Shown here: positions 1-7,054 of the stretch, in pieces | How positions within the stretch are numbered: position 1 is the stretch's first letter | Layout: every line of letters begins with the position of its first letter | Virus record (IMG/VR): IMGVR_UViG_2547132270_000003 | Location: 1-7,054 of that record | Reading direction: 5' to 3' (one strand) | Source: a virus | Lineage: Duplodnaviria > Heunggongvirae > Uroviricota > Caudoviricetes | Length of the DNA: 7,054 nt | The notes under the pieces: generated by a model | What the model was told of the DNA's origin: nothing | Seen by the model: the letters and a program-made list of their open reading frames with translations, nothing else | The model's database searches: none | Translations under genes and position numbers: made by a program

Positions 1-600
1 AAATGGGCTATCTGAAAATTGAGGCGTGTCTTTTAGCAGGCGTTCCAGAATCGCAGATTCATCATCTGCCGTAAGTTCGCCAAGCTTCGCCAGCCACACA
101 TCGTCGGGCCGATCACCGACAAACGCCTGAAAGAGCCGCAGTGAGATCCATTCATGTCGGTATGGTTGATAACTGCGGGCATTCTTTTGGGTCAGGCTTT
201 GCTGAAAGCTGCGTCCGGATTTTCCAAAATCATGAAATAACCCGGCGATGGCTGCCAGCAGCGCAATGCTTTCCGCACATTGCCAGCGGTTTTCTTCCTT
301 GTTCACCAGGCTGGTTTGCGTTGTGCGATTTGTGGGAACGCGCCCCTGAGCATTAAAACGACGAATATTACCCACAATCCACATCAACTCCATTTGTCCA
401 TTCTTCTTTAGCCAGTGACATGCCACTGCGGTATTTCGCCTGGCAGTTTTGCGCAGTAAACGGCGGAGTGTATTAACTCCTTCCAGAGTAATCACCGTTT
501 GCCATGCGGCATCACCTGTACGTTCAGCAAACTGATCAATAATACGGCAGCTTTCCACACGAGCATTTTTCGTACAGCGCGAGATAATTAGGACATTCAT
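1..600 (-). CDS. cas3: Type I-F Cas2-Cas3 fusion nuclease/helicase, N-terminal part only (gene continues beyond the window start)
   Basis: Not in the ORF track because it has no stop in the window. Hand translation of the minus strand from ATG at 600..598 is open to position 1: MNVLIISRCTKNARVESCRIIDQFAERTGDAAWQTVITLEGVNTLRRLLRKTARRNTAVACHWLKKNGQMELMWIVGNIRRFNAQGRVPTNRTTQTSLVNKEENRWQCAESIALLAAIAGLFHDFGKSGRSFQQSL... This is a Cas2-like N-terminus followed by the start of an HD domain (LFHDFGK motif), as in Cas2-3 of I-F systems. The start ATG overlaps the cas1 stop (ATGA, 597..600). Confidence 0.88.
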   Translation of the reverse strand, partial: MNVLIISRCTKNARVESCRIIDQFAERTGDAAWQTVITLEGVNTLRRLLRKTARRNTAVACHWLKKNGQMELMWIVGNIRRFNAQGRVPTNRTTQTSLVNKEENRWQCAESIALLAAIAGLFHDFGKSGRSFQQSLTQKNARSYQPYRHEWISLRLFQAFVGDRPDDVWLAKLGELTADDESAILERLLKDTPQFSDSPF

Positions 601-1580
601 TGGTCAACCTTAGCCAGTACCTGGGCCGTTTCCTGCAGAGAGGTGATCATGACATCCAGCGCATCCGCTTGTTGAAAGATATTGATACAGCGTTGACGAA
701 ACTCCTGAGCATCTTCTCCCGCCATTGCGGCAATAAATGCTTGTGGCATAACCAGGGCATCTTTAATCAGATCGGCAAGGTCAAAAACAAGCCCGCCGCG
801 ACGTGTTTTACCGTGCATTACTGCTAAACCGTGCGGGATACCTGTTACCCACGCTGCGACTGCTGCCAGTCCATAAGCCAGATAATTCCCTTGATCGAGA
901 AAGCGGTTGGCCATATCAATACCACCGCCCCGTTTTGCGCGAGTGAAATCGCCATAACCCACGGTTTGGCTCACCATTTTGTAGAGTGCTTTGGTCAATT
1001 TGGCCTCTACGAGCATAAGCTGCGTATGGTTTTCTGCCGCGTCGATTTCTTCGCGAGTACGATTTAGCAGGGTCTTCAGCGCATTAGCATCAGGCTGAAA
1101 GGCGTGTTCACGCTGCATTTTCGCGCTGGTCCAATGCTTATCGATATGTGTCAGGCGGATTAACTGAAAACGTTTCGCGGCGGCAAGTCGTTTATCTTCA
1201 ACAAACCAAAAAGAAACCCACTGCTGAAGATATTCAGTAGGACGATATTCGCTTTGCGGACTGAGCCAGGAGACATCAACATCAACTTCATTTGCCGAAT
1301 ACAGCGGCGTACCATCCGTACCACAAAAGCCCACCATCACCCCGGCATGAGCAAATTCACGCATCGCCGCCTGAGTCACGGATGTTCCCATCCCCAACAT
1401 CAATGCTGTGGTATTCGCAATGGGGATATTCCAGTAGTACGACTCTTTACCTTCGCTGGTGACATACTCCACCCGCCCACCATTCACCTGTACCCGGCAT
1501 TTTTCCAGATAATAAATATTGGCGCGTTTGGAGTGGAGAATGGTTTTGAGATCGGAAGGCGTAAGGTAATTCGAAGACAT
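597..1580 (-). CDS. cas1: Type I-F Cas1 integrase (327 aa)
   Basis: ORF track 597..1586 (-). The protein (MSSNYLTPSDLKTILHSKRANIYYLEKCRVQVNGGRVEYV...GIPHGLAVMHGKTRRGGLVFDLADLIKD...) matches the Cas1 family of I-F systems from memory. The track start at 1586 is a GTG; I prefer ATG at 1580..1578, which has an AGGA Shine-Dalgarno about 8 nt upstream. Confidence 0.93.
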   Translation of the reverse strand: MSSNYLTPSDLKTILHSKRANIYYLEKCRVQVNGGRVEYVTSEGKESYYWNIPIANTTALMLGMGTSVTQAAMREFAHAGVMVGFCGTDGTPLYSANEVDVDVSWLSPQSEYRPTEYLQQWVSFWFVEDKRLAAAKRFQLIRLTHIDKHWTSAKMQREHAFQPDANALKTLLNRTREEIDAAENHTQLMLVEAKLTKALYKMVSQTVGYGDFTRAKRGGGIDMANRFLDQGNYLAYGLAAVAAWVTGIPHGLAVMHGKTRRGGLVFDLADLIKDALVMPQAFIAAMAGEDAQEFRQRCINIFQQADALDVMITSLQETAQVLAKVDQ

Positions 1581-1752
1581 AAACACATCCTGTGATTATT
1601 TTATATTTGAAGGTATTGGGCTTAGTACAGCATTGATTTATGTGCTGAAAATTGATTTCCGTCGCAATTATTACGATTGTTATTGTGTACTGAAGCTAAT
1701 GGTTCGGAGTTGAGAACGCCATAACGCAGCTAAATTTCTGCCATCATCGTAT

Positions 1753-1840
1753 TTGTGAAACTGCCTGTACGGCAGTGAACAACATCTGGCCGTAGCGCTG
1801 TTTAAACCAGTCTTTCTAAGCTGCCTGTACGGCAGTGAAC
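1753..1840 (-). CRISPR. Minimal type I-F CRISPR array: 2 repeats of 28 bp flanking one 32 bp spacer
   Basis: Plus strand has TTTCTAAGCTGCCTGTACGGCAGTGAAC at 1813..1840, the reverse complement of the I-F repeat GTTCACTGCCGTACAGGCAGCTTAGAAA. A degenerate copy TTGTGAAACTGCCTGTACGGCAGTGAAC lies at 1753..1780 (4 mismatches, all in the 8 nt that form the 3' end in transcript orientation). The spacer is 1781..1812 (aacatctggccgtagcgctgtttaaaccagtc on plus). The array is read on the minus strand, co-directional with cas1. Confidence 0.85.
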
Positions 1841-1992
1841 TCAAATACTACACGCTTAGTCCGTTGTTAATAAAGCGAAACCATCAATACTCCCCGCTCA
1901 GACCCTTTTTTATCCCTACATCCCTGCGCATAGTTTTATCAATAAATTACGTCACCCCCGCAAAAAAAGGTCACATCTGCTCCGTCGAAGCG
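1841..1992 (-). promoter_or_regulatory. Putative CRISPR leader (AT-rich, upstream of the intact repeat in transcript orientation)
   Basis: The intact repeat is at the high-coordinate end and the degenerate repeat at the low-coordinate end. For minus-strand transcription this places the leader at 1841 onward, between the clpA terminator and the array. No promoter elements were mapped. Confidence 0.45.
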
Positions 1993-1993
1993 C

Positions 1994-2029
1994 AAAAAAA
2001 GTCCGTAACCCCATACAGGATTACGGACT
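1994..2029 (-). terminator. Rho-independent terminator downstream of clpA
   Basis: On the minus strand: stem AGTCCGTAA (revcomp of 2021..2029), a 12-nt loop, stem TTACGGACT (revcomp of 2000..2008), followed by a run of six or more T (A-tract 1994..1999 on plus). It lies about 150 nt downstream of the clpA stop. Confidence 0.75.
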
Positions 2030-2128
2030 CAGATTGTTAACAACGTGCGATTTGTTTATGTCGAATGCGGCACATTCACCTTACCCAATCTACAAAATCA
2101 TGCAAATTCAATAGATTGCACGAACCTT

Positions 2129-2157
2129 GTAGGCCTGATAAGCGCAGCGCATCAGGC
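2129..2157. repeat. REP-like (repetitive extragenic palindrome) element
   Basis: GTAGGCCTGATAAGCGCAGCGCATCAGGC has the GCCTGAT...ATCAGGC inverted arms and the typical enterobacterial REP consensus. It sits immediately 3' of the clpA stop and is followed by T8 on the plus strand. Confidence 0.6.
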
Positions 2158-2176
2158 ATTTTTTTTCGCCATCAGA

Positions 2177-4453
2177 TTAATGCGCGGCTTCCGGTTTATG
2201 CTTTTGCGCACTCTGGAAGCCGTAGGTCAGCTCATTTTTCTCTTTATCCAGCGCAACAGTCACCTGGCCGCCATCCACCAGCGAGCCAAACAGCAGTTCG
2301 TTGGCGAGCGGTTTTTTCAGGTTATCCTGAATCACACGTGCCATCGGACGCGCTCCCATTGCCCGGTCGTAACCTTTTTCGGCCAGCCAGTTACGAGCTT
2401 CCTGACTCACTTCCAGAGAAACGCCTTTTTGATCCAACTGTACCTGCAACTCGACGATGAATTTATCCACCACCTGATGGATCACATCAGTAGAAAGATG
2501 ATCGAACCAGATAATGTTGTCGAGGCGGTTACGGAACTCCGGCGTAAAGATCTTCTTGATCTCCTCCATCGCATCGGTGCTGTTATCCTGCTGGATAAGG
2601 CCAATCGATTTACGCTCGGTTTCTCGTACCCCAGCGTTGGTGGTCATCACCAATACCACGTTACGGAAGTCTGCTTTGCGTCCGTTGTTATCGGTCAGCG
2701 TACCGTTATCCATCACCTGCAACAGAATGTTGAACACGTCTGGATGCGCTTTCTCGATTTCGTCCAGCAGCAGCACCGCGTGCGGATGCTTAATTACCGC
2801 ATCGGTCAGCAAACCGCCCTGATCAAAACCAACGTATCCCGGAGGCGCGCCAATCAGACGGCTGACAGTGTGACGTTCCATATATTCGGACATATCAAAG
2901 CGTAATAGCTCAATGCCCAGAGCTTTGGAAAGCTGCACTGTAACCTCAGTTTTACCGACCCCGGTTGGACCAGCAAACAGGAACGAACCGACCGGTTTAT
3001 GTTCATGGCCTAAACCCGCACGCGACATCTTGATAGCTTCGGTAAGCGCCTCAATAGCTTTATCCTGACCGAAAACCAGCATTTTCAGACGGTCGCCGAG
3101 GTTTCTTAGCGTATCGCGGTCACTCTGAGAAACACTCTTCTCAGGGATACGCGCGATACGAGCTACCACGGACTCAATATCCGCTACATTGACGGTTTTC
3201 TTACGCTTGCTGATCGGCATCAGTCGCGCACGCGCGCCGGCCTCGTCAATGACATCAATCGCCTTATCCGGCAGATGGCGATCGTTAATGTACTTCACCG
3301 CCAGTTCTACCGCCGCACGCACCGCTTTCGCGGTATAACGCACGTCGTGGTGCGCTTCGTACTTCGGTTTCAGGCCATTGATAATTTGAACGGTTTCTTC
3401 GATCGACGGCTCAGTAATATCGATTTTCTGGAAGCGGCGCGCCAGAGCACGATCTTTCTCGAAAATGTTGCTGAATTCCTGATATGTCGTTGAACCGATA
3501 ACGCGAATTTTACCGCTTGAGAGCAACGGTTTGATCAGGTTAGCCGCATCCACCTGACCGCCAGATGCTGCCCCTGCACCGATGATGGTGTGGATCTCAT
3601 CGATAAAAAGAATGCTGTTGGTATCCTGTTCCAGTTGTTTGAGCAACGCCTTAAAACGTTTTTCAAAGTCACCACGATATTTGGTGCCTGCTAACAAAGA
3701 ACCGATATCCAGAGAGTAAATCGTACAGTCAGCCATCACTTCCGGCACATCGCCCTGGACGATGCGCCAGGCGAGACCTTCCGCAATCGCAGTTTTACCG
3801 ACGCCAGACTCACCAACCAGCAGCGGGTTGTTTTTACGGCGACGGCAAAGAACCTGAATGGCGCGTTCCAGTTCCTTCTCACGACCAATCAGTGGGTCAA
3901 TGCCGCCCACTCGTGCAAGCTGATTCAGGTTAGTCGTGAAATTCTCCATACGCTCCTCCCCACCAGCTTGTTCTTCACTGCCCGGCTGGTTTCCTGGTTC
4001 AGAAGACTGAGATGGCTCGTCTTTACGCGTGCCATGAGAAATAAAGTTCACTACATCAAGGCGGCTGACTTCATGTTTGCGCAACAGATAAGCCGCCTGT
4101 GATTCCTGTTCGCTGAAGATAGCGACCAGAACGTTCGCACCGGTAACCTCATTGCGACCGGAGGACTGAACATGGAATACCGCACGTTGTAGTACACGCT
4201 GAAAACTCAATGTCGGCTGCGTGTCGCGCTCTTCTTCGCTGGCAGGCAGAACGGGCGTGGTTTGTTCAATAAAGGCTTCCAGTTCCTGACGGAGCGCAAC
4301 CAGATCTACGGAACACGCCTCCAGCGCCTCCCGGGCAGATGGGTTACTGAGCAACGCCAGTAACAAGTGCTCGACGGTCATAAACTCATGACGGTGCTCG
4401 CGCGCTCTGGCGAAAGCCATGTTTAAACTGAGTTCCAGTTCTTGATTGAGCAT
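2177..4453 (-). CDS. clpA: ATP-dependent Clp protease ATP-binding subunit ClpA (758 aa)
   Basis: ORF track 2177..4468 (-). The protein is essentially the E. coli ClpA sequence as I recall it ([35 protein letters not shown]..., two AAA+ modules with GESGVGKT and GPTGVGKT Walker A motifs). The true start is the second ATG at 4453 (MLNQ...), preceded by GGAGG; the track's upstream ATG at 4468 lies inside that ribosome-binding site. Confidence 0.97.
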
Positions 4454-4483
4454 AGGCACCTCCCCCAATTTTTATGCCTGCAT

Positions 4484-4804
4484 TCAGGCTTTTTCCAGCG
4501 TACACAGCAATGGATGCTCATTCTCCCTCGCATACTTGTTCACCATCGCTACTTTGGTTTCTGCAACCTCAGCGGTAAAGACGCCGCAAATGGCCTTCCC
4601 CTGGTAGTGAACAGCGAGCATCAATTGCGTTGCACGTTCTACATCATAAGAAAAGAATTTTTGTAACACGTCAATAACAAACTCCATCGGAGTGTAATCA
4701 TCATTGACTAATATCACTTTATACATAGATGGCGGTTTTAGCGCGTCGCGCACTCTTTCTTCCGCCAGTTGCTCAAAGTCCAGCCAGTCGTTCGTTTTAC
4801 CCAT
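4484..4804 (-). CDS. clpS: ClpS, ClpAP adaptor for N-degron substrates (106 aa)
   Basis: ORF track 4484..4804 (-): [51 protein letters not shown]..., which matches E. coli ClpS from memory. It lies 30 nt upstream of clpA, the canonical clpS-clpA arrangement. Confidence 0.95.
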
Positions 4805-4977
4805 TGTCAGTTATCATCTTCGGTTACGGTTATCGGCAGAACGCTCTGCCGCTGACAAGAGCTTATTTGCCTGACCAATCTACTTCACATGATAGATAAC
4901 TATCATTTATATCATTTAGTTAATTAGTCTTTATTTTTCATTATGTTGCAAATAACAAGCCCGTCAAAAACAGTGAT

Positions 4978-5034
4978 ATTAACTACACCATTAACTACAC
5001 CGCTTCACGAACAATATCGAACAACCGCGAACAA
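4978..5034. repeat. Perfect tandem 12-bp repeat (ATTAACTACACC x2) followed by three CGAACAA heptamers at exact 10-bp phasing
   Basis: Read directly: ATTAACTACACC at 4978..4989 and 4990..5001; CGAACAA at 5008..5014, 5018..5024 and 5028..5034. It lies about 175 to 230 bp upstream of the clpS start in an AT-rich region. Confidence 0.5.
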
Positions 5035-5299
5035 AGATCAACACGCTTTAATCATTATCATTTTCCGGCTATCCGTCATGAAGCTGGTGGATGATCTGCG
5101 TGGTGATTTCCACCATTCAGAGCAGGGCGGTCATCATGACCATGCCATAACAAAAACCCCATATTCGTGGTTTTTCTGTGTCGGGGCTATTCTGCTGTTG
5201 CCGTGCTGGTGGATATTCTCCGGTATGCGGCTCCCCATATCGGCATCAGGCCCACCAGCGTGAAGCGTTTTTCATTTTTCGCGGGTATAAAAAATCGAT

Positions 5300-5348
5300 G
5301 GGGCGGGCAGTCCTGAAGAGGTCAGGATACAGAGATTTGACCCGCCCC
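5300..5348 (-). other. GC-rich hairpin (GGGGCGGG ... CCCGCCCC) with an inner TCCTGA/TCAGGA hairpin; terminator-like for leftward transcripts
   Basis: Inverted repeat GGGGCGGG (5300..5307) and CCCGCCCC (5341..5348). On the minus strand a T6 tract follows, but after a 5-nt spacer, so it is not a textbook terminator. A 14-bp perfect palindrome GGCGGAATTCCGCC lies nearby at 5381..5394. Confidence 0.35.
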
Positions 5349-5524
5349 CTCCCTGTGCATGAGCACAATAAGTAACCAAAGGCGGAATTCCGCCCTCGGT
5401 GCTCACATATAAGAAACGATATTTCTTCCACCGATCCCCTGTATTTTGGTATCGCGGGTAAGCCCCAAAATCTGGGTGTTACTCTTACTACCCAAACTAC
5501 GGGTAGTTTCCGTAGTTTCTGGTC

Positions 5525-5544
5525 GAGTTGCAGATCTGCAACTC
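5525..5544. promoter_or_regulatory. 20-bp perfect palindrome GAGTTGCAGATCTGCAACTC (candidate protein-binding site)
   Basis: Read directly; the sequence is its own reverse complement over 20 bp, in a region with no convincing gene. Confidence 0.4.
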
Positions 5545-5800
5545 ACCCACCAGCTAACCCATTTTTGGGCCGTCGGGAATATCAACCAGTTACTGCCAGT
5601 GATCTGGATGTTCTGCAGTCTGGCTGGTGGCTGGACGCTGATTTTTTGCGTACCTGTATCGGTTTCGTATCCGGTGGATGTTCTGCGTACTTTTCAGAGG
5701 CGGATTTCCGCCCACGCCATTCTGGACCAGTTGAAGGGGCCGAATACATCACCGGATTTAGGGGATGTTCCCGGCCTCCTCAATTTGAGGATTGTGGAAG

Positions 5801-5869
5801 AATCAATGGGTTAGTCTTACTGTCCCTCATTTCCTGCATTGCAGGTTTTCGAAATAATCAATGGGTTAG
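5801..5869. repeat. Direct repeats AATCAATGGGTTAG (5801..5814 and 5856..5869), 55 bp apart
   Basis: Read directly. A third, inverted copy of the ATGGGTTAG core (plus-strand CTAACCCAT) lies near 5553..5561. The second direct copy overlaps the TGA (5858..5860) that ends the open frame downstream of the 94-aa ORF. Confidence 0.5.
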
Positions 5870-6031
5870 GCCATCGTGCAATTTTGCACTTTGCCAGCCA
5901 GCGCAATGTTGCGTTATCGGGAATATCAGCACGTTACCGGCTTTCGTCATGTTAAACACTGGCCAGGCATCGCCATTCTTATCAATAAAATCACCAGGCT
6001 CAAAATTGAGCTTTGCTTTAATCTCAGCAAG

Positions 6032-6316
6032 TTACCGCCGTAACCGTTCCGGCTTCTTCCACTGGTAAGTTTTTTTCTCGCTCTCCTGATACATCGCCAC
6101 ACGTCGACGGTATGCCAGCAACTCTAATACCCTGGTTCGTATGTCGCGCATATCCACGCCGTTAAGATCGATACCGTCACAGCGCATCACCTCAGCCACC
6201 ACACGCGCGTAATTTTCAGCGGTGACGGTATCAGGCTGCATGGCCTCCTGTGTGCCAGCCTGCTGGCTGATTCCGGTAACGCGGCGGATTAATCCCAGTA
6301 GTTCGGCTTCTGTCAT
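6032..6316 (-). CDS. Hypothetical small protein (94 aa) immediately downstream of the terS-like gene, possibly a truncated or interrupted gene
   Basis: ORF track 6032..6316 (-), starting at an ATG 11 nt after the terS-like stop with no clear Shine-Dalgarno, so translational coupling is plausible. It ends at TAA 6032..6034, and the same frame stays open for 57 more codons to TGA at 5858..5860. It does not resemble the lambda large terminase gpA N-terminus as I recall it. Confidence 0.5.
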   Translation of the reverse strand: MTEAELLGLIRRVTGISQQAGTQEAMQPDTVTAENYARVVAEVMRCDGIDLNGVDMRDIRTRVLELLAYRRRVAMYQESEKKTYQWKKPERLRR

Positions 6317-6327
6317 AGTGCGCTACG

Positions 6328-6870
6328 TTACTTGTCTTTATCCGGCTGAAACTTATCAGGCACATTTCCGGTAGTTTCCATCAGATAATCGGACAGTATT
6401 CGCGGGATGTTTTCATCAAGTTTTGTGCATGCGTTACAGGCTCTGACAACTTCCTTTTTAAGTCCATCCAGCATAGCGGGGGTAATCTGTGGGAAGCGCC
6501 TTTGCATGGTAAGCGGCAAACTGTCCATGATTGAAGAAATCTGACTCGCCAGTTTTGAAAGCACATATATACAAAATTCCGTACTAATAACGTCGCCGCG
6601 TTCGCGCTCGTTTTTAAGCTCCTGCGCCTCCGCCTGCGCTGTCAGCAATCTGATCCTGACTCGCAAAAGTTCATCATTATCAATCTCGCCTTTGTCGTCT
6701 GTAATCTGGTTAATTGCATTGCTAACCCGATTGTCTATTACGCTGGCAACATCATAAAACGCCTCGCGGCCTTTACGTTCAACGGGAGTCACTCCCCACT
6801 TGTCGAACGCTGTCGCACTTACACGGCAGCTTTGCGCCATGTTTTTTTTGTTCATCAGGTACGATTTCAT
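6328..6870 (-). CDS. terS: Phage lambda Nu1-like terminase small subunit (TerS)
   Basis: ORF track 6328..6882 (-). The C-terminal two thirds (LLTAQAEAQELKNERERGDVISTEFCIYVLSKLASQISSIMDSLPLTMQRRFP...LDENIPRILSDYLME) aligns with lambda Nu1 as I recall it (RLTRAQADAQELKNARDSAEVVETAFCTFVLSRIAGEIASILDGLPLSVQRRFP...LDELIPGLLSEYIE). The N-terminal region is divergent. The track start at 6882 is a GTG; I prefer ATG at 6870, which has GGGGA 5 nt upstream, and ATG at 6855 is an alternative. Confidence 0.85.
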   Translation of the reverse strand: MKSYLMNKKNMAQSCRVSATAFDKWGVTPVERKGREAFYDVASVIDNRVSNAINQITDDKGEIDNDELLRVRIRLLTAQAEAQELKNERERGDVISTEFCIYVLSKLASQISSIMDSLPLTMQRRFPQITPAMLDGLKKEVVRACNACTKLDENIPRILSDYLMETTGNVPDKFQPDKDK

Positions 6871-7054
6871 CAATATCCCCACTTAAGTAATGTTTCAGGT
6901 TGGTGTATTGGTTTTATCTTTCCCTTTTTATTCATAGAGATAGAGCGAACAACAAAACCACCACCAATCCCCTAAAAATACTCATAAATAGCGAAAACCC
7001 GCAAGGTCGCCGCCCCGTAGCCTACCGGATCGCCGGAAAGGACCCGCCAGCCAG
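6871..7054 (-). other. Lambda-type cos site: cosN cohesive-end sequence at 7004..7015 with a divergent cosB between cosN and terS
   Basis: Minus strand reads CTACG GGGCGGCGACCT TGCGGGTTTTCGCTATTTATGAGTATTTTTAGGGG. From memory the lambda left end is GGGCGGCGACCTCGCGGGTTTTCGCTATTTATGAAAATTTTCCGG, so the 12-nt cohesive end and the adjoining ~22 nt are nearly identical. Similarity is lost after about 35 nt, through the ~135 bp up to the terS start. Confidence 0.75.

Follow-up and report, generated by a model that had tools for sequence, protein, structure and literature searches.

Organization of the locus

The stretch of DNA under analysis (the window, 7,054 bp) is the whole of draft contig AEJY01000220.1, from assembly GCA_000208505.2. 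Read along its minus strand, it carries clpS and clpA, a CRISPR leader, an array of two repeats with one spacer between them, cas1f and the first part of cas2-3, with the following features.

4804..4484, minus strand: clpS
4453..2177, minus strand: clpA
Between clpA and the intrinsic terminator, in minus-strand order: REP element
1999..2030, minus strand: intrinsic terminator (14-pair hairpin, then a T run), which ends the clpA transcript
1841..1998, minus strand: CRISPR leader of about 150 nt, homologous by alignment to the E. coli CRISPR4.1 leader
1937-1949: IHF-consensus site, TATCAATAAATTA in plus-strand writing, 97-109 nt upstream of R1
1840..1813, minus strand: leader-proximal repeat R1 (28 nt), GTTCACTGCCGTACAGGCAGCTTAGAAA
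1812..1781, minus strand (the crRNA sense): the single spacer (32 nt), GACTGGTTTAAACAGCGCTACGGCCAGATGTT
1780..1753, minus strand: terminal repeat R2, GTTCACTGCCGTACAGGCAGTTTCACAA
1581..1752, minus strand: trailer (172 nt), from R2 to the cas1f start codon
597..1580, minus strand: cas1f, 327 aa, intact (TIGR03637, 548 bits, profile positions 1-307 of 307 covered)
1..600, minus strand: cas2-3 (cas3f), N-terminal 200 codons, cut by the contig end

The start of cas2-3 overlaps the stop codon of cas1 (ATGA), while the terminator at 1999..2030 sets the upstream limit of the leader, on whose minus strand a simple consensus scan found no sigma-70 consensus promoter. An open reading frame of 54 aa running across the array (1680..1844, minus strand) is without a family match and was rejected as spurious.

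Several further observations concern the flanks. Just downstream of clpA, the Rfam small RNA family ES036 (CssrF) matched window positions 2094-2136 on the plus strand with 42.7 bits, against a gathering score of 37.6. This match overlaps a REP-like palindrome, gtaggcctgataagcgcagcgcatcaggc (about 2120-2160), which probably explains the short matches of >=99% identity in 315 E. coli records. At the other end, similarity to E. coli and to L017, one of the related loci introduced below, ends about 105 nt upstream of clpS, and from position 4911 to 7054 yljB, cspD and macB are replaced by foreign DNA, in which a small terminase gene of the phage Nu1 type (Pfam, 84 bits) lies at 6331-6870 on the minus strand, together with unassigned ORFs, and which has almost no nucleotide match to known phages. 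This part probably marks the place where the contig, at its end, joins a prophage or an island. Moreover, positions 4701-4910 (the 5' part of clpS and the sequence upstream) are 97% identical to E. coli and 86% to L017, with clpS-clpA overall at about 92% to E. coli, levels of identity which suggest mosaic recombination around the clpS-clpA locus.

Repeats and spacer

R1 matches the I-F consensus with 0 mismatches, a match given by none of 200 shuffles, and aligns over its full length with the Rfam family CRISPR-DR4 (50.1 bits, E = 2.4e-9); its last 8 nt are the source of the crRNA 5' handle. R2 consists of GTTCACTGCCGTACAGGCAG followed by TTTCACAA: its nt 1-20 are the same as those of R1 and its four substitutions all fall in nt 21-28, so that the hairpin folds and the Csy4 cleavage site is kept. 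A preliminary description of this DNA, made from its letters only, had held the distal repeat to be mutated in just these 3' 8 nt, and its exact coordinates, spacer sequence and repeat count were all correct on re-reading, as was its placing of the intact repeat on the leader (clpA) side and of the degenerate repeat at the trailer end, beside cas1. With a 28-nt consensus repeat, a 5-bp Csy4 hairpin, a 32-nt spacer and a repeat period of 60 nt, the array has the composition of a type I-F array.

The same description had also allowed that further repeats might have been missed between 1841 and 1992. In the window no additional repeat was found at <=3 mismatches or at <=9 substitutions, and the 15-nt hairpin core has no copy in it beyond R1 and R2; the worry was therefore unfounded.

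As regards folding, in the minimum free energy (MFE) structure of the pre-crRNA the two palindromic repeats pair with each other, and the structure was discarded as uninformative. The end of the leader, GUAUUUG, is complementary to CAAAUAC, formed by the start of the trailer and the tail of the degenerate repeat (1841-1848 and 1745-1756, as minus-strand RNA), and the resulting 7-bp stem brackets the array in this fold; E. coli has a different 5-nt pair at that place, GUAGU/ACUAC. The bracketing stem may be due to chance.

Host and orthology with the Escherichia coli I-F locus

Against E. coli, the clpS-clpA region of the window reaches 92.3-92.5% identity in the best matches, and each of the 5,425 complete genomes of that species in which it has a match lies in the 90-95% band; the window cas1 is 94% identical to E. 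coli cas1f. These identities indicate that the host is a non-coli Escherichia. In E. coli the I-F locus is known as CRISPR-III and lies between clpA and infA, with the two arrays CRISPR4.1 and CRISPR4.2, and equivalent I-F systems have been reported in E. fergusonii and E. albertii (Almendros et al. 2014, PMC3903273). The gene order in E. coli is infA, array, tRNA-Ser, cas6f-csy3-csy2-csy1-cas3f-cas1f, array, clpA.

Judged by sequence and position, the array in the window, between clpA and cas1f, is the ortholog of CRISPR4.1. It has a 28-nt repeat like that of CRISPR4.1, it is oriented in the same way as the cas operon, and its leader can be aligned, the 160 nt upstream of R1 matching the CRISPR4.1 leaders of two E. 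coli strains. Furthermore, the IHF consensus WATCAANNNNTTR lies 97-109 nt away from the first repeat, a spacing common to four leaders, and a CRISPR4.2 leader has this site too. The trailer end is likewise shared: a degenerate repeat, GTTCACTGCCGTACAGGCAG followed by TATTCACA, closes the array in each of five complete E. coli genomes, its first 20 nt being intact, and the distance from the terminal repeat to the start of cas1 is 172 nt in the window, in those five genomes and in nine related loci. The tails TATTCACA of E. coli and TTTCACAA of the window are related by small changes. A homologous degenerate terminal repeat together with an invariant 172 nt means that this is an old, fixed array boundary and not the product of recent decay.

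Nevertheless, the two arrays differ in several respects apart from their hosts, E. coli on the one hand and a non-coli Escherichia on the other. The terminal allele ends in TTTCACAA in the window and in TATTCACA in E. coli; the window has about 120 extra bases, including the REP element, from clpA to the leader; and it holds one spacer, whereas the orthologous arrays of the five E. coli genomes hold 3, 7, 9, 12 and 14.

The remainder of the I-F locus in the same strain

The rest of the operon was read from L007, the Logan assembly of run SRR024110, which comes from the same strain as the window and overlaps it by 1,839 nt with 0 mismatches. In L007 the genes cas2-3 (1,077 aa), csy1 (434 aa), csy2 (307 aa), csy3 (333 aa) and csy4 (184 aa) are full-length, so that all six cas genes of the strain are full-length ORFs. 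The preliminary description had taken cas1 and cas2-3 to be apparently intact, which is borne out by cas1f in the window and by cas2-3 in L007, and its concern that an absence of csy genes might betray a degraded locus is answered by the presence of csy1 to csy4.

Beyond csy4 the locus departs from that of E. coli. Homology stops about 50 nt after the csy4 stop codon of L007, and directly after the csy4 terminator lies a chaperone-usher fimbrial operon (L007:9189-11243) encoding a fimbrial subunit, a PapD-like chaperone and a PapC-like usher. The 2.4 kb that follow csy4 in L007 contain no tRNA-Ser, no leader and no repeat. E. coli and the related loci L020-L022 carry a CRISPR4.2 array between tRNA-Ser and infA; unlike E. 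coli CRISPR-III, this strain has neither CRISPR4.2 nor tRNA-Ser nor infA after csy4, and thus lacks there the two-array layout of CRISPR4.1 with CRISPR4.2 by tRNA-Ser/infA, although a second array may exist elsewhere in its genome. The earlier suggestion that the array belongs to a two-array locus stood with one reservation: it is the ortholog of CRISPR4.1, one of the two arrays of the Escherichia I-F locus, but the partner array was not found after csy4. A separate observation concerns the infA-side CRISPR4.2 of E. coli FDAARGOS_1284 (L009:2967-3295), in which six of six repeats end in TCTTCAAA, not CTTAGAAA, which gives an altered 5'-handle sequence throughout that array; csy1 of the same strain carries an internal stop.

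Array size and history

Ten related loci (L017-L026), found by means of the small ORF in the spacer region between cas2-3 and csy1, have a cas1 that is 95-96% identical to that of the window. The terminal-repeat allele of the window, with its trailer, occurs exactly in 8 of the 10 (L017-L023 and L025). The arrays of these eight hold 3 spacers in five loci, at least 20 in L020 and 44 in L018, with L023 cut at 2, and all eight share a trailer-end spacer, TAAATCCACACCACCAAACGAGACTTTGCATG, which is absent from the window array; conversely, the window spacer was found in none of the same-allele loci. Array sizes of 3, at least 20 and 44 in relatives with the same allele, together with the missing trailer-end spacer, fit the earlier suggestion of a recently contracted or reset array. 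Most likely, the one-spacer state would have arisen when repeats recombined and older spacers were lost, a leader-proximal repeat recombining with nt 1-20 of the terminal one, whether or not an acquisition followed; one unique spacer would have been kept, or gained later, by this lineage. Alternatively, the array may descend independently from an empty one which never held the spacers of its relatives.

It was also considered whether the small size could be an artefact of assembly, the true array being longer and the draft contig joining the leader to the last repeat-spacer unit, a reading that appears quite improbable. The NCBI contig is continuous from clpA through leader, R1, spacer and R2 to cas1, and the two assemblies agree fully over R1, spacer, R2 and cas1. 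The leader-R1 junction, on the other hand, is documented by the NCBI contig only: L007 begins at nt 2 of R1, leaving the junction without confirmation there, and the Logan clpA contig stops 46 nt beyond clpA and is thus uninformative on this point. The Logan contigs of the relatives also break at internal repeats, L023 being without the first spacer seen in L017. Furthermore, as R1 and R2 share 20 nt only, a k=31 graph should branch at this place only if it met other canonical repeats. A second array at another place in the genome would, however, account for such a branch just as well, so that the k=31 logic hints at such an array and, less likely, at more spacers in this one.

Target of the spacer

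Exact protospacers (32/32) were found in Citrobacter sp. wls619, in Buttiauxella warmboldiae CCUG 35512 and in two metagenome contigs. All four lie in the same ICE gene, of the TIGR03752 family, and all four are directly preceded by CC; three of the four have an open reading frame running through the protospacer, where the matched segment encodes DWFKQRYGQMF. The Buttiauxella target gene scores 513 bits against TIGR03752 and has as neighbours TIGR03749, TIGR03751 and the TraC-like ATPase TIGR03744, a neighbourhood which is the conjugation module of PFL_4705-type ICEs. CC is the PAM of type I-F systems (PMC10120712), and its presence beside the protospacers confirms both the I-F subtype and the orientation of the array.

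Near matches of 28-30/32 were obtained in 50 E. coli chromosomes, all of them in genes annotated as 'TIGR03752 family integrating conjugative element protein', and others occur in Salmonella SGI-4; CC is present at three of the four near matches examined, and the three chromosomal homologs among them differ from the spacer at third codon positions. In the phage collection no real phage matched the spacer, the sole good match being a Salmonella houtenae genome contig filed there, in an ICE gene, and IMG/VR gave no exact match. A plasmid target was rejected as well, the best match (28/32) lying in pSGI4, which is an excised ICE (Salmonella genomic island 4). Hence the search that the preliminary description had proposed, for a protospacer with an adjacent CC in phages and plasmids, did yield exact CC-flanked protospacers, in ICEs. 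The spacer is absent from the arrays of 5,426 complete E. coli genomes. Self-targeting, which had likewise been raised, found no counterpart in the 16.3 kb readable from this strain, where the spacer has no match; its similarity to clpA (18/23) is below any meaningful threshold and was set aside as chance.

Predicted crRNA and activity of the system

In type I-F systems, the repeat hairpin is recognised by Csy4/Cas6f, which cleaves the RNA at the 3' base of the hairpin. The I-F arrays of Pseudomonas aeruginosa PA14 and Pectobacterium atrosepticum have a 28-nt repeat with a Csy4 hairpin, 32-nt spacers and a CC PAM, their crRNAs carry an 8-nt 5' handle and a 20-nt 3' hairpin, and the arrays flank the cas operon. 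The window array agrees with them in repeat length, hairpin, spacer length and PAM, and differs at a few repeat positions, in its chromosomal context and in having only one spacer.

On this basis, transcription would proceed from the leader along the minus strand, and Csy4/Cas6f would bind each repeat hairpin (nt 6-20) and cut after G20, releasing a single predicted crRNA of 60 nt, to which R1 contributes the 8-nt handle CUUAGAAA and R2 the segment GUUCACUGCCGUACAGGCAG, with the 32-nt spacer between them. Since the substitutions of R2 lie 3' of the Csy4 cut, the predicted crRNA is fully canonical, and the degenerate part of R2 would matter only as the handle of a spacer that does not exist. 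The crRNA-loaded Csy complex would then direct Cas2-3 to DNA bearing CC and the protospacer, namely the TIGR03752-family mating-pair-formation gene of PFL_4705/SGI-4-type ICEs. With an intact leader, R1 and cas1/cas2-3, uptake of new spacers should still be possible. By this predicted mechanism the array would encode anti-ICE immunity. Overall, we put at about 85% the probability that this is the clpA-side CRISPR4.1 array of a chromosomal Escherichia I-F locus, in a minimal form (leader, repeat, spacer, terminal repeat) and directed against ICEs.

The presence of the genes does not by itself permit activity to be assumed, since several I-F loci of E. coli are decaying: csy1 has internal stops in L009 and L016, csy2 in L014, and L010 has lost part of the operon. 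The array could accordingly be a silent relic, accompanied by cas genes but belonging to an unexpressed or inactive system in which the spacer has no effect. Such a state is unlikely here. Pseudogenised or partly deleted operons are indeed common in E. coli and no promoter was recognised in the leader, but the six cas ORFs are full-length, and no damage is seen in R1, in the R2 hairpin or in the leader motifs. Moreover, the spacer still matches extant ICEs at 32/32, even though synonymous sites of the gene have diverged in other ICE lineages, a persistence that argues against great age without selection.

A CreTA-like mini-array between cas2-3 and csy1

Outside the window, the same locus contains a further repeat-like structure. 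A CreA/CreR-like mini-array region lies between the cas2-3 stop and the csy1 start, antisense to the cas genes (L007:4474-4840), and homologous regions occur at L009:7639-7967 and in L017-L026. Its upstream repeat-like element, psiR-a, has an intact CTTAGAAA handle and a preserved hairpin, whose stem in L007 has changed from CTGCC/GGCAG to CTATC/GATAG in a compensatory manner; the psi-spacer of L007 is 26 nt long, and the downstream element, psiR-b (GTAAACTGCCGTACAGGCAG), sits directly against the stop codon of cas2-3. Over its first 11 nt the psi-spacer matches a CC-flanked site within the same intergenic region in three lineages, the sequences differing among them as follows.

L007, match of psi-spacer to target: TATATAAGGCT
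L017 group, match of psi-spacer to target: TATATAAAGTA
E. coli, match of psi-spacer to target: TAGAGATATCT

Between L007 and the L017 group, positions 8, 10 and 11 differ in both spacer and target, that is, they covary. Position 6 is the site of a polymorphism in E. coli and of a target difference in L024, and it is the position left unpaired by I-F complexes (PMC10120712). In L007 and L017-L026 the target precedes the -35 box of a promoter-like site by 1-4 nt (4 nt in L007), the sites being TTGAAC-17-TACAAT in L007 and TTGAAA-18-TATAAT in L017. The promoter-like site is followed by a 48-aa ORF (MRTDLKICCVVLVCTSWMF...), which has a good Shine-Dalgarno sequence, is hydrophobic in its N-terminal half, was found only in L007 and L017-L026 and gave no match in Pfam.

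CreTA/CrePA modules lie between cas3 and csy1 in the I-F systems of Acinetobacter and Pseudomonas (10.1101/2024.01.05.574328), and the Escherichia mini-array with its 48-aa ORF is built like these modules and like the regulatory mini-arrays that Shmakov et al. 2023 describe (PMC10120712). By this analogy the pair looks like a CreTA/CrePA-type, Cascade-repressed toxin module in an Escherichia I-F system, a case of which no description was found in the literature searched (the search not being exhaustive). With such a module next door, a more specific history for the one-spacer array may be put forward tentatively, though it is doubtful: a recent purge by repeat recombination of the older spacers that relatives still have, followed by re-seeding from a PFL_4705/SGI-4-type ICE, the intact cas operon being retained, in spite of an array that is nearly empty, by the CreTA-like addiction module.

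A Hok-like interpretation of the insertion between cas2-3 and csy1 was discarded, there being no Rfam hok/sok match and the inverted repeat belonging to a dispersed element. This element stands just upstream of csy1 (L007:4845-5003), is about 150 nt long and has inverted repeats at its termini (gcctatccca...tgggataggc). Related copies match each E. coli genome at 4 places (median), either between genes or at the ends of genes such as hemE and qseE. The element is one of the small dispersed repeats (RSA- or MITE-like) and does not belong to a hok mRNA.

It was also considered whether the window array might itself be a regulatory mini-array, its CreA/CreR-type crRNA-like RNA steering the Csy complex to repress a promoter. 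Like the CreA/CreR mini-arrays, it lies in an I-F locus and has two repeats, one spacer and one degenerate repeat; mini-arrays of this kind are known I-F regulators, and the same locus does hold one, between cas2-3 and csy1. However, in CreA/CreR mini-arrays the upstream repeat is degenerate, the spacer short and the match to a promoter confined to the seed (PMC10120712; 10.1101/2024.01.05.574328), and the window array is the opposite on each count: its upstream repeat R1 is perfect, its spacer has the full length of 32 nt, and no promoter of the locus carries a seed match. In fact, no seed (>=9 nt) with a PAM is matched in the window or in L007, which cover 16.3 kb of the strain; all 32 nt of the spacer match foreign ICE DNA; and in front of the array stands a bona fide leader, which bears multi-spacer arrays in the relatives. 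A regulatory role is therefore extremely improbable, and the anti-ICE CRISPR4.1 array is retained as the preferred reading.

Significance

As an element, the window array is of a known kind, an instance of an already described type of array in a public draft genome. It is the array to be expected on the clpA side of an Escherichia I-F locus, and its finding in itself matters little. Comparison with the relatives, however, makes visible the turnover of spacers at a fixed array boundary. The most useful results are by-products. In the first place, the target assignment ties a natural Escherichia I-F spacer to a conserved ICE conjugation gene, of the TIGR03752 family, with exact extant targets. 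In the second, the CreTA-like candidate next door makes the region between cas2-3 and csy1 a testable candidate for Cascade-repressed toxin control in Escherichia.

Follow-up and report, generated by a model that had tools for sequence, protein, structure and literature searches.

The window analysed here is a whole contig of 7,054 bp, and its positions 4907-7054 are very probably the right-hand ~2.1 kb of a phage-inducible chromosomal island (PICI) of ~10.9 kb, which sits between clpS and cspD. The cspD gene is missing upstream of clpS because of this insertion, not through gene loss or an assembly error; it is probably displaced by ~11 kb by the island and not lost. This kind of element and its cspD-clpS attachment site are already in the literature, and the insertion itself is ordinary. 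The window's share of the island comprises an att arm, ~1.1 kb of structured and mosaic non-coding DNA, a 94-aa gene, a Nu1-like terS and a lambda-type cos, arranged with the chromosomal flank as follows.

4484-4804, minus: clpS, chromosomal flank (106-aa ORF; Pfam ClpS in identical loci)
4805-4889, no strand: native clpS upstream sequence, chromosome side, collinear with K-12 and same-lineage empty sites up to the core
4890-4910, no strand: att core on the clpS side (attR if int is drawn left), TGATAGATAACTATCATTTAT, a 21-bp direct repeat
4911-5090, no strand: element-side att arm, AT-rich (GC 0.33 to 5060), with repeats; it travels with the integrase type
4940-4967, minus: outward sigma-70-like site towards clpS, TTGACG-16-CATAAT (consensus scan, 10/12 matches)
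5270-5354, minus: 85-bp block resembling the cos region of SfV/SfI/SfII/ST64B-type (HNH-dependent) phages (88-92% identity, E down to 8e-25)
5355-5597, minus: conserved, strongly structured non-coding block, which in minimal relatives follows the 94-aa gene without a gap (fold z = -4.27)
5598-6019, no strand: mosaic filler, missing from TUM18780 in an alignment with GB089 and TUM18780
6032-6316, minus: 94-aa conserved satellite gene (phrog_1561, PHROG 1.8e-49)
6328-6870, minus: small terminase of the Nu1 family, 180 aa (ATG at 6870, GGGGA ribosome-binding site)
6871-7054, minus: lambda-type cos, with cosN GGGCGGCGACCT, a cosQ-like sequence and, as far as the start of terS, a spacer on the cosB side that is not lambda-like

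Five lines of evidence agree on the junction, namely the comparison with K-12, the empty sites, the direct repeat, the drop in divergence and a circular sibling with attP, and the att core and crossover interval are resolved to single bases by comparing empty, occupied and circular forms that occur naturally. The 11-bp overlap ATAACTATCAT lies at 4896-4906 and the crossover falls inside it; the first element-specific base is 4907, the junction is 4906/4907, and all homology is gone past 4910. Fillol-Salom et al. (2018; PMC6092414 Table S1) placed EcCIIHE3034 and EcCI18098 at cspD-clpS with the core ATGATAGTTAT, which is the reverse complement of the window's sequence at 4896-4906. The attB, into which the island integrated by site-specific recombination, lies 85-106 bp upstream of clpS and includes part of the 3' end of yljB; the two core copies are reciprocally mismatched to this attB at core positions 6 and 18. 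Five same-lineage genomes have an empty cspD-yljB-clpS site reading ...ATAACTATCATCTATCGTTGG; they encode an identical ClpS, are 99.5-99.9% identical over clpA-clpS-4910, and their match ends at 4910. The same junction is present in 361 of 5426 complete E. coli genomes, and the other matching genomes among those sampled align only as far as 4910. As compared to eight E. coli copies, the window has 0-2 mismatches over 4911-7054 (2144 bp), against 2/106 in the upstream segment, 8/321 in clpS and ~205/2292 in clpA, i.e., 2-9% divergence in the flank. The second core, next to yljB-cspD, is predicted to be TGATAAATAACTATCATCTAT, and attP is predicted to read ...CGAACAC..TGATAAATAACTATCATTTATATCATTTAG....

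The original prediction, made from the window's letters, had noted that cspD, which it placed ~320 bp from clpS in K-12, does not occur within 2.25 kb here. Both statements were borne out: tblastn of K-12 CspD and YljB on the window gave a best E of 0.53, and in K-12 an interval of 322 bp, containing the small gene yljB, separates clpS from the end of cspD upstream of it, an arrangement and distance also found in the same-lineage genomes. Two of the checks it proposed were likewise positive: synteny with K-12 breaks off at 4910 and the 21-bp repeat flanks the element in the occupied genomes GB089, TUM18780 and L010. Its junction, put at 5050-5100, was ~150-190 bp too far from clpS: chromosomal homology stops at 4910, and element bases start at 4907. 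The misplacement arose because the AT-rich stretch from 4911 to ~5060, with its phased repeats, belongs to the element as its att arm. The described passage from AT-rich to GC-richer sequence is itself real (GC 0.415 at 4805-4910, 0.327 at 4911-5060 and 0.53 at 5061-5269), and at ~5050-5100, where the composition shifts, this arm has its inner end; the mosaic of related islands has a boundary there too, at 5082 and 5096 in relatives. The arm contains ATTAACTACACC twice (4978-5001) and CGAACAA three times with 10-bp phasing (5008, 5018 and 5028), and CGAACAC repeats adjoin the core at the integrase side too; the repeats within the arm are probably arm-type integrase binding sites. The arm is common to EcCIIHE3034, the pZ1323 circle and RM12581, up to 5082-5259, and a phage search found no match to 4911-5275. 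The sigma-70-like site within it is a lead only, as such sites are no more frequent in the region than expected from shuffled sequence.

The exact ClpA protein of the window is named Escherichia albertii at NCBI, and the other island copies have E. coli-type flanks. The clpS gene, with 8/321 mismatches to the E. coli copies, is together with clpA 99.5-99.9% identical to same-lineage genomes. The 2.1-kb right end of the island is near-identical in hosts with 9% clpA divergence, which illustrates recent cross-species spread of a satellite. The lower divergence of clpS (2%) than of clpA (9%) led us to consider that homologous recombination had brought in the island along with flanking DNA from E. 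coli, and this was rejected because the same-lineage genomes with an empty site have the same clpS sequence. The window's copy may excise and circularise at att, as a sibling appears to do: NZ_CP148328.1, a circular record of 10,790 bp, is an island of the same integrase type whose ends are joined exactly at the predicted attP.

The contig ends within the island, 39 bp past cosN, so the int, regulatory and replication genes are known only from copies in other genomes. The full gene content was taken from L008-L015, GB089 and TUM18780, and L008-L015 differ from the window by 0-2 bases over the shared 4911-7054. In copies this close to the window the order is int, alpA, (Ash/Icd-like), DUF4222, P4-type primase and SSB, followed by genes for a lambda gpE-like capsid protein, a gpD-like decoration protein and an AlpA-like HTH protein, then cos, the Nu1-like terS, the 94-aa gene, ~1.1 kb of non-coding DNA and att. 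The integrase of these relatives is a P4-type tyrosine integrase with a Pfam Arm-DNA-bind_3 domain, and the integrase, AlpA-type regulator and primase module in a conserved unidirectional order, seen in these copies outside the window, is that of a PICI. The L010 copy measures 10,900 bp from core to core, within the ~10-15 kb without tail or lysis genes typical of PICIs, and genes for portal, tail, lysis and TerL are all absent from it; its morphogenesis and packaging region has only Phage_cap_E, HDPD and Phage_Nu1 by Pfam.

The original prediction had invoked a lambdoid-derived insertion, or a replacement of the cspD side. A mobile element is indeed inserted between clpS and cspD, and lambda-type cosN, a cosQ-like sequence, a Nu1-family terS and, further in, gpE/gpD-like capsid genes would suit a lambdoid prophage or its decayed remnant. 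This identity is nevertheless very improbable: the lambda-like part of the island is limited to packaging and capsid genes (terS, cos and the gpE/gpD homologues), and the complete copies, of 10.9 kb, encode the P4-type integrase, AlpA and primase of a satellite and no portal, tail, lysis or large terminase genes. A lambdoid prophage or remnant also fits poorly with a right end (4911-7054) that shows 0-2 base differences among hosts 9% apart in clpA, and with a sibling known as a closed circle. No evidence favours the replacement: yljB and cspD are intact at the integrase side in all complete relatives. The cspD-clpS site, moreover, is catalogued as PICI-specific (PMC6092414), and all of its occupants examined were satellites. 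The P4-family integrase and primase domains, AlpA and the Icd-like gene of relatives would instead recall a P4-like satellite dependent on a P2-type helper, an even more remote prospect given a lambda-type cos, a Nu1-like TerS, and capsid homologues in place of sid/delta/psu-type genes, none of which appeared among the Pfam-annotated products. The 19-nt P2-type cos, GGCGAGGCGGGGAAAGCAC, had no match within 3 mismatches in the full L010 copy. The islands described in PMC6092414 are set explicitly apart from P4 in that study.

The terS and cos that had originally been described were found in the window, with terS (6328-6870) and cosN (7004-7015) on the minus strand, as is the 94-aa ORF (6032-6316). 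TerS matched Pfam Phage_Nu1 (9.6e-24) and phrog_57 (1.3e-50), shows full-length identities of 47% to N15 gp1 and 37% to lambda Nu1, and its exact protein carries the database name 'MULTISPECIES: terminase small subunit [Escherichia]'. Against PDB chains, RppC included, no match was obtained at E <= 0.01, so TerS was not tied to an Rpp or Nu1 N-terminal domain structure. The exact 12-nt lambda cosN lies at 7004-7015, minus, and the cosQ-like GGGTCCTTTCCGG, read directly from the sequence, at about 7033-7045. The region is 84-92% identical to lambdoid phage cos regions, and its layout is the same as in the cos of phi80, phage 4 and EcCICFT073 printed in the supplement of PMC6092414. A cosN that follows a cosQ-like sequence just upstream of a Nu1-family terS points to a lambda-type cos.

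The block at 5270-5354 may be a second, unrelated packaging site, for an HNH-dependent helper terminase. Its minus strand at 5300-5309 reads TGCCCGCCCC, the exact 10-nt cohesive end 5'-TGCCCGCCCC-3' that was determined experimentally for SfI and is common to SfII, SfIV and SfV (PMC3636060, PMC3851460). The phage matches to the block fall at the ends of phage records, and in phages 720R4 and SKA5 the interval between the HNH gene and terS is taken up by it; an exact 10-mer inside this conserved intergenic segment suggests a cos sequence of the SfV/SfI/ST64B type. We found no mention of such a block in islands in the searchable PICI literature. The relatives carry lambda and lambda, lambda and SfV-type, or only an SfV-type variant cos.

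Whether the block acts in packaging can be weighed from its surroundings. We lean slightly towards a recombination scar from such a phage or a capsid-forming PICI (cf-PICI) ancestor, with no packaging role, as the surrounding 1.1 kb is a patchwork with roi gene ends and duplicated gene 3' ends, the block is absent in EcCIIHE3034 and degenerate in the D8 cf-PICI, and some islands have a one-base variant of the 10-mer. A scar accounts less readily for homology limits that are sharp and lie within the phage HNH-terS intergenic segment, for an exact copy of the experimentally defined 10-nt end oriented relative to gene direction as in phages, and for a block that, with island-specific flanks, is kept at 91-98% identity in 293 of 5426 E. 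coli genomes. The block is also intact in the islands without their own HNH and TerL, and decayed in the one having them. Two functional and unrelated packaging sites, a lambda-type cos served by the island's own TerS with a helper gpA-type large terminase and a borrowed SfV/SfI/ST64B-type cos served by an HNH-dependent terminase, are a tentative proposal that we hold to be possible. If the proposal is true, two unrelated classes of helper could mobilise the 10.9-kb satellite, or the packaging machinery of a cf-PICI in the same host could do so, and cos sites would be exchangeable cassettes at the right end of the island. A working second cos would also mean that swappable cis sites, and not TerS/Rpp-type proteins alone, determine the helper range.

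The closest known systems are EcCIIHE3034 and EcCI18098, which have the same attachment site, 11-bp core and gene order, a similar size (10.5-10.8 kb), and both a Nu1-like TerS and a 93/94-aa terminal gene. The int and both att arms of EcCIIHE3034 are 96-97% identical to the window-type island, but its interior is mosaic, with 85% identity in terS, 80% in the 94-aa gene and ~65% in the capsid gene. It has two inverted lambda-type cosN and no SfV-type block, whereas the window's island has one of each, together with ~535 bp more non-coding DNA before clpS. EcCICFT073, the prototype Gram-negative PICI (Fillol-Salom 2018, 2019), likewise has capsid and head-decoration homologues, AlpA-controlled induction, lambda-like cosQ/cosN with a non-lambda cosB, and two cos sites per island, the second of which is in the window's island a cos-like one. 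EcCICFT073 lacks TerS and redirects the helper TerS with RppA (144 aa), whereas the window's island has a full-length Nu1 homologue; both its cos are lambda-type, whereas the second cos-like site here is of the unrelated HNH-dependent type. The cos-type SaPIs such as SaPIbov5 are satellites with a copy of the cos of an HNH-dependent helper phage and can therefore use the helper's whole terminase (cf-PICI preprint). SaPIbov5 differs in its Gram-positive host and unrelated sequences, and in the window the putatively borrowed cos accompanies a second, self-specified packaging system of the lambda type. With the cf-PICIs of the EcCIEDL933 type the island shares its int/alpA/primase backbone, as well as the 93-aa gene at the end and the non-coding block that follows this gene (L024), and one of these cf-PICIs (L028) sits at the same cspD-clpS site in a same-lineage genome. 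Assignment of the window's island to that class was rejected on the L010 gene list: cf-PICIs encode portal, protease, connectors, HNH, TerS and TerL, but the window's type has only a capsid protein and TerS of the morphogenesis and packaging set.

By analogy with EcCICFT073 and EcCIIHE3034, a helper phage would induce the island through AlpA, Int would excise it at the 21-bp core, and the primase would replicate the excised form. The island TerS would then recognise the lambda-type cos and recruit the gpA-type large terminase of the helper, by which the island is proposed to be packaged into helper virions; the SfV-type cos copy may admit helper terminases of another, unrelated class. In IHE3034 and 18098, resident prophages did not transfer the TerS-encoding islands after mitomycin C (PMC6092414), which leaves the TerS-encoding subtype without a known helper.

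The rest of the non-coding end includes strongly structured sequence, as had been predicted: the fold z of -4.27 at 5355-5600 was reached by 0/200 shuffles. The 5355-5597 block is 87-96% identical in islands at other sites, and a terminator scan placed a terminator-like hairpin at 5375-5400. No conserved ORF occurs in the block, where indels break the frames in GB089, and in 4805-7054 no Rfam family was found at permissive thresholds, the sole match being a chance snoRNA (E = 0.94); no tRNA or tmRNA was found. Diverged repeats of the 3' end of the 94-aa gene bound the filler (5550-5597, 5894-5939 and about 5992-6037), and tblastn detected no decayed copy of this gene in the non-coding region. 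Within the filler, a fragment from the 3' end of a phage roi/antirepressor gene occurs twice (5777-5814 and 5832-5869; roi/KilAC matches), and the phage matches to 5560-6035 are only such 49-bp roi fragments. A 112-aa ORF from the gene caller (5476-5814, plus) and a 61-aa membrane-like ORF (5078-5263) were treated as non-coding, because indels break both in GB089 and PGAP calls no CDS across the GB089 non-coding end; no ORF in 4911-6031 matched Pfam, PHROGs or PADLOC. The 94-aa protein has 955 homologue clusters, all unnamed. Its AlphaFold2 model is helical and mediocre (pLDDT 68.8), and Foldseek of this model against PDB gave nothing below E = 0.88. The gene is the last one of PICIs and cf-PICIs at several sites.

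The window is one complete contig, AEJY01000220.1 (assembly GCA_000208505.2), of 7054 bp. The window takes in both the att site and the CRISPR-Cas locus, and 29 complete E. coli genomes match at least 80% of it. The features identified are as follows.

597-1840, type I-F cas1 and CRISPR repeats (Rfam CRISPR-DR4), directly beyond clpA
2177-4453, minus strand, clpA
4484-4804, minus strand, clpS
4911-6031, about 1.1 kb without a credible gene
6032-6316, minus strand, gene for a 94-aa protein
6328-6870, minus strand, small terminase gene (180 aa)
7004-7015, minus strand, cosN of a lambda-type cos

The absence of cspD near clpS, on which the original prediction was built, was confirmed, as tblastn with CspD and YljB gave no match in the window. 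The K-12 gene order given there was also right: cspD lies upstream of clpS, with 322 bp from the cspD end to clpS and the 24-codon yljB in the gap. The junction position is agreed by five independent lines. The alignment with K-12 revealed the synteny break, ending at 4910, and the match to five same-lineage genomes with empty sites ends at 4910 as well. Those five genomes have cspD-yljB-clpS laid out as in K-12, a ClpS protein identical to that of the window and 99.5-99.9% identity in clpA-clpS; at the break the window has ...TGATAGATAACTATCATTTATATCATT... in place of their ...TGATAGATAACTATCATCTATCGTTGG... The direct repeats expected of an att core were found in E. coli genomes carrying the same insertion, in which the K-12 intergenic sequence is interrupted and both of its broken ends carry a copy of a 21-bp segment (TGATAGATAACTATCATTTAT on the clpS side and TGATAAATAACTATCATCTAT on the cspD side). 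Each copy differs from the empty chromosomal site attB at one of two positions, reciprocally, and therefore strand exchange took place within the common ATAACTATCAT, window 4896-4906. The core ATGATAGTTAT, given for the published islands EcCIIHE3034 and EcCI18098 in Table S1 of PMC6092414, is the reverse complement of exactly this segment. Eight E. coli loci with the same 94-aa protein differ from the window by 0-2 mismatches in 4911-7054, versus 2 in 4805-4910, 8 in clpS and about 205 (9%) in clpA outside the island. A sibling element, NZ_CP148328.1, is a 10,790-bp circular record closed exactly at the predicted attP, with both att arms joined across the core. The clpS-side junction is common to 361 of 5426 complete E. 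coli genomes. NZ_CP148328.1 was deposited as an E. coli plasmid and is really a circularised sibling of the phage-inducible chromosomal island (PICI), encoding an integrase, a primase, a protease-capsid fusion and a DUF1441 protein.

The junction had been predicted at 5050-5100, about 150-190 bp too deep into the element. The described change from AT-rich to GC-richer sequence is real (GC 0.33 in 4911-5060 and 0.53 in 5061-5269), and the composition shift at 5050-5100 marks where the AT-rich att arm, which belongs to the element itself, ends on its inner side. Two copies of ATTAACTACACC and three of CGAACAA, the latter spaced 10 bp apart, lie in this arm. Next to the core, the integrase side has similar repeats, CGAACAC, and in complete copies the integrase itself has an arm-binding domain (Pfam Arm-DNA-bind_3). 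The repeats are probably arm-type integrase sites. Recombination between related islands occurs near 5050-5100 as well, their homology breaking at 5082, 5096 and 5259.

Complete copies of the element measure 10,900 bp from core to core and encode, from the cspD side, a tyrosine integrase, AlpA, an Ash or Icd-like region, a DUF4222 protein, a P4-family primase, SSB, a lambda gpE-like capsid protein, a gpD-like decoration protein and a second AlpA-like HTH protein, followed by cos, a Nu1-like TerS and the 94-aa protein. Portal, tail, lysis and large-terminase genes are absent from these copies. This architecture is that of a Gram-negative PICI as described by Fillol-Salom et al. 2018 (PMC6092414). 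Of the proposed lambdoid-derived insertion, the insertion with att duplication thus stands, but the element is a satellite and not a lambdoid prophage remnant. There is no evidence for the replacement proposed on the cspD side; the contig stops inside the island.

EcCIIHE3034 and EcCI18098 were already catalogued at 'cspD-clpS' (Table S1, PMC6092414), and the element is a new, mosaic member of this known family, at a site already published. EcCIIHE3034 is 96-97% identical to the island in the integrase and in the two att arms, but its interior is mosaic, with identities of 85% for terS, 80% for the 94-aa gene and about 65% for the capsid gene. In the window's lineage the same site holds other satellites, one with a Terminase_4-family small terminase and TerL and further ones with a protease-capsid fusion and a DUF1441 protein, and the cspD-clpS site is a satellite hot spot. 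The 2.1 kb of island in the window is nearly identical to the E. coli copies while the flanking clpA is 9% apart, and NCBI names the exact ClpA protein Escherichia albertii; we therefore conclude that the satellite spread very recently across the species boundary. In E. coli 2014C-3599 (L021 1253-3020), a related satellite end with a 93-aa gene and a protease-capsid fusion lies directly against a prophage terminase gene, a truncated gpA, and this satellite looks like a helper-embedded PICI.

The cosN matches lambda exactly, with cosQ-like sequence before it and a non-lambda spacer behind it. TerS is a full-length member of the Nu1 family (47% identity to N15 gp1 and 37% to lambda Nu1), and only 11 bp separate terS from the 94-aa gene. 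The att core duplication, the sibling circle, cosN and TerS were seen directly; by analogy with characterised relatives (PMC6092414, PMC6739421), a helper phage would induce the island through AlpA, Int would excise it, the primase would replicate it and it would be packaged into helper virions. The island's own TerS presumably recognises the cosB side, which is specific to the island, and brings in a gpA-type large terminase of the helper. In the prototype EcCICFT073 the Rpp protein re-targets the helper TerS, whereas the subtype in the window encodes its own TerS instead. TerS-encoding islands were noted in the 2018 study, and the two assayed were not mobilised by resident prophages (PMC6092414), which leaves this subtype with no known helper. 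The contig ends at 7054, 39 bp beyond cosN; in identical copies the upstream AlpA-like gene has its stop codon 17 bp before this point. The assembly may have collapsed there on cos or packaging sequences that are repeated at other places in the genome.

Far from the lambda-type cos, within the non-coding end of the island, the block 5270-5354 has 88-92% identity to a segment of phages ST64B, SfII, 118970_sal3, vB_EcoM-720R4 and SKA5. In annotated phages the space from the HNH endonuclease gene to the small terminase gene is taken up by this segment, and HNH-dependent cos phages keep the cos site in that space. Experiments on SfI gave 5'-TGCCCGCCCC-3' as its cohesive end, and SfII, SfIV and SfV were reported to have the same end (PMC3636060, PMC3851460). 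The minus strand at 5300-5309 is exactly TGCCCGCCCC, and its orientation with respect to gene direction agrees with that in the phages. The block could, though this is somewhat doubtful, be a second cos site, unrelated in type to the first; the alternative is a recombination scar. With its flanks, which are island-specific, the block was found in 293 of the 5426 E. coli genomes. Islands that have no HNH and TerL of their own carry it intact, and a degenerate version is present in a capsid-forming PICI, in which the island's own gap between HNH and terS has a different cos-like sequence. The circular sibling has the SfV-type 10-mer as a one-base variant only, and EcCIIHE3034 has, instead of the SfV-type block, two inverted lambda-type cosN copies flanking terS (L016 10000 and 10867), whereas the window's island has just one cosN. 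A second cos site, if it works, would open a wider range of helpers. No paper tying SfV- or ST64B-type cos sites to PICIs was found in the searchable literature.

The region 4911-6031 had no match in Pfam, PHROG, PADLOC or Rfam, and the ORFs that gene callers sometimes place there were rejected, being disrupted by indels in a relative. Pieces of this region were found in 951 of the 5426 E. coli genomes, located at the ends of islands that occupy several different sites. The structure-rich sequence of the original prediction was borne out at 5355-5600, which is far more stably folded than shuffled sequence (z = -4.27). The 3' end of the 94-aa gene is present in three diverged copies (5550-5597, 5894-5939 and the true end at about 5992-6037), which with a downstream palindrome bracket extra segments that are missing from the related copy in TUM18780. 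A 3'-end fragment of a phage roi/antirepressor gene is also found twice (5777-5814 and 5832-5869). Outside the cos-like block, the region is a patchwork, and the three copies suggest repeated recombination at a hot spot at the end of the 94-aa gene.

The island parts clpS from yljB, and of the native sequence upstream of clpS 85-106 bp remain. Its genes are transcribed toward clpS, and two elements lie in between, neither of them above chance expectation.

4940-4967, outward promoter-like site TTGACG-16-CATAAT
5375-5400, terminator-like hairpin

Divergence from E. coli falls from about 9.5% to about 2% at 4355-4420, in the 5' end of clpA, and stays low through clpS. This fall is older than the island because same-lineage genomes show the same pattern, and it could reflect an old recombination tract or stronger constraint. 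The satellite att site lies only about 3 kb from the CRISPR-Cas locus. Just 3' of clpA and adjoining the CRISPR array, 2094-2136 on the plus strand matches the ES036 (CssrF) sRNA family of Rfam (42.7 bits against a gathering score of 37.6, E = 3e-6).

Follow-up and report, generated by a model that had tools for sequence, protein, structure and literature searches.

An array of IHF-consensus boxes and dyads in the non-coding tail of EcCICFT073-type phage satellites resembles a cis-site of the lambdoid phage gene roi

Introduction

The closest described counterpart of the repeats analyzed here lies within roi, a gene of lambdoid phages that encodes a protein of Rha-N plus KilAC 'antirepressor' architecture. 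Roi of phage HK022 reportedly binds a site within roi itself that is closely linked to an IHF site, and IHF is said to stabilize the binding. In HK022 and the Stx phages, this module consists of a dyad, a spacer of about 10 bp and a perfect IHF consensus. Other described systems also combine clustered protein sites with IHF. Lambda cosB (R3-I1-R2-R1, with IHF acting at site I1) and the cos1 and cos2 sites of EcCICFT073, the prototype Gram-negative PICI, group protein sites, among them an IHF site, beside the packaging genes of a cos element. Iteron origins (pSC101, R6K gamma and the lambda ori iterons within gene O) combine repeated dyad or iteron sites with IHF, and in the case of lambda O, as in that of roi, the gene that contains the ancestral site also encodes its reported binding protein. 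Finally, the RIP and RIB BIMEs of E. coli are repeated arrangements of REP palindromes around an IHF site at the 3' ends of operons.

Here we describe a repeat array at the end of a phage satellite, in a window of 7,054 nt (the whole stretch of DNA that was analyzed). A previous sequence-only reading had noted a cluster of short direct and inverted repeats at 5540-5940, in a stretch with no convincing gene, and had proposed an iteron-type origin, a packaging site, a recombination site or clustered regulator-binding sites. The PICI papers that were searched make no mention of the tail array.

Results

The window contains the terminal part of a PICI phage satellite of the EcCICFT073 type, integrated next to clpS, and the array forms the non-coding 3' tail of this satellite, between the last gene, which encodes a 94-aa protein, and an SfI-type cos (Table 1). 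The array adjoins the packaging module, as the sequence-only reading had stated: the island carries capsid and decoration genes followed by a Nu1-like terS in the place where rpp would stand, with a lambda-type cosN upstream of this terS, so that the SfI-type site is the second cos. Related islands encode a primase-family protein, and their primase/replication genes are kilobases from the array, the primase gene more than 4 kb. The 94-aa protein was considered as a candidate dyad-binding factor. Its AlphaFold model consists of three helices (pLDDT 76), comparisons with PDB gave no significant match in either fold or sequence, and the protein falls into no Pfam or NCBIfam family, so that model and searches were uninformative as to this role. 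The AlpA-like HTH protein of the satellite was discarded as a potential relative of Roi, having shown no similarity on comparison with it.

The overlapping open reading frames in the array had been regarded as artefacts, and our searches concur: the stretch has no Pfam or PHROG match, and RefSeq contains neither a gene nor a pseudogene in the homologous regions of related E. coli islands. When Roi, the 94-aa family, SfI HNH and TerS proteins were used as tblastn queries, the sole match was a 36-aa stretch of Roi over unit 2; there is no roi open reading frame in the stretch (16-17 codons are alike, with no Pfam match). Decayed duplicates of the 94-aa gene, considered in view of the three occurrences of the junction motif, were rejected after tblastn with eight family members found nothing in 5400-6031, as was a decayed HNH or terS gene beside the SfI-type cos, for which tblastn detected no similarity. 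Among known RNA, tRNA and tmRNA families (Rfam and tRNA models), none reached the gathering score in 4900-6100, where the matches were at chance level, with E up to 1. A terminator consensus scan yielded 3 terminator-like sites, compared to 2.0 expected, none of them on the dyad of a unit.

The repeats listed in the sequence-only reading are all present. TGGATGTTCTGC is exact at both 5605-5616 and 5675-5686. TCGGGAATATCA-N4-GTTAC, at 5573-5593 and 5917-5937, belongs to a longer pair of 44 nt (5550-5593 and 5894-5937, 73% identity) and has a third copy at 6020-6037, and the AATCAATGGGTTAG pair, at 5801-5814 and 5856-5869, extends to a 38-nt tandem pair (5777-5814 and 5832-5869), 55 nt apart. 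The inverted core was borne out as an inverted 10-mer, CTAACCCATT, at 5554-5563. The density of repeats in 5540-5940 is indeed well above chance as estimated from 1000 dinucleotide shuffles, with 11 repeated 10-mers against a shuffle mean of 0.10, 5 repeated 12-mers against 0.004, and 9 perfect palindromes (stem of at least 5, loop of at most 4) against 1.8 (P ~0.001). However, instead of several independent families, we found mostly one composite unit, which comprises a dyad of 12-15 bp, a T-rich spacer of 7-10 bp and then an IHF-consensus box, and to which nearly all the repeats belong; the array, moreover, continues to 6037, past the previous limit of 5940.

Table 1. Features of the satellite tail and its surroundings in the window.
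Feature	Position	Strand	Description
SfI-type cos	~5294/5295		cut site
Terminator-like hairpin	5375..5400	-	past the end of the array
Unit 1 (J type)	5558..5593	+	dyad CCCA-tttt-TGGG 5558-5569, spacer, perfect IHF-consensus box TATCAACCAGTTA 5580-5592
Filler between units 1 and 2	5598..5776		poorly conserved; in 3/38 related tails
Unit 2 (U1)	5777..5814	+	dyad TCCTCAAtTTGAGGA 5777-5791, spacer, perfect IHF-consensus box AATCAATGGGTTA 5801-5813
Unit 3 (U3)	5833..5869	+	dyad CCTGCAtTGCAGG 5833-5845, spacer TTTTCGAAAT, perfect IHF-consensus box AATCAATGGGTTA 5856-5868
Extra dyad	5876..5889		GTGCAAttTTGCAC, no IHF box; kept in relatives as GTGCAAATTTGCAC
Unit 4 (J type)	5901..5937	+	dyad GCGCAAtgTTGCGT, spacer TATCGGGA, box TATCAGCACGTTA 5924-5936, 1 mismatch to IHF consensus
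Window-specific insertion between units 4 and 5	5940..5997		5940-5979 in 0/38 related tails, 5980-5999 nearly absent
Unit 5 (J type)	5998..6037	+	dyad GCTCAAaaTTGAGC 5998-6011, spacer CTTTGCTTTA, box TCTCAGCAAGTTA 6022-6034, 2 mismatches
Last gene of the satellite, 94 aa	6032..6316	-	PHROG 1561, function unassigned, satellite-specific
Lambda-type cosN	7004..7015	-	exact GGGCGGCGACCT; upstream of the Nu1-like terS of the island

The window contains five units, all in the same orientation, with box-to-box spacing of 221, 55, 68 and 98 bp and spacers that are T-rich on the plus strand only. Perfect matches to the IHF consensus, WATCAANNNNTTR, start at 5580, 5801 and 5856, all on the plus strand and within 290 bp; the entire 7-kb window contains 4 such matches, compared to 0.35 expected. 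At the gene-proximal end, the 94-aa gene terminates inside the box of unit 5, with its stop codon, a minus-strand TAA, at 6032-6034; unit 4 is a copy of the junction that meets this stop codon in most relatives, and in relatives with short tails it is unit 1 that stands flush against it. The filler between units 1 and 2 contains the TGGATGTTCTGC pair, the second copy of which is inside a stretch missing there in three aligned relatives, and a palindrome, GGCGGAttTCCGCC, at 5699-5712 that has a copy at 5381-5394.

To place the array in the diversity of related elements, we drew loci from IMG/VR and E. coli genomes; a contig scan with the 94-aa protein gave one locus. Across about 50 related satellite loci, EcCICFT073 included, the tail carries one to five units, always in the same place. 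The 94-aa gene adjoins the array in 51 of the 52 loci recovered via the DNA motif or protein similarity, the window counted, and the strand of the units relative to this gene is constant (51 tails, including that of the window; up to five motif-detected units). Position and orientation are constant over at least 38 distinct tails from differing satellite types and integration sites, with cf-PICIs and other satellite types having the tail in common; in helper-embedded PICIs, there are three IHF boxes, 54 bp apart. A full-length scan of 14 related loci detected units solely in this tail, and the units are limited to satellite tails and roi genes, with no chromosomal dispersal. The tail of the experimentally studied EcCICFT073, with its array at about 1388655-1388860 of NC_004431.1, resembles that of the window in that the same last gene (93 aa) is followed by three co-oriented units, all with perfect IHF-consensus boxes, whereas in the window there are five units along with extra filler, an insertion of 58-98 nt that is unique to it and the additional SfI-type cos.

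The tail variants found among the relatives are insertions and deletions bounded by units. Because the structural variants differ in this manner, the array is a recombination substrate. Of the four functions proposed, clustered regulator-binding sites alone fit well, as candidate sites predicted from sequence. Unequal recombination between units would yield variants of copy number and spacing, and these would be what the previous reader perceived as separate repeat families.

The two arms of the dyad covary, and ungapped alignments of 52 columns place the dyad upstream of the IHF box at a constant distance. In an alignment of units that had been pre-selected for a palindrome, 97.8% of the cells pair and changes occur on both sides in 5 of the 6 pairs, a result reached in 0 of 500 shuffles. 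In a second alignment, gathered by spacer and box alone, so that palindromes were not a criterion, 86.9% pair, compared to 70% in shuffles (again 0 of 500).

At the DNA level, units 2 and 3 of the window are homologous to lambdoid-phage roi over its codons ~42-58. Unit 2 is identical to an internal segment of Stx-phage roi at 46 of 52 positions (BLAST: 49 nt, 92-94% identity), and unit 3 to roi alleles at 31-33 of 52, where the 99.9th percentile among random 52-mers is 25. The J-type units 1, 4 and 5, at 22-25 of 52, are on the edge of this chance level and have no match in phage genomes; their putative link to roi consists in the shared architecture, intermediates (L037_d) and a GCGCA...TGCG dyad seen in one roi-like allele. 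The roi allele that is matched varies from unit to unit: in L011, the unit U2 is identical to another allele at 45 of 52 positions, and the dyad of unit 3 is also found in the roi alleles of HK022 and the L150 type. At the same codons (~42-58), roi of HK022 reads CCTGCATTGCAG and then AATCAATGATTTA, its box being the one place in 10.7 kb of HK022 sequence where the IHF consensus is matched perfectly, and the dyad CCTGCATTGCAG(G) is common to this gene and unit 3. Where unit 3 departs from its nearest roi allele, it does so exactly in the interior of the box. The 80 roi loci examined group into allele classes; the dyad varies from class to class, and its symmetry is largely kept. Compared with the copies in coding sequence, those of the satellites are 'perfected', as in CCCCCAATGGGGG against CCCCCAATGGTGG of the roi allele. 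The roi box codes for a conserved I-N-x-L-G peptide, and its conservation in roi may be due in part to protein constraint. It is always this one segment of roi, of about 50 nt, that is present in the satellites, in several allelic versions and without homology to the flanking parts of roi.

Discussion

The array is not an origin of replication, a cos site or a decayed gene. We estimate at roughly 40% the probability of the reading that we consider best, namely, that the array consists of sites for IHF and a dyad-binding protein that would mimic the Roi/IHF site of roi, the units being putative copies of the roi cis-site. Under this model, IHF would bend the DNA at each box, and a dimeric Roi/Rha-type protein from a lambdoid phage would occupy the neighboring dyad. 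Since a single array combines dyads that differ from one another and correspond to different roi alleles, it would be a multi-specific operator mimic that serves to lure away or trap the Roi proteins of phages, and it might also be a roadblock to transcription or replication. It is from sequence that we infer the occupancy by IHF, the occupancy by Roi and the biological role. The phage site is single and embedded in coding sequence, whereas the array is non-coding and has 1-5 copies with differing dyads side by side; the phage carries the site in Roi's own gene, whereas the satellite encodes no Roi, and binding of Roi to the array is a prediction.

The role of the array is probably interference with, or tuning to, phages that bear roi rather than induction of the satellite. 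EcCICFT073 is transferred by phage lambda. Lambda is not known to carry roi. The prophage neighboring the LH09-a satellite contained no roi-type unit on scanning, and the prophage region next to the satellite in CFT073 has no annotated roi gene (by annotation only). Because lambda transfers EcCICFT073 and the two neighboring prophages are without a roi-type unit, Roi is not needed for satellite transfer, and the notion that the cognate helper bears the matching roi allele was abandoned as unsupported by the LH09-a scan and the CFT073 annotation. That multi-allelic Roi/IHF operator mimics (or, equivalently, antisense roi copies on the transcribed strand) trap or mis-regulate the Roi proteins or roi mRNAs of several phages at once is a further proposition, which we regard as somewhat doubtful.

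An RNA-level function is an alternative to which we assign a low probability. Here, the minus-strand late operon would read through the tail as a long 3' UTR, and the units would either form hairpins for stabilization or processing, or pair as antisense segments with roi mRNA from several alleles and silence roi. At every locus the units run antisense to the satellite operon, the dyads covary as expected of a hairpin, and unit 2 would be complementary to Stx-type roi mRNA at 46 of 52 positions; furthermore, a terminator-like hairpin follows on the minus strand past the array, which would therefore be within the transcript. However, the stems of 5-7 bp around centers of 1-4 nt make for weak hairpins that are not followed by a U-tract on the operon strand, and the folding z-scores of -2.2 and -2.5 do not discriminate because they are equal on both strands. 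Moreover, a hairpin leaves unexplained the IHF-consensus box, the most conserved part of the unit, the J-type units have no complementarity to roi, the departures of unit 3 from its nearest roi allele fall in the interior of the box, and there is no match to an Rfam family.

We also find it improbable that the array is non-functional debris, that is, short pieces of roi that were brought in by recombination, multiplied through unequal crossing-over and then merely accompany the neighboring gene. The clear DNA homology to a gene fragment is in line with such an origin, as are the resemblance of the TGGATGTTCTGC pair to a local duplication and the high mosaicism of the tail, with its unit-bounded insertions and deletions, window-specific insertions and poorly conserved filler. 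However, debris would not be expected to involve always the same ~50-nt segment in several allelic versions with no flanking homology, nor to hold its place and orientation across the distinct tails of several satellite types and integration sites, and the satellite copies, which are free of coding constraint, have retained both dyad and IHF consensus and have even brought them closer to perfection. The sequence-only reading would have been undermined by a decayed gene with unconserved repeats; what we found instead is homology to a ~50-nt cis-site segment and units kept across relatives.

With a similarly small likelihood, the array could be an architectural accessory, in which phased IHF bends aid terminase, as it assembles or terminates at the cos nearby, or else aid the integrase complex at attP; a satellite protein would bind the dyads, or these would be incidental. 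IHF is a known cofactor at lambda cosB and an established one at attP, the array lies between the packaging genes and the SfI-type cos, and the units of HE-PICIs are phased at 54 bp. Nevertheless, the SfI-type cut is 260-740 bp away from the units, the lambda-type cosN at least ~970 bp and the att junction 650-1100 bp; the copy number ranges from 1 to 5, and L011-type satellites keep the array without an SfI-type cos. In published PICI cos, cosB included, the sites are directly beside cosN, upstream of rpp/terS. In lambda, no more than ~200 bp separate cosB from cosN, and the R sites of cosB lack dyad symmetry; the array is independent of the presence of the SfI-type cos. An accessory site of cos is thus unlikely given the satellites without an SfI-type cos and the lambda-type cos at 7004-7015, and the packaging site of the sequence-only reading is unsupported, both cos lying elsewhere.

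An iteron-type origin, or a second cis-replication region for the P4-alpha-like primase of the satellite, has plasmid origins (repeats plus IHF sites), the two separated cis regions used by phage P4 and the primase-family protein of the satellite as precedents, but we consider it highly improbable: the array has composite units homologous to a roi segment and to no known iteron, with heterogeneous dyads, irregular spacing in the window, no A+T-rich unwinding element (GC 0.43-0.55 across 5540-6040) and no adjacent initiator gene, the replication genes being kilobases away; the tail is common to cf-PICIs and other satellite types; and a cloned pri-ori segment has been published to suffice for the replication of EcCICFT073. 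A REP/BIME element was rejected, given that the REP consensus is absent; although the array shares with RIP/RIB BIMEs a repeated palindrome plus IHF site at the 3' end of a transcription unit, it is confined to satellite tails and roi genes rather than dispersed over the chromosome. Overall, the interpretation of the sequence-only reading is partly supported.

Returning to the mimicry of the Roi/IHF site, the presence of roi-site copies in these islands suggests, from sequence comparison, an undescribed link between PICI-type islands and lambda-like phages. The model of a composite unit accounts for the structural variation of the tails, and the unit itself, a dyad and an IHF box over the last gene's stop codon, lends itself well to marking, by sequence, the 3' boundary of satellites of this group. 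Work on the conflict between satellites and helpers has centered on proteins (Rpp, TerS mimics, capsid-size redirectors, defense systems), to which the array would add operator or RNA mimicry. If the model is correct, it would give the first biological context for Roi, a widespread and barely studied Rha/KilAC protein of lambdoid and Stx phages, and would reveal an undescribed cis-acting, non-protein mode of interference or cross-talk between satellites and phages, present in the model island EcCICFT073, where the three units make the idea directly testable.

Results

Homology to E. coli K-12 stops at about position 4910, within the 3' end of yljB, and the window rightwards of this point is occupied by the terminal part of an integrated phage satellite. 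In 25 complete E. coli genomes, related islands occupy the same clpS/cspD site, with the gene order integrase, AlpA-like regulator, Icd-like protein, DUF4222 protein, primase-family protein and SSB, followed by major capsid, head decoration, HTH protein, 'terminase small subunit' and, last, a hypothetical protein of about 94 aa. The gene layout is the same in EcCICFT073, the prototype Gram-negative PICI, where RppA occupies the position equivalent to that of the small terminase in the window. The array thus lies within a non-coding tail of about 1.1 kb that extends from the last gene to the junction with the chromosome.

Features of the chromosomal part, the satellite tail and the adjoining satellite genes
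Feature	Position	Strand	Remarks
clpA and clpS	left part of window		chromosomal
Type I-F cas1 gene	597-1586	minus	TIGR03637, 548 bits; chromosomal left part, near clpA
CRISPR repeat, CRISPR-DR4	1813-1840		single copy; chromosomal left part, near clpA
ES036 (CssrF) sRNA	2094-2136		Rfam match immediately beyond clpA 3' end
Junction region	4905-5035		island/chromosome junction at about 4910, in A+T-rich DNA (GC 0.26-0.30)
106-aa ORF	4943-5263	plus	no Pfam or PHROG match; probably not a gene
Sigma-70-like promoter match	4967-4940	minus	opposite to the 106-aa ORF
58-nt segment	4978-5035		doubled motif TAACTACACCATTAACTACACC, likely to be the arm-type motif reported for integrases of this clade; also at integrase-proximal end of related islands (satellite locus L003, 20078-20134) and in EcCICFT073
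SfI/ST64B-type cos	5267-5360		HNH-dependent, HK97-like
Best-conserved tail part	5360-5557		in 25-30 of 38 distinct tails, identity 0.8-0.99; no match in phage genomes
Terminator-like hairpin	5375-5400	minus	within best-conserved part
Two overlapping alternative hairpins	5487-5516		ACTACCC/GGGTAGT and AAACTACGG/CCGTAGTTT
Perfect 20-bp palindrome	5524-5543		GAGTTGCAGATCTGCAACTC
Unit 1 (J type)	5558-5593		dyad CCCAttttTGGG
Unit 2	5777-5814		dyad TCCTCAAtTTGAGGA
Unit 3	5833-5869		dyad CCTGCAtTGCAGG
Unit 4 (J type)	5901-5937		dyad GCGCAAtgTTGCGT
Rare segment	5940-5997		in none or almost none of 38 related tails (5940-5979: none); ends in extra J-type unit
Unit 5 (J type)	5998-6037		dyad GCTCAAaaTTGAGC
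Last satellite gene, about 94 aa	6032-6316	minus	PHROG 1561
Small terminase, 184 aa	6328-6882	minus	chimeric: only residues 68-151 match lambda Nu1 family profile positions 78-161; N-terminal DNA-binding part unrelated
Lambda-type cosQ-cosN	6940-7046	minus	exact GGGCGGCGACCT at 7004-7015, directly upstream of Nu1-like terS

All repeats quoted in the sequence-only reading, which described a cluster at 5540-5940, are present where it placed them. Compared with 1000 dinucleotide-preserving shuffles, this stretch is rich in repeated 10-mers (11 versus a shuffle mean of 0.10), repeated 12-mers (5 versus 0.004) and perfect short palindromes (9 versus 1.8; P about 0.001). It also holds no convincing gene, as had been proposed: the overlapping ORFs lack Pfam or PHROG matches, RefSeq shows neither a gene nor a pseudogene where related islands have the homologous stretch, and no tRNA or Rfam family was found in the repeat region. 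The suggestion of several independent repeat families held for one pair only. Both the 'AATCAATGGGTTAG' and the 'AATATCA-N4-GTTAC' repeats contain the IHF consensus WATCAANNNNTTR, which has three perfect matches in 290 bp (5580, 5801 and 5856, all on the plus strand) and four matches in the entire 7-kb window, versus 0.35 expected. Since a short, perfect or near-perfect dyad lies about 7-10 bp upstream of each IHF-type box, all families but one reduce to a single composite unit (dyad, T-rich spacer, IHF-type box), present in five copies in a single orientation, with the stop codon of the 94-aa gene falling inside the box of the last. The separate TGGATGTTCTGC pair is located in poorly conserved filler (5598-5776) common to just 3 of 38 related tails, the stretch surrounding its second copy is missing at that position in three aligned relatives, and we regard it as a putative local duplication.

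We collected 51 tails adjoining the 94-aa gene (the window included) from E. coli genomes and IMG/VR contigs, using two conserved DNA words and the 94-aa protein. In every tail, motif-detected units lie just downstream of this gene, and their strand with respect to the gene is always the same; their number ranges from none detected to five, and their arrangement varies. Short tails have one unit, which abuts the stop codon; others have two units separated by an insert of 140-300 bp; and helper-embedded PICIs such as L011, a satellite whose insertion site is the portal gene of a lambdoid prophage, have three IHF boxes spaced exactly 54 bp. Full-length scans of 14 related loci showed no recognisable unit outside the tail. 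The 44-nt direct repeat of the window (5550-5593 and 5894-5937) is the junction (J-type) unit occurring twice; deletion between the two copies would yield the short form of three related satellites (L004, L009, L010), which makes the units recombination substrates as well. In EcCICFT073, three units in a single orientation, each with a perfect IHF box, come after the 93-aa gene; this element also carries both published lambda-type cosN sequences. These lie at 2559 and 3298-3309 of locus L259 (NC_004431.1, 1385000-1389300) in opposite orientations, one upstream of the rppA-like gene and the inverted one between the rppA-like and 93-aa genes.

A BLAST search of phage genomes matched 5771-5819 to roi of Stx phages (92-94% identity over 49 nt; codons about 41-57), whose product is an 'antirepressor' with Rha-N and KilAC domains. 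The same codons of HK022 roi contain CCTGCATTGCAG, a spacer and AATCAATGATTTA, corresponding to the dyad of unit 3 in the window and a perfect IHF consensus, the latter being the only one in 10.7 kb of HK022. A further 80 roi loci fall into allele classes that differ in the dyad at this site (CCTCAAATTGAGG, CCTCAATTTGAGG, CCCCCAATGGTGG). A scan anchored on spacer and box, with no selection for palindromes, yielded 19 variants, almost all with a perfect or near-perfect upstream dyad, among them roi-like alleles with CCTGCATTGCAGG, GCGCATTTTTGCG and CCGCCAATGGCTG. The matched allele differs from one satellite unit to another: unit 2 is identical to the Stx-type allele at 46 of 52 positions, unit U2 of L011 to the L130-type allele at 45 of 52, and unit 3 has its dyad and spacer in common with the L150-type allele. 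The J-type units, with the same architecture, reach 22-25 of 52, against a 99.9th percentile of 25 of 52 for random 52-mers, and match nothing in phage genomes; their putative relation to roi rests on intermediates and a GCGCA...TGCG roi-like allele.

The dyad arms co-vary. In a 52-column alignment of units pre-selected for palindromes, 97.8% of cells pair and both sides change in 5 of 6 pairs; in the unselected set, 86.9% pair versus 70% in shuffles, and in neither case did any of 500 shuffles score as high. The dyads are more perfect in the satellite copies than in the coding copies, although the former are free of coding constraint. Within roi (4783-4824 in HK022, locus L061; 1205-1249 in L014; and L062-L141), the 13-bp dyad stays symmetrical while the encoded peptide is wholly different from allele to allele (PQIE, PPMV, PALQ), which implies that the DNA or RNA itself is under selection.

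Discussion

HK022 Roi reportedly binds a site in its own gene that is closely linked to an IHF site, with IHF stabilising the binding, as Clerget and Boccard are said to have found in 1996. This description agrees with the dyad-plus-box module at roi codons 42-58. Under the most economical reading, the satellite tail is an array of putative modules of this type, with several specificities side by side, in which the boxes are predicted targets of IHF and the dyads those of a dimeric Roi/Rha-type protein.

Relative to the satellite operon, the units are antisense at all loci, and the operon strand has a terminator-like hairpin beyond them, so that the 3' UTR of the operon would include antisense roi segments or stabilising hairpins. 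Such a function at the RNA level would have to contend with stems that are short and not followed by U-tracts on the operon strand, and it leaves the IHF box unexplained. If the units were debris of captured roi fragments, there would be no account of why just this segment of about 50 nt ever occurs, or of the several alleles, the perfected dyads and the fixed place and orientation.

A role as a packaging or integration accessory is weakened by the distance of the array, by the location of both cos sites elsewhere (lambda-type on the minus strand at 7004-7015, SfI-type at about 5295) and by the retention of the array in satellites that lack the SfI-type cos; the earlier proposal of a packaging site is thus not sustained. 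The two kinds of cos site are about 1.7 kb apart in one island. Between about -30 and +36, the lambda-type site is almost the same as in lambda; past this point it diverges, at the place of lambda cosB. At the other, alignments to the two termini of the linear genome record of phage SfI meet at 5294/5295 (..aaaaaatcgat/ggggcgggcagtcc..), and the module is 93% identical in capsid-forming PICIs encoding HNH, P27-type TerS and TerL. An iteron-type origin, also suggested earlier, fails on spacing, composition and gene context.

Returning to the Roi/IHF-type array, Roi is not needed for satellite transfer, because EcCICFT073 is transferred by lambda, which is not known to carry roi, the scanned helper prophage of the LH09-a satellite has no roi-type unit, and no roi gene is annotated in the prophage region beside EcCICFT073. 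Accordingly, we prefer a predicted decoy or interference element to a sensor of induction. Where the late operon ends, the array might in addition act as a protein roadblock.

Of the components, both the IHF consensus and the Roi/IHF site within roi are already known. The PICI literature searched, which covers cos1/cos2, cosB and Rpp, makes no mention of the tail array or of IHF sites in it, and the multiplied, multi-allelic, non-coding version of the module in satellites appears to be undescribed. The array idea is directly testable in EcCICFT073.

Follow-up and report, generated by a model that had tools for sequence, protein, structure and literature searches.

An apparently complete terminal gene of an Escherichia coli phage satellite, followed by a non-coding mosaic array of repeats

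Does the small open reading frame (ORF) that follows terS in this locus encode a complete protein, or is it what remains of a longer gene cut by a nonsense mutation? The question was raised by an initial annotation of the DNA analyzed here, a stretch of 7,054 nucleotides that we call the window. Translation of 5858-6316 on the minus strand confirmed the arrangement that the annotation had described. The frame runs through 94 codons to a TAA, continues with 57 sense codons (LAEIKAKLNFEPGDFIDKNGDAWPVFNMTKAGNVLIFPITQHCAGWQSAKLHDGLTH) and closes with a TGA at 5858-5860. Two explanations had been offered, a pseudogene of about 152 codons or a 94-aa gene plus a coincidental open frame. The chance of such a 57-codon run had been put at roughly 6 percent, which was a fair estimate; we computed 4.3% with the local base composition and 6.5% with a uniform one.

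The window is a piece of the E. coli chromosome. A phage-inducible chromosomal island (PICI) of ~10.6 kb has inserted there between yljB/cspD and clpS, and the window covers its right end, which begins after clpS. The window also contains clpA and clpS as well as part of a type I-F CRISPR-cas locus (Table 1). The att core recurs at the int-side junction in loci L001 and L002, and the segment 4805-4910 is the sole part of the window matched by most E. coli genomes. No tRNA or tmRNA was found in a search at the att site. Because the window holds the right end only, its assignment to the PICIs rests on the complete islands L009-L014, whose arm has 99.5-100% identity with the island part of the window. 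The complete copies carry int, alpA, a D5-type primase gene, ssb, lambda E-like capsid and D-like decoration genes, a second AlpA-like gene, terS and the 94-aa gene. The exact 94-aa protein and the identical island arm were found in E. coli assemblies with those genes. Such a gene set is that of a Gram-negative PICI (PMC6092414; bioRxiv 10.1101/2022.07.18.500453), and the island resembles the EcCICFT073 type in its gene set, its cos, its size of ~10 kb and its dedicated att site. PADLOC defence-system models gave no match.

Two side observations concern the flanks. clpA (2177-4468) was only 91% identical to that of strains whose island (4907-7054) is 100% identical. Divergence is thus far greater in the clpA flank, beside the type I-F CRISPR-cas locus, than in the mobile element. 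A 12-nt sequence is repeated in tandem close to the att core on the right arm (ATTAACTACACC, two copies at 4978-5001) and again beside int on the left arm (L001, 22578-22602); these repeats are probably arm-type integrase sites.

Table 1. Features of the window, with positions counted from its first nucleotide
Feature	Position	Strand	Details
cas1, type I-F	597-1586	(-)	inferred from ORF translation
CRISPR repeat	1813-1840		Rfam match CRISPR-DR4
att core	4890-4906		TGATAGATAACTATCAT, 17 bp; right boundary of satellite, adjoins clpS
P27/SfII/ST64B-type cos region	5270-5357	(-)	cohesive-end motif TGCCCGCCCC at 5300-5309
Second stop-free stretch	5406-5693	(-)	96 codons; stop 5403-5405
Repeat unit, D1 reference copy	5550-5593	(-)	GTAACTGGTTGATATTCCCGACGG; hairpin CCCA-AAAA-TGGG; IHF consensus 5580-5592
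Repeat unit, D2 copy	5762-5814	(-)	hairpin TCCTCA-AAT-TGAGGA; IHF core consensus 5801-5813
Repeat unit, D2 copy	5815-5869	(-)	CTAACCCATTGATT box; hairpin CCTGC-AAT-GCAGG; IHF core consensus 5856-5868
57-codon open frame	5858-6031	(-)	non-coding; repeat units and rha scrap
Repeat unit, D1 copy	5894-5937	(-)	GTAACGTGCTGATATTCCCGATAA; hairpin CGCAA-CA-TTGCG, then CTGGCTGG
Patch of prophage Rha-family gene	5927-6011	(-)	85 bp; no start codon; decaying
First repeat unit	5992-6035	(-)	variant box TAACTTGCTGAG; hairpin GCTCAA-TT-TTGAGC at 5998-6011
TAA stop of the 94-aa gene	6032-6034	(-)	also TAA of first unit (GTAAC-N3-YTGAT/CTGAG box)
94-aa gene	6032-6316	(-)	stop included; very probably intact; phrog_1561 member; last gene of satellite
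terS, Nu1-type small terminase of satellite	6328-6882	(-)	ends 11 nt before 94-aa gene
Lambda-type cosN	7004-7015	(-)	GGGCGGCGACCT; upstream of terS

Comparison with homologues leaves little doubt that these 94 codons make up a whole, conserved gene of an E. coli phage satellite, one that ends at its native stop and in which nothing was interrupted. The protein matched phrog_1561 with an E value of 1.8e-49, residues 1-94 aligning with positions 1-93 of a 93-position profile. Most of the 955 homologues were 93-97 aa long. Those of 122-149 aa were N-terminal extensions due to the start call and had the C-terminus ...WKKPERLRR in common. An exhaustive profile search that covered 1.84 billion cluster representatives returned only 40 clusters at 50% identity, the long members of which were frameshift variants. 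The most distant full-length members (86-105 aa, ~45% identity) kept the frame and still ended with KPERLRR.

Species-representative genomes gave a single locus, in Shigella flexneri, so the comparison set was drawn from IMG/VR and E. coli genomes. It comprised 95 homologous loci from E. coli genomes, assemblies and IMG/VR contigs. The stop came directly after ...ERLR(R/T) in all of them (94 TAA, 1 TAG). Orthologues with a sense codon in place of the TAA, the check put forward in the initial annotation, numbered 0 of 95. The 94-aa protein has the C-terminus typical of the family, ...YxWKKPERLRR followed by the stop. The 45 nt after the stop occurred in 37 different versions, and between 1 and 59 open codons followed it in the 95 loci. 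A common stop with unconserved sequence behind it is the outcome that the initial annotation had named as refuting an interruption. A pseudogene, in which the TAA would have cut an ancestral gene of ~152 codons, could account for 57 in-frame sense codons that chance alone would give in 4-6% of cases. However, no homologue extended past ...ERLRR, the 93-position profile was matched from end to end, even the distant members of 86-105 aa ended with the same residues, and the downstream DNA was an unconserved mosaic whose open run is explained by an unrelated scrap of rha. We regard the pseudogene as virtually impossible. The alternative, a 94-aa gene plus an open frame outside it, was right.

The variable sites of the gene were distributed over the three codon positions as 33/31/65. 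This third-position bias is as expected for a translated gene, although the signal of selection is modest, since the family is narrow (40 clusters) and its variation mostly recent. These data also bear on the idea that the ORF is no gene at all, its conservation reflecting a cis-acting DNA element beside cos. The protein has no Pfam or NCBIfam family, its structure model is poor, and the ORF lies beside cos sites and runs straight into a structured repeat array, as might be expected of such an element. Against this, the ORF remained open at 93-97 codons across at least 25 alleles with third-position-biased variation, and it stayed open in islands with quite different flanks. The distant members at ~45% identity preserved both frame and C-terminus, and NCBI annotates the ORF as a CDS. 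A cis-acting element without a gene is therefore very unlikely.

The 57 codons behind the native stop had a different origin. The run was present only in the seven loci with the identical island (the window and L009-L014). Relative to sister islands, ~93 extra bases lie directly after the stop, between two copies of TGCTGAnATT. An 85-bp patch in this region showed 87.1% nucleotide identity to genes annotated as Rha family transcriptional regulators in 28 E. coli genomes, and among the 95 loci it was found only in the window-type island. It corresponds to roughly residues 59-87 of a 181-aa Rha and aligns with residues 67-97 of phi80 Rha, with 15 of 28 amino acids identical. Its translation is LNFEPGDFIDKNGDAWPVFNMTKAGNVL, as compared with LNFEPTDFIDKNGDVQPMFNMTKDGYML in the prophage Rha. 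The TIGR02681 profile matched the patch with an E value of 6e-5 and 23.1 bits (cutoff 45.95), over positions 47-77 of 108 only, and the matches to Rha-like PHROGs were sub-threshold. The patch is thus homologous to a bona fide Rha gene. The continuation as a whole was considered as an Rha gene and rejected, as it scores below the cutoff, lacks a start codon and has repeat units on its flanks. The 11 differences between the patch and the prophage gene fell on codon positions 5/4/2 and changed 7 of 28 residues, a pattern of neutral decay.

Donor-type lambdoid prophages carry rha in the interval from the lysis genes to the HNH/terS/terL genes. When the arm was compared with the rha-to-cos region of such a prophage for colinearity, only 85 bp matched. 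We infer that in this lineage an internal 85-bp piece of a lambdoid-prophage rha recombined into the repeat array, behind the hairpin of the first unit and ahead of the box of the second, at junctions that seem to show microhomology. The patch would have come to lie in the frame of the 94-aa gene by chance, one in three. As former coding sequence it carries no stops, and thus the frame was stretched to 57 codons. It could be a lineage-specific insertion, or it could be the remnant of a longer ancestral insert that was deleted in other lineages. Another unit type has the first ~20 nt after the stop in common. Lineage-specific inserts between units also occur in L007 and L002, and these had no match in the phage collection. 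The open frame, described as coincidental in the initial annotation, is indeed not part of the gene, but about half of it is a decaying in-frame rha scrap.

The same patch could be taken for the tail of a second product. Programmed readthrough of the stop codon would yield a minor 151-aa isoform with a Rha-like C-terminal tail, and the open frame, the TAA-C stop context and the recognizable protein motif in the extension are compatible with it. However, the extension is confined to one island lineage, it gathers non-synonymous changes, and its ~28 residues come from the middle of the Rha domain and are not a foldable unit. No signal for readthrough is known here. We consider readthrough exceedingly unlikely.

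The right arm after the stop is a non-coding, tandem mosaic array of units of ~45-55 nt. Each unit follows the plan (C/G)TAAC-N3-YTGAT-ATTYYCGR.., then a 4-7-bp hairpin, then GGCYGG. The direct repeats that we call D1 and D2 belong to this one family. The first unit supplies the TAA of the 94-aa gene. The stop lay inside a unit box in 45 of the 72 loci with at least 45 nt of downstream sequence, and the box type of the first unit in the window followed the stop in 14 loci. The TGA that closes the open frame belongs to the third unit, of 55 nt, where it sits in the TTGAT box. The observation that the frame ends inside a direct repeat was therefore accurate; the two D2 copies (5777-5814 and 5832-5869) are 76% identical. 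Across loci, at least 10 different stems occupied the hairpin position, among them CCTCA, CGCAA, CCCA, CCCCC, CCTGC, TTCGCC, CAGCC, GCGCA, CGGCTCA and CTCCTCA. A perfect stem of at least 5 bp was present in 62% of 76 distinct box matches, compared with 6.6% of shuffles.

The unit box matches the IHF core consensus WATCAANNNNTTR (TAA-N4-TTGAT-W). The window contained 4 matches to this consensus where 0.35 were expected, and 3 of the 4 were in the array. Both IHF binding and hairpin formation are predictions from the base pattern of the units. RNA folding of 5755-6040 on the minus strand was only mildly better than that of shuffles (z = -2.2). The units could act as DNA, through IHF-bent architecture or as a recombination hot spot, or as RNA, through a structured 3' end. 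Rfam models gave nothing on the arm at gathering scores, and chance-level matches only at E values up to 10. The units were confined to satellite arms, in 1-6 places per genome, and were absent from the phage collection at the sensitivity of blastn. The islands that have them differ in att site and include classical, helper-embedded and capsid-forming ones (L099, 3652-3850; L005-L007). In ~14 loci among L016-L095 (e.g. TAACTTGTGGTGACATACCGTGACGGAGAGTGACAACCAGTGACAC), the stop was followed by four GTGAC repeats with a spacing of ~10 bp. These look like iterons, and they replace the IHF-box units in those islands. In the literature searched, we found no description of a repeat family that combines IHF-consensus boxes with hairpins of covarying stems.

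A second stop-free stretch on the minus strand had been noted as resembling the continuation, and this was read as a hint of a duplicated and decayed coding fragment. The stretch exists, with 96 codons. Its resemblance to the continuation is that of a 44-nt DNA repeat, D1 (5550-5593 against 5894-5937, 73% identical), and amounts to 7 of 14 identities at the protein level. The peptide ..NWLIFPTAQKW.. arises from the unit at 5550-5593 read in another frame. A decayed coding fragment is indeed present in the form of the rha scrap, but the supposed duplicate (..LIFP..W..) is a non-coding unit read in two frames. The stretch showed no similarity to Rha and no PHROG match, and its match to Pfam DUF6780 was sub-threshold (E = 0.04-0.06). 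We found no support for it as a gene, and none of the other ORFs on either strand of the arm had family support. In some RefSeq genomes the homologous region is annotated with a hypothetical protein, and spurious ORFs of this arm are possibly what the DUF6780 family was built from. A second, decayed copy of the 94-aa gene before the unit at 5593 was also looked for, because a vestigial TAAC occurs there, and was rejected. With tblastn there was only a 19-aa patch (E = 0.25), and the family HMM reached a best E value of 4 against six-frame translations of the arm in seven loci.

terS matched Pfam Phage_Nu1 (E = 1e-23) and phrog_57 (E = 1e-50), with 37% identity to lambda Nu1, and the cosN upstream of it is identical to the left end of lambda at 33 of 34 positions. 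A second cos region of a different type lies on the arm. It showed 79-92% identity to the genome ends of ST64B, SfII, SfI and 118970_sal3, a range that includes the cos-site annotated in phiP27 (HNH/P27-terS type). With cos sites of two types, the satellite would be predicted to be packaged by two families of helpers. The arm with the P27-type cos is common to a capsid-forming PICI at the same att site (L003).

The 94-aa gene itself is specific to satellites and essentially absent from phage genomes. The family had one weak match in 50,697 phage records and was found in 267 IMG/VR contigs. The gene was always the last before the att-side arm. Its upstream neighbor was a Nu1-type terS in ~40 loci and, in 29 others, terL, these being capsid-forming islands; the remaining loci had other genes there. 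The gene of the window has this last position, beside terS, where other members stand beside rppA/cos or terL. A lambda cosN in inverted orientation precedes the 93-aa gene by 76 nt in 27 IMG/VR loci and in EcCICFT073 (L099, 3265-3318), and this is presumably the published cos2. Gene callers sometimes read through the inverted cosN, and proteins with an N-terminal extension, such as P0092 and P0131, are the result. One sister island, which ends with the same terS and 93-aa gene, lies inside a prophage portal gene (L006, E. coli 210205630, 2763-7175), an arrangement that corresponds to the helper-embedded satellites of bioRxiv 10.1101/2022.07.18.500453.

The AlphaFold model was all-helical with a disordered linker, but too weak to be informative (mean pLDDT 64); Foldseek of this model against the PDB gave a best E value of 1.6 and nothing at E<=0.001. 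The RppC structure in the PDB had no sequence match to the 94-aa protein, and no other solved relatives were found by sequence. Membership in the Rpp proteins (RppA-C, winged HTH, 139-154 aa) was considered and rejected, as there was no sequence similarity. We tentatively suggest a role in the cos/terminase packaging module, as an accessory factor that is small and helical and has a basic tail. This guess is drawn solely from the fixed position of the gene next to terS, rppA/cos2 or terL.

What the locus offers is an annotated hypothetical gene with a normal stop, in a known kind of satellite and followed by non-coding DNA. As first proposed, the locus matters little, for there is no interrupted gene, no readthrough and no homologue of lambda gpFI. 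Its interest lies in a satellite-specific gene that ends nearly all E. coli PICIs, among them EcCICFT073, which has been studied by experiment, and further in the repeat family of the arm behind this gene and in the cos sites of two phage types. There is some chance, perhaps a modest one, that the 94-aa protein and the IHF-box/hairpin array that starts at its stop constitute an uncharacterized functional module. Such a module would be common to classical, helper-embedded and capsid-forming E. coli PICIs, EcCICFT073 among them, and would exchange short patches with late-region genes of helper prophages such as rha. Its role might be in packaging or in DNA architecture, as an element beside cos, or it might be a structured 3' RNA.

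The closest known counterpart is in EcCICFT073, the prototype Gram-negative PICI. Its last ORF (WP_000133413.1, 93 aa) is 74% identical to the 94-aa protein over the full length, has the same C-terminus and stop, and is the last gene before the att-side arm. Repeat units of the same family, three in number, follow its stop. The two islands differ upstream. The gene stands behind rppA and an inverted second lambda-type cosN in EcCICFT073, whereas in the window it follows a full-length Nu1-type terS after an 11-nt gap. The upstream neighbor in EcCICFT073 (rppA, 144 aa) matches RppC (PDB 6HLK, E = 5e-31). Among the post-ori genes of EcCICFT073, only c1503 (rppA) is reported to have blocked lambda when expressed (PMC6739421), in a set that may or may not have included the terminal 93-aa ORF.

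Lambda gpFI, a DNA-packaging chaperone (Pfam Packaging_FI), was the likeness proposed initially. Both are small proteins in a lambda-type head and packaging set, and they have an M-T-x-x-E-L start and a QPDTV motif in common. The packaging module is of lambda-like descent, with a Nu1-like terS and a lambda-type cos, and homologues of the capsid protein E and the decoration protein D occur in the identical island. However, the similarity was not significant by sequence or profile. BLASTP aligned no more than 19 residues, around the QPDTV motif (E = 0.048 for one comparison), Pfam gave no match at E<=1, and hhalign returned a probability of 0.7% over 8 columns. The all-helical AlphaFold model, which is of low confidence, had no fold match in the PDB, and the 94-aa gene is absent from phage genomes. 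The gene positions also differ. Lambda FI follows the major capsid gene E, but the 94-aa gene follows terS at the end of the island and does not lie between the major capsid and head-tail joining genes. It is highly improbable that the 94-aa protein is the satellite version of gpFI.

The last two comparisons concern the DNA behind the gene. With the Rha proteins (phi80 Rha; TIGR02681/Phage_pRha) the arm has in common the 87% DNA identity over 5927-6011, but only ~28 of ~181 residues are represented, as a pseudogene scrap and not a gene. The repeat units are reminiscent of BIMEs of the RIP/RIB type, palindromic repeats in enterobacterial chromosomes that bind IHF. In both, a short unit that joins an IHF consensus site with short palindromes is reiterated. 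However, their sequences differ, and the units described here occur only in the right arms of satellites, where the stop codon of one specific gene marks their start.

Follow-up and report, generated by a model that had tools for sequence, protein, structure and literature searches.

A Nu1-family small terminase gene and a divergent cosB, without a large terminase gene, in a Gram-negative PICI next to clpS of Escherichia

Results

Foreign DNA adjoining clpS

The window, by which we mean the whole stretch of 7,054 nucleotides analysed here, is a segment of an Escherichia chromosome with foreign DNA from position 4907 to the window end. Its chromosomal part carries, at the margin of a type I-F CRISPR-Cas locus, cas1f (597-1586, minus strand) and a CRISPR array with two repeats (about 1752-1840), as well as the genes clpA (2177-4468, minus strand) and clpS (4484-4804, minus strand). 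The attR core ATGATAGTTATCTATCAT (4889-4906, minus strand) marks where the island meets the region upstream of clpS. This junction was placed by an alignment to the clpS-cspD intergenic region of K-12, which lacks the island and whose empty-site sequence overlaps both island junctions by 22 bp. This 18-bp core is found at both ends of the element, with K-12 as the empty counterpart, and the attL copy in one of the loci compared (L004, positions 1400-1417) differs from it at a single base. Close to the junction, two copies of GGTGTAGTTAAT form tandem integrase arm-type sites (4978-5002, minus strand). The same repeat also lies beside int at the opposite end of the island, both in L004 and in the element EcCICFT073, so that both arms carry arm-type repeats.

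Reading from the window end towards clpS, the island part comprises a cos site and a small terminase (TerS) gene, both described below, followed, as the first-pass annotation had stated, by an ORF of 94 aa (6032-6316, minus strand) and then by a stretch without a convincing gene (4907-6031, minus strand). The ORFs of this non-coding tail of about 1.1 kb match no Pfam or PHROG family, and an Rfam scan of the whole window returned nothing above noise for the island part. The tail contains a terminator-like hairpin (5375-5400), indels that distinguish island variants and a block of 125 bp (5428-5552) that is also present in an island at a different att site.

The 94-aa protein is conserved and belongs to PHROG 1561, a family of unknown function that is its only PHROG match; Pfam and NCBIfam contain no match, and a PDB sequence search gave nothing meaningful. 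AF2 predicts three helices (pLDDT 73), for which Foldseek found no fold match below an E-value of 1. There are 955 homologues, which, among the matches listed, are named as hypothetical or prophage proteins and come from Escherichia or Shigella wherever an organism is named, and the protein is essentially absent from sequenced phages. It is 74% identical to the 93-aa ORF located directly downstream of rppA in EcCICFT073.

The complete element is a Gram-negative PICI

The window ends within the island, and the complete element is visible in eight loci that share 99.9-100% identity with the island end of the window (2,143 bp). In all eight, it measures 10,565 bp, lies between cspD/yljB and clpS and is bounded by the 18-bp att repeat. 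Its genes, including the int, alpA and primase genes that lie outside the window and are known from these loci, are arranged in the order integrase, AlpA, a variable early region, DUF4222, D5-type primase and SSB, followed by homologues of a lambda-E-like capsid protein (Phage_cap_E) and a D-like decoration protein (HDPD), a second AlpA-like gene, cos, TerS and the 94-aa ORF. Genes for a portal, protease, tail, lysis proteins or TerL are absent from the island, as judged by the Pfam content of all called genes and by tblastn with lambda gpA. The element shows structural features by which Gram-negative PICIs are recognised, namely int at one end, alpA, a primase/replication module, a mostly unidirectional gene arrangement and a size of about 10-15 kb. 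Of the morphogenetic genes, it has only the capsid and decoration homologues and not the set that defines cf-PICIs (own TerL, portal, protease and head-tail connectors). By its gene content, it is an integrated Gram-negative PICI of the EcCICFT073 architectural type.

The first-pass annotation had left open whether the terminase gene belonged to a satellite packaging module or to a prophage that had lost its morphogenetic genes, and had pointed to the neighbouring genes as a means to decide. The neighbourhood just described, an att-bounded element of 10.6 kb with int, alpA, primase, ssb, capsid, decoration, cos and TerS genes, identifies the satellite. It is true that the cos-Nu1 arrangement resembles the left end of lambda and that a non-coding tail follows the genes, as could be expected if TerL and the head and tail genes of a lambdoid prophage had been deleted. 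However, this origin is very improbable, given that precise att repeats surround a conserved element, that other att sites and other genera harbour the same set of genes, and that a PICI-type alpA and a D5 primase are present in the absence of lysis, tail or gpA remnants. In addition, the capsid and decoration genes share only about 40% identity with their phage counterparts and stand in the opposite order to that in the CFT073 lambdoid prophage, and near-identical copies of the element occur in hosts that are 8% apart.

This last point derives from the flanking genes. The clpS-clpA region of the window is about 92% identical to that of the eight loci and 91.8% identical to that of K-12, compared with 98.2-99.2% for E. 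coli strains. Since the island end is 99.9-100% identical to islands in E. coli, the comparison shows a recent acquisition of the island by a diverged Escherichia lineage, with insertion at the same att site. Lateral transduction of the adjoining CRISPR-Cas locus was also considered, as cos packaging would head towards clpS-clpA-cas, and was discarded because cos systems are reported not to mediate this process (PMC12829572).

An island of the same kind has been described before. The PICI of E. coli IHE3034 (TerS: ECOK1_RS04630) occupies the same site, with cspD/yljB on one side and clpS-clpA-CRISPR-cas1f on the other, and has the same gene order. Its TerS and the ORF downstream are 84% and 78% identical to those of the window, respectively. 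It nevertheless represents a different allele, with capsid, decoration and primase modules that share 48-55% identity with the window-type island. Fillol-Salom et al. (2018), who marked it with cat between RS04635 and RS04640 (RS04635-RS04640::cat), stated that it encodes a TerS (PMC6092414). After treatment with mitomycin C, it was hardly transferred by the resident prophages (<1 to 40 transductants/ml; PMC6092414). Moreover, SatelliteFinder counts the small terminase among the core PICI components (PMC10085698). TerS-encoding PICIs are therefore already known as a kind.

EcCICFT073, the prototype Gram-negative PICI, lies next to phoQ in CFT073. It shares with the window island int, alpA, primase and ssb genes, capsid and decoration homologues, a lambda-like cosQ and cosN and a cosB of its own. 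In the exact position of TerS, however, it carries RppA (144 aa), followed by the 93-aa ORF, whereas the window island has a full-length Nu1-family TerS. Other satellites are embedded in their helpers, inside the capsid gene of lambdoid phages (PMC10111431), whereas the window island is chromosomal and located beside clpS; the published helper-embedded example 11capE is said to lack terS (PMC10111431).

A Nu1-family TerS with an N15-type DNA-binding domain

The TerS gene (6328-6870, minus strand) is an intact ORF encoding 180 aa from an ATG codon, with a GTG at 6882 as an alternative start that would yield 184 aa. Its initial identification as a Nu1-like small terminase was confirmed by profile searches, in which the product matched Pfam Phage_Nu1 (PF07471) over residues 68-151 of the 184-aa form (84.3 bits, with a cut-off of 30 bits; E 9.6e-24) and, along its entire length, PHROG 57, the family 'terminase small subunit' (E 1.3e-50), as well as by BLASTP, which aligned residues 6-166 with lambda Nu1 at 37% identity (E 4e-36). 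Among 50,697 phage records, the closest protein is N15 gp1 (tblastn, 47%, E 3e-44), and no record matches TerS above 60%. Many public assemblies encode the identical 180-aa protein. A PDB sequence search returned nothing meaningful, and NCBIfam had no match for TerS, the 94-aa ORF or the AlpA-like gene. With regard to the genomic context expected of a Nu1 gene, cosN lies 133 bp upstream and the large terminase gene downstream is absent. The latter had been noticed at first reading and holds more widely, as neither the window nor ten island loci gave a significant tblastn match to lambda gpA, the best one in the window (E 0.08) falling inside cas1. A search of the 1.1-kb island tail for gpA remnants also found none.

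TerS consists of a DNA-binding domain of N15 type with a winged helix-turn-helix (wHTH) fold, a conserved helical core, a lambda-like C-terminal region and a 14-residue tail. Its identity to the lambda protein varies strongly among these parts, amounting to 36% in the DNA-binding domain (residues 1-50; 38% in an independent realignment), 0% in both alignments in the linker (residues 51-71), which is about 20 residues longer in lambda, 56% in the central core (residues 72-130; 55% on realignment) and 39% in the putative TerL-docking region (residues 131-166; 37% on realignment). The core, for which AF2 predicts long helices, is 54-56% identical to both the lambda and N15 proteins and includes an invariant AQAxAQELKN stretch. 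The C-terminal region can be aligned with either protein at 36-39% identity and, when used as a separate query, finds a lambda-type Nu1 as its best match (44%). The N-terminal domain, by contrast, is 58% identical to the DNA-binding domain of N15 gp1 and on its own matches N15 and Pseudomonas lambda-like phages, not lambda.

In the AF2 model, which is of moderate quality overall (pLDDT 67, pTM 0.29), residues 5-56 adopt a wHTH fold with the order beta-alpha-alpha-beta-beta-alpha (pLDDT 73-82). The top Foldseek matches of this domain, 7lwr_A (TM 0.74, rmsd 1.8 A) and 7lw0_A (TM 0.71, rmsd 1.6 A), both over 51 columns, are DNA-binding domains of lambda-like small terminases, followed by wHTH folds of MerR, BldC and excisionase proteins; the small size of the domain accounts for the weak E-values (0.06-0.35). 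The first-pass annotation had proposed that only the C-terminal half of the protein, with its gpA-interaction functions, was conserved and that the N-terminal region was divergent. The divergence from lambda at the N-terminus is real, yet this domain is no orphan, given its similarity to N15 gp1. Moreover, the regional identities show that conservation is concentrated in the central assembly core and not in the gpA-interaction end, which has diverged from lambda to the same extent as the DNA-binding domain.

An A8 run near the start of the gene, initially considered a possible slippage site, reads AAC AAA AAA AAC (Asn-Lys-Lys-Asn) and is part of a conserved Asn-Lys-Lys motif. In relatives, it is reduced to A7 or interrupted, and no frameshifted copies were seen. 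Slippage was rejected because the run is not kept as a homopolymer.

A lambda-like cosQ and cosN joined to a different cosB

The cos site upstream of TerS starts with a cosQ-like element, GGGTCCTTTCC (7035-7045, minus strand), which aligns with lambda cosQ and is kept in all islands compared. It is followed by a cosN, GGGCGGCGACCT (7004-7015, minus strand), that corresponds exactly to the 12-base cohesive end of lambda and has no second match in the window. Such a 12-mer by itself is not rare by chance, so that the weight of the assignment lies on cosQ, the conserved flanks and the location upstream of TerS. The right flank of cosN, TGCGGGTTTTCGCTATTTATGAG (+13 to +35; 6981-7003, minus strand), is near-identical to lambda. 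From about +35, the similarity to lambda stops, and the cosB beyond is unrelated to that of lambda. The divergent cosB suspected next to TerS is thus borne out by a cos site that is lambda-like to about +34 and different thereafter. Across satellites with an N15-type DNA-binding domain, cosQ, cosN and the stretch from +23 to +36 are conserved, and the spacing between cosN and the ATG of TerS is fixed at 133-138 bp (133 bp in the window).

Within cosB, a single block is invariant bar one position among E. coli, Enterobacter-type and metagenomic or viral-contig islands. This block, TGGTGGTGGTTTTGTTGTT (6948-6966, minus strand), lies +50 to +68 from cosN, at the position of R3, and its conservation makes it the likely binding site of TerS. 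It contains TGGTGGTGGTnTTGTT and follows the consensus TGGTGGTGGT(T/G)TTGTT across islands. A second block, CAATACACCAACCTG (6896-6910, minus strand), is partly conserved and found in most of the aligned islands. The R3 site of N15 is GAGGTTGTTGTT (bp 48-59), with a GTTGTT hexamer that is critical (PMC4669245). The island likewise has a G/T triplet-repeat element with GTTGTT at the R3 position. However, its block is composed of GGTGGTGGT (+51 to +59) followed by TTTGTTGTT, with GTTGTT at +63 to +68 and thus displaced by 9 bp, further away from cosN. N15 also resembles the island in its short cosB and in a short DNA-binding domain without the lambda insertion. It differs from it in three residues of the recognition helix, in a cosN that deviates from lambda at 2 of 12 positions, whereas that of the island is lambda-exact, and in the presence of TerL downstream of gp1.

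Compared with lambda, the island lacks R1/R2/I1-type sites and a downstream A gene. It retains the position of the small terminase gene downstream of cosQ-cosN-cosB and the arrangement of its product, which, like gpNu1, combines a wHTH domain, a helical core and a C-terminal, putatively TerL-binding region, at 37% identity overall and without the roughly 20 extra residues that follow the DNA-binding domain in lambda. A second cosN, as present in EcCICFT073, is absent from the window at up to 2 mismatches, and no match to the IHF consensus turned up in cosB. A search of the TerS gene for a remote inverted R site as in N15 yielded just a 9-mer with 1 mismatch that overlaps the A8 run and is at chance level.

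The R3 core of Rpp-type PICIs, ACCACCACC (+55 to +63), is the reverse complement of the GGTGGTGGT sequence of TerS-type islands and occupies nearly the same position (PMC9026076).

The TerS clade is found in satellites and may recombine with phage terminases

Relatives of TerS with at least 54% identity, found in E. coli, Kosakonia and Superficieibacter genomes as well as metagenomic contigs, with TerS named in Enterobacter and other Enterobacteriaceae, are all encoded in elements that lack gpA and carry the satellite genes for capsid, decoration and AlpA-like proteins. At identities of 42% or below (Hafnia, Klebsiella, Pseudomonas and a MAG), a gpA-like TerL gene overlaps the 3' end of the terS gene where the locus is long enough. 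Exceptions are two MAG loci without a detectable gpA, L029 and L033, the first of which lies on a contig of just 4.1 kb. This distribution of sequences shows that the TerS clade is restricted to satellites.

One relative, P0103, is a chimera encoded in an island next to phoQ. Its N-terminal half is identical at 98 of 101 positions to the TerS of a phage-21-type CFT073 prophage, its C-terminal half at 86 of 93 positions to the TerS of the window, including the ETTGNVPDKFQPDKDK tail, and the cosB of its island is long and 21-like. In this sequence swap, DNA-binding domain and cosB travelled together.

Several other relatives (55-57%) belong to satellites that have the major capsid gene of a lambdoid prophage as their insertion site. 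In two of these helper-embedded satellites (L042 and L068), the TerS proteins of satellite and helper can be compared on one contig. Both helpers have a lambda-type TerS (84% identical to Nu1 in the DNA-binding domain and 91% in the C-terminus) and a gpA with 88-89% identity to lambda. The satellites, by contrast, have an N15-type DNA-binding domain that is 31-34% identical to that of their own helper. Their C-termini are 37% and 63% identical to those of the respective helper, although the helper TerLs are nearly alike, and satellite TerS C-termini share 32-37% identity between lineages. A simple rule by which the C-terminus matches the helper therefore fails, since identities of 37% and 63% go along with near-identical lambda-type TerLs. 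This spread may reflect either a small number of conserved docking residues, the use of other helpers or the formation of mixed oligomers with helper TerS through the core.

Discussion

A preprint of the Penades group from 2022 lists, as packaging strategies of satellites, copies of the helper cos site, the pac-type TerS-S of SaPIs, Rpp and the cf-PICIs (10.1101/2022.09.08.507074). In the literature searched, we found no characterised mechanism in which a cos satellite encodes a TerS while lacking TerL. We propose that the protein described here, the small terminase of a satellite of about 10.6 kb, probably binds the cosB of this element and recruits the TerL of a lambda-type helper. A lambda-like helper phage would induce the island, leading to its excision and replication. 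The satellite TerS would then bind the island cosB via its N15-type winged-helix domain, likely at the TGGTGGTGGTnTTGTT block in the R3 position, oligomerise via the conserved helical core and dock the gpA-like large terminase of the helper through its C-terminal region. The helper TerL, in turn, would nick the lambda-identical cosN and package island concatemers into helper-built particles, with packaging ending at cosQ/cosN. The TerS of the helper should recognise the island inefficiently because the specificity of DNA-binding domain and cosB is different, which would explain why the island supplies its own.

The combination of an N15-type DNA-binding domain with a lambda TerL that we propose for the island has a precedent, as a TerS with N15 specificity was shown to be functional with lambda TerL (Feiss et al., 2015; PMC4669245). 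Lambda terminase, moreover, does not package N15 cos DNA (PMC4669245). Several observations count against our proposal, namely the identity of just 37-39% to lambda in the TerL-docking region, the very different C-termini of satellites whose helpers have near-identical TerLs, the 9-bp shift of GTTGTT, considering that lambda tolerates little change in the spacing between cosN and R3 (PMC4669245), the moderate overall quality of the AF2 model and the near-nil transfer of the IHE3034 island.

A different scenario is suggested by EcCICFT073, whose Rpp works by binding the TerS of the helper (PMC6739421, PMC6092414). In analogy, the satellite TerS could form mixed oligomers with helper TerS via the core, such that the helper holoenzyme is retargeted to the island cos and phage packaging is poisoned. 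This idea fits the exact rppA position of the TerS gene, the fact that the central core is the best-conserved part (54-59% to lambda-type TerS and 83% in L068) and the requirement of Rpp-type islands for helper TerS (PMC6739421, PMC6092414). We nevertheless regard it as rather unlikely, because TerS has no detectable sequence similarity to RppA or RppC: BLASTP gave no alignment with RppA, for which hhalign returned a probability of 1.5%, and a PDB search with TerS did not retrieve RppC (6hlk), which a query with lambda Nu1 does reach at an E-value of 0.035. Furthermore, Rpp proteins have 144-153 aa and are thought to lack the TerL-binding end (PMC9026076), whereas the C-terminal region of Nu1 is fully retained in the 180-aa TerS and extended by a further tail, and Rpp uses a different surface to bind TerS (PMC6739421).

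The TerS-S of SaPIs is closer to the role that we envisage, as it is supplied by the satellite, pairs with the helper TerL and recognises only satellite DNA (PMC6739421). It differs from the TerS of the window in belonging to an unrelated TerS family and in serving the headful (pac) type of packaging instead of the cos type. SaPIs also have Ppi, which blocks phage TerS; no such gene was identified in the window island. Packaging and interference are often combined in satellites, as exemplified by Rpp and Ppi (PMC6739421), and TerS could conceivably act as a decoy that titrates or misdirects helper TerL against the phage, with island packaging being independent of it. An N15-specific terminase can indeed act on lambda cos (PMC4669245), so that cross-reaction with helper DNA is possible. 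As the main role of TerS, however, interference is distinctly improbable, since the DNA-binding domain and the R-position block are co-conserved across genera and P0103 has swapped its DNA-binding domain together with a matching cosB, which argues for recognition, in cis, of the island's own cos.

It is conceivable, if still tentative, that PICIs of the TerS type fully replace the small terminase of the helper and that their TerS is a mosaic of two modules, with the DNA-binding domain and a single R site on one side and the core and C-terminus on the other, whose cassettes recombine with those of helper phages at the invariant AQADAQELKN joint. Chimeras of both kinds are consistent with such an exchange, with P0103 combining a phage-21 DNA-binding domain and cosB with a satellite C-terminus, and L068 a satellite DNA-binding domain with a helper-like core and C-terminus. 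A mosaic of this kind would keep the island invisible to the TerS of the helper while tuning which TerL is captured.

The solutions studied so far in enterobacterial cos satellites consist in copying the helper cos, as in P4 and cos-type SaPIs, or in re-programming the helper TerS by Rpp. The island in the window instead combines a complete TerS of different DNA-binding specificity with a cosB of its own, a type of piracy that, in the literature searched, is mentioned but nowhere analysed in detail. The near-identical island ends in hosts whose backbones are 8% apart suggest that this system is currently mobile. Knowing the identity of the helper would explain the spread of the island and would offer a natural test of the degree of divergence in the TerS C-terminus that is compatible with the capture of a lambda-type TerL. 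For genome annotation, a partnerless 'terminase small subunit' next to clpS should be read as the marker of a satellite rather than as the remnant of a broken prophage.

Chimeric small terminase and packaging sites

A chimeric relative of the window's small terminase, P0103, is encoded by two satellite loci, L016 (9001-9585), whose island adjoins phoQ, and L017 (4798-5382). Its N-terminal half is identical at 98 of 101 positions to the phage-21-type TerS of a CFT073 prophage, and its C-terminal half shares 86 of 93 residues with the window TerS. The apparent recombination joint is the conserved stretch AQADAQELKN. The P0103 island carries a long 21-like cosB, matching the N-terminal type of its terminase, and the cosN of the phoQ-adjacent island (L016, about 8830), GGGCGTCGACCT, differs from that of lambda by a single mismatch.

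Satellites that redirect packaging with an Rpp protein, exemplified by EcCICFT073, contain a conserved core, ACCACCACC, at the R3 position of their cosB (L022, about 15611-15619; +55 to +63 from cosN). Its reverse complement, GGTGGTGGT, is invariant in the TerS-type islands, where it lies at +51 to +59 (window 6957-6965); the EcCICFT073 and window elements are nearly equally spaced from cosN. This relation may be a coincidence, or it may reflect an inverted site.

Capsid genes and helper-embedded relatives

In the complete island of the window type, an E-like capsid gene precedes a D-like decoration gene (L004 8013-9404), whereas the CFT073 lambdoid prophage shows the opposite order, with D followed by E (L014 40691-42124). 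Both island proteins share only about 40% identity with their phage counterparts. Relatives of the island (L018-L021, L042 and L068) are helper-embedded satellites: they interrupt the major capsid gene of lambdoid prophages, and the decoration protein of these prophages shares 96% identity with that of N15. One of these relatives additionally carries a TIR-domain (CAP12-PCTIR_TIR) accessory gene.

Island ends

Tandem GGTGTAGTTAAT repeats are found near both island ends (window 4978-5002; L004 1536-1560) and also beside int in EcCICFT073; they are probably arm-type binding sites of the integrase. Further into the island, a non-coding block of 125 bp (window 5428-5552), which includes the perfect palindrome GAGTTGCAGATCTGCAACTC and a further palindrome, AAACTACGGGTAGTTT, is 90% identical to a block in the L016 island, which occupies a different att site. 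It is followed on the island strand by a terminator-like hairpin (5375-5400).

Host flank and origin of the island

In the host flank, window positions 1-1840 take in the margin of a type I-F CRISPR-Cas locus, with the beginning of cas3f, the cas1f gene (597-1586, minus strand) and a minimal two-repeat array. The array's one 32-nt spacer (1781-1812) matches a Salmonella integrating-conjugative-element gene of the PFL_4705/TIGR03752 family at 29 of 32 positions. Immediately 3' of clpA, an Rfam match to the sRNA ES036 (CssrF) lies on the plus strand (2094-2136), with a score of 42.7 bits that exceeds the gathering score of 37.6 bits. The clpS-clpA region itself (2177-4804) shows only 91.8% identity to K-12, to which E. 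coli strains are 98.2-99.2% identical there, and the island end (4912-7054) is 99.9-100% identical to islands of E. coli. Judged by these identities, the island was recently acquired by a host that belongs to a divergent lineage of Escherichia.

Follow-up and report, generated by a model that had tools for sequence, protein, structure and literature searches.

The right-hand part of the 7,054-nt stretch analysed here (IMG/VR virus record IMGVR_UViG_2547132270_000003, positions 1 to 7,054; hereafter the window) carries a cos site on the minus strand, followed by a small terminase gene (terS), a short open reading frame, a largely non-coding tail and an attachment core. Positions in the cos region are also given in bp counted from the first base of the cohesive end, which lies 145 bp upstream of the terS start codon (ATG at 6870). 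Read along the minus strand, the features are the following.

7039..7045, minus strand: cosQ heptamer GGGTCCT, 30 nt ahead of the nick on the top strand; matches lambda bp 48473-48479 in sequence and spacing
7002..7017, minus strand: cosN, the 12-nt cohesive-end sequence GGGCGGCGACCT with 2 bp on either side
6982..7001, minus strand: right cosN flank or I2 region, CGGGTTTTCGCTATTTATGA (bp 15-34); 20 bp identical to lambda
6966..6981, minus strand: variable spacer (bp 35-50), where phage similarity stops
6948..6965, minus strand: candidate TerS-binding site GGTGGTGGTTTTGTTGTT (bp 51-68), at the R3-equivalent position of cosB
6912..6947, minus strand: A/T-rich middle of cosB (bp 69-104)
6892..6911, minus strand: second conserved block CCAATACACCAACCTGAAAC (bp 105-124)
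6328..6870, minus strand: terS, encoding the 180-aa Nu1-family small terminase of the satellite
6032..6316, minus strand: 94-aa open reading frame downstream of terS, present in TerS-type and Rpp-type PICIs
4907..6031, minus strand: satellite tail of ~1.1 kb, largely non-coding, inside the att-bounded element
4896..4906, minus strand: attR core ATGATAGTTAT, marking the satellite's right boundary immediately upstream of clpS; unique in the window

The core of the site is nearly that of lambda. The exact 12-mer GGGCGGCGACCT, common to lambda, phi80 and 21, lies at 7004-7015 and is the sole match in the window even with two mismatches permitted, i.e., there is a single cosN. Across the junction the minus strand reads CGGGTCCTTTCCGGCGATCCGGTAGGCTACG, GGGCGGCGACCT and TGCGGGTTTTCGCTATTTATGA, and the 12-mer is flanked by ACG and TGC (lambda has CGC in place of TGC). 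The predicted nicks fall between 7016 and 7015 on the minus strand and between 7004 and 7003 on the plus strand. In an ungapped alignment of the minus strand (7047..6982) to the joined lambda ends (NC_001416, bp -31 to +34), 60 of the 65 bases are identical; four of the five differences are in the cosQ-cosN spacer and the fifth is C13T (T at cosN bp 13 here, C in lambda), a polymorphism common to several relatives. The cosQ heptamer sits within a conserved block, CGGGTCCTTTCCGG, at the R4 position of lambda and 21, and is nearly invariant among the 51 unique relatives compared, as is much of the right cosN flank (16 of 19 columns invariant). Unlike lambda I2, this flank holds no match to the IHF consensus at up to two mismatches. 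When window 6700-7054 was compared by blastn with 50,697 phage records, there were 87 matches, lambda and phage 21 included (E down to 8e-22), and among those listed all were confined to query positions 6-88 (window ~7049..6967). The rest of the intergenic region and the 5' part of terS are thus without detectable similarity to the phage records. The lambda-like cos similarity is far above chance. An earlier note on this DNA had pointed to a near-lambda cohesive end and right half of cosN on the minus strand; its 22-mer agrees with lambda at 21 of 22 positions, and alignment to lambda confirms the observation.

Conservation among relatives takes a different course downstream of cosN. The variable spacer is the least conserved part (mean major-allele frequency 0.84), and bp 51-68 have the highest conservation of the whole region (0.989, with 12 of 18 columns invariant). 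This block is retained as GGTGGTGGTGTTGTT in Enterobacteriaceae PICIs with diverged flanks, in which TerS identity is 55-57%. It lies at the same distance from cosN as the R3 sites of lambda (bp 50-65) and N15 (bp 48-60) (PMC9026076), and bp 51-60 are identical to N15 at 8 of 10 positions. Its conservation and placement make it the candidate site for binding by TerS. In the second conserved block, ACACCAACCTGAAAC is nearly invariant and CAATACACCCAC is retained in one distant PICI; this block may be another TerS site, in inverted orientation, or may serve terS expression. Its resemblance to an inverted copy of the R3-equivalent is weak (13/26) and was discounted. Between the two blocks, in bp 69-104, WATCAANNNNTTR was not found at up to two mismatches, whereas the identical scan recovers lambda I1 with one to two mismatches; across the whole of cosB the same threshold gave no IHF site. 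Two pairs of inverted repeats in cosB (6900-6912/6963-6975 and 6909-6925/6944-6960) are imperfect, with one arm of the first pair in the variable spacer, and were taken as chance; a scan for promoters and terminators gave nothing above chance. The previous claim that the ~135 bp following cosN are unlike lambda cosB stands as regards the R boxes, of which neither the lambda nor the 21 type was found in the cosB alignments, and the IHF sites, with one qualification for bp 48-82, a G/T-rich and R3-like part in which global alignment still gives ~60% identity to lambda. The locus thus has two hallmarks of a lambda-type cos site (a cosN with 12-nt end and flanks, and a cosQ ~30 bp upstream) and is without two others (an R3-I1-R2-R1 cosB, and a Nu1-family terS followed by terL).

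The terS product matches the Pfam family Phage_Nu1 (E 8.8e-24) and is 37% identical to lambda Nu1 over its full length (E 4e-36); the closest phage TerS is N15 gp1 (47% overall). Judged by sequence, its DNA-binding domain is likewise closest to N15 gp1: over residues 1-50 the identity is 60% with N15 gp1, 41% with lambda and 34% with phage 21, and the recognition-helix motif AFDKWGV is common to TerS and N15 (TIQNWQEQG in lambda, TIERWQSQG in 21). AlphaFold gives an N-terminus of strand, helix 1, helix 2, hairpin and helix 3, a predicted winged helix-turn-helix. Foldseek with this model (pLDDT 65.7, low confidence) returned MerR-type winged-helix domains as its best, weak matches (E 0.2-3) and did not retrieve Nu1 (1J9I) or RppC. 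N15 is reported to package lambda DNA despite a different cosB (PMC9026076), and divergence of this degree is no proof of a distinct specificity. The central self-assembly region is 53-56% identical to lambda and N15. The C-terminal 41 residues are just 34-41% identical to any phage TerS, and at the extreme C-terminus TerS keeps the pattern LDExIPxxLSxY, which is found in lambda, phi80 and N15, and not the pattern of phage 21. It is this C-terminal region that binds gpA in lambda (literature summarised in PMC9026076), so that its weak conservation leaves direct recruitment of a helper large terminase (TerL) less than assured; the better-conserved centre would equally allow mixed oligomers with helper TerS.

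The cos site is located in a satellite rather than in a phage: its place is in the right arm of a PICI of ~10.9 kb. The window itself covers just the right ~2.2 kb of this element and attR, and window 4470-7054 is 99.5-99.6% identical, gap-free, to six E. coli loci with an identical TerS. In these six, the order is attL, int, alpA, DUF4222, a D5-type primase, SSB, Phage_cap_E (gpE-like), HDPD (gpD-like), an AlpA-like gene, cos, terS, the 94-aa reading frame and attR. Each has the architecture of a PICI (~10 kb, att-flanked, with int, alpA, primase and packaging genes), and none of the six carries terL, tail or lysis genes. The genes that lie beyond position 7054, which the earlier note had wished to see checked for phage functions, are in these loci the AlpA-like, gpD-like and gpE-like genes preceding cos. 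The att core ATGATAGTTAT occurs twice in locus L006, 10,900 bp apart and bounding the element, and the same core at cspD-clpS is listed for EcCIIHE3034 and EcCI18098 (supplement of PMC6092414), which places the element at a catalogued PICI integration site. Architecture, core and site bear out the suggestion that this is a cos-type satellite.

Downstream of terS, after a gap of 11 bp, the 94-aa reading frame is 74% identical to the 93-aa frame that follows rppA/cos2 in EcCICFT073. It has no match in Pfam or PDB, and PDB sequence searches gave no meaningful match for TerS either. The tail contains two families of imperfect direct repeats and matches to the IHF consensus at 5580-5592, 5801-5813, 5856-5868 and 5924-5936; no tRNA genes were found. 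Just upstream of cos, the six loci encode a 127-aa AlpA-family protein (8C3T, E 1.5e-10), which we rejected as a possible Rpp: like TerS, it has no similarity to RppA or RppC. With RppA as query, tblastn gave no match in the window or in four related elements, and the positive control was recovered (RppA against 6HLK, E 5e-31), so an Rpp homologue would have been detected. The window was also searched for a counterpart of EcCICFT073 cos2, and none was found.

The cos/terS module is widespread: it is present in 762 of 5,426 complete E. coli genomes (~14%), and the element is found integrated at several places, some of them within prophage late genes. Of 83 related sites, 82 have the cohesive end 145 bp ahead of the terS ATG. 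Comparing the sequences of these relatives, we found that cosB type tracks the type of the TerS DNA-binding domain and that the cosQ-cosN sequence tracks particular lambda-type phages. In one PICI TerS (P0103) a DNA-binding domain of the 21 type is joined to a C-terminal half of the window type, and the PICI encoding it carries 21-type R3, R2 and R1 boxes. For the Enterobacteriaceae PICIs embedded in helpers, the helper terminase genes fell outside the flanks retrieved, and the complete genome of E. coli JNE23-011 was used in their place. In it, a PICI with the module is lodged in the portal gene of a prophage that has a lambda-type cosB and a Nu1 99% identical to that of lambda. Across cosQ-cosN-I2, the cos sites of this PICI and of the prophage around it show differences at only 3 of 64 positions; from bp 35 on, the two are unrelated. 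Similarly, the PICI L049, which has a variant cohesive end (GGGCGGAAGGCG), equals phage PhiR46_1 across cosQ-cosN-I2 and retains the PICI cosB, and PhiR46_1 has a lambda-type Nu1 (93%) and a lambda-type cosB.

These comparisons support the expectation of an element packaged by a lambdoid TerL and recognised by its own small subunit: terL is absent, the Nu1 homologue has a different DNA-binding domain, cosB co-varies with that domain, and JNE23-011 places such an element within a lambda-type prophage. The satellite TerS is a homologue of helper TerS, and the case for a site of its own comes from conservation and from the co-variation of cosB with the DNA-binding domain. The accompanying claim of a private binding site is supported, on sequence comparison, with respect to lambda- and 21-type helpers and is weakened with respect to N15, which the DNA-binding domain and the motif at the R3 position resemble.

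We think it likely that window 6871-7054 provides the cos site for a PICI of the EcCIIHE3034 kind integrated between cspD and clpS, and that its packaging is led by TerS. In such a mechanism, a lambda-type helper would induce the satellite, which would excise and replicate into concatemers. The satellite TerS would bind its own cosB through the N15-like winged-helix domain, with bp 51-68 at the R3 position as the main candidate site, and would then bring the helper large terminase (gpA-type TerL) to the helper-like cosQ-cosN. TerL would nick there to give 12-nt GGGCGGCGACCT ends, satellite DNA would enter particles built by the helper, and the helper motor would thereby be diverted from the helper's own cosB. 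From the sequence comparisons we infer the binding of TerS to bp 51-68, the direct contact between TerS and TerL, the cleavage, the transfer and the interference with the helper.

The main competitor to this scheme is one in which TerS acts as an Rpp-like adaptor: it would co-assemble with helper TerS via its central domain, the mixed complex would read the satellite cosB, the helper subunits would provide the link to TerL, and helper packaging would be poisoned. The conservation of TerS, best in the centre and weak at the C-terminus, fits such an arrangement, and terS occupies exactly the position of rppA in EcCICFT073, between cos and the 93/94-aa reading frame, in a system where helper TerS is indispensable (PMC6092414, PMC6739421). 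Yet the satellite TerS is full length, whereas Rpp proteins have 144-153 aa and no TerL-binding tail (PMC9026076); it retains the C-terminal LDExIPxxLSxY pattern and has no sequence similarity to Rpp. We consider an adaptor unlikely. It is also conceivable that cosB is not private at all and that helper TerS reads the site, as in satellites carrying the cos of their helper (SaPIbov5), leaving the satellite TerS mainly to interfere or dispensable. Plasmids with EcCICFT073 cos are moved by lambda and phi80 without Rpp, at reduced frequency (PMC6092414), N15 is reported to have the packaging specificity of lambda with a different cosB (PMC9026076), and bp 48-68 keep some G/T-rich similarity to lambda R3. 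Against this, bp 51-68 are conserved above cosN itself across PICIs and are unlike the cosB of the enclosing lambda-type helper, the type of cosB switches together with that of the TerS DNA-binding domain, and terS is intact and widely conserved; a site read by the helper TerS is in our view quite improbable.

A Nu1-family gene and a lambda-like cosN with no adjoining terL could in principle also be what a deletion left of a decayed lambdoid prophage, a remnant of cos and nu1 with no present function. We rejected this on architecture and conservation and give it almost no credence: many genomes have the same ~10.9 kb att-bounded arrangement (int, alpA, primase, capsid-like genes), the element occurs at several integration sites, prophage late genes among them, and terS is intact at a fixed distance of 145 bp from cos to ATG.

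The TerS-type cos PICIs may hijack lambda-type packaging by a second route that does without Rpp, in which a full-length Nu1 homologue with an N15-like domain would read a short cosB of its own and recruit gpA directly, making helper TerS dispensable. This route would be modular: the cosQ-cosN cassette would be exchanged with that of the available helper (cohesive-end variants are shared with specific phages), and TerS domains would be swapped between satellites along with the matching cosB (as in the 21-type chimera). For this broader reading we see the balance as even. A satellite TerS that works without helper TerS would contrast with the Rpp mechanism, and such a route would explain how these islands move virulence and defence cargo via lambda-like phages. 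The general picture of satellite packaging is unchanged. The satellite is of a common, already catalogued E. coli PICI kind, and its TerS family is already in the literature. What these data document is a packaging signal for the TerS-encoding branch of the E. coli PICIs, together with natural helper-satellite pairings in the lambda-type prophage of JNE23-011 and in PhiR46_1.

The closest known elements are EcCIIHE3034 and EcCI18098, published as TerS-encoding (Fillol-Salom et al. 2018, PMC6092414), which share with the present satellite the integration site, the att core ATGATAGTTAT, the size class (10.5-10.9 kb) and a gene order ending in cos, terS and the 93/94-aa reading frame. Their TerS is 82% identical, and the distance from cosN down to terS is the same, 145 bp. 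Differences lie in the spacer between cosQ and cosN, in part of cosB and in the gene preceding cos, which in IHE3034 encodes a 137-aa hypothetical protein in place of the 127-aa AlpA-family protein. Neither was transferred after mitomycin induction of resident prophages (PMC6092414). In the literature searched, we found no dedicated study of EcCIIHE3034 or of a TerS-type cos PICI, no description of a cos site for EcCIIHE3034 or EcCI18098 and no helper for the TerS type.

EcCICFT073 cos1 with RppA (Fillol-Salom et al. 2019, PMC6739421; Murialdo and Feiss 2022, PMC9026076) resembles the present site in its lambda/phi80-like cosQ and cosN with a cosB unlike that of the helper, in its position after capsid-like and decoration-like genes and right before the specificity gene, and in the downstream 93/94-aa reading frame (74%). 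The EcCICFT073 cos sites, which combine conserved cosQ/cosN with a cosB that differs, do function (PMC6092414, PMC6739421). The two systems are distinguished by the specificity protein (RppA of 144 aa there, a full-length, dissimilar Nu1 homologue of 180 aa here), by the number of sites (cos1 and cos2 in opposite orientation there, one cos here), by the distance from cosN to the start codon (101 bp there, 145 bp here) and by the cosB sequences. Of the traits of an Rpp-type system, the helper-like cosQ/cosN with an unlike cosB is thus present and an Rpp beside cos is absent.

Among the phages, 21 relative to lambda likewise has the same cohesive end and similar cosQ and cosN with different R boxes, matched to the TerS DNA-binding domains. 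As a complete phage, however, 21 encodes a TerL of its own as well as a TerS with a matched C-terminus, whereas the satellite has TerS only, with a C-terminus of the lambda/phi80/N15 pattern. N15 has in gp1 the closest TerS, which shares with that of the satellite its deletions in the wing and behind the domain, the N15 R3 motif GGTTGTTGTT at bp 51-60 has the satellite counterpart GGTGGTGGTT, and an IHF I1 site is absent from both (PMC9026076). It differs in its cohesive end (GGGCGGCGTCCG), in having its own terL and in its cosB, which is of ~40 bp with terS starting from bp 89; the satellite cosB is 60 bp longer, with 145 bp to terS that include the second conserved block. The principle itself, a satellite small terminase that redirects the helper large terminase to satellite DNA, is that of the SaPIs (PMC10085698), where TerS serves headful (pac) packaging, whereas the present satellite has a cos site with a defined nicking sequence common to the helper.

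At the end of the window the minus strand reads CTGGCTGGCGGGTCCTTTCCGGCGATCCGGTAGGCTACG GGGCGGCGACCT TGCGGGTTTTCGCTATTTATGA GTATTTTTAGGGG... and carries a cos core of the lambda type that is real and beyond chance. The features of the region are the following (bp are counted from the first base of the cohesive end).

7039-7045, minus strand: cosQ heptamer GGGTCCT, at exactly the same distance from the nick as in lambda
7004-7015, minus strand: cohesive-end 12-mer GGGCGGCGACCT, exact match
6965-6948, minus strand: bp 51-68, GGTGGTGGTTTTGTTGTT, the most conserved segment among 51 unique upstream sequences
6911-6892, minus strand: bp 105-124, second conserved block among the same sequences
6870-6328, minus strand: terS, Nu1-family small terminase of 180 aa (Pfam Phage_Nu1, E 8.8e-24)
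6316-6032, minus strand: ORF of 94 aa, downstream of terS
About 5549-5592, 5776-5813, 5831-5868 and 5890-5935: repeats in the satellite tail
4896-4906: right copy of the 11-bp att core ATGATAGTTAT, which bounds the element

The window and phage 21 (M81255) were aligned with the joined ends of lambda (NC_001416). Over the stretch that runs from 31 nt ahead of the nick to bp 34 past it, and takes in cosQ and the complete cohesive end, the ungapped alignment of window and lambda has 5 mismatches in 65 positions. The 12-mer, which has no second match in the window at up to two mismatches, is not isolated, as the identity (60/65) spans the flanks of cosQ-cosN. The earlier note had proposed a lambda-like cosN here and called for this alignment; 21 of the 22 bases it quoted match lambda, and its coordinates are correct. 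A blastn search of 50,697 phage genomes with window 6700-7054 gave 87 records (E down to 8e-22), including lambda, phage 21 and Stx phages, and each listed match was confined to about 80 bp around cosQ-cosN.

Beyond bp 34, the likeness to lambda and 21 collapses. The alignments gave no R boxes of lambda or 21 type past this point, and no IHF consensus was found in the window cosB at up to two mismatches, using a scan that recovers both I1 and I2 in lambda. What persists is a weak, G/T-rich resemblance to the R3 region of lambda (about 60% over bp 48-82 in a global alignment). With this nuance, the divergent cosB proposed in the earlier note is upheld.

The comparison of cosB was extended to 80 related loci from viral contigs and two added loci (GB089 and IHE3034), i.e., 83 sites with the window. 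The 12-mer is present with at most one mismatch in 67 of them, and the other 16 have variant ends at the same aligned position. The variants GGGCGGCAGACG, GGGCGTCAGGCG, GGGCGGAAGGCG and GGGCGGCTGACG are found at position -145 from terS in the related elements L013-L015, L025, L037, L041, L049-L052 and L054-L059, and at least one is identical to the cos of the lambda-type phages PhiR46_1 and YDC107_1. The cohesive-end position lies 145 bp upstream of the terS ATG in all sites but one (L087, which has a 3-bp deletion). Among the 51 unique upstream sequences, bp 51-68 have a mean major-allele frequency of 0.989, above that of cosN, and the most variable parts are the cosQ-cosN spacer and bp 35-50. 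In helper-embedded PICIs (phage-inducible chromosomal islands) of Enterobacter and other Enterobacteriaceae, GGTGGTGGTGTTGTT is kept and its flanks have diverged; there, TerS identity is 55-57% and the N15-like domain is conserved. The segment matches the position of the R3 sites of lambda (bp 50-65, contacts at 55-63) and N15 (bp 48-60) (Murialdo and Feiss, PMC9026076); bp 51-60 read GGTTGTTGTT in N15 and GGTGGTGGTT in the window. Because of this R3-equivalent position, the conservation, and the N15-like domain of the protein, we propose bp 51-68 as a candidate TerS-binding site.

TerS aligns end to end with lambda Nu1 (37% identity, E 4e-36), and its closest phage relative is N15 gp1 (47%). 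Identity varies along the protein.

Residues 1-50: 60% to N15, 41% to lambda, 34% to phage 21
Central self-assembly region: 53-56% to lambda and N15
Last 41 residues: 34-41% to any phage TerS

The first 50 residues of TerS have the deletions of N15 gp1, within the wing and beyond the domain, as well as its recognition-helix motif AFDKWGV, which is TIQNWQEQG in lambda and TIERWQSQG in phage 21. The last 41 residues retain the LDExIPxxLSxY pattern of lambda, phi80 and N15, but not the pattern of phage 21. The protein ends in a C-terminal extension of about 12 residues, NVPDKFQPDKDK (approximately 169-180; window 6328-6363), that the TerS of lambda, phi80, N15 and 21 lack and that varies among PICI TerS. 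An AlphaFold model built from 21 homologues, of low overall confidence (pLDDT 65.7), predicts an N-terminus of strand, helix, helix, hairpin, helix; its top Foldseek matches, although weak, are to winged-helix DNA-binding domains of MerR type, a fold that Nu1 and RppC are reported to have.

Natural variants point to separable halves of the site. The TerS protein P0103 (L096 6001-6585 and 5684-6000) is a chimera of a phage 21-type DNA-binding domain and a window-type C-terminal half. Its first 100 residues or so are of the phage 21/CFT073 prophage-4 type, and over the C-terminal half it matches the window TerS at 87-95% identity; the cohesive end of its PICI is GGGCGTCGACCT. This PICI, adjoining phoQ, has R3, R2 and R1 boxes of 21 type (CATGTC.G motifs arranged as in phage 21), so that the type of cosB follows the type of TerS domain. 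In E. coli JNE23-011, a PICI with the window-type cos/terS module (L106 6000-18526) sits within a prophage portal gene, a junction also present in 57 genomes and corresponding to the helper-embedded configuration (PMC10111431). The enclosing prophage has a Nu1 99% identical to that of lambda and a lambda-type cosB; over cosQ-cosN-I2 the two cos sites differ at 3 of 64 positions, and from bp 35 onward they are unrelated. The PICI L049, with the variant end GGGCGGAAGGCG, is identical over cosQ-cosN-I2 to phage PhiR46_1 (lambda-type Nu1, 93%, and lambda cosB), yet its cosB stays of PICI type. These cases show a site that appears to be modular, the nicking module seemingly tracking lambda-type phages and the binding module the satellite TerS, and they fit the earlier suggestion of a conserved nicking site with a private binding site.

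In lambdoid prophages, PICIs with this cos/terS module (L106; L027/L028; L100-L105) occupy late genes: gene B (portal) in E. coli, and gene E (major capsid) in Enterobacter and other Enterobacteriaceae. In the latter hosts, the cargo genes after terS encode an FRG domain, a DUF3892 and a 402-aa ORF.

The window DNA is chromosomal. Downstream of the 94-aa ORF come about 1.1 kb without convincing genes, then clpS, clpA, a type I-F CRISPR repeat and type I-F cas1; no large-terminase gene follows cos in the window. The identical TerS is present in many E. coli assemblies, and six loci encoding it are 99.5-99.6% identical, ungapped, to window 4470-7054, and therefore reveal what follows position 7054. 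There, an AlpA-family gene ends 18 bp beyond the edge, preceded in turn by HDPD (head-decoration), a lambda-E-like capsid gene, SSB, a D5-type primase, DUF4222, alpA and a tyrosine integrase adjoining cspD. The earlier note had asked whether lysis or other phage genes lie past 7054: in these loci they are satellite genes, with no lysis genes. Two copies of ATGATAGTTAT lie 10,900 bp apart in one related locus (L006). EcCIIHE3034 and EcCI18098 are listed with the same integration site, att core and size (Fillol-Salom et al. 2018, supplement; PMC6092414), and both encode TerS (main text).

The apparently non-coding end of the satellite (4907-6031) has two families of imperfect direct repeats, GTAAC..TGATATTCCCGA... 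and CTAACCCATTGATT... Every repeat has an IHF-consensus match, exact at 5580-5592, 5801-5813 and 5856-5868 and with one mismatch at 5924-5936; an attP arm, a regulatory region or an RNA gene are possible. Further features on the clpA side are at 597-1586, 1813-1840 and 2094-2136. Type I-F cas1 and a CRISPR-DR4 repeat adjoin clpA, a place taken in the six loci by infA, shortly after clpA, and immediately downstream of clpA there is an Rfam match to the ES036 (CssrF) sRNA.

Overall, the sequences are probably best explained by a satellite TerS that would bind its own cosB and bring the TerL of a lambda-type helper to a cosN compatible with that helper, cosQ acting in termination. Direct recruitment of TerL is the weakest step, because the C-terminal region of TerS is not close to any phage TerS. 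The better-conserved central region could allow an Rpp-like alternative in which the satellite TerS would form mixed oligomers with the helper TerS, which we regard as rather unlikely. N15 was reported to package lambda DNA (PMC9026076), and sequence divergence therefore need not equal separate specificity; that the helper TerS itself reads the satellite site seems improbable to us. We give hardly any credence to the region being a dead prophage remnant. A further caution is that the related islands EcCIIHE3034 and EcCI18098 were not mobilised by their resident prophages (PMC6092414). Among 5,426 complete E. coli genomes, 762 carry the cos/terS module at a coverage of at least 80%. As to size, four copies of the element (10.9 kb each) add up to 43.6 kb, some 90% of the length of lambda, which would suit a head of lambda size; small capsids may be an alternative, as the satellite has gpE-like and gpD-like genes of its own.

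The known cos PICI for comparison is EcCICFT073, whose cosQ and cosN are like those of lambda and phi80 and whose cosB, unrelated to theirs, is read by a complex of Rpp and helper TerS (PMC6092414, PMC6739421, PMC9026076). Its order is capsid-like gene, decoration-like gene, 137-aa ORF, cos1, rppA, cos2 (inverted) and a 93-aa ORF. In the window element, terS holds the position of rppA, the 94-aa ORF is 74% identical to the 93-aa ORF, and there is a single cos site. The 94-aa ORF, without Pfam or PDB match, occurs in both TerS-type and Rpp-type PICIs, always directly downstream of the specificity gene. No similarity was seen between TerS and RppA, and tblastn with RppA found nothing in the window and four related elements. 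The upstream 127-aa protein, considered as a possible Rpp, is of the AlpA family; neither it nor TerS matches RppC in the PDB, where the positive control RppA does (E 5e-31). Lacking similarity to Rpp and having one cos site, the window element is therefore, judging by its sequence, a cos PICI of TerS type and not of Rpp type. That a PICI can combine a conserved cosQ/cosN with a divergent cosB is, as a general principle, already published, as are the satellite family found between cspD and clpS and the idea of a PICI TerS redirecting packaging (PMC6092414, PMC6739421, PMC9026076, PMC10085698). To these, the cos site of TerS-encoding E. coli PICIs, their pairing of an N15-like domain with R3, and the modular exchange described above, none of which we found described in the literature searched, are a modest addition.
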